Shown: positions 1 to 32,000 of the stretch, in pieces
How positions within the stretch are numbered: the first letter of the stretch is position 1
Layout of the letters: the number at the start of each line of letters is the position of its first letter
Source of the DNA: Archaeoglobus fulgidus DSM 4304
Lineage (GTDB): Archaea; Halobacteriota; Archaeoglobi; Archaeoglobales; Archaeoglobaceae
Direction of reading: 5' to 3'
DNA: 32,000 nt
NCBI RefSeq assembly: GCF_000008665.1
Contig: NC_000917.1
Coordinates: 1,380,001 to 1,412,000, forward strand
Translations under genes and position numbers: made by a program
The notes under the pieces: generated by a model
Database searches by the model: none
Seen by the model: only the letters and a program-made list of their open reading frames with translations
What the model was told of the DNA's origin: nothing

Positions 1-892
1 TTTTTTCTTCCTTCCTGTAAACCAGGGTAAAATCCTGAGGCTCTTTGGTTGCAATCAGCGGCTCGAGTTTCTTTAAACCAACGTAGTAAACATTGATAAC
101 ACCCAGTAAATCCCCCCTCTTTATTTCCCCATCATCAACAGCAAGAAATACAGCCTGCTCAATATTCTTTGGCTCCTCAACTCTTCTCGGTTTTCCAAGC
201 TGCACAACGTCAACTACAACTCCGTAGGGATTTCTGGATATGGAAAGCGGAACGACCACAGTGTTTGGGGGTAACTCAACGTTTCTGATTTTCACTCTCA
301 AAACATCCCCAGCCCTCACCCCAACATCTTCGTCCGCAACCAGGGGCTCCCAAACTCCCACATGTGTTCTTGTGTACCCAAAAACTTTCGTAGAAATTTT
401 CTCCCTGTAAATGTTTCCGTCGTCCCTCCACGTAATGTTTGCCTCAACAATCTCTTCCCTCAGCTCAACCTTGGTCGGTTTGAGGTTAAAGAGCCTCGAA
501 ATTAGGCCCGTTTTTATGAAAAACACCTTCAGAACACCGACTATATCACCCTCCCTTACCACACCATCATCAACAGGGAGAAAAACCACTCTCTGGATGC
601 ACTTTTCGTCCTCAACCCTCGTCGGTATTCCGCATTCGACGACATCCAGCACGGTGCCAAGAGCGTGTCTCATAATGTGCAGGGGGCCGACCATAGTCCC
701 CCCGGGAATTGTGAAGGGTCTTACCTCAATAATCTCGGGCTCCCCTTTTTTCACCTCGACGTCATCCATCGCGATCAGCGTCTTCCACTGAGTCAAAGGA
801 ATGATTCTGTAGCCAAAAGGCTTAAGCTCAACCTTGAGGCTACCCCTCTCACCCCCAACCTCGTCTGTCCAGTACTTCATCTTTACGGCCAT
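1..892 (-). CDS. Conserved archaeal hypothetical protein with two tandem ~95-aa beta-barrel-like repeats; partial, the 3' end runs off the left edge
   Basis: Absent from the ORF track because it has no stop in the window. The reverse frame is open from ATG 892-890 (alternative ATG 880) down to position 2; I checked the first 60 nt codon by codon and found no in-frame tta/cta/tca. Translation starts MAVKMKYWTDEVGGERGSLKVELKPFGYRIIPL. It contains an internal duplication: VLDVVECGIPTRVEDEKCIQRVVFLPVDDGVVREGDIVGVLKV versus VVDVVQLGKPRRVEEPKNIEQAVFLAVDDGEIKRGDLLGVINV. The + ORFs 411..791 and 665..967 are low-complexity antisense shadows. Confidence 0.75.
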   Translation of the reverse strand, partial: MAVKMKYWTDEVGGERGSLKVELKPFGYRIIPLTQWKTLIAMDDVEVKKGEPEIIEVRPFTIPGGTMVGPLHIMRHALGTVLDVVECGIPTRVEDEKCIQRVVFLPVDDGVVREGDIVGVLKVFFIKTGLISRLFNLKPTKVELREEIVEANITWRDDGNIYREKISTKVFGYTRTHVGVWEPLVADEDVGVRAGDVLRVKIRNVELPPNTVVVPLSISRNPYGVVVDVVQLGKPRRVEEPKNIEQAVFLAVDDGEIKRGDLLGVINVYYVGLKKLEPLIATKEPQDFTLVYRKEEK

Positions 893-1024
893 ACAACCAC
901 CTTTTCAACAATAGATTATGTTAATTTTTTGTTATATATAAATATTTCCTCAACGGAGCGGTACTAACGGGCAAGTGCGTTCACATAATTTCGCAAAGTT
1001 TTTATCTCACTTTTTAACACTTTA

Positions 1025-1444
1025 TCAAAGAAAAACTACGAGCCTCGAAATGAGGTCGAGTGAAACGAAAAGCAGTCCTATCTCTACGCCGAAAACAGAC
1101 ACGGCTACTGGGGCAAGGAAAAGTAGGGCTGCCCTGAAACCTCTTGGAAGCATAGAAAGTGCCGCTGAGCAAGCCGTTTCCCTAAAGCTCAGTTTTCCTG
1201 CCCTGTACATCGCAGATAGTGACGAAATCCCAACTATCGGGTGAATTAAGAATGACGCTATGGCAAATCCGCTTTTCAGCTTTGAGAACCTTATGAGGTT
1301 GTTTATGAACTCACCAACCCTGCTGAACTGGGGGAGGGAAAAGGGGGCGTTTGATAGTATTAGGCTGACAAGCATTATCGGAACTACCTTTGACATTAGC
1401 GTTAGTGTTTGCAGCAGGGCGTAGTTCACGTCCACCCTCCCCAA
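1025..1444 (-). CDS. Hypothetical small integral membrane protein (about 3 TM helices)
   Basis: 139-aa ORF with hydrophobic segments VVPIMLVSLILS, GFAIASFLIHPIVGISSLSAMY and AALLFLAPVAVSVFGVEIGLLFVSL. The start is uncertain: TTG at 1444, or the internal ATG giving MSKVVPIM at 1396. No family recognised. The overlapping + ORF 975..1244 is not protein-like. Confidence 0.45.
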   Translation of the reverse strand: MGRVDVNYALLQTLTLMSKVVPIMLVSLILSNAPFSLPQFSRVGEFINNLIRFSKLKSGFAIASFLIHPIVGISSLSAMYRAGKLSFRETACSAALSMLPRGFRAALLFLAPVAVSVFGVEIGLLFVSLDLISRLVVFL

Positions 1445-1593
1445 TCGCCTTGGGGTTTATTAAGCTTTGAACTCCTGCCGAACTCACAGTTCTTTGACGA
1501 TGGAAAATTACCCCTAACCGCGTCTATACTAAAGGTATTAAGCTTCTACCAAACTCAACTGTAACCAACCCTTTAATCCATTTGCAAAAAGCC

Positions 1594-1602
1594 TTAAATA
1601 TA
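1594..1602 (+). promoter_or_regulatory. TATA-box candidate for the rpl21e-rpoF unit
   Basis: ttaaatata lies about 35 nt upstream of ATG 1633, inside a 188-bp divergent intergenic region. Confidence 0.45.
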
Positions 1603-1632
1603 CTTCCGGTGTCAGTGAGAAGGGGATCGACA

Positions 1633-1926
1633 ATGGGATGGAAGTCACACGGTTTCAGGTTCAAATCGGGAAGAAAGCTCAGAAAGAAGGTCAGGGAAAA
1701 GGGAGTGAGAATCAGGAAGTTCCTTCAGACCTTTGACGTTGGCCAGAGAGTTCACATAGACATCGAGCCCGCATCTCAGAAAGGGATGCCGCATCCAAGA
1801 TTTCAGGGGAGAACTGGTGTCGTGATAGGACAGAGGGGCAGAGCCTACCTCGTGCAGGTTAGGGACGGGGGAAAAATGAAGACCCTGATTGTAAGGCCCG
1901 AGCACCTCAAACCACAGAGTGGTTGA
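1633..1926 (+). CDS. rpl21e: 50S ribosomal protein L21e
   Basis: MGWKSHGFRFKSGRKLRKKVREKGVRIRKFLQTFDVGQRVHIDIEPASQKGMPHPRFQGRTGVV is the classic L21e sequence. I prefer ATG 1633 over the TTG 1582 start used by the ORF track. Confidence 0.95.
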   Translation: MGWKSHGFRFKSGRKLRKKVREKGVRIRKFLQTFDVGQRVHIDIEPASQKGMPHPRFQGRTGVVIGQRGRAYLVQVRDGGKMKTLIVRPEHLKPQSG

Positions 1927-1927
1927 A

Positions 1928-2278
1928 ATGTTTAAAGAGGTTAGGGATTTTGAATACATCACAATTTCTGAAGCGAAAGAAATAATGGAAGAAATAGCCA
2001 AAAAAAGGCAGGAGGAGGCCGAGCTTTTGTTTGAAACCAGGAGGGCTTTAAAGCACCTCCGCCTTTTCGCCAAACTTCCGGCAGATAAGGCAAAGGAGCT
2101 TGTTGATGAGCTTGTCAAACTGCCCCAGGTGGGCAGCAAGGAGATAGCCGTAAAGCTTGCGGATATAATGCCGCGAATACCTGACGAAGTGAGGATTATT
2201 TACGCTAAGGAAAGAGTTACTCTGACACCCGAGCAAATTCAGGAAATTCTGGACGTCATCGACAAGTATCGTATTTAA
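1928..2278 (+). CDS. rpoF: DNA-directed RNA polymerase subunit F (Rpo4/RpoF, Rpb4 homologue)
   Basis: ATG 1928 lies 1 nt after the rpl21e stop. The gene sits in the conserved archaeal order L21e-RpoF-DUF655. The product is a ~116-aa helical acidic/basic protein: MFKEVRDFEYITISEAKEIMEEI...LTPEQIQEILDVIDKY. Confidence 0.8.
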   Translation: MFKEVRDFEYITISEAKEIMEEIAKKRQEEAELLFETRRALKHLRLFAKLPADKAKELVDELVKLPQVGSKEIAVKLADIMPRIPDEVRIIYAKERVTLTPEQIQEILDVIDKYRI

Positions 2279-2326
2279 GAAAAACATAAATAGTTACAGC
2301 ACTATTTTGAAAAAGGAGCTGATGCT

Positions 2327-2914
2327 ATGGAGAAGCCAAAAGTAGAAAGGTCTGAAGGTAAGGAAAAACTTGAGGATTACGCTTATGTACTTGATTTCAT
2401 GCCATACGGTCATCCTGACGATAAAAGGCCAATACACAGGAGGGAGCCGCTCGCACAAGTCGTTGGGGAGAGAAACTTTACACTTCTCGAGGTTAGCATA
2501 AGAAAGGGTAAGCAGCCCCTGGTAATGGACAGAGTTTACATCGGCAAGGGGGAGAGAGATGTAGTGTACAAGATCAAGAGAAGGCTGAGATACGAGGATT
2601 TAACTCCTGCCGCAAAGACTGAGCTGCCTTACGTTATCGAGCACATAATAAAGCAGGATGAGAAGAAGTACGTGGATTTCTTCAACAAGGCCGATTCCAT
2701 AACAACGAGAATGCACCAGCTCGAGCTTCTTCCCGGCGTTGGAAAGAAGATGATGTGGGCAATAATCGAGGAGAGGAAAAAGAGGCCCTTTGAGAGTTTT
2801 GAAGACATAGCCCAGAGAGTCAAGGGCATTCAGAGGCCCGAAAAGCTAATCGTCAGCAGAATTATATACGAAATCAAGAATCCTCAAACCAAGTACAAGC
2901 TCTTTACTGCTTGA
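2327..2914 (+). CDS. DUF655/COG1491 family protein (predicted nucleic-acid binding, C-terminal HhH)
   Basis: YAYVLDFMPYGHPDDKRP...LAQVVGERNFTLLEV and the HhH-like LLPGVGKKMMWAIIEERKKRPFESFEDI are typical of the family. SD aaaggag lies about 8 nt upstream. The gene occupies the conserved position after rpoF. Confidence 0.85.
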   Translation: MEKPKVERSEGKEKLEDYAYVLDFMPYGHPDDKRPIHRREPLAQVVGERNFTLLEVSIRKGKQPLVMDRVYIGKGERDVVYKIKRRLRYEDLTPAAKTELPYVIEHIIKQDEKKYVDFFNKADSITTRMHQLELLPGVGKKMMWAIIEERKKRPFESFEDIAQRVKGIQRPEKLIVSRIIYEIKNPQTKYKLFTA

Positions 2915-2916
2915 AA

Positions 2917-2930
2917 AAATTAATATATTT
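2917..2930 (+). promoter_or_regulatory. TATA box for the PRC-barrel gene (probably leaderless)
   Basis: aaattaatatattt is centred about 25 nt upstream of ATG 2949. Confidence 0.5.
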
Positions 2931-2948
2931 TTTCGTTCTGCTATTCTC

Positions 2949-3266
2949 ATGGGGATGATCGGCGAAATAACAACATTCTTTGGGATGAGGGTATTCACAG
3001 ATGAGGGAAGGTACGTTGGCAGAGTTGAAGATGTTATTCTCGACCAGAACACAAAATCGATCAGGGGGCTGGCAATATCGGACTACAACAAGGCCCTTAT
3101 AGACTCCCATGCAAAGGGGGTTATCATCCCGTACAGGGTCGTTAAGGCAGTGGGGGACATCATAATAATCAAAGACCTCTTTAAGAGAAAGTCGAGAGTG
3201 CTTGACTACGAGTCCAGGGAGCTCATTGAAGAGGAGGGAGAAGAAGGAGAAGAATGGCAAGAATAA
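2949..3266 (+). CDS. PRC-barrel domain protein with acidic C-terminal tail
   Basis: FFGMRVFTDEGRYVGRVEDVILDQNTKSIRGLAI...GVIIPYRVVKAVGDIIIIKD matches the PRC-barrel pattern. The tail is EEEGEEGEEWQE. Confidence 0.8.
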   Translation: MGMIGEITTFFGMRVFTDEGRYVGRVEDVILDQNTKSIRGLAISDYNKALIDSHAKGVIIPYRVVKAVGDIIIIKDLFKRKSRVLDYESRELIEEEGEEGEEWQE

Positions 3267-4059
3267 TCACGAAAATTCCGGCAACCAGCCTGAAACTTAT
3301 CCTTTCTTTCAGAAATATCGCCCCAAAAATTGCCGCAAAAACCGGTGAAGTGGAGGAGGGCTGAACAACGTTCCAAGAGCTCGACACTTTTATTGCCGTA
3401 ATGAAAAGCATAATCCCCAAAAGGAGAAAAATCCCCCTAACACTCCTGAAAAATAACCGAATCTCTGTTGAAAGCTCATCCTTTTTTGCCGTAAAGCTAA
3501 GAAGAATCAAGCATAGGAGCAGCCTAACGAACGCAACAATCGAGACGGGCAGTCTGTCCGTGAGAAAGTCGAGAGTCAGAATGGCCAGAGCCCACGAAAA
3601 AGCTGCGAGGAGGGCGTAAAACAACCCTGATGTTTCCCCTTTCTCCCCTGATCCGTAAATGATGTACACAGCCACAAACACTAAGATTGCGGAAATCAAA
3701 GCATTTAAGCTCAGTTCAGCACCGTAAATAACAGTTGATAGCAAAACAACGTAAACGGGATAAGTCGAGGAGGCCGGAAGGGCTATGCTCACCGGCGACC
3801 TTTTCAGAGATGCGAAGTAGCTCAAATCACCTATATAGAACGAGAGCATCGCTGAAATAACGAGAACGAGAGCGGTTTGAAGGTCTATAACTACTCCCGG
3901 AAAGTCGCGCAATGCGAGAGGAAGGAAGTAAACTGTGGCGAAGAGCGTTCGGTGGAAGTTTGCCGTGAAGGCGCTGACGTCCTTCACACCCTTCCTGTAA
4001 GCTATCCCGTTAAAGGCCCAGCAAATGGCAGCCGTTAGAGACATCAGAATTTCAAGCAC
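3223..4059 (-). CDS. EamA/DMT-superfamily transporter (10-TM type)
   Basis: 278-aa polytopic protein with an EamA-like N-terminus, MSLTAAICWAFNGIAYRKGV, and two homologous halves. Its 3' end overlaps the convergent PRC-barrel gene by 44 nt. Confidence 0.8.
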   Translation of the reverse strand: MLEILMSLTAAICWAFNGIAYRKGVKDVSAFTANFHRTLFATVYFLPLALRDFPGVVIDLQTALVLVISAMLSFYIGDLSYFASLKRSPVSIALPASSTYPVYVVLLSTVIYGAELSLNALISAILVFVAVYIIYGSGEKGETSGLFYALLAAFSWALAILTLDFLTDRLPVSIVAFVRLLLCLILLSFTAKKDELSTEIRLFFRSVRGIFLLLGIMLFITAIKVSSSWNVVQPSSTSPVFAAIFGAIFLKERISFRLVAGIFVIILAILLLLLPPLQ

Positions 4060-4235
4060 AAGGTTTAGGCTCCACTGTTGCTTATAGCCTTTACCAGTTA
4101 TCTAAAATTTAAAATTAATAATCGTTGCTTTTTCAACGAGAACTTAAATTTTTTTATTTCTACGTTCAAAACGCTAAAAAACGCATAAAATTCCTGCAAA
4201 AAGGTTGAAGAGCTTTTAGGGCAAAAATCAAAAGA

Positions 4236-4244
4236 TTTATATAT
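4236..4244 (+). promoter_or_regulatory. TATA box upstream of the SCP2 gene, with SD GAGGTGAT at 4273-4280
   Basis: tttatatat lies about 45 nt upstream of ATG 4285. GAGGTGAT is a perfect complement to the archaeal 16S 3' end and sits 5 nt before the ATG. Confidence 0.5.
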
Positions 4245-4284
4245 GAAAGACCCTCATGATGAGTTGCAAAAAGAGGTGATGTAA

Positions 4285-4635
4285 ATGAGTGAGGCAAAGG
4301 AATTGATTAAGAAGATGTGCGACCTCCAGAACAGCAACGAGGAGATTCAAAAGGAAATGGCCGGTTGGAGCGGTGTCGTTCAGTACAAGCTCGATGGCGA
4401 GGAGTTCTATGTTGAGTATAAGTCAGACGGAACCTGCGAATTTAAGGAGGGTGTTCACAGCTCCCCGACCTTTACGGTTGTCGCTCCTCCAGACTTCTGG
4501 CTCGCCGTGCTCAAGGGACAGGAAGACCCGGTTAGCGGCTTCATGATGGGCAAGTACAGAATCGAAGGAAACATAATGGAAGCCCAGAGGCTTGCCGGAG
4601 TAATCAAGAAGTTCCAGGGCAAATTCGAGCTCTAA
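4285..4635 (+). CDS. SCP2 (sterol-carrier-protein-2-like) lipid-binding domain protein
   Basis: 116 aa. AGWSGVVQYKLDGEEFYVEY...DPVSGFMMGKYRIEGNIMEAQRL is the SCP2 fold signature. Confidence 0.8.
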   Translation: MSEAKELIKKMCDLQNSNEEIQKEMAGWSGVVQYKLDGEEFYVEYKSDGTCEFKEGVHSSPTFTVVAPPDFWLAVLKGQEDPVSGFMMGKYRIEGNIMEAQRLAGVIKKFQGKFEL

Positions 4636-4653
4636 TTTTTCTTTTTTGTTTTT
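4636..4653 (+). terminator. Oligo-T terminator (T5-c-T6-g-T5) directly after the SCP2 stop
   Basis: tttttcttttttgttttt starts 1 nt after TAA 4633-4635. Archaeal termination uses oligo-T tracts. The tract overlaps the stop of the convergent gene at 4652. Confidence 0.6.
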
Positions 4654-4972
4654 ACACTTCAAGATAGTACTTCGCGTGCCTGTCGGGAACGCTGTCTGCG
4701 GGCTCCTTTTCCCTGCTTAGGTAAAGGCCGCAGTAGCAACGTCCGTACTCCCTTATGTCGTCTTCTGCGTAAACGCAGGGGCATATTATGAGACGGTCAA
4801 CCTCCTTCTTGCCTGTTACAAGCCTGCAGGGGCAGGTTGCGATGCCGTACTGCTCTTTATTCTGAATTAAAGCCTTGGCGAAATCGAGCAAAAGCTCCCT
4901 ATCCGGGTTTACCCTCCAACCACGCTTCTCAGCCACTCTTTCAAAAACCTTCAGATAATCTTCTGGCGTCAA
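4652..4972 (-). CDS. Ferredoxin:thioredoxin reductase catalytic-subunit homologue (FTRc / ferredoxin:disulfide reductase-like)
   Basis: Contains the CPC-x14-CPC-x13-CYC cysteine pattern (TCPCRLVTGKKEVDRLIICPCVYAEDDIREYGRCYCGLY) typical of the 4Fe-4S/disulfide FTR catalytic subunit. TTG start at 4972 is preceded by GAGGTGGGAG, which spans the stop of the upstream Grx-like gene. Confidence 0.8.
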   Translation of the reverse strand: MTPEDYLKVFERVAEKRGWRVNPDRELLLDFAKALIQNKEQYGIATCPCRLVTGKKEVDRLIICPCVYAEDDIREYGRCYCGLYLSREKEPADSVPDRHAKYYLEV

Positions 4973-4981
4973 ACTCCCACC

Positions 4982-5230
4982 TCAGCCCCTGATTAGCTCT
5001 TTGAGCTTCTCTTCATTATATCCGAGAACGTGCTTATCCCCTTTTACCACAACTGGCACAGAATAGCTCCCGGAAATGCTGTGAACCTTCTCAATCACCT
5101 TCTTCCTCTCCTCACCCTCAAGCTTATCAATCCAGATTACTTCGAAGTCAACACCCTCTCTTTTCAGAAATTCGAGCGTCCTCTTGCAGTGCGGACATGT
5201 CGATAGCCCGTACATCAAAACCTCAGCCAT
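4982..5230 (-). CDS. Glutaredoxin-like small redox protein (CPHC active site)
   Basis: 82 aa with a thioredoxin-fold pattern: VLMYGLSTCPHCKRTLEFLKREGVDFEVIWID...VPVVVKGDKHVLGYN. Translationally coupled to the FTRc gene, 9 nt apart. Confidence 0.85.
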   Translation of the reverse strand: MAEVLMYGLSTCPHCKRTLEFLKREGVDFEVIWIDKLEGEERKKVIEKVHSISGSYSVPVVVKGDKHVLGYNEEKLKELIRG

Positions 5231-5350
5231 GGTTATAGGAGGGCAGTCTATTTTTAATAACTTTGGTGAATTTGATTTTAATTCAAAGACGCTGTTTAGG
5301 CTCTTCGCTATTTTGCTGTGGTTAAGTTGTGGGGAAAAGCTTAGTCTAAA

Positions 5351-6106
5351 TTAAACCCCAACTTTTTTGAGAAACTTTTCAAGCGCCTCGTTGAATTCCA
5401 CGTGCTTTTCAAGCATTACCATGTGGCTGGCGCCAGGTATTACGACTAGTTCTGAATTTGGAATGTGCTTGTGAAAAAATTCGTGATACTTCAGCGGCGT
5501 TAGCTTGTCCTCCTCGCCGACAATTACGAGAGTTGGGACACCTATTTTCAACTTCCCGTTCCTGTAGTCTTCAAGCAAATCAAATCTATCACACAAACTG
5601 AGATCGAGGTGTAGCACATCAACTCTATCCAAGAACTCTCGTCTTTTCTTCTCGTATTCCTCTCCTTTGCTGGCAAACGCCATACTTAACATTAAGTCAA
5701 CCGCCTTTTCAGGTTCCTTTTTTAGGCCTTCCAAGATCTCAGGAAGAACCCTCAGCCTCGCTCCAGTCCCTACCAGAACGAGAGCCAAGCAGATTTCAGG
5801 ATTTCTAAGATATAATTTTTGAGCTACAGCCCCACCTAAGCTATGACCCACTACGACGGCTTTCCCAACGGTTTTCTTCAAGCTCTCACTGGCATAATAA
5901 GCGTATTCGTCAACCGAATTAACCTCCACGGTGTCGCTCTGGCCGTGATTGGGGAGGTCTATTGCGTAACCCCCGATTGCCGTCAACTGATTTACCCACT
6001 GAGTGGCGTCGCTCCCGGAGCTGTGTATGTAAAAAACTTTCCTCTCCCTCCCTTTGAGGAGAGAGACCTTTACTCCATCCACGTCGATGAATACTCTCTC
6101 CAGCAT
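5351..6106 (-). CDS. Alpha/beta-fold hydrolase (esterase-like)
   Basis: Nucleophile elbow VVGHSLGG, acid-loop region VIVGEEDKLTP and catalytic-His region IPGASHMVMLE. 251 aa. Confidence 0.8.
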   Translation of the reverse strand: MLERVFIDVDGVKVSLLKGRERKVFYIHSSGSDATQWVNQLTAIGGYAIDLPNHGQSDTVEVNSVDEYAYYASESLKKTVGKAVVVGHSLGGAVAQKLYLRNPEICLALVLVGTGARLRVLPEILEGLKKEPEKAVDLMLSMAFASKGEEYEKKRREFLDRVDVLHLDLSLCDRFDLLEDYRNGKLKIGVPTLVIVGEEDKLTPLKYHEFFHKHIPNSELVVIPGASHMVMLEKHVEFNEALEKFLKKVGV

Positions 6107-6139
6107 AGCTTTTCCCTCCTCAATATAAAAAAAATTAGA

Positions 6140-7600
6140 TCAATATGGAACGAGAACTAAACCGAGCGAGAGCGGAATGGTTGCCAATATCATCACGGAG
6201 ATCGTGTATCCAAAAACATCTCTGGCCCTTGTTCCCGTAAGTCCGAGGAGAGGAATCGCCCAGAATGGCTGGAAGAGGTTTGTCCAAGCGTCCCCTACAC
6301 CATAAGCAATTACGGTTTTTCCAATAGGCACACCCAGGGCAGCTGACGTTCTTGCTAAAATCTCTCCAACTGCTGCCCATTCTCCACCTCCAGAAGGTAT
6401 GAATATGTTTATCAGCCCTGCAATGTATAAACATATTGCCGGCCACGTAAACGGCGTTGCAACGCTCGCTATACTGTTGGCTATAACAGTTGCAAGATTT
6501 GGTCCCCCTGCAACAACTGCACTGTACCTCATCATTCCCATAATACCCGCATAGAACGGAAACTGAACCAGTATTCCTGCTACTGCTCCTGCCGCTCTGG
6601 TGATAGCCCTCATGTAAGCTATGGGATTCATGTAGAGAAGAAGGCCAACCATTATAAACGTAAAATTCAGCGAATTTAGGTTTAGTCCACCGAAAAAGCC
6701 TTTCTCGTAGAACCAGTAGCCCATCGTGATAATCCCCAATATGCTTATTAGTAGGGCGAGAACTTTACTGTTCTCAAGCTTGTCAGCAATCGTTACGCGC
6801 TCTTTACTTTTTTCTTTCAGCTCCTCTTCCTTTTCTTTCTTCACCAGCTCAATTATGTGTGGTGCAACTTTGTCTATTCCTTTCAATTCACCCCTGTTAG
6901 GCGCAAGCGCGTAATAAGCCAGTACCCCGAAAGAAATGATTATTGCCAGATTTATAAGAGTATATGGATGAAAGATGGTCTCGTTCAGCGGAACTGTCTC
7001 CCTGCCGAACAACTCCACGAAAACATCCTTTAGAAAGTGATTTGGCGTGTTAATCAATAATGGTGCAGAAGCCGATAAACCCCAATGCCAAGTAAGTCCT
7101 AAACCGGCATAACCGGCTGCTACTACAGCCGGATAGTGCAATGGCTTTCCTGTTCTGTAGAATTCAATTCCAATTGTTCTGGCCAAAATGGCCCCAACTA
7201 TAAGTCCAAGTCCCCAGTTTATCCAAGCTGCAATCATTGCAATAAGTGCCGTAAGAGCTGCAGCCGATTTAGTATCTGAAGGGAGTGTCGCTATCTTTTT
7301 CAAAATCCTGTAAACGATTGGATGATAGGCTATTGCATAACCGGTAACAAGAATCAAACACATTTGCATGGCGAAGGACAGGAGACCCCAGAAGCCTTTG
7401 TACCAAACATCCACGAGGAGCCACTTAACCATCGTTCCCGCATCCATCACTGTGTACGGCTTCATCACCACTATTACCAACAGATAAGTCACCAAAGTCA
7501 GAAGCAGAGCAAAGATTAATGGGTCCGGCATCCATTTCTCCACGCTTGCGCACAGTCTTGCTCCCATTCTCTCCAGGGCGCTGTACCGCCCATCCTCCAT
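6140..7600 (-). CDS. atoE: Short-chain fatty acid transporter, AtoE family
   Basis: 486-aa polytopic protein. The N-terminus, LERMGARLCASVEKWMPDPLIFALLLTLVTYLL, and overall architecture match AtoE/TIGR00366-type proteins. Confidence 0.75.
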   Translation of the reverse strand: MEDGRYSALERMGARLCASVEKWMPDPLIFALLLTLVTYLLVIVVMKPYTVMDAGTMVKWLLVDVWYKGFWGLLSFAMQMCLILVTGYAIAYHPIVYRILKKIATLPSDTKSAAALTALIAMIAAWINWGLGLIVGAILARTIGIEFYRTGKPLHYPAVVAAGYAGLGLTWHWGLSASAPLLINTPNHFLKDVFVELFGRETVPLNETIFHPYTLINLAIIISFGVLAYYALAPNRGELKGIDKVAPHIIELVKKEKEEELKEKSKERVTIADKLENSKVLALLISILGIITMGYWFYEKGFFGGLNLNSLNFTFIMVGLLLYMNPIAYMRAITRAAGAVAGILVQFPFYAGIMGMMRYSAVVAGGPNLATVIANSIASVATPFTWPAICLYIAGLINIFIPSGGGEWAAVGEILARTSAALGVPIGKTVIAYGVGDAWTNLFQPFWAIPLLGLTGTRARDVFGYTISVMILATIPLSLGLVLVPY

Positions 7601-7756
7601 AATTCCACCCCCATTTTTGCCGTATTAATTTTTAGAATTATAATTTAAAAAAGTTTCTAAAGTGCAAATCTGCAATCAAACAAAACAAACCAAAATTTCA
7701 GCTACCCCATAATCTCAACAATCAAATAAATAAAAGAGAACAAAGCTTAAAACAGC

Positions 7757-8632
7757 TCACTCCAGCACTCTTCTGACCTCCTTCACCACATCCAGCAAAG
7801 TTTCCGCAACCCTCGCCCCTGCATCGCGTAGTGCAGCCATTTTCGCCTCTGCAGTCCCCGTACTCCCCTCGATTATTGCGCCGGCATGCCCCATTCTCTT
7901 CCCCGGTGGTGCCGTCCTTCCGGCAATGAATGCCACGACAGGCTTTGACATTTGCTTTATGAACTCCGCAGCCTTTTCCTCGGCTGTTCCACCTATTTCA
8001 CCAACCAGCAGAACAGCTTTGGTCTCTTCGTCCTCCTCAAACATTTTGAGAACGTCAACAAAGGTCAATCCAGGCATCGGGTCGCCCCCAATCCCCACAA
8101 CTGTGGACTGGCCAATCCCTGCCTTTGTAAGATTCTCGCAGATTTGATAGGTAAGAGTTCCGCTTCTCGAAACTACACCGAGATTGCCCTGTGTAAAGCT
8201 TCTGTCGGGCAGAAGACCTACCTTGGACCTCCCCGGACTTATAACACCGGGGCAGTTAGGGCCAAGGAGCATGGATTTCACTTCCCTGAGCTTCCTGTGA
8301 ATGAGCATCTCGTCGTAGAGAGGTATGCCCTCAGTAACGCACACAACAAGCCTCAGCCCTGCGTCGAAGGCCTCAAAAATGGCGTCGGTTGCAAAGCGTG
8401 CGGGAACGTAAATTATCGATGTGTCTGCATTTGTTTCTGCTACTGCCTCCTCCACAGTATTGTAAACGGGTATTCCGTGCACTTCACTACCGCCCTTTCC
8501 GGGTGTCACCCCTCCTACAACTTTGGTTCCGTAATCGAGCATTCTCTTTGCCTGGAAACTTCCCTGAAATCCGGTTATTCCCTGCACAATAACACGGGTG
8601 TTTTCATCAACAAGAATCGCCACATCCATCAC
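7757..8632 (-). CDS. sucD: Succinyl-CoA synthetase (ADP-forming) alpha subunit
   Basis: CoA-binding motif [13 protein letters not shown] and phosphohistidine loop [13 protein letters not shown]. The ATGA overlaps the sucC stop by 4 nt. Confidence 0.93.
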
Positions 8633-9780
8633 CCCGCAAGCTCAACAGCCTTTCTGGCTCCCTCTTCAATAGACTCCACGAAGTGGATTTCCGCCCCCTT
8701 CTCCGAACTGTACCTCTCAAGCATTTCCCTCCCGATTTCCTCATTTGTGCCCGCAAGCTTTACGACAAGCGGAACCTTTCTCGGAGCTTCGTCCAGTGCC
8801 AGAATGATTCCTTCAGCAACCTTTTCACACCTCGTTATCTCTGCGTAGATGTTTATGAAAACAACCCTCACATTCGGGTCCTTGAGAACGTGAAGGAGGC
8901 AATTTTTCATTTTAACCGGGTCAGCCAGGCCTCCTCCGGTATCAAGGAAGTTCGCCGGCTTTCCTCCCATCAGGTTGATTATGTCCATTGTGGCCATTGC
9001 AAGGCCCGCACCGTTTGCAATTACCCCCACATTCCCGCCAAGGTGGACGTAGTTGATTCCTTTCAGCCTCGCCTCCCTCTCAAGCGGGTCCTCCTCCGTT
9101 GCCTCCCTCAGTTCTGCAAGCTCCGGATGGCGGTAGAGGGCGTTGTCATCGGTGTTCAATCGGGCGTCGGCAGCCAAAAATCCCTCATCCGTCACCGCAA
9201 GGGGGTTTATCTCCGTCAGCTCAGCTTCGTAGGCAAATGCGATATCGACAAGTTTTTTGATTATGTCAAACATCTGCTTGAACTCCTCTCCTTCAAAGCC
9301 GGCTCTGAACAGAGCCTTGCGAACCTCGTAATCCTTCAGCCCCCAAAGGGGGTCGAAGTAAATCCTGTGTATTGCATCGGGGTGCTTCGCAGCTATTTCC
9401 TCCACATCCATACCTCCCATCCGACTGAAAATCACTGTGGGGAGCCTGCTCGACTTGTCAACGACGTAGCCCACGTAGTACTCCTTTCTCATATTGAGCT
9501 GCTCCTCCACAAGCACTTTCTCAACCCTGTGCCCTTTGATGGTCATGCCGAGAATCTTCTTTGCCACTTCCTTTGCCTCTTCCGGGCTGTTTGCCTTCTT
9601 AACACCCCCCGCCTTGCCCCTTCCACCAACCAAAATCTGGGCCTTAACCACAACCCTGCCTCCAAGTTTTTCCGCAATTTTCTCCGCCTCTTCAGGTGAT
9701 GTAGCAACCTCGCCCCGCGGAACCCTAATTCCGTGCTTTGCAAATATCTGCTTTGCCTGATGCTCGTGAAGGCGCATCAT
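8629..9780 (-). CDS. sucC: Succinyl-CoA synthetase beta subunit
   Basis: ATP-grasp N-terminus [22 protein letters not shown]...[19 protein letters not shown] and C-terminal ligase-CoA domain [11 protein letters not shown]. Confidence 0.93.
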
Positions 9781-9923
9781 ACCACCCCATTTTCAACGAA
9801 ACCAAAAGGACTTCCGCCATTCTGCCTGCACATCCAACCACCTTTTAAGTTCGATTTAACATTCTCAATTTTTCAATATAAAAAATTTTCGGAATTTCTT
9901 TTCCAAAAAATTTAAATAGTAAC

Positions 9924-11042
9924 TTATGTTCTCCCCAACATTAAGAGTGTTGCAAAAGCGGCAACCTCTACCACCAGAACGAATCCAACAAGCAAAGCTG
10001 CAGAGATATCGTAAAGATAGCCCAGCACTGCCCCTCCAGCAAGCATTGCCACTCCAAAGACGGTGTTGAAGACGCCGTAGGCTGTGCTCCTCTTTTTGAC
10101 ACCCGTTAAATCAGCCACAGCAGCCCTCGTTATCGCTTCATGCATTCCCATAACAGCTCCCCATGCAGCAACTCCCACCAGAACCCCAATAATCGAGGGA
10201 TGGAGGGCGAGAAGAATCAGAGGTGTAAGCAAAGGAACCAGCATCAGCGTTTTCAGGCCAATTCTGTCGTAGCATCTGCCTGAGATTAGGGCAGAGATGG
10301 CATCAATCCCCATGGCAAGGGCGTAGAGGAGAGGGATGAGTTTTAAATCAACATATCCTGCCAGATGGTAGGAAAGGAGAGGAAAGCTGAGAAATCCCGC
10401 TACACTCAGGAAAACGAATAGGGAGTAGAGCCAGAAGCTCCCCTCAACTCTGCTCTCCTGCTCTTCAATCTCAAATCTCTGTGGTGTGGGGTAAAGCTTC
10501 CATGTTGCGAAAAGGAACAGTATCACGAGCAATGCTGGTAAAAAAAGGGCAATGAAAGCCTCCTTAAAGGTGTAGCCAGCCAGAGCTGAGAAAACTATCA
10601 GCGGCCCAATCACCGCTCCAACCTGATCCATCGCCTCATGGATGCCAAATCCTGTCCCCCTTCCAACCTGCTTTGTGGCGAAGGAAAGCATCGCATCCCT
10701 CGCAGGCGTTCTTATTGCCTTTCCCAGCCTCTCTGCAACTATCAGCAATGCAGCAATCCACCAGTAGTTTGCAAAGGCCAGCAAAGGAATGGCGAGAATG
10801 AGAGAGTATCCAAGAAATGTCAGAAGCCAGTAATTCCCCGTCCTGTCTGCGATGTAGCCTGAAAGCAATCTCAACCCGTAGCCTGCAAATTCCCCAAAGC
10901 CTGTAATGAGGCCTATAGCTGCAGCAGTCAAGCCAAAGGTGGCGAGATAGGGCCCAACTATGCTCCTCGCCCCCTCGTAGGTTATATCTCCGAAAAGGCT
11001 AACCAACCCCATCAGGAGAATGAACTTCATCGCCCTGTTCAT
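9924..11042 (-). CDS. MFS-superfamily transporter
   Basis: 372 aa with about 11-12 TM helices. N-terminus is FILLMGLVSLFGDITYEGARSIVGPYL. Its start codon directly abuts the padR stop (TGA 11045-11043, ATG 11042-11040). Confidence 0.8.
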   Translation of the reverse strand: MNRAMKFILLMGLVSLFGDITYEGARSIVGPYLATFGLTAAAIGLITGFGEFAGYGLRLLSGYIADRTGNYWLLTFLGYSLILAIPLLAFANYWWIAALLIVAERLGKAIRTPARDAMLSFATKQVGRGTGFGIHEAMDQVGAVIGPLIVFSALAGYTFKEAFIALFLPALLVILFLFATWKLYPTPQRFEIEEQESRVEGSFWLYSLFVFLSVAGFLSFPLLSYHLAGYVDLKLIPLLYALAMGIDAISALISGRCYDRIGLKTLMLVPLLTPLILLALHPSIIGVLVGVAAWGAVMGMHEAITRAAVADLTGVKKRSTAYGVFNTVFGVAMLAGGAVLGYLYDISAALLVGFVLVVEVAAFATLLMLGRT

Positions 11043-11348
11043 TCACCTCTCCTCCATAATTTCTTCAAACAGCTCCTTAACCTTCTCTCTTGCATCATCA
11101 AGCAATTTCCACCCCTTTTCCGTTATTCTGTACATCTTTCTAACTCTACCATCAACCACAACCTTCCTCGACCTCAGCAACCCTTCCCTCTCCATCTCAT
11201 GGAGAATTGGATAAAGTGTGCCGGGGCTGATGGAGTATCCGTGCCTGCCAAGCTCTTCAATCATCCAGCTGCCGTAAATTTCCTCCTTTGAGGCATGGTA
11301 AAGAATGTGCACCCTCGCAAAGCCAAGAATGAGCTTCCTCGTTATCAT
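11043..11348 (-). CDS. PadR-family winged-helix transcriptional regulator
   Basis: YGSWMIEELGRHGYSISPGTLYPILHEMEREGLLRSRKVVVDGRVRKMYRITEKG is the PadR wHTH signature. The gene is co-oriented with, and abuts, the MFS gene. Confidence 0.88.
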   Translation of the reverse strand: MITRKLILGFARVHILYHASKEEIYGSWMIEELGRHGYSISPGTLYPILHEMEREGLLRSRKVVVDGRVRKMYRITEKGWKLLDDAREKVKELFEEIMEER

Positions 11349-11363
11349 ATCGATTTTCGATAT
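11347..11363. promoter_or_regulatory. Perfect palindrome ATATCGA-ttt-TCGATAT overlapping the padR start codon (candidate PadR operator)
   Basis: 7+3+7 inverted repeat read directly at 11347-11363. A TATA-like ttataaat (reverse strand, 11373-11380) lies about 29 nt upstream of the ATG, so the palindrome sits between the TATA and the start. An extra TCGAT half-site is at 11370-11374. Confidence 0.55.
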
Positions 11364-11483
11364 CGGTTCTCGATTTATAAGGATTCCGTTTAAATACCGG
11401 GCTAATTGAATCGGTATGGGTGATGGCGTCCACCTTCAACCGCCGCTAAGGCTGATGACGCCTGTTCTCAGAGAGGTGAGAGT

Positions 11484-12299
11484 GTGGACGCAATCGACCT
11501 TAAGAGGCTCTCAGACTTCGTGAGGCATAGGCAGAACGAGGATGGTGGCTTTGCCTTCTGCAAACCCCTCCCATCAACCCTTGCGGAGACCTTCTACGCT
11601 GTCAGCATACTCACATCCATCGGGGAGGATGTTCCAAGAAGAGAGAAAGTAGTAGAATTTCTGAAATCAAGGATTCAGACAGAGATTAACTCCCTTTTTT
11701 ACACGCTGCACTCGCTAAATCTACTTGGAGAGGACCTTCCAGACTACTCTAGCTTTCTCCTGAAAAGGCTTGAGGGCTTGAAAGCGGAGAGGAAGTACCT
11801 TCTATCCGATGGAGGAGTGACTGCAACCTACACCTTCCTGCAGCCGAATGCACTGAGGGATGCCTACATGATTTCAACCCTTCTCCACCTCTACAACAGG
11901 GATGTACCAGAGGAAACAAAGATGCTTGTCAGACGATACAGGCGGGAGACTGAGTTTGGTGTGGGATACGGCGTTAAAAAACCAAATCTGGAGGAAACTT
12001 TCTACGCCTCATACATTCTAAGAGATAAGGCAGTCATCAGCTTCGTAAAAAGCTTTGAATCCAACGGGGGGTTTGCCAAACAACCGGGAGGCTACCCACC
12101 CTACTTGGAGGACACTTACTACGCCACCTCAACACTCTCGCTCCTAAGTCAGCGATATTCAAATCCCAGAACTGCTGAATTCATTGCCTCACTGCAAAAC
12201 GCCAATGGAGGGTTCCGGAGGAGCATTCATGGTGGAATCTCCACACTTGAAGACAGCTATTATGCTGTAGAGGTGCTGAGGAGGCTTGAGTTCAGGTGA
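11484..12299 (+). CDS. Prenyltransferase/terpene-cyclase-like alpha/alpha-toroid repeat protein
   Basis: GTG start preceded by gagaggtgag. Six repeats of the type QNEDGGFAF..LAETFYAVSIL, SNGGFAKQPGG..LEDTYYATSTL and NANGGFRRSIHG..LEDSYYAVEVL. Confidence 0.7.
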   Translation: MDAIDLKRLSDFVRHRQNEDGGFAFCKPLPSTLAETFYAVSILTSIGEDVPRREKVVEFLKSRIQTEINSLFYTLHSLNLLGEDLPDYSSFLLKRLEGLKAERKYLLSDGGVTATYTFLQPNALRDAYMISTLLHLYNRDVPEETKMLVRRYRRETEFGVGYGVKKPNLEETFYASYILRDKAVISFVKSFESNGGFAKQPGGYPPYLEDTYYATSTLSLLSQRYSNPRTAEFIASLQNANGGFRRSIHGGISTLEDSYYAVEVLRRLEFR

Positions 12300-12326
12300 T
12301 GCGTTACACTACTTGGAATTTGCACG

Positions 12327-12340
12327 AAAAAATTAATATT
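12327..12340 (+). promoter_or_regulatory. TATA box for the wHTH gene (leaderless)
   Basis: aaaaaattaatatt is centred about 27 nt upstream of ATG 12362. Confidence 0.5.
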
Positions 12341-12361
12341 TCTTCAGAAAATAGTATTATC

Positions 12362-12691
12362 ATGGCCAGTGACCTGCAGAAGAGGAAGAAGGAGTGGCTT
12401 GAAAAGCTCAAGAGGGATGGAAAGCTTCGAGACCCCACAGAAGACCACAGAATCGGACTCAGAGCTTTGCAGCACAGAGTGCGAAGGGAGATAATCAAGT
12501 TCATCGGTTACGGGAAAAGGAGCTTTGAGGAAATCGCAGAGAAGTTCAACTTATCCGAGGCGCAGGCCAGAATGCACTTGGACCTGCTTGAAGAAGCCCT
12601 GTTCGTCGAGTCGAGGGTGGAGAACGGGAAAAAGTACTATTACCTTACTCCACGCGGAGAGGCTTACCTCGAAAACGTAGAGTGGAGGTAA
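12362..12691 (+). CDS. ArsR-like winged-helix transcriptional regulator
   Basis: LRALQHRVRREIIKFIGYGKRSFEEIAEKFNLSEAQARMHLDLLEEALFVESRVENGKKYYYLTPRG. I prefer ATG 12362, because of the TATA spacing, over the GTG 12296 start in the ORF track. Confidence 0.75.
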   Translation: MASDLQKRKKEWLEKLKRDGKLRDPTEDHRIGLRALQHRVRREIIKFIGYGKRSFEEIAEKFNLSEAQARMHLDLLEEALFVESRVENGKKYYYLTPRGEAYLENVEWR

Positions 12692-12784
12692 TCCCTCGTT
12701 ATAGTTTCATCCTAAACCTTTACTCGGCTTAGCTCTATTCTAAAAGATACAAAAGCTTTTATCCCAAAGAAGCAGAAAAAAGAT

Positions 12785-13492
12785 GTGTTTGGGTATCACG
12801 ATGTTGAGGACTTTCAGGCGGAGATAGGCGAATACAAAATAAAAACGGAAAGAATTGGCCCTTTTTACAGCTATGTTAGGGAAAATGGTGAAAGGAAAGA
12901 AAAGAATCTATCGGTTGAGACTGGAAGAATAATCGTCAATCCCGTCGAGCCCGTTAACCTGCCGAAGGAAATTACCAACTTTCTCCAAATCAAGTTCAGC
13001 AAACCCTTTCTCGCAGAGCCTAAATCCGCTGTGGAGGTTTACGCCACCTTTCCGGTTGAAATTGCGGTCTTCATTGCAGCAAAGAAGAATGTAGGGCTTG
13101 TTGACGTCTTCTCGCTTCAGAAGCCGAAATACACCCTCTACGGAAATCCAAGGGCTGGAATCATTTGCAGGTACTGGGAGAGTGAGCTTTACTCCGAAAT
13201 CCCGCAGGTTGACAAATACAGAGAGGGAGTTATAAAGCTCAGAATCGTCAACAGCGACGATGAGTGGGTTGAGGTCAGCAATGCAGTCTTCGACGTTTAC
13301 GGGATGAAGATATACTACAACGAAGAGATGGTTTGCTCCTCAGCCTCCGTCAACATAGTCTCACCCAAGGTTGCTGAAACGAGGTTCATCGAGCAGCCCC
13401 TGAGGGAGAAAATGAAGAAGGCTCTTGAGCTTTACACTGCCAGAAGAATCGCTGTAACTTCTTTAAAATTCGTTATGGAGTGGGGATTATGA
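12785..13492 (+). CDS. Conserved archaeal hypothetical protein (I recall it as DUF432-like; unverified)
   Basis: 235-aa soluble ORF with a GTG start about 26 nt downstream of gcttttatc. Its 3' end overlaps the MscS gene by 13 nt, which suggests co-translation. Confidence 0.6.
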   Translation: MFGYHDVEDFQAEIGEYKIKTERIGPFYSYVRENGERKEKNLSVETGRIIVNPVEPVNLPKEITNFLQIKFSKPFLAEPKSAVEVYATFPVEIAVFIAAKKNVGLVDVFSLQKPKYTLYGNPRAGIICRYWESELYSEIPQVDKYREGVIKLRIVNSDDEWVEVSNAVFDVYGMKIYYNEEMVCSSASVNIVSPKVAETRFIEQPLREKMKKALELYTARRIAVTSLKFVMEWGL

Positions 13493-14331
13493 TTGACGTG
13501 CTGAATTACAAGCTGTATGGAGACGTCACGGTTTACGACATTATCGTCGTTATTGTCGTCATGGCCCTTGCCACAATAATTGCAAAGCTCATAACAACCA
13601 ACCTAAGGAGGGCTCTGATTGACAAAATGAAGAGGGACCAGCTTGAGCTGATGCTCAAGGTTATCTACTTCGGAATAATCATCGTTGCCTTCATCGCAGT
13701 TTTGCCGGCTCTGGGCCTTGACCTTTCAGGTTTACTGGTTGCCGGTGGAATTACCGGAATTGTTCTAGGTTTTGCCAGCCAGAGCGTCGTTGCAAACCTC
13801 GTTTCGGGAATCTTCCTGATCTCGGAGAAACCGATAAAAATTGGAGATCAGGTTAACATTGACGGTGTGGCGGGCTTCGTCGAGGATGTTAACATCCTAT
13901 CAACCATTATAAGAACCTACGATGGTTTGTACGTCAGAATCCCAAACGAGAAGGTCTTCACGTCCAACATAACCAACTACGTCGCCCACATCGCAAGGAG
14001 GTTTGAGTACGTTGTGGGCATTAGGTACAGCGATGATGCTGAGAAAGCCATCGAGATAATAAAAAGAATTATTGAGGAGCACCCCTTCGCCCTGAAAAAT
14101 CCCGAGCCCGTGGTTTTCGTTGACAATCTTGGGGATAGCAGTGTGAACATCGTCGTGAGAATCTGGGCTCCCTCGACGGAGTGGTACAACGTGAAGATGG
14201 AGCTTCTCTGGAAGATAAAGACTGAGCTTGAGAAGAACGGAATCGAGATACCTTTCCCGCAGCGTGTGGTGTGGTTTGCCAACGAGTTGAGAGCCAATGT
14301 TGAGGGTAAGGAAGAGAGACGGCAGGCTTGA
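13480..14331 (+). CDS. mscS: Small-conductance mechanosensitive channel (MscS family)
   Basis: Pore helix and beta domain: LLVAGGITGIVLGFASQSVVANLVSGIFLISEKPIKIGDQVNIDGVAGFVEDVNILSTIIRTYDG. Confidence 0.9.
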   Translation: MGIMIDVLNYKLYGDVTVYDIIVVIVVMALATIIAKLITTNLRRALIDKMKRDQLELMLKVIYFGIIIVAFIAVLPALGLDLSGLLVAGGITGIVLGFASQSVVANLVSGIFLISEKPIKIGDQVNIDGVAGFVEDVNILSTIIRTYDGLYVRIPNEKVFTSNITNYVAHIARRFEYVVGIRYSDDAEKAIEIIKRIIEEHPFALKNPEPVVFVDNLGDSSVNIVVRIWAPSTEWYNVKMELLWKIKTELEKNGIEIPFPQRVVWFANELRANVEGKEERRQA

Positions 14332-15093
14332 GGAGTTCAGCAGGGCGAAGATAGTCAGAACGTGCTTGAGGGCGGGAGCGAGCAAAAAAATCGCTGAAAA
14401 GGTTGCAGAGGAGTTGAAAAGAGGATATACGATGGGATAACTACTGACGAAGTTCTTGAGCTCGTCATCGAGCTTCTTTTCAAGCACAAGTATTCCAAGG
14501 CACAGAGGTACGACCTAAAGCGCTCCCTCATCCGCCTCGGTCCATCTGGCTTCGGCTTTGAGAAGTTCGTGGCGAGGTTGCTGGAAGAGCATGGCTTTGA
14601 GACGAAAACAAACGTCATAGTTCAGGGCAACTGCGTTGAGCAGGAGATTGACGTTGTTGCTGAGAGAGATGGAGAGAGGTATATGATTGAGTGCAAGTTC
14701 CACAACATTCCCGTTTACACTGGCTTAAAGGAGGCCATGTACACCTACGCCCGATTTCTTGATGTCGAGAAGCATGGCTTCACCCAGCCATGGATTTTCA
14801 CCAACACAAAGTTCTCGGAGGAGGCAAAGAAGTATGCAGGCTGCGTGGGGATAAAGCTGACTGGCTGGAGCTATCCTGAGAAGGAGGGAATTGAGGTTCT
14901 GCTGGAGTCCAAGGGGCTGTATCCCATTACAATTCTGAGAATCGACAAGGAGGTTTTAGATGAGCTTGTAAGGGCGGGACTGGTTTTCTGCAGGGATGTT
15001 GTCAGTGCGGGAGAGGAGAAGCTGAGGGAGATTGGGTTGAGCGCTAAAAAAGCAAGAGAAGTGATTGCAGAGGCTAAAAAGGTTATAGGTTAA
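14297..15093 (+). pseudogene. ATP-cone + PD-(D/E)xK (Mrr-like) nuclease-fold + C-terminal HhH protein, interrupted by a 1-nt frameshift
   Basis: Frame A, 14297..14440: MLRVRKRDGRLEEFSRAKIVRTCLRAGASKKIAEKVAEELKRGYTMG*, the first half of an ATP-cone. The frame of ORF 14569..15093 is open back to 14398 and reads ..KRIYDGITTDEVLELVIELLFKHKYSKAQRYDLKRSLIRLGPSGFGFEKFVARLLEEHGF.., which is the second half of the ATP-cone followed by the nuclease core EIDVVAERDGERYMIECKF. The two frames join at the aaaa run at 14417-14420. Confidence 0.8.
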
Positions 15094-15377
15094 TCCTGCT
15101 CCGTCTTAACGGACTCAACTATAATCTTACCAGCAACAACCTCATCCACGCTGTGAATAACACCACCAAGGTCCTCAATCACACCCTTAATCTGCTCGTA
15201 GTCGAGGTTGTTGCCGAGAATAGTGATTTTTATGTTCTCCGTGGCCTGATCAATTTCTGAAAGGTGGATGTTCACACCATCGACATTCTCAAGCTCGCTT
15301 AGCTTTAAAGCAAAAACTATGGTTTTCGGCTCGTGGGGCTTTAACACGTCGAGCACGAGTCTTCTCAAGCCCTTCAC
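15090..15377 (-). CDS. DUF211/COG1888 family protein
   Basis: GTG start. RRLVLDVLKPHEP...VDGVNIHLSEIDQATENIKITILGNNLDYEQIKGVIEDLGGVIHSVDEVVAGK is the family signature. Confidence 0.85.
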   Translation of the reverse strand: MKGLRRLVLDVLKPHEPKTIVFALKLSELENVDGVNIHLSEIDQATENIKITILGNNLDYEQIKGVIEDLGGVIHSVDEVVAGKIIVESVKTEQD

Positions 15378-15380
15378 AGT

Positions 15381-15407
15381 AAAAGCTTAATAGCTCCTTA
15401 TTTAACA
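15381..15407. promoter_or_regulatory. Back-to-back TATA boxes in a 37-bp divergent intergenic region
   Basis: gcttaata is centred about 26 nt upstream of ATG 15415. ccttatttaaca is centred about 25 nt upstream of the reverse-strand GTG at 15377. Both genes are therefore probably leaderless. Confidence 0.5.
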
Positions 15408-15414
15408 TTTTTGC

Positions 15415-16056
15415 ATGTTCGATTTGCACGTCCACTCCGTTTTCAGCGACGGAGAACTGATCCCCTCAGAAATTGCAAGGAGGATGTACGCTGCGGGCAA
15501 CAAAGGCTTTGCCATTACCGACCACGCGGACTTCACCAACATTCAGGATATTCTGGCAAAGCTGACCAGAATAAAGGAGCACATGGAAAGCTACGAGGCC
15601 AAGTTTCTTGTTGGCGTTGAAATCACTCACGTTCCTCCCAGTCTCATCGGCAAAGCCGTGGAGCTTGCTTGGAAGGAAGGAGCGGAAATTGTTGTCGTTC
15701 ATGGCGAAACCGTAGCCGAGCCGGTAAAGGAGGGCACCAATCTCGCTGCACTGAGTGAGGAAATAACAATCTTGGCCCATCCGGGCATAATGAGCGAAGA
15801 GGAGGCTGAGCTGGCCAGAGAAAACGGAATTTACGTTGAGATTTCAGCCAGAAGGGGGCACTGCCTCGGCAACGGGAGAGTTGCGAGGCTTGCAGAGAAG
15901 TACGGCTTTGAGCTTGTCATAAACACGGACATGCACTCCCCCTCGGACATAATCAATGACTCCACCGCTGAGAGGATTTTAAAGGGTGCCGGAGTAAAGG
16001 AGTGGAAGTCGGTGCTGGAAAATAACGAGAAGCTGTTCAGAAAGCTCAGAAAATAG
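15415..16056 (+). CDS. PHP-domain metal-dependent phosphoesterase
   Basis: MFDLHVHSVFSDGELIP...FAITDHADF...VVHGE...NTDMHSP carries the His/Asp PHP motifs. Confidence 0.8.
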   Translation: MFDLHVHSVFSDGELIPSEIARRMYAAGNKGFAITDHADFTNIQDILAKLTRIKEHMESYEAKFLVGVEITHVPPSLIGKAVELAWKEGAEIVVVHGETVAEPVKEGTNLAALSEEITILAHPGIMSEEEAELARENGIYVEISARRGHCLGNGRVARLAEKYGFELVINTDMHSPSDIINDSTAERILKGAGVKEWKSVLENNEKLFRKLRK

Positions 16057-16924
16057 CCTTCTTTTCGGCTTTATTTCTTATCATATCGTAGGTCATGAAA
16101 TCGACGATTTTTCTAAGCTTCTCCTTCTCCGGACTTTCATCAAAATATTCCAGAGAGCTTAAGCTCCTCTCAACGAAGGTACTTATCTTCTCCATGACCT
16201 TGTTAACACCCTCCTCCTTCCCGTACTTTTCCTCGTAAATCTGCGGAAGCGTTCTCGATTCAAACACCGAGTGCTTGTCATCCAGAAGTCTGAGATACTC
16301 GAGCAGGTCATCCACGATTTGGTAAGCAATTCCGAGATTCAGGCCGTAGTCGAAGAGTTTATCCGCGGCAATGCGGTCTTCGCAAACGATTTTACAAGCG
16401 CTCTTTGCGGAGTAGGCAAACAAAGCAGCGGTCTTCTTTTCTATGCACTCAAAGTAGTCCTTTTCGGTAAAATTTTCCTTGATGCTGTAGATGTCAAGAA
16501 CCTCGCCCTCAGACATCATCATTCCAACGTTCGAGAAGTCCCTGATAATCTCCTCCCCGTATTTTGAAGTCAGCTCCACCGACTTGGAAATCAGCCAGTC
16601 CCCGAGGACTATTGCCAGAGAGATGTCGTACTTTTTGTGCAAGGCTTCCCTCTTTCTTCGCTTTTCAGCCTTATCGATAACATCGTCATGAACCAAGCTT
16701 GCGGTGTGAATTAGCTCAACTGAGAGCGCAAGGTTCATTACATCAGCATAATCGCCGCCACACAGCTTGGCGGAGAGAAGGACTATAACAGGCCTGCTTC
16801 TTTTCCCGCCTGCGGTTATAGCGTAGGCAAGACCCTTCTTTATTTTTGGAGTAGCCTCTACCGATTCCACAAACTTCTTCAAGCTGTCCTCAAAAATCCT
16901 GTATTCTTCCCAGGTATCAATCAC
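16046..16924 (-). CDS. Trans-polyprenyl diphosphate synthase, long-chain (IspB-like) type
   Basis: FARM LIHTASLVHDDVID (16673-16687) has small residues at positions -4/-5, as in long-chain enzymes. SARM GIAYQIVDDLLEY (16298-16312). The 3' end overlaps the PHP gene by 11 nt. Confidence 0.85.
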   Translation of the reverse strand: MIDTWEEYRIFEDSLKKFVESVEATPKIKKGLAYAITAGGKRSRPVIVLLSAKLCGGDYADVMNLALSVELIHTASLVHDDVIDKAEKRRKREALHKKYDISLAIVLGDWLISKSVELTSKYGEEIIRDFSNVGMMMSEGEVLDIYSIKENFTEKDYFECIEKKTAALFAYSAKSACKIVCEDRIAADKLFDYGLNLGIAYQIVDDLLEYLRLLDDKHSVFESRTLPQIYEEKYGKEEGVNKVMEKISTFVERSLSSLEYFDESPEKEKLRKIVDFMTYDMIRNKAEKKAIF

Positions 16925-16989
16925 TCAGGTTCTTTCATGGTGTTGAACTTATAACATTTTCGAGATTTTTTATCACTCTCAAAATCCAC

Positions 16990-17784
16990 TCACTCCCTCC
17001 AGGCAATCAGAACTCCAGCCAGAATCATCGCTCCTCCAATTAGCTGGGTTAAGGTAAGTGTTTCCCCAAAATAAAAGTATCCAACGAGGCCGGCGCAAAG
17101 GGGCTCAATGAGAGCGAGAATCGGGGCCCTCTGAACCTTAACGTACTTCATTCCGTAAGAAAACAGGACAAAGGGAACTGCCGTTGGCACAACACCAAGC
17201 CCAATCGCCCACAGCCAACTGCCTACCCTCCCAAACATCAAAAAATAAGGGAGTAGTGCAGCGGAGCCTAAACCCAAATTGTAGAAGGTGATTCTCCAGG
17301 GAGAGTGCTTTTTTCTCGCCTCCTTCGACAGAACAAAGACGATGGCATAGCTTAAACCTGAGACTATTCCGAAAATGATGCCGAAAGTTAGCTCTGCATA
17401 CGGTGTGAGCATGAGGTAAAGCCCAATGAGTCCCAGAGGGAGGGCGAGTAGAGTTTTTACCTCCACCCTCTCGCCCATCAATACGGAGAGGGGGATTACA
17501 TAAACGGGTGCCATGTAAAGGAGGAGGGCAGCCATCGCAACCTCTGTGCTCTGTATAGCCGCTATGTAGGATGCAACAGTTAGGAAGTTAAAAACAGCGA
17601 GTCCCAGTAACGTTCGGTCTGGTCTGCCGACATCTCTCAGGCAGAAAGGCAGAACTGCGAGAAATCCGAAGAAAAGCCTGAGAAAGGTTACGGAGAGCGT
17701 ATCTCCCCCAACGTTCCTGACGAAGACCGAAACAGTTCCCATAAGAACTGCCGACAGAACTATCGCCGCCTCTCCATATCGCAT
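16990..17784 (-). CDS. EamA/DMT-superfamily transporter
   Basis: Polytopic protein with two EamA halves. I place the start at ATG 17784 (MRYGEAAIVLSAVLMG). The ORF-track extension to 17934 is Ser/Pro-rich, overlaps kptA, and crosses the promoter. Confidence 0.8.
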   Translation of the reverse strand: MRYGEAAIVLSAVLMGTVSVFVRNVGGDTLSVTFLRLFFGFLAVLPFCLRDVGRPDRTLLGLAVFNFLTVASYIAAIQSTEVAMAALLLYMAPVYVIPLSVLMGERVEVKTLLALPLGLIGLYLMLTPYAELTFGIIFGIVSGLSYAIVFVLSKEARKKHSPWRITFYNLGLGSAALLPYFLMFGRVGSWLWAIGLGVVPTAVPFVLFSYGMKYVKVQRAPILALIEPLCAGLVGYFYFGETLTLTQLIGGAMILAGVLIAWRE

Positions 17785-17802
17785 ACATCTAAACCAAACC
17801 AC

Positions 17803-17812
17803 TTTTAAAAAA
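17803..17812. promoter_or_regulatory. Single symmetric TATA element TTTTAAAAAA centred between two divergent start codons
   Basis: The intergenic region 17785-17830 is 46 bp with midpoint 17807.5. The element 17803-17812 has the same midpoint, which is about 23-24 nt from both ATG 17784 (-) and GTG 17831 (+). Confidence 0.5.
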
Positions 17813-17830
17813 CTTTGACCCAATCTATCT

Positions 17831-18481
17831 GTGGACCTCGGAATATGCAAAAGGTGTGGAGAGTTCGAGGGTAGCTGTGAATGCGGCAAGGGAGAGGTTC
17901 TTTTGAAGTCGGAGGATAGAAAGAAGGTAAGCAAGTTTTTGAGCGGTTTGCTGAGGCACTTCGGCAGAGATTTTGGAGTGAGGCTGGACGAGGATGGTTG
18001 GGCTGAGTTGAGGGATGTGTTAAAAATCCTGAGTGAGCGTTACGGTGTTGGGAGGAAGCACGTTGAGCTGATAGTTAAGTTCGACCCTAAGGGAAGGTTT
18101 GAGCTGAAAAATGGTAGGATAAGGGCGAAATACGGGCACAGCGTTGAAGTCAGAACGGACTGGAGCGAGGGTGGAGAGATTCCCGAAAAGCTCTACCACG
18201 CTACATCCCCGGAAAACCTCAACTCAATCCTCAAAACCGGGCTTCTTCCGATGAGGAGGAGGGAGGTGCACATGTGCTCCTCCCCGCAAGAGGCCATTGA
18301 GGTGGGGAAAAGGCACTCATCCAATCCTGTTCTCCTTGAAATTGATGCAAAGGGCTTGATGCAAGATGGGATAGAGGTGAGGAGAAAGGGCAAAGTTTAC
18401 ACCGTCGACTTTGTACCTCCGAAGTTCATCAGGGTTCTCAGTTTTGACCCACGCTCCCCAAACCCGGCAAAAGGTTATTAG
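17831..18481 (+). CDS. kptA: RNA 2'-phosphotransferase (Tpt1/KptA) with N-terminal 4-Cys extension
   Basis: VSKFLSGLLRHFGRDFGVRLDEDGWAEL...LYHATSPENLNSILKTGLLPMRRREVHM is the KptA signature. GTG start. N-terminus is CKRCGEFEGSCEC. Confidence 0.9.
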   Translation: MDLGICKRCGEFEGSCECGKGEVLLKSEDRKKVSKFLSGLLRHFGRDFGVRLDEDGWAELRDVLKILSERYGVGRKHVELIVKFDPKGRFELKNGRIRAKYGHSVEVRTDWSEGGEIPEKLYHATSPENLNSILKTGLLPMRRREVHMCSSPQEAIEVGKRHSSNPVLLEIDAKGLMQDGIEVRRKGKVYTVDFVPPKFIRVLSFDPRSPNPAKGY

Positions 18482-18502
18482 CCATGGGGAAGTAGGGGTT
18501 GC

Positions 18503-19405
18503 ATGTACGATGTCGCAATAATTGGAGGGGGCCCTGCTGGATTAACCGCTGCACTTTACTCAGCAAGATACGGCCTGAAGACTGTATTCTTTGAAACTGT
18601 CGATCCGGTATCACAGTTATCGCTCGCCGCAAAAATAGAGAACTACCCCGGCTTTGAGGGCAGCGGCATGGAGCTTCTTGAAAAAATGAAGGAGCAGGCG
18701 GTAAAGGCTGGGGCGGAGTGGAAGCTGGAGAAGGTTGAAAGGGTGGAGAGGAACGGAGAAACTTTCACGGTTATTGCGGAAGGAGGGGAGTACGAGGCTA
18801 AGGCGATTATAGTTGCAACTGGAGGAAAGCACAAGGAGGCCGGAATTGAGGGGGAGAGCGCCTTTATCGGCAGGGGCGTGAGCTACTGCGCCACCTGCGA
18901 CGGAAACTTCTTCAGGGGCAAGAAGGTGATTGTCTACGGCAGCGGGAAGGAGGCCATTGAAGACGCAATTTACCTGCACGACATAGGCTGCGAGGTTACG
19001 ATCGTCTCCAGAACGCCTTCATTCAGAGCGGAAAAGGCTCTCGTAGAAGAAGTGGAGAAAAGGGGGATTCCGGTCCACTACAGCACCACTATCAGGAAGA
19101 TAATCGGCTCCGGGAAGGTTGAGAAAGTCGTTGCATACAACAGGGAGAAAAAGGAGGAGTTCGAAATCGAGGCTGATGGCATCTTTGTCGCGATAGGCAT
19201 GCGACCCGCCACCGACGTCGTTGCTGAGCTTGGAGTGGAGAGGGACTCAATGGGTTACATTAAGGTCGACAAGGAGCAGAGAACCAACGTTGAGGGTGTT
19301 TTTGCTGCTGGTGATTGTTGCGACAACCCGCTTAAGCAGGTCGTTACAGCCTGCGGGGATGGGGCAGTTGCAGCCTACTCAGCATACAAGTACCTCACCT
19401 CCTAG
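18503..19405 (+). CDS. trxB: Thioredoxin-disulfide reductase homologue (low-Mr TrxR type)
   Basis: FAD motif IIGGGPAGLTAA, redox-active CATC (18887-18898), and C-terminal FAAGDC. The NAD(P)H-domain motifs are atypical (see findings). Confidence 0.9.
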   Translation: MYDVAIIGGGPAGLTAALYSARYGLKTVFFETVDPVSQLSLAAKIENYPGFEGSGMELLEKMKEQAVKAGAEWKLEKVERVERNGETFTVIAEGGEYEAKAIIVATGGKHKEAGIEGESAFIGRGVSYCATCDGNFFRGKKVIVYGSGKEAIEDAIYLHDIGCEVTIVSRTPSFRAEKALVEEVEKRGIPVHYSTTIRKIIGSGKVEKVVAYNREKKEEFEIEADGIFVAIGMRPATDVVAELGVERDSMGYIKVDKEQRTNVEGVFAAGDCCDNPLKQVVTACGDGAVAAYSAYKYLTS

Positions 19406-19955
19406 TCCCCACCCCTTTATTTCATGTGGAGCTTGAGAATAATATTGGTTGTTTAAGATTTGCCGGAGGTTTCTTGGTATTTTGGCTCTTTTTTGAGTTG
19501 AAGTGAACAGAATTTTTTGTGCCTTGATGCGAGCTGATGCAGCGAGGTTCCGAGAGGTTGTATTCCCCTGCGCGCTTCTCCAAAACCACCCACACCAATT
19601 CCCACATGTTCTCGCCCGATTGGAGTTTTTTGCTCCACCAGACCAAAGAAATTGTTTACTCCTGCCAAGAGTATTAGTGAAGCGGAGTTTAGCGGCAAAA
19701 GAGCCTAGTAAGGTGAATTTTCTTAGCGTGAATTTACGAAAAGAGCTTCATGAAGAGGCGAAATCCTCAAAAAAAACTAATCTAAAATAGCCTAGCCATT
19801 TACCCGAATTCAAAGGGCTTAGCAGCTTTTAAAAACAAGCCCTGCTCTCGAACCTTCAGAGGGGCTGCCCAATTCAAACAATTAGCAAACCAAACGCCCA
19901 GCCCCTTATTTCCACTGCAGAATAGCTTTTATTCATGCAAAGCCTGATTGGCTTG

Positions 19956-20759
19956 ATGAGACCCGAGACCGGAAAAAAGCTCGAAAATCTAAATCACTTT
20001 ATCCAACAGTTCGAAAAAGTTCTAATCGCCTTTAGCGGTGGTGTTGACAGCTCGACACTCGCTGCAGTCTGCTCTAACGCTGGAGTGGAGGTTCTCGCTG
20101 TAACCGTTCTCTCCAGCGTTTCACCGAGAAGAGAGATGGAGGAGGCAAAACGAATAGCGGAAGAGCTAGGAGTCAGACACGAGTTTCTGAAAATTGACTT
20201 AATGGACGAAGACTTCAGAAGAAACGACGAGAACAGGTGCTACTACTGCAAAAGAAGGGTTCTGAGCGCTCTCGTTGAAGAGGCGAAGAAGAGGGGTATT
20301 GAAGTCGTTCTGGAGGGAACGAATGCAAGCGATTTGTCTGACCACAGACCCGGCTACAGGGCGGTGAGAGAGCTTGACGGAGTTAACAGTCCATGGGTGG
20401 AGTTCGGAATAACAAAAGAAGAAATCAGAGAAATTGCCCGAAGCATGGGCTACTCCTTCCACGACAAGCCCTCCATGGCCTGCCTTGCTTCAAGAATCCC
20501 CTTCGGAATTGAAATAGATGAGGAAAAGCTGAAAATGGTCGATGAGGCTGAAGAGGCAGTTATTGAGCTTGCCGGAGTTAAGCAGGTGAGGGTTAGAAAC
20601 TACGATGGCGTTGCAGTTGTAGAAGTTGCTGGTGACGAGCTGAGGAAGTTGCTGAACTGCGCTGAAAAAGTCAGGGACAAGCTCAAGAAAATTGGATTCA
20701 GAGCTGTTCTGATCGACCTTGAGGGATACAGAAGTGGAAAAAGGCTTTTTAAGTTTTGA
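19956..20759 (+). CDS. larE: LarE-family PP-loop ATP-dependent sulfur transferase (COG1606)
   Basis: PP-loop LIAFSGGVDSSTL and the conserved Cys context PSMACLASRIPFG. ATG 19956 fits the TATA-like agcttttattc (19924-19934) and the usual N-terminal length. The alternative start is ATG 19935. Confidence 0.8.
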   Translation: MRPETGKKLENLNHFIQQFEKVLIAFSGGVDSSTLAAVCSNAGVEVLAVTVLSSVSPRREMEEAKRIAEELGVRHEFLKIDLMDEDFRRNDENRCYYCKRRVLSALVEEAKKRGIEVVLEGTNASDLSDHRPGYRAVRELDGVNSPWVEFGITKEEIREIARSMGYSFHDKPSMACLASRIPFGIEIDEEKLKMVDEAEEAVIELAGVKQVRVRNYDGVAVVEVAGDELRKLLNCAEKVRDKLKKIGFRAVLIDLEGYRSGKRLFKF

Positions 20760-21091
20760 GTTCTTGGCTGAATTGGCCACCCGTGTGCAGAAGGCCAACG
20801 GAGGTCTCAAGTTGACTTTTTTGAATGCAACTGTCGCGTTAATCGGAAATTTCGACCATTCCGCTGGCTTTTTAATTCTAAGGTTTAAGCTGCATCCACG
20901 CAAAAAAATAGCATGTGAGCCTGAATGAATATAAAGGGGAAGCATCAATTTTGCTCAAAAAATTTTAATAACCTATAGTTTTTCACAATTCAACTTGGCT
21001 TTTCTCCTTAACTAATGGATAGTTCTAAATTACCTCTGAGTAACAATCAAGGAAAAAGCTTATTAATGACTTTAACCACTTCTTTTATAAA

Positions 21092-21595
21092 ATGTCGGAA
21101 AGAGACATTCTGATAGAAAGGCTTGAAAGGAAGCTTGCCGAGAAGGAGAGAGAGTTGGTGGAGCTGAGAAGAATGAACAGGGAGGAGCTTGAGAAAATAA
21201 AGAGAGAGATTGCGATGGAGGCCAAAGAGGAGGTTTTGAGGGAGGTCCACAAGCTATTGCAGAACTCCCAGATTCAAAGGCTTTCTGAAGTCGATTCGAA
21301 AATCGTTGAGCTGAGAAAGGCCATGGAGAGCATAATCACCGAGCTTGCTTACATTAAGGGGGAGCTAAAAGGTCTTCAGGAAAAAGGCGAAAGCAAAGTA
21401 GAGAGAAAGGAGATTATCGAGGAAAAAATTCAGAAAGCCATGGTCTTTGAAAATGAACCCCTTTACTTGGAGGAGAAAGAAGAGAGAAAACCAGCCAAGG
21501 AGAGCAAAAGACGTGAGCACGACGTAATCATCCCCGAAGGCAAGAAAGAAGAGAGAACAGACGATGGGGAGGATGGGTTGATAGTTTGCGATTAG
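21092..21595 (+). CDS. Hypothetical coiled-coil protein, translationally coupled to smc
   Basis: 167 aa, Glu/Lys/Arg-rich with heptad character (ERLERKLAEKERELVELRRMNREELEKIKREI) and an acidic C-terminus. Stop TAG 21593-21595 is followed 1 nt later by smc ATG 21597. Confidence 0.65.
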   Translation: MSERDILIERLERKLAEKERELVELRRMNREELEKIKREIAMEAKEEVLREVHKLLQNSQIQRLSEVDSKIVELRKAMESIITELAYIKGELKGLQEKGESKVERKEIIEEKIQKAMVFENEPLYLEEKEERKPAKESKRREHDVIIPEGKKEERTDDGEDGLIVCD

Positions 21596-21596
21596 G

Positions 21597-24500
21597 ATGC
21601 ACATCGAGAAAATACGGCTGAAAAACTTTAAATCCTTCGGCAAAAAAGCTGAAATTCCTTTTTTCAAGGGATTTACCGTTATCACCGGGCCCAATGGTAG
21701 TGGTAAGTCAAACATCATCGACTCCATTCTTTTCTGCCTTGGCCTATCCACCTCAACAAAGCAGCTGAGAGCCGAGAGGCTAACAGACCTCGTCCACAAC
21801 GGAAGGAGCGAGGCGGAGGTTGCAATCCTCTTCTCCGAGAATGGAAAGAAGTACGAGATAGCGAGGAAGGTGAAAATTACGGAGAAGGGCTACTACAGCT
21901 ACTACTACCTCAACGGCAAGAGTGTTAGCCTCTCGGAAATTCACAGCTTTTTATCACAGTTCGGGATATACAGCGACGCTTACAACGTGGTGATGCAGGG
22001 AGACGTGACGAGAATAATCGAAATGTCCCCATTCCAGAGGAGAAAGATAATAGACGACGTTGCCGGTATCTCAGAATTCGACGAAAAGAAGGAGAAAGCG
22101 CTGGAAGAGCTTGAGAGAGTTAGGGAGAGCATAGAGAAGCTTGAAGCTGTTATTGCCGAAGTCAACGACAGACTTCAAACTCTGGAAAGGGACAGGAATG
22201 AGGCTATAAGATACAAGGAGATTCTGAGCAAAAAGGAAGAGTACGAAGGCTATTTGAGGGCTCACAACTACCTGACAGCCGTCAAAAGCAAAGAAAAAGT
22301 CGAAAGAGAGCTTGAAAGGCTTGAAAGGCAAAAGGATGAGCTGACAAGCAAGATACCGGAAATCAACGCGAGGATTGCTGAGCTCAATGAGAAAATCAAC
22401 GAGCTTGCCGCTAAAATCTCAGAGCTTGGAGACGAGAGGTCTGCCGAAATTCAATCGAGAATTCTCGAACTAAGCTCGGAGCTTGAATCTCTCAGGAGAG
22501 CGGAAAGATTCTACCTTGATGAGGCCAAAAGGCTTGAGGAGGAGTCTGTAAAGATAATTTCGGAAATATCCAAAATAAAGGAAGAAATGGAGAGCTTGGA
22601 TGGAGAGCTGGAGGAATACGCGATAAAAAGGATTCAGGTCGGAGAGATCGTTGATGAGCTTGCCGCTAAAATGGAGCTGCTGAGGCAAAGGCTGGAGGAG
22701 GTTGACAAAAAGCACAGAGAGCTGAGAGACAGGCTTGTAAGCAGAAAAGAGGAGCTCGAAATGTACAAGGAGAGGAGAGGTGAGATTTTAAGGGAAAGGG
22801 ACAAGCTCATCGAGCTGCTCAGAAGGATAGACATGGACGTTGAGGACATCAAAAACGAGATTGCATCTATTGAGTCCAAGCTAAAGGAGTTTGAGACCGA
22901 GAAGAAGGCCAAACAGGAGGAGGTCTGGAAGCAAGAAGAGGAGCTGATGAGCGCCAAAAAGATGCTCTCTTCAGCTGACAAAAAGCTTTTTGACATAAGG
23001 GCCAAGATTTCCGATGTCGAGGATGAGTTGAAAAAGGCCGAGCTTGAGCTTGCAAAGGTGAAGGCGACGCTCTCCACGCTGAGAACGTACTCAAAGCCGG
23101 TTGAAATTCTCCTCGATGCGAGAAACAGAAGAGAGCTCCCCGGAATCTTTGGGACGGTTGCACAGCTTGGCGAAGTGGATGAGGAGTACGTAGCTGCAAT
23201 TGAGGCCGCTGCTGGAAATGCTCTGCAGTTCGTCGTTGTTGAGACTGAAGATGATGCCGTTTCAGCTATAAACTTCCTAAAGGCGGTAAGAGGGGGGAGG
23301 GCTACCTTCATACCTCTCAGAAGGATAAAGAGCTTCAAGCTGAGCCTTGACAAGTCGATTCTGAAGGAGGACGGAGTTATAGACTTCGCCGTTAATCTCG
23401 TAAGGTGCGATAAGAAGTTCCAGCCTGTCTTCAGGTTTATTTTGAGGGACACGGTTGTTGTTGACAGGATTGAGACTGCAAAAAGGCTGATGGACAGGGG
23501 CTTCAGGTTCGTGACTCTGGACGGGGATATTGTTGAGAAGTCCGGTCTTATGACCGGTGGAAGCGCTGAAAAGAGGGGCATTCTCGTTTCAAGAGAGCTC
23601 TTGGAGAAGGAAAGAATGCTTTCCGATAAAATTTACGAGCTTCAGCGGGAGAAGGAGGGCCTTTTTGCGGAGCTTAACAGGGCTGAAAGCCTGAGGAAGC
23701 AGTACAAGGACGAGGTGGACAGGCTTACGGGAATGATCAGCGAGCTGAGAAACAGAATAAGTCTGCTCGACGAGAAAATAAGAACGGAGAGTGGAAGAAT
23801 TGAGGAGCTGAGGGAGAAGATTTCGCAGAAAAGCAGAGAGAAGGAGAATTACATAAGCTCCCTGAAGGATTACAACTCAAAGCTGGCGGAGATGGAGGAA
23901 GCGATTGGAGAACTTGAGGCGGAAATTGAGGAAATTGAGAGGATGCTCAGGGGCAGCGAGGTGCCGAAAATCGTGGAAGAGCTTGATAAAATTAAGGAGG
24001 AGCACCAGAGAAACAGGGAAATTCTCATTTCCATCGAAAAGAAGATTGAGAGCCTTGAATTCAAGAGAGAGCAGCTTGAAAGCAGCATGCAGGAAAAGCA
24101 GGTGTATCTGGATGAGATAAAGGACAGGATAGACGAAATTCGGAGGACGATTGAAGAGGGGAAGGCCAGAGTGGAGGAGATTAACTCCGAGCTCGAAGAG
24201 CTCAGGAAAGAGGAGAGGGAGCTTGGAAAGGAGCTTAAAGGCCTGAGAAAGGAGAGAGATGAGTTAATAAAGCAGTTGAGAAATGCTGAGGAAGAGAAGA
24301 GGAAAATCGAGGCTGAGATAGACAGGCTTGAGGAGAGGATAAAGCTCCAGAAGGAGAGGCTTGAGATTGCGGAATCTGAGATTGCAGAAATTGGCGAGGT
24401 CGAGGTTCCCGAAAACCTCCCACCGCTTGAAAAAGTTGAGAAGGTTCTTGATGAGGTGTTGGTAGAACTTTCAACATTTGGCGATGTTAACTTAAAGGCT

Positions 24501-25067
24501 ATTCAGGAGTACGAGGAGGTAAAGGCGAGGAGAGATGAGCTTGTTGAGAAAAAGATGGTTCTGGAGAAGGAGAGAGCTGATATTCTGGACAGAATTGAGA
24601 AATACGAGAGAATGAAGAGGGAAATATTTTTTGAGGTCTTCACCGCAATAAACAGGAACTTTGCAGAAATTATAAGGGAGTTGGCCAACGGGGAGGGAGA
24701 ACTTTACCTCGACAGCGATGATCCTTTCAACAGCGGGCTTTACATCAAAGTTAAGCCCAACAACAAGCCCGTGCAAAAACTTGAGTCCATGAGCGGTGGG
24801 GAGAAGAGCCTTGTTGCCCTTGCTTTAATCTTTGCCATCCAGATGTACAAGCCAGCCCCCTTCTATGCCTTCGACGAGGTTGACATGTTCCTTGACGGTG
24901 TGAACGTCGGAAGAGTGGCGAAGATGATAAAGAAGAGGTCGAAGGATGCTCAGTTCATTGTGGTCTCGCTCAGAAAGCCGATGCTTGAGCAGGCCGATGC
25001 GATTGTTGGAATAACACTGGGGAGGGATAACGTATCGCAGGTGACTGGAATCAAGCTGAAAACCTGA
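21597..25067 (+). CDS. smc: Chromosome segregation protein SMC
   Basis: Walker A GPNGSGKSN, two long coiled-coil arms, hinge GIFGTVAQLGEVDEEYVAAIEAAAGNALQFVVV, signature motif MSGGEKSLVALALIFA and Walker B FYAFDEVDMFLD. 1156 aa. Confidence 0.97.
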   Translation: MHIEKIRLKNFKSFGKKAEIPFFKGFTVITGPNGSGKSNIIDSILFCLGLSTSTKQLRAERLTDLVHNGRSEAEVAILFSENGKKYEIARKVKITEKGYYSYYYLNGKSVSLSEIHSFLSQFGIYSDAYNVVMQGDVTRIIEMSPFQRRKIIDDVAGISEFDEKKEKALEELERVRESIEKLEAVIAEVNDRLQTLERDRNEAIRYKEILSKKEEYEGYLRAHNYLTAVKSKEKVERELERLERQKDELTSKIPEINARIAELNEKINELAAKISELGDERSAEIQSRILELSSELESLRRAERFYLDEAKRLEEESVKIISEISKIKEEMESLDGELEEYAIKRIQVGEIVDELAAKMELLRQRLEEVDKKHRELRDRLVSRKEELEMYKERRGEILRERDKLIELLRRIDMDVEDIKNEIASIESKLKEFETEKKAKQEEVWKQEEELMSAKKMLSSADKKLFDIRAKISDVEDELKKAELELAKVKATLSTLRTYSKPVEILLDARNRRELPGIFGTVAQLGEVDEEYVAAIEAAAGNALQFVVVETEDDAVSAINFLKAVRGGRATFIPLRRIKSFKLSLDKSILKEDGVIDFAVNLVRCDKKFQPVFRFILRDTVVVDRIETAKRLMDRGFRFVTLDGDIVEKSGLMTGGSAEKRGILVSRELLEKERMLSDKIYELQREKEGLFAELNRAESLRKQYKDEVDRLTGMISELRNRISLLDEKIRTESGRIEELREKISQKSREKENYISSLKDYNSKLAEMEEAIGELEAEIEEIERMLRGSEVPKIVEELDKIKEEHQRNREILISIEKKIESLEFKREQLESSMQEKQVYLDEIKDRIDEIRRTIEEGKARVEEINSELEELRKEERELGKELKGLRKERDELIKQLRNAEEEKRKIEAEIDRLEERIKLQKERLEIAESEIAEIGEVEVPENLPPLEKVEKVLDEVLVELSTFGDVNLKAIQEYEEVKARRDELVEKKMVLEKERADILDRIEKYERMKREIFFEVFTAINRNFAEIIRELANGEGELYLDSDDPFNSGLYIKVKPNNKPVQKLESMSGGEKSLVALALIFAIQMYKPAPFYAFDEVDMFLDGVNVGRVAKMIKKRSKDAQFIVVSLRKPMLEQADAIVGITLGRDNVSQVTGIKLKT

Positions 25068-25099
25068 GCTTTGAGGACCCCATTGAGATTCTCATTGAG

Positions 25100-25774
25100 A
25101 TGGCCAAGAGGGGTGAGATAGACCCCTGGAACATCGACGTAGTTGACGTTACGGACAGATTTCTGAAAAGGATAGAGGATGCCAAAAAGCTTGATTTGAG
25201 AGTTTCAGGAAGAGTTTTGCTTTACGCTGCAATCCTCGTCAGGATGAAGGCCGAAGCAATAACACTTGAGGCTTTGGGTGGAGATGAGGAGGAAGAGCTT
25301 GAAATGTACGACTACGACTCTTTCTACTTTCTGGATGAGCCCCTTGAGTTTCCTGAGGAGGTTGACGAGGAGGAGCTTGACGAGGTTATCCTTGAAGCTC
25401 TCACCTCCATGAGGAGAAGGGTAAGGAAGATTACGACACTTAAAGACCTGATAGACGAGCTCAGGAGGGCAGAGGAGGTTGAGAGAAGGAGAAGGAGGAG
25501 AAGGAGGAGGGAGAGACAGGAGGAAGTTGGGATAGATGCAGCCTTAAGGGTTCCACACGAGGAAAGCCTTGAGGAGATGATTGCGAGAGTTGAGAGAGAG
25601 GTTTTTGAAGCTTTGAGGAAAAAGGATACGGTAACGCTTTTCTCTCTCGTTAAATCGTGGGATGTGCCAACCCTCGTGGACTATTACGTTTCCGTCTTGC
25701 ACCTGGCCTTCAGAAAGAAGGTGGAAATCAGGCAAGAGGAGTTTTATGGGGATGTCGAAATTCAGAAGTTTTGA
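25100..25774 (+). CDS. scpA: Segregation and condensation protein A (kleisin ScpA); true start probably upstream of this ATG
   Basis: GEIDPWNIDVVDVTDRFLKRIE...GRVLLYAAILVRMKAE is the ScpA N-domain, followed by an acidic linker and a C-terminal winged-helix region. The same frame is open back to 25031 and encodes the conserved SFEDPIEILIE segment (see findings). Confidence 0.85.
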   Translation: MAKRGEIDPWNIDVVDVTDRFLKRIEDAKKLDLRVSGRVLLYAAILVRMKAEAITLEALGGDEEEELEMYDYDSFYFLDEPLEFPEEVDEEELDEVILEALTSMRRRVRKITTLKDLIDELRRAEEVERRRRRRRRRERQEEVGIDAALRVPHEESLEEMIARVEREVFEALRKKDTVTLFSLVKSWDVPTLVDYYVSVLHLAFRKKVEIRQEEFYGDVEIQKF

Positions 25775-25935
25775 TGGCTATGGTGTTGATTGTTGTGCTT
25801 CAAAATTGTTTTAATAACTCGCAGAATTAAAGGCATGCTTTAAAAAGGCAATTTGTGTTTTCCCGACTGCGCTCTGGCTGATATTTTAAAATCAGGGATT
25901 CGTAGAGGAAACTTCCTTTTGTGATTTCGTATTAA

Positions 25936-25980
25936 CATTTAATATCATTTAATAAGTTTTAGTAAGTTTTAAGTAAGTAA
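25936..25980 (+). repeat. Two adjacent short tandem direct repeats: (CATTTAATA)x2 then (TAAGTTTTA)x2 plus TAAGTAA
   Basis: Read directly: catttaata-t-catttaata (25936-25954), then taagtttta-g-taagtttta-ag-taagtaa (25953-25980). The block ends about 17 nt upstream of ATG 25997. Confidence 0.7.
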
Positions 25981-25996
25981 TTGGCTACGGTGTCTT

Positions 25997-26401
25997 ATGA
26001 TGTCCGTCGGGATGCTTAGCTTCGAGAACGTCTTTTTTATTGCCTTTTCAGCTTACCTAGTCGTTATCCTTTTGATGACTGCCGTAAGCGTTTACTACCT
26101 GCTAAAAACTTTGAGGGGTGGCGATTTTGCTCTGCCCGATTCCGAACTCTTTAAAAAGGCAGGTAAGGTGGTGGGAAAGAGCTTCAAAGACAGGGGGCTA
26201 ACTCTTCACGACCTCCTGTGGGCCCTTGAACTCAGGGGCGCCGTTAAAATGGATTCCCAGAGTTCGAAATACTACTCAACTAGGCCTTTGAAGGTCAACC
26301 CCGAACATCTGGAGAGCTACATTTCGGCCTTCCTTATAGCAATGAACATCAGAAGCGACGTTACTGTGAAAAACGAATCTTTAATAATTTCTATTAACTA
26401 A
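25997..26401 (+). CDS. Hypothetical N-terminally membrane-anchored protein
   Basis: 134 aa. One TM helix (VFFIAFSAYLVVILLMTAVSVYYLL) followed by a soluble domain. No family recognised. Confidence 0.55.
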   Translation: MMSVGMLSFENVFFIAFSAYLVVILLMTAVSVYYLLKTLRGGDFALPDSELFKKAGKVVGKSFKDRGLTLHDLLWALELRGAVKMDSQSSKYYSTRPLKVNPEHLESYISAFLIAMNIRSDVTVKNESLIISIN

Positions 26402-26539
26402 TCATACCTTAGCCGCTTCGATTATGTTCATATAATATCGTTACATATTTTTTAGTAAAAGTTATATAGATTTCAATAGATAGGTGTAAACCAGCGTGGA
26501 AGCTGTGATGTGCGCGATAAATAGTGGAGGTTTGGTAAT

Positions 26540-27397
26540 ATGCTCGAAACGGCAGCTTGGTGGGTCTGGCCCGTAATACTGTTCGTCTTTACCTTCTTCT
26601 TGGGGATACTGGCAGTGATGGCAGGAGTGGGTGGAGGTGTGCTGTTCGTACCACTGGTAAGCGGCTTTTTCCCCTTTCATCTCGATTACGTCAGGGGAGC
26701 GGGGCTATTCGTAGCATTAACTGGAGCCTTAGCTGCAGGACCGGGATTGCTCAAAAGGGGGCTTGCAAACCTCCGCCTTGCTATGCCACTCGCACTGATT
26801 GCCTCCACGTGCTCCATTATCGGTGCTCTCATAGGACTGGCGTTGCCAACAAACATAACCCAAACCCTTCTGGGAATTACGATTCTCTTCATCTCCTTCG
26901 TGATGGTTACGAGCAAAAGAGTGGAGTTTCCAAAGGTTGAAAAGGCCGATAAGATATCGCAGATGCTCGGAATCTACGGAATCTACTACGAGGAGTCCAT
27001 GGGTAAGGAGATAGAGTGGAAAGTGCACAGAACCATTCCTTCAATGATTCTATTCGCTTTCATCGGTATTATTGCCGGTATGTTCGGTCTCGGAGCGGGA
27101 TGGGCCAACGTTCCAGTTCTCAACCTCTTCATGGGCACTCCGCTTAAAATTGCAGCAGGCACAAGTAAGTTTCTCCTTTCCATAACCGACACCTCTGCCG
27201 CATGGGTTTATCTAAACAACGGAAGTGTAATTCCGCTGATTACGATCCCCTCCTGCCTCGGAATAATGCTCGGTTCCTACGTTGGTGTCAGAGTTCTTGC
27301 AAAGGCGAGTCCAAAGATGATAAGGTCGATAGTTATAGCGGTGCTAATTTTCGCCGGGCTCAGGAGTTTGCTGAAGGGGCTTGGAATTTGGGCGTGA
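26540..27397 (+). CDS. TauE/SafE (DUF81) family anion-exporter-like membrane protein
   Basis: Two-fold repeat with Gly-rich motifs MAGVGGGVLFVPLV and GLGAGWANVPVLNL. SD tggaggt lies 8 nt upstream of the ATG. Confidence 0.85.
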   Translation: MLETAAWWVWPVILFVFTFFLGILAVMAGVGGGVLFVPLVSGFFPFHLDYVRGAGLFVALTGALAAGPGLLKRGLANLRLAMPLALIASTCSIIGALIGLALPTNITQTLLGITILFISFVMVTSKRVEFPKVEKADKISQMLGIYGIYYEESMGKEIEWKVHRTIPSMILFAFIGIIAGMFGLGAGWANVPVLNLFMGTPLKIAAGTSKFLLSITDTSAAWVYLNNGSVIPLITIPSCLGIMLGSYVGVRVLAKASPKMIRSIVIAVLIFAGLRSLLKGLGIWA

Positions 27398-27407
27398 GGT
27401 GGTTAAA

Positions 27408-27821
27408 ATGGATAGAGGGAGAAAGGTTCCGGAAGAGCAGATTATATACGCAGACATTCTCTACTACGGAGGGCTGATAGGAATAATATTTATGGCCATC
27501 ACCTTTGCCATCTACGTCTCAGGAACGCTACCGTCTCTGGTGAAGCCTGAGGAGCTGACGGAGCTATGGACTCACGACACGCACTACTACCTTGAAGAGA
27601 CTGGACTTCCAACTGGATGGGGATGGATTAACTACGTTACCTACGGGGATGTGCTGAACTTCGTTGCCCTCGCATTCCTTGCAATGATTACAATAATCTG
27701 CTATCTGGCCATAATTCCGGTTTTGCTGAAAAAGAAGGACATAATTTACACAATTCTGGCCATCGCAGAGGTAATAATACTGCTGCTTGCAGCAAGCGGC
27801 CTCCTGCAGGCCGGGCACTAA
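27408..27821 (+). CDS. Small integral membrane protein coupled to the TauE-like gene (possibly DUF1634-like)
   Basis: ATG 27408 is preceded by GAGGTGG, which overlaps the upstream stop. 3-4 TM helices. I prefer this start over the TTG 27381 in the ORF track. Confidence 0.65.
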   Translation: MDRGRKVPEEQIIYADILYYGGLIGIIFMAITFAIYVSGTLPSLVKPEELTELWTHDTHYYLEETGLPTGWGWINYVTYGDVLNFVALAFLAMITIICYLAIIPVLLKKKDIIYTILAIAEVIILLLAASGLLQAGH

Positions 27822-27822
27822 A

Positions 27823-27829
27823 TTTTTTT
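27823..27829 (+). terminator. T7 oligo-T terminator between convergent genes
   Basis: ttttttt begins 2 nt after TAA 27819-27821. Confidence 0.55.
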
Positions 27830-27852
27830 AAGTTTTGCATCCAACAACACAC

Positions 27853-28686
27853 TCAGTCAAGAGACCTCAACAAAAACTCCCTCTCCCTCTCAACGCAGAA
27901 CTCGAAAAGGCTGAGGTAAACGTCGAAGTGGTCGCCATTAACCCTCAGCACTTCTGAGTTTTTGGTCATCTCCGCTGCCTTCAATGCAGCCTCTGCCGGA
28001 GTAATCCCATCTCTCTCCGCAACAACATACAGAACGGGACATCTAATCCGCTCCACTCTCTCAACTGGCCTGTATCTCACAATGCTTAGAGCGATTCTTG
28101 CGGGAACAGCATTGAACCACTCCACACCTTCAGGAATGATGTAGCGGTACTTCTCAGCCTCGCGAGAGCTCATGAAGGCAAAACCTCCCTCAGGGGCGAA
28201 AATAGGAACGTAGTTAACTCTGCCGATGAAGGAGAGCAATTTGTCCACCATTCCTGAGAAAGTCAGCCTTAAGACGTTCTTTACCCCAGCTGCCCTTGCA
28301 ACAGCCAGACCATCAACGAAGGGGACCTGAGAGACGACTGCATCCACATCCACTTCTGAGGCAATCGTCAGAACGTGTCCACCGCTGAAGGAAGTTCCCC
28401 AAAGAGCAATTTTTTCGTAACCGAGACTTCTGGCGAATTCAATCGCATTCCTCCAGTCTTCAAGCTGCGTGTTTATGTCAATAAGCTGTCTCGGCCAACC
28501 TTCACTCTCCCCGAAAAAGCGGTAGTCGAATAGCAGAACTCCAAAATCCTCAGAGAATCTTTCCGCATAGGGAATGAGGGATTCCTTCACCGCCCCAAAA
28601 CCGTGCGCCATAACTACGCACTTCTCTCTGCCCTCGTAGTGTAGCGCCGCAACTTTCAAACCGCCAGACTCAAAGAAGAGATTCAT
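27853..28686 (-). CDS. Alpha/beta-fold hydrolase (dienelactone-hydrolase / S9-like)
   Basis: VVMAHGFGAVKE, nucleophile elbow LWGTSFSGGH, VVAERDGITP and GDHFDVY. I prefer ATG 28686 because aaaatttaaaataaaaa lies about 23 nt upstream. The alternative start at 28737 would overlap the regulator gene by 29 nt. Confidence 0.8.
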   Translation of the reverse strand: MNLFFESGGLKVAALHYEGREKCVVMAHGFGAVKESLIPYAERFSEDFGVLLFDYRFFGESEGWPRQLIDINTQLEDWRNAIEFARSLGYEKIALWGTSFSGGHVLTIASEVDVDAVVSQVPFVDGLAVARAAGVKNVLRLTFSGMVDKLLSFIGRVNYVPIFAPEGGFAFMSSREAEKYRYIIPEGVEWFNAVPARIALSIVRYRPVERVERIRCPVLYVVAERDGITPAEAALKAAEMTKNSEVLRVNGDHFDVYLSLFEFCVEREREFLLRSLD

Positions 28687-28708
28687 GAGATTTGTTGTGT
28701 TTTTTATT

Positions 28709-29356
28709 TTAAATTTTGTCGGTGCAGTGTAAACCATATTTTTTTCCGTCTTTAATGATTATTCCAAGCTCCTCCATTTCGCTTAAGTGGTAAAGAACCG
28801 TCTTGACACTCAGATTGAGCCTTCCAGCAATTTCTTTTGCCGTCATTCCCCCGTTCTCTTTCAGCAGATCCAAAATGTCTTTCTTTCTTCCCTTCAGTGA
28901 ATAAGAGGGTTCGAAAGGCATATCCGCAGGAAAAACGCATCTGCTTCCGCCATATCTGACAGTATTAACGAGCCCCTCGCCTTCAAGTTGCCTCAGGTAG
29001 TAGCGAAGGGTGCTCCTGTTCATCTCCAGAACTCTCTCAAGCTCGGTTATACTCATCCCCGGATTCTCTGCCACGGCGTTGAGGATTTGCAACCTCTTTG
29101 AGCTCAAAAACGACCTGAATTTTGCAATCACAACTGGCAAAAGCTTCCAGACCGCTATCAACCCGCCCAGAATGCCAAGAATGTACTGAACCTTAATCCA
29201 AAGCGGCAAATCCCAGAATGTGATGCGAATTTCGTTGGCATCATCTTCCTCAAGAATCTTCTGCAGTTTCTCGTCGCTGATGTTTACTGGCTGGTCGCTG
29301 AAGGCGGAAACAGGATAGGTTAGCAGGAGAAAAATTAGCAGAAGCTTAGCCCTCAT
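28709..29356 (-). CDS. Membrane-anchored transcriptional regulator with two cytoplasmic winged-helix (ArsR/MarR-like) modules
   Basis: Signal-peptide-like MRAKLLLIFLLLTYPVSA, an acidic segment of about 45 aa, the TM helix VQYILGILGGLIAVWKLLPVVIA followed by KFRSFLSSKR, then wHTH-1 (LQILNAVAENPGMSITELERVLEMNRSTLRYYLRQLEGEGLV) and wHTH-2 (ILDLLKENGGMTAKEIAGRLNLSVKTVLYHLSEMEELGII). Confidence 0.75.
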   Translation of the reverse strand: MRAKLLLIFLLLTYPVSAFSDQPVNISDEKLQKILEEDDANEIRITFWDLPLWIKVQYILGILGGLIAVWKLLPVVIAKFRSFLSSKRLQILNAVAENPGMSITELERVLEMNRSTLRYYLRQLEGEGLVNTVRYGGSRCVFPADMPFEPSYSLKGRKKDILDLLKENGGMTAKEIAGRLNLSVKTVLYHLSEMEELGIIIKDGKKYGLHCTDKI

Positions 29357-29385
29357 AAACCGCTAAGGAGTAACGCTGAACACCA

Positions 29386-29607
29386 TCAGCTGCCATCGGG
29401 AGAGTAAACGGTAAGAGTCAGGCTGTTGGAGGGGTTGTTCCACACCAGATAAACGTCAAAGGTGTGTGACGTAACGTAGGAGGTGTACCAGTGCGACTCT
29501 CCCTGCTTTATGTAGTCGTTCACGGTTTTGATGCCAATTTCTTTCGCTGCTGCTGCGTGCGTGAGAAGGAGTGCAAAAATCAAACCCAGACTCAAAACCA
29601 ACCTCAT
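29386..29607 (-). CDS. Small secreted protein (about 50-aa mature part, beta-sandwich-like), possibly truncated
   Basis: Signal peptide MRLVLSLGLIFALLLTHAAAA, then HWYTSYVTSHTFDVYLVWNNPSNSLTLTVYSPDGS*. TATA ttatatat (reverse strand, 29629-29636) lies about 25 nt upstream of the ATG. Confidence 0.5.
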   Translation of the reverse strand: MRLVLSLGLIFALLLTHAAAAKEIGIKTVNDYIKQGESHWYTSYVTSHTFDVYLVWNNPSNSLTLTVYSPDGS

Positions 29608-29674
29608 ACCCTAATTTGCAGCTTGCTAATATATAACTTTTCTGACCAAAGATTTAGAATATAATTCTGCTTAA

Positions 29675-29744
29675 ATATTCTCAAACTATGGTCAGAAACT
29701 ACATATAGCAATTGATGTATCGTTTTAATGGTGGTGGTAGCATG
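29675..29744 (+). repeat. Copy 1 of a ~70-bp promoter/leader direct repeat
   Basis: atattctcaaactatggtcagaaactacatatagcaattgatgtat is 46/46 identical to 31411-31456. This is followed by a c/t mismatch, 13/13 identical (gttttaatggtgg), a 3-nt versus 1-nt indel, then tagcatg. A weaker match, ataatt, extends upstream. Confidence 0.9.
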
Positions 29745-30506
29745 AAACATTCGATAATGGTGTGGGTATATGTTTGTTTAGCAGCATTCACTTTAGCAGG
29801 GAAAACACTGGCTTATGACGTGGGTGCAGCTGTAGCCTTCTCAGAAGACCCGGAGGACGTTTGGTTCAACAGTGTCAGCCAGTTCGTTGAGATAATATCG
29901 AGCGAACCAACTTGGGTACAACACTTCCTCAATGACTACCCGAACGTAGGACCTTATATGTGGACGGAAGAGGAGAAAGGTAATGACAATTTCTACGCCG
30001 ATTACACAGAACTATCCTTAGTTTTAGGGCATGGAGTTGTTGTGGTCTATCCTGATGGAACAAAAAAGAGTGCAATAGGCTTTGCAGACCGAGGATATGC
30101 ACTCCCAGATGATATTAGACTTGGGTATGCCAGCCCAGATGGATTTGGATACAGCGTGTGGACTTTCATAATCCAATGCAGTGTTCTGGGAGACGAATAT
30201 GTAGACGACTGGCTTCAAACTTTGCAAGGTGTTCATATGGTTTTAGGCTTTGCAAGCACTGCTACCATCAGTAATGCCGACTTTCCAGAATTAGCATATC
30301 GACTAACAGGCACAGGTGGTTATACCAGAGAAAAGGTCGAAAGTGCCTTTTTTAGTACGTTTCTTAAATCGGATGGCGTGCATGATGATAACAGGGCCAG
30401 AATTATAGCCGAAAACTCTGAAGTACTTGATAACGACTACTTAAACAGCTTTGAACGTGTGCCGGTTGATGGAAGCAAGATAATCGTTACTGGGTGGGTG
30501 GGGTGA
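29742..30506 (+). CDS. Secreted hypothetical protein with a caspase-like HG ... QC motif pair
   Basis: Signal peptide MKHSIMVWVYVCLAAFTLAGKTLA. The start is set at ATG 29742 by analogy with repeat copy 2, where the upstream frame is closed; the ORF track starts at TTG 29712. Motifs LSLVLGHG (His codon 30030-30032) and WTFIIQCSVLG (Cys codon 30177-30179). Confidence 0.7.
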   Translation: MKHSIMVWVYVCLAAFTLAGKTLAYDVGAAVAFSEDPEDVWFNSVSQFVEIISSEPTWVQHFLNDYPNVGPYMWTEEEKGNDNFYADYTELSLVLGHGVVVVYPDGTKKSAIGFADRGYALPDDIRLGYASPDGFGYSVWTFIIQCSVLGDEYVDDWLQTLQGVHMVLGFASTATISNADFPELAYRLTGTGGYTREKVESAFFSTFLKSDGVHDDNRARIIAENSEVLDNDYLNSFERVPVDGSKIIVTGWVG

Positions 30507-30510
30507 AAAA

Positions 30511-31398
30511 ATGAAAAAATACCTTGCGCTCGCTGCAATTGTGGCTATTTGCGCTCTGTGGCTCACCCAGAACAGCAACTTCGAAGCGGGGAAAACTTTC
30601 AAATTGTTCGATTCAGGAAAAACTGCGATACTCCGGCCAGTAATCTACTACAACCTGCCTAACGGAAGTGTAATCGAGGTCAGAGATAGTAATCCCTTTC
30701 CGTTTACCATCGAACTGGCGAGTGGTGGTTTAGGGATAAATGCACCTTCAAAATCATTGGAAGTTTACACCTACGAGACTTATAAAAAGCCGGAGGAGAT
30801 AAAGGTTATCGCAAAATCTTTTGGAGCATCTTTGGATAAGCTCTACTACAACGAAATTACGCATGCGTACCTCTACAACGATGAAAAGCTTAGCTTTGAA
30901 TACTACCCTAATACTGGGTATCTCAGAATTCTCTTCAAGAATTCAAGTCTGGAAAAGGCTTCAATTTTAAATGGGCTTCTAAACTACAGCTATCAGAAAA
31001 TCGAAAAGAACGGAGGAGTATTTTACGCAAGAAACTTTGACGGTTTATCATCTAACGTCGGTTTGCTTGTTAAATCCGATGAAAAGGGGATAAGAAGCAT
31101 TGAAGGAATACTGCTAAAAAGTGTAAAGCTTAAAGGAAAATACGAACTCATTCCAATTGACAGGATTCCAGAAATGCTCGAAAAAAGGGTTAAAGGTGAC
31201 CTTAAAGCGGACGACTGGTATTTAAGCAACATCGCCTTTACCAAACTAACACTAACGAATGTTTCTCTGATGTACACAATCACTCCTGACGGTATTCTTC
31301 CAGTCTACTGGTTTGAAGGAAAGTATGAGCTTGATTTTGAAGGAATAAAAGACTCAGGAACTGTGGAGGGGAGAATAGTGGCTGTTAGTGCTAATTAA
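30511..31398 (+). CDS. Secreted or membrane-anchored hypothetical protein
   Basis: Starts 4 nt after the preceding stop. N-terminal hydrophobic helix MKKYLALAAIVAICALWL. 295 aa, Asn/Lys/Tyr-rich. No family recognised. Confidence 0.65.
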   Translation: MKKYLALAAIVAICALWLTQNSNFEAGKTFKLFDSGKTAILRPVIYYNLPNGSVIEVRDSNPFPFTIELASGGLGINAPSKSLEVYTYETYKKPEEIKVIAKSFGASLDKLYYNEITHAYLYNDEKLSFEYYPNTGYLRILFKNSSLEKASILNGLLNYSYQKIEKNGGVFYARNFDGLSSNVGLLVKSDEKGIRSIEGILLKSVKLKGKYELIPIDRIPEMLEKRVKGDLKADDWYLSNIAFTKLTLTNVSLMYTITPDGILPVYWFEGKYELDFEGIKDSGTVEGRIVAVSAN

Positions 31399-31410
31399 GT
31401 TATAATTTTT

Positions 31411-31478
31411 ATATTCTCAAACTATGGTCAGAAACTACATATAGCAATTGATGTATTGTTTTAATGGTGGATAGCATG
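31411..31478 (+). repeat. Copy 2 of the ~70-bp promoter/leader direct repeat
   Basis: See copy 1. This copy ends at the ATG (31476) of the next signal-peptide gene. Confidence 0.9.
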
Positions 31479-32000
31479 CTGAAAAAGGTGTTGAGTCTGG
31501 TTTTGGTGTTGGTGATGCTGAGCAGCAGCGTTGTGCCAGTGATGGCGGCGAGCGATGCAGAAAAGTGCAGCTGCGGAGCATGCGAAATAACCTTGAAGAG
31601 AGTTGTCGAAGTGGAACTGGCTAAAAACGGAAAAACGATTCTAAACGTCACTGAAATCAATCAAAGCCTTAGCGAGTGGTTTGCTGAGAACTTCGAAGGA
31701 AGCTTCAGTTGCGCAGACGGAAGCTGTCTTGCTTTCGATTACCAGCTGGAAATTAAGGAGCTACTGAACTTGTCGAAAAACAACAAGGAGCTGAAGTTGC
31801 TTGAGATTAAAGTTTACAACGAAACCACCAGCCACGAATTCAAGCTCCTCAGCTACTTTGCACAAACCGCAACTTACAACCTCAGCCTGATTACGAGAAT
31901 AATGGAAATCGACGGTGAGAACTACTTCGTCACAACCATTAACGTTGCTCCCAAGGACGATAAGAAGTTTGCTCCCTTTGCCGACATCGTGGAGATCAAG
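31476..32000 (+). CDS. Secreted Cys-containing hypothetical protein; partial, runs off the right edge
   Basis: Not in the ORF track because it has no stop. The frame is open for 175 codons from ATG 31476 to 32000. Translation: MLKKVLSLVLVLVMLSSSVVPVMAASDAEKCSCGACEITLKRV...SCADGSCLAFDYQLEIKE. Confidence 0.7.
   Translation, partial: MLKKVLSLVLVLVMLSSSVVPVMAASDAEKCSCGACEITLKRVVEVELAKNGKTILNVTEINQSLSEWFAENFEGSFSCADGSCLAFDYQLEIKELLNLSKNNKELKLLEIKVYNETTSHEFKLLSYFAQTATYNLSLITRIMEIDGENYFVTTINVAPKDDKKFAPFADIVEIK

What the first reader, a model, noticed from the sequence alone, without database searches (positions are those of the whole stretch)
28709..32000. Block of signal-peptide proteins from no recognisable family (partly lower in GC), divergent from a membrane-anchored tandem-wHTH regulator
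Five consecutive ORFs all begin with a signal peptide or an N-terminal TM helix. They are the regulator at 28709-29356, the 73-aa ORF, and the 254-aa, 295-aa and >175-aa ORFs. I recognise no family for any of the four non-regulator proteins, whereas almost every other gene in the window is assignable.

Hand GC counts are 24/60 for the line starting at 30001 and 23/60 for the line at 30901. The comparison values are 31/60 in sucC (line 8701) and 29/60 at 31561. So the two-gene core (29742-31398) looks about 10 points lower in GC than its surroundings.

The regulator operon and the secreted-protein operon are divergent from one 134-bp region. Together this looks like an accessory, self-regulated extracytoplasmic module of unknown function. 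It is the best candidate in the window for an undescribed system.
Basis: partly seen in the sequence, partly recalled or inferred. Interest (0 to 1): 0.7.

Follow-up and report, generated by a model that had tools for sequence, protein, structure and literature searches.

The report
Regulated secreted-weapon island, Archaeoglobus fulgidus
The block is the regulatory head and first cargo genes of a strain-variable island in Archaeoglobus fulgidus that encodes secreted proteins, including halocin-C8-type antimicrobial-peptide precursors and a caspase-fold protein, all behind copies of one conserved promoter unit next to a membrane-anchored regulator.

Summary
All five ORFs (AF_1564–AF_1568) start with a hydrophobic segment, against 7/29 flank genes. 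The two-gene core has GC3 0.40/0.43 against 0.56±0.05. The 134-bp divergent region is real.

1. The window cuts AF_1568. Full-length, it is a paralog (E=1e-54) of AF_1570, which matches the halocin C8 domain model TIGR04449 (60 bits, cutoff 24). The family has a conserved pro-domain and swappable Cys-rich tails.
2. A promoter unit (TATTCT-N7-TGGTCAGAA-N5-ATATA) occurs three times in the window and again downstream. It recurs in Archaeoglobus and Geoglobus contigs, each time before a secreted protein. The operon unit→PPC-like protein→AF_1564-type regulator is conserved at 38–46% regulator identity.
3. The low-GC core is a 1,736-bp cassette flanked by the 60-nt repeat. One strain lacks it, and it sits in other contexts in A. 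neptunius and Pyrococcus furiosus.

AF_1566 is Pfam DUF6345. A confident model (pLDDT 94.5) with conserved His97/Cys146 points to a caspase-like fold, but fold matches are weak. AF_1567 remains unassigned.

Best reading: a co-regulated island of secreted antagonism proteins, a new variant of halocin C8/polymorphic-toxin loci. No function was tested.

The parts
27853..28737 (-). AF_1563-like alpha/beta hydrolase with no signal peptide. It overlaps the regulator's 3' end by 29 nt and is probably the last gene of the leftward operon.
   Evidence: Abhydrolase_1 E=1.4e-12. A weak UilS-lactonase-like hit, 107 bits against a cutoff of 400. Coordinates.
28709..29356 (-). AF_1564, a membrane-anchored regulator. 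It has an N-terminal signal/TM segment, an ectodomain of about 30 aa, a TM helix at about residues 52-80, and then two cytoplasmic wHTH domains.
   Evidence: HTH_5 E=1.3e-22 and HTH_24 E=2.2e-22, two stretches each. Hydropathy. The architecture, and especially the ectodomain and TM sequence, is conserved in a 38%-identical homolog in L024.
29386..29607 (-). AF_1565, a small secreted protein. Here it is a 73-aa truncation of a 123-aa PPC-like (pre-peptidase C-terminal, beta-sandwich) protein.
   Evidence: L002, L004 and L006 carry about 110 extra bases at window position ~29389 and encode 123 aa. The 123-aa form hits PPC at E=1e-4, 23.4 bits against a cutoff of 25.9. Homologs at 46-59% identity sit next to the promoter unit in L024, L028, L029 and L034.
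29630..29662 (-). Leftward copy of the promoter unit. Read on the minus strand it is ATATTCTAAATCTTTGGTCAGAAAAGTTATATA. Its ATATA lies 22 nt before the AF_1565 ATG, which suggests a leaderless transcript.
   Evidence: Inverted repeat with 29675-29707, 79% complementary. Invariant core in the alignment of four copies. The same back-to-back pair with a 14-16 nt gap occurs twice in a Geoglobus contig.
29675..29744 (+). Rightward promoter unit, copy 1. It holds a candidate operator (TATTCT-N7-TGGTCAGAA), a BRE/TATA-like ATATA, a short leader with GGTGG, and the ATG of AF_1566. It is also the left boundary repeat of the cassette.
   Evidence: 60-nt direct repeat, 98% identical to 31411-31470; none expected by chance.
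29675..31410 (+). A 1,736-bp present/absent cassette holding one repeat copy, AF_1566 and AF_1567.
   Evidence: In L020, which has the same flanks, window 29392-29744 and window 31411-31999 map onto overlapping positions 7849-8199 and 8132-8714. That locus therefore has a single unit and no gene pair. GC3 and codon usage are low.
29742..30506 (+). AF_1566, a secreted DUF6345 protein. It is predicted to have a caspase-like (clan CD) alpha/beta fold with a conserved His97/Cys146 pair.
   Evidence: Pfam DUF6345, 32.9 bits against a cutoff of 26.9. AF2 model with pLDDT 94.5. Top Foldseek PDB hits are caspase-11, caspase-4, Dronc, legumain and MALT1, but weak (E 5e-3 to 0.1, TM about 0.4). H97 is kept in 37/38 and C146 in 38/39 members, and distant members carry 'YYSGHG' and 'ALSACKVL'. 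One member also hits Peptidase_C14 on the same region, 20.5 bits against a cutoff of 21.4.
30511..31398 (+). AF_1567, an N-terminally anchored or secreted partner of the DUF6345 protein. It belongs to no known family.
   Evidence: It always lies directly downstream of DUF6345: P. furiosus (E=5e-54), A. neptunius (62% identity) and L011. No hit in any library.
31411..31478 (+). Rightward promoter unit, copy 2. It is the right boundary repeat of the cassette and the promoter and leader of AF_1568.
   Evidence: In L020 this is the only rightward copy at this position.
31476..32000 (+). The first 175 aa of AF_1568 (346-350 aa in full), a halocin-C8-type precursor paralog. The window holds its Sec-type signal peptide and part of its conserved pro-domain. 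Its Cys-rich tail lies beyond the window end.
   Evidence: L003 is 100% identical to the window tail and gives the full gene. It is a paralog of the TIGR04449-positive AF_1570: E=1e-54, 48% identity over 170 aa. Family alignment and tail types.

Best explanation
The region is the control end of a strain-variable island of secreted antagonism proteins in Archaeoglobus fulgidus (AF_1563/4 to about AF_157x).

Shown:
1. One promoter unit is present as a back-to-back divergent pair at 29630-29744 and again at 31411-31478. It consists of TATTCT-N7-TGGTCAGAA followed 5 nt later by an ATATA TATA-like box.
2. The leftward copy precedes AF_1565 (PPC-like secreted protein), AF_1564 (membrane-tethered tandem-wHTH regulator) and probably the hydrolase.
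3. The rightward copies precede secreted cargo. First comes a horizontally mobile two-gene cassette: AF_1566, a DUF6345 protein with a caspase-like fold, and its obligate partner AF_1567. Next comes AF_1568, a halocin-C8-type precursor. Downstream lie a multi-TM protein (AF_1569), a bona fide halocin C8-domain protein (AF_1570) and a Zn phospholipase-C-like protein (AF_1571).
4. Cargo is exchanged by homologous recombination at the repeated promoter unit, at similar signal-peptide coding sequences, and at the conserved pro-domain.

Inferred:
1. AF_1564 senses an extracytoplasmic cue through its conserved short ectodomain, possibly together with the co-transcribed PPC protein.
2. Its two wHTH domains bind the bipartite site just upstream of BRE/TATA. 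This would control all the units, including its own operon.
3. AF_1568 and AF_1570 are exported by Sec and cleaved near the conserved Asp (D237 in AF_1568). That would release hydrophobic, disulfide-rich peptides that attack competitors' envelopes.
4. The AF_1566/AF_1567 pair is a separate secreted cysteine-peptidase effector with a cognate inhibitor, immunity or anchor protein. It may help mature the precursors, but they do not require it.
For: Halocin link:
- AF_1570 matches TIGR04449 at E=3.5e-16, 60 bits against a cutoff of 24, over the full profile. RefSeq gives it that name.
- AF_1568 is a paralog of AF_1570 at E=1e-54.
- 7 of 23 AF_1568-family members carry TIGR04449.
- The family alignment shows a conserved pro-domain, then variable Cys-rich tails after a ≥90%-conserved Asp.

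Recombination:
- The DSM 8774 protein P0135 has the AF_1568 head and the AF_1570 tail.
- Strain L002 crosses over from the AF_1568 head to the PLC gene inside the signal-peptide codons.
- The cassette is present or absent between strains, bounded by the 60-nt repeat.

Promoter unit:
- It has four copies in the island, with none expected by chance, and an invariant core.
- In the genome and metagenome scans it matched only Archaeoglobaceae (Archaeoglobus, Geoglobus) or taxonomically unassigned contigs. Every identifiable downstream ORF encodes a protein with an N-terminal signal-like segment.
- The TATA-to-ATG distance is 20-24 nt or 31-39 nt.

Regulator link:
- The order unit→PPC-like→AF_1564-like regulator is conserved in L024 (38% identity) and L028 (46% identity), with the ectodomain and TM segment conserved.
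- The unit is absent from loci that lack this regulator.

Cassette:
- The DUF6345 gene and its partner are adjacent in four unrelated contexts.
- Composition is atypical.

DUF6345 fold. Elsewhere the domain is fused to PKD, fn3, LamG, dockerin and the T9SS tail, all extracellular modules.
Against: - No activity, processing or expression data exist for any of these genes. No literature was found on the locus tags or on DUF6345 function.
- AF_1568's own long tail does not reach TIGR04449. Its profile comparison with the short tails is inconclusive: 43% probability, with composition bias likely.
- The caspase-fold match is weak (TM about 0.40, best E=4.7e-3), and generic flavodoxin-like folds score nearby.
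- The conserved 'CAGAA…ATATA' part of the unit may simply be BRE/TATA. Nothing shows that AF_1564 binds the unit.
- DUF6345 and the halocin-type genes occur independently. L020, T. cleftensis and L019 have the precursor without the pair. P. furiosus, L011 and A. neptunius have the pair without the precursor. A dedicated maturase role is therefore unlikely.
- AF_1565 is truncated here and the regulator is frameshifted in DSM 8774. Parts of the system may be decaying.
Confidence: 0.62

Rival explanations
1. It is a dedicated halocin maturation module. AF_1566 would be the secreted cysteine protease that cleaves the AF_1568 and AF_1570 precursors at the conserved junction. AF_1567 would be its chaperone, inhibitor or anchor. 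This would fill the gap that the cleavage mechanism of halocin C8 is unknown.
For: - AF_1566 lies immediately upstream of the precursors and behind the same promoter unit.
- It has a predicted caspase-like fold with a conserved His/Cys pair, and it is secreted.
- A 2026 preprint states that the ProC8 cleavage mechanism remains unknown.
- The family shows a conserved junction motif, EYNVEG…D.
Against: - Strain L020 keeps the precursors but lacks the pair.
- The T. cleftensis and L019 precursor loci lack it within 10 kb.
- P. furiosus, L011 and A. neptunius have the pair without any halocin-like gene within 10 kb.
- The inferred site would have Asp at P1'. Known clan CD enzymes select on P1 (my own knowledge).
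Confidence: 0.15
2. It is a non-antagonistic exoprotein regulon. The unit would drive secreted hydrolases (peptidase, phospholipase, metalloprotease) and surface proteins used for nutrient acquisition, envelope remodelling or biofilm formation. The halocin-like peptides would be structural or membrane proteins and not toxins.
For: - Cargo behind the unit is diverse and often enzyme-like. It includes a Zn-PLC, an HExxH protein in Geoglobus, DUF6345 and a lipoprotein-like ORF.
- No toxin activity has been shown.
- No match to defence or phage families.
Against: - The TIGR04449 domain is defined on an experimentally lytic archaeocin.
Confidence: 0.18
3. The repeats are remnants of a mobile element or a duplication with no regulatory role. 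The five signal-peptide ORFs would then be an accidental cluster of unrelated accessory genes.
For: - The 60-nt repeat flanks a cassette of foreign composition.
- Several genes in the island are truncated or frameshifted in some strains.
Against: - The core of the unit is conserved across two genera while its flanks diverge.
- It sits at a fixed distance from start codons and always precedes secreted proteins.
- No transposase, integrase or PHROG hit was found.
- The unit→PPC→regulator order is conserved at 38-46% protein identity.
Confidence: 0.05

Closest known systems
Halocin C8 locus of Natrinema sp. AS7092 (halC8/ProC8 = HalI + HalC8, with halR, halU and halT1-3)
   Same: - The precursor has an export signal, a long N-terminal part and a C-terminal hydrophobic Cys-rich peptide.
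- AF_1570 matches the HalC8 domain model TIGR04449 over its full length and has 10 Cys.
- A transcription regulator lies next to the precursor genes (for the Natrinema locus).
   Different: - The signal is Sec-type (MLKKVLSLVLVL…VMA), with no twin-arginine motif.
- No ABC transporter genes are present.
- The N-terminal domain has no detectable similarity to HalI-containing models. NF040679 aligns only on the tail, and TIGR04450 reaches only E=0.87.
- Two paralogs flank a multi-TM protein.
- AF_1568 has a longer tail with 18 Cys that fails the model.
- The host is a hyperthermophilic sulfate reducer and not a haloarchaeon.
Polymorphic toxin / archaeocin loci in archaea (Makarova et al. 2019, mBio 10:e00715-19; not held in the library, recalled from memory)
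   Same: - A conserved N-terminal part is joined to variable C-terminal tails.
- Recombinational tail swapping occurs (P0135 hybrid).
- Small membrane proteins follow the tails.
- Content varies between strains.
   Different: - The tails are small disulfide-rich hydrophobic peptides and not enzymatic toxin domains.
- Exchange also happens at a repeated promoter and signal-peptide 'head'.
- A dedicated conserved promoter unit and a membrane-tethered regulator accompany the locus.
Clan CD cysteine peptidases (caspases C14, legumain C13, gingipain C25, clostripain C11)
   Same: - The predicted alpha/beta fold has caspases, legumain and MALT1 as its best PDB matches.
- His comes after one strand (usually His-Gly) and Cys after the next hydrophobic strand, both conserved at 97% or more.
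- The protein is secreted and is often fused to adhesion modules.
   Different: - Fold scores are weak (TM about 0.4).
- No family member reaches a peptidase Pfam cutoff; the best is 20.5 bits against 21.4.
- A third conserved His (H165) and an obligate downstream partner gene are not standard clan CD features.
- Activity is untested.
Membrane-tethered one-component transcription factors (ToxR/CadC in bacteria; ArnR/ArnR1 in Sulfolobus; my own knowledge)
   Same: A DNA-binding domain is fused to a membrane anchor with a small extracytoplasmic part. The protein is encoded next to the genes it is proposed to control.
   Different: - The domain order differs: signal/TM, then ectodomain, then TM, then two wHTH domains at the C-terminus.
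- The DNA-binding module is a tandem ArsR/MarR-type wHTH and not an OmpR-type domain.
- It is co-transcribed with a small secreted PPC-like protein.

Membership tests
Halocin C8-like domain (NCBIfam TIGR04449) | The C-terminal domain scores above the model's curated cutoff (24 bits). | tested here: not met
   AF_1568, the gene that starts in the window, has no hit at E≤1. Its paralog AF_1570, outside the window, scores 60 bits at E=3.5e-16. 7 of 23 AF_1568-family members pass.
Halocin C8-type precursor family (AF_1568/AF_1570 pro-domain) | Homology of the signal peptide and pro-domain to precursors that carry a TIGR04449 tail. | tested here: met
   AF_1568 against AF_1570: E=1e-54, 48% identity over 170 aa. 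P0144 and P0146, named halocin C8-like, are 55% and 53% identical over 86% and 65% of AF_1568. The motif LAEHYR…TSWVWNK…EYNVEG is invariant or nearly invariant.
Halocin C8-like domain (NCBIfam TIGR04449) | The long AF_1568-type tail is a divergent version of the HalC8 domain. | tested here: inconclusive
   hhalign of 8 long tails against 6 short tails gives 43% probability and E=2.5e-4 over 45 columns, and Cys-rich composition bias is likely. The BLASTP alignment does run across the junction into the first CxxC of both tails.
Halocin C8 (ProC8) system | Tat export; cleavage into an immunity part and a mature peptide; lytic activity on related archaea. | not testable with these tools
   Sequence shows a Sec-like signal without RR, which differs from the Tat signal of ProC8 described. 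Cleavage and activity need experiments.
Pfam DUF6345 (PF19872) | Score above the gathering threshold (26.9 bits). | tested here: met
   AF_1566 scores 32.9 bits at E=5.6e-8. 37 of 40 aligned relatives hit it.
Clan CD peptidases (caspase-hemoglobinase fold) | Fold similarity to solved clan CD structures. | tested here: inconclusive
Clan CD peptidases (caspase-hemoglobinase fold) | A catalytic His (usually His-Gly) after one beta-strand and a Cys after the following hydrophobic strand, both conserved. | tested here: met
   H97 follows strand 91-95 and C146 follows strand 140-144 in the model. H97 is kept in 37/38 and C146 in 38/39 members. G98 is Gly in 26 and Ser in 8. Distant members read YYSGHG, HAGHG, ALSACKVL and LLHCCKVL.
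Clan CD peptidases (caspase-hemoglobinase fold) | Sequence-profile match to a clan CD Pfam family. | tested here: inconclusive
   One DUF6345 member (P0067) hits Peptidase_C14 on the same region at 20.5 bits against a cutoff of 21.4, E=4.3e-4. The other 39 members do not. No PDB sequence hit was found.
PPC (bacterial pre-peptidase C-terminal) domain, PF04151 | Score above the gathering threshold (25.9 bits). | tested here: inconclusive
   The 123-aa form scores 23.4 bits at E=1.1e-4 over the full 70-position profile. UniRef names it 'Peptidase C-terminal archaeal/bacterial domain-containing protein'. The window's 73-aa form is truncated and has no hit.
ArsR/MarR-type winged-helix regulators | wHTH domain matches above the cutoffs. 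| tested here: met
   HTH_5 scores 79.9 bits, HTH_24 78.8 bits and HTH_20 69 bits, each in two stretches (residues 86-131 and 158-200).
Known anti-phage defence systems or viral gene families | Any component matches the PADLOC or PHROGs models. | tested here: not met
   Only generic wHTH similarity for the regulator and a lipase-like hit for the hydrolase. Nothing was found for AF_1565 to AF_1572.

The most novel reading that the evidence does not exclude
Archaeoglobaceae carry a previously undescribed, cassette-exchanging regulon of secreted proteins.

Its conserved core is a back-to-back pair of bipartite operator-promoter units plus an operon for a small secreted PPC-domain protein and a membrane-tethered tandem-wHTH sensor-regulator.

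Variable weapon cargo is plugged in behind further copies of the same promoter and signal-peptide 'head' by homologous recombination. The cargo includes halocin-C8-type peptides with swappable tails, the caspase-fold DUF6345 protein with its partner, phospholipase-C-like proteins and HExxH proteases. This is functionally reminiscent of an integron, but no integrase is involved.

The DUF6345 protein would be a new secreted clan CD peptidase family whose partner is its cognate inhibitor or immunity protein.
Probability: 0.3. Interest if true: 0.75.

Novelty: new variant of a known kind. Interest (0 to 1): 0.55.

Why it matters
- Archaeocins are known almost only from haloarchaea and Sulfolobales. 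Their regulation, export and maturation are largely unknown, and the halocin C8 cleavage mechanism is still open.
- This locus offers a compact, genetically variable natural test set in a cultivable hyperthermophile. Strains exist with and without the DUF6345 cassette, with swapped tails, with a truncated PPC gene and with a frameshifted regulator.
- It also gives a precise candidate operator and a candidate membrane sensor.
- It supplies a first structural and functional hypothesis for Pfam DUF6345 (a caspase-like Cys/His domain). That domain also occurs in bacterial surface proteins fused to PKD, dockerin and T9SS modules.
- It shows how promoter and signal-peptide repeats can act as recombination handles for exchanging secreted cargo.

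Tried and rejected
1. AF2 on a 12-sequence alignment of DUF6345 failed (pLDDT 35). A 40-sequence alignment that included distant profile hits succeeded.
3. Profile searches of PDB sequences with DUF6345 and with the AF_1567 family found nothing meaningful.
4. The A. neptunius 422-aa neighbour with 'YYSGHG…VVSACYAG' looked like a fused relative of DUF6345. hhalign gave 0.5% probability, so I dropped it.
5. I considered the long AF_1568 tail as a divergent HalC8 domain. The result was inconclusive, so I do not claim it.
6. I considered a dedicated maturase role for DUF6345. I demoted it because the pair and the precursors occur independently.
7. Defence-system and provirus readings have no support. 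No Rfam family lies in 27500-32000. The sigma-70 and terminator scan was uninformative for an archaeon.
8. The Makarova et al. 2019 paper could not be read. Searches for the locus tags returned only unrelated accession numbers.
9. A weak unit-like match at window 22222(-), with 2 mismatches and inside the SMC gene, is taken as chance.

Full report
**Source and observation**

The last 10 kb of the window is 100% identical to a metagenomic Archaeoglobus contig (L003). It is 99.7-99.8% identical to A. fulgidus genomes. The proteins are AF_1564 to AF_1568 of A. fulgidus DSM 4304.

All five begin with a hydrophobic segment by a Kyte-Doolittle scan. Only 7 of 29 flank genes do, so five in a row has a chance of about 8e-4. 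Counting the genes beyond the window end, the figure is 9 of 10.

The regulator is a tandem wHTH. HTH_5 and HTH_24 each match in two stretches. These domains lie behind a signal/TM segment, an ectodomain of about 30 aa and a TM helix.

Gene GC is 0.443 and 0.403 against 0.482±0.024. It is clearer at third codon positions (0.398 and 0.426 against 0.564±0.047) and in codon usage, which is 2-3.7 SD off.

**What the window end hides**

AF_1568 is cut at residue 175. In full (346-350 aa) it ends in a tail of about 110 aa that is hydrophobic and rich in Cys, Gly and Ala.

Two genes downstream, AF_1570 (207 aa) matches NCBIfam TIGR04449, the halocin C8-like domain. The match is E=3.5e-16 and 60 bits against a cutoff of 24, over the whole profile, and the protein has exactly 10 Cys. 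RefSeq already uses that name.

AF_1568 and AF_1570 are paralogs: E=1e-54 and 48% identity over 170 aa, with the alignment running into the first CxxC of the tails.

A database search found 23 relatives of AF_1568. All named sources are Archaeoglobaceae/Archaeoglobales, apart from Thermococcus cleftensis CL1_0815. Their alignment shows four parts in order:
- a Sec-type signal peptide;
- an N-domain;
- a near-invariant motif (LAEHYRxLxKVLNExRK·D·TSWVWNK…EYNVEG);
- after an Asp conserved in at least 90%, Cys-rich tails of at least two types, one short and HalC8-like and one long and AF_1568-like.

Seven of the 23 pass TIGR04449, but AF_1568 itself does not. A profile-profile comparison of long and short tails is inconclusive. 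I therefore file AF_1568 as a member of the precursor family by its pro-domain, and not as a proven HalC8-domain protein.

Halocin C8 biology as summarised in a 2026 preprint:
- ProC8 is exported by Tat.
- It is cut into an N-terminal immunity part and a 76-aa lytic peptide.
- The cleavage mechanism is unknown.
- The neighbouring genes are halR, halU and halT1-3.

The Archaeoglobus precursors differ in three ways. They have a Sec-like signal. They have no neighbouring ABC transporter genes. Their N-domain has no detectable similarity to HalI-containing models.

**The repeat**

A 60-nt segment at 29675-29734 recurs at 31411-31470 with 98% identity. A diverged inverted copy lies at 29630-29662. 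No such match is expected by chance. A fourth copy lies downstream of the window, before the 120-aa gene.

The four copies share an invariant core: ATATTCT·AA·CT·TGGTCAGAAA-N4-ATATA. The ATATA lies 22 nt from the AF_1565 ATG. It lies 32-34 nt from the AF_1566 and AF_1568 ATGs, with a GGTGG in between. This spacing is what an archaeal TATA box would give for a leaderless or a short-leader mRNA. That last step is an inference from general knowledge of archaeal promoters.

Scans of 185,579 genomes and of the metagenome collection used the cross-genus footprint TATTCT-N-AA-N4-TGGTCAGAA-N5-ATATA. They found the unit only in Archaeoglobus and Geoglobus MAGs or in taxonomically unassigned contigs. 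Where a downstream ORF could be identified, it encoded a protein with an N-terminal signal-like segment, often of the form …LLVLVMLSS…PVMA. The TATA-to-ATG distances were 20-24 nt or 31-39 nt. A Geoglobus contig carries two back-to-back divergent pairs with the same 14-16-nt gap as in the window.

The unit is absent from the A. neptunius, P. furiosus, T. cleftensis, L011 and L019 loci. Those loci also lack an AF_1564-type regulator.

In two divergent contigs the order unit→PPC-like 123-aa protein→AF_1564-like regulator is conserved. These are L024, where the regulator is 38% identical, and L028, where it is 46% identical. In L024 the ectodomain and TM sequence (P·NISDE·L…FW·LPLWIKV) is conserved better than the protein as a whole.

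I conclude that the conserved core of the system is the divergent promoter pair plus the operon for the PPC protein and the membrane regulator. I infer, without a test, that the two wHTH domains read the two half-sites just upstream of BRE/TATA.

**The low-GC core is a cassette**

Strain L020 has the same flanks: SMC, ScpA, TauE, the hydrolase, the regulator and the 123-aa gene. It runs straight from that gene to the AF_1568 homolog.

Window 29392-29744 and window 31411-31999 map to overlapping L020 positions, 7849-8199 and 8132-8714. A single unit in L020 therefore corresponds to both repeat copies in the window. The window carries an extra 1,736 bp, made of AF_1566, AF_1567 and one repeat.

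The same gene pair, always adjacent, occurs in unrelated contexts: in A. neptunius, in P. furiosus (partner E=5e-54) and in a metagenomic contig. Precursor loci in L020, T. cleftensis and L019 lack the pair. The pair is therefore independent cargo and not an obligate halocin maturase.

**AF_1566**

It passes Pfam DUF6345. The family is small, with 59 representatives at E<1e-3 among 1.84 billion. Elsewhere the domain is fused to PKD, fn3, LamG, FG-GAP, dockerin and the T9SS tail.

A 40-sequence alignment gave a confident model (pLDDT 94.5, pTM 0.89). Its best PDB matches are caspase-11, caspase-4 and Dronc, with legumain and MALT1 also listed. They are weak (E of 4.7e-3 or worse, TM about 0.4), and flavodoxin-like folds are interleaved.

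H97 follows strand 91-95 and C146 follows strand 140-144. They are kept in 37/38 and 38/39 family members. Distant members read YYSGHG and ALSACKVL at those columns. One member also hits Peptidase_C14 on the same region, just under the cutoff.

I rate a clan CD-like Cys/His domain at about 0.7. Peptidase activity is untested.

AF_1567 has no match anywhere. Its constant position after DUF6345 suggests a cognate inhibitor, immunity protein or anchor, but this is inference only.

**Recombination**

Three events are documented.
1. The cassette is gained or lost at the promoter repeat.
2. The DSM 8774 gene P0135 has the AF_1568 head and the AF_1570 tail, with AF_1569 lost.
3. In L002 the AF_1568 promoter, leader and first ~12 codons are joined to the phospholipase-C-like gene, with the crossover inside the similar signal-peptide codons.

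Another MAG contig, L014, shows a further HalC8-type tail followed by an 85-aa TM protein, and a novel 350-aa cargo behind the unit.

**Rivals and verdict**

Defence-system, provirus and known-RNA readings have no support. A non-antagonistic exoenzyme regulon cannot be excluded without experiments.

However, the block is not an isolated unknown system. It is the control end of a halocin-C8-type, polymorphic island of secreted proteins, and part of that island is already annotated.

Four things appear to be new:
- the conserved promoter/operator unit and its pairing with a PPC protein and a membrane-tethered tandem-wHTH regulator;
- cassette and tail exchange at repeated 'heads';
- the long-tail precursor variant;
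- a fold hypothesis for DUF6345.

Noticed in passing
window 29386-29392 (compare L004 2871-2985): AF_1565 is 73 aa here and in DSM 4304/8774-type strains. It is 123 aa in L002, L004, L006 and L020, which carry about 110 extra bases. The long form overlaps the regulator start by about 10 nt, which suggests translational coupling. The short form loses half of the PPC-like domain.
   Followed up: partly
L001 8201-8849 (A. fulgidus DSM 8774) and L002 7239-8741: In DSM 8774 the regulator is split into 132-aa and 106-aa ORFs, an apparent frameshift. In L002 it is fused to the alpha/beta hydrolase as a 500-aa ORF. In L023 the PPC gene and the regulator are fused (335 aa). These may be natural regulatory mutants or assembly errors.
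   Followed up: no
window 27853-28737 (-): An alpha/beta hydrolase overlaps the regulator's 3' end by 29 nt. Its best NCBIfam hit is the UilS quorum-quenching N-acyl-homoserine lactonase family, at E=1e-30, but at 107 bits it is far below the 400-bit cutoff. It has no signal peptide.
   Followed up: no
window ~21597-25774, and L004 14034-14534: The island lies between smc-scpA (followed by a 134-aa ORF, a TauE-family exporter and an AF_1016-family membrane protein) and scpB on the opposite strand. This is an unusual separation of the condensin partner genes by about 13 kb of variable DNA.
   Followed up: no
L001 10966-11892 (P0135): GenBank annotates the hybrid halocin-type precursor of DSM 8774 as 'Firmicute eSAT-6 protein secretion system EssA'. 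This looks like a misannotation.
   Followed up: no
L008 11845-14482 (P. furiosus): Next to the DUF6345 gene pair lie a TrmB/HTH_5 regulator, a 116-aa LiaF-TM-like membrane protein and a 548-aa radical SAM/SPASM enzyme. The last is a possible peptide-maturation context. Type I cas genes lie a few kb further on.
   Followed up: no
L018 10001-12950 (Thermococcus cleftensis): Two AF_1568-type paralogs (43% and 32% identity by tblastn) lie in one locus with several unassigned genes. Together with the 44%-identical CL1_0815 protein, this suggests transfer between Archaeoglobales and Thermococcales.
   Followed up: partly
L019 12249-13145: A Zn phospholipase-C-like gene next to an AF_1568 homolog is broken into four frames. 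It is an apparent pseudogene.
   Followed up: no
L002 13750-14513: A HepT/MNT (Polbeta) toxin-antitoxin pair and a Kelch-like beta-propeller protein sit inside that strain's version of the island.
   Followed up: no
L016/L030 446-1600 and L010 12175-12423: A secreted HExxH protein (HEISH…EC·MNY·Y) is a recurrent cargo behind the unit in Geoglobus. A related fragment lies near the DUF6345 pair in A. neptunius. No family was assigned.
   Followed up: no
window 31464 vs 31476: AF_1568 has two in-frame ATGs, giving the 350-aa and 346-aa annotations. The upstream ATG lies 20 nt after the ATATA, where a leaderless transcript would start. The downstream ATG follows a GGTGGA.
   Followed up: no
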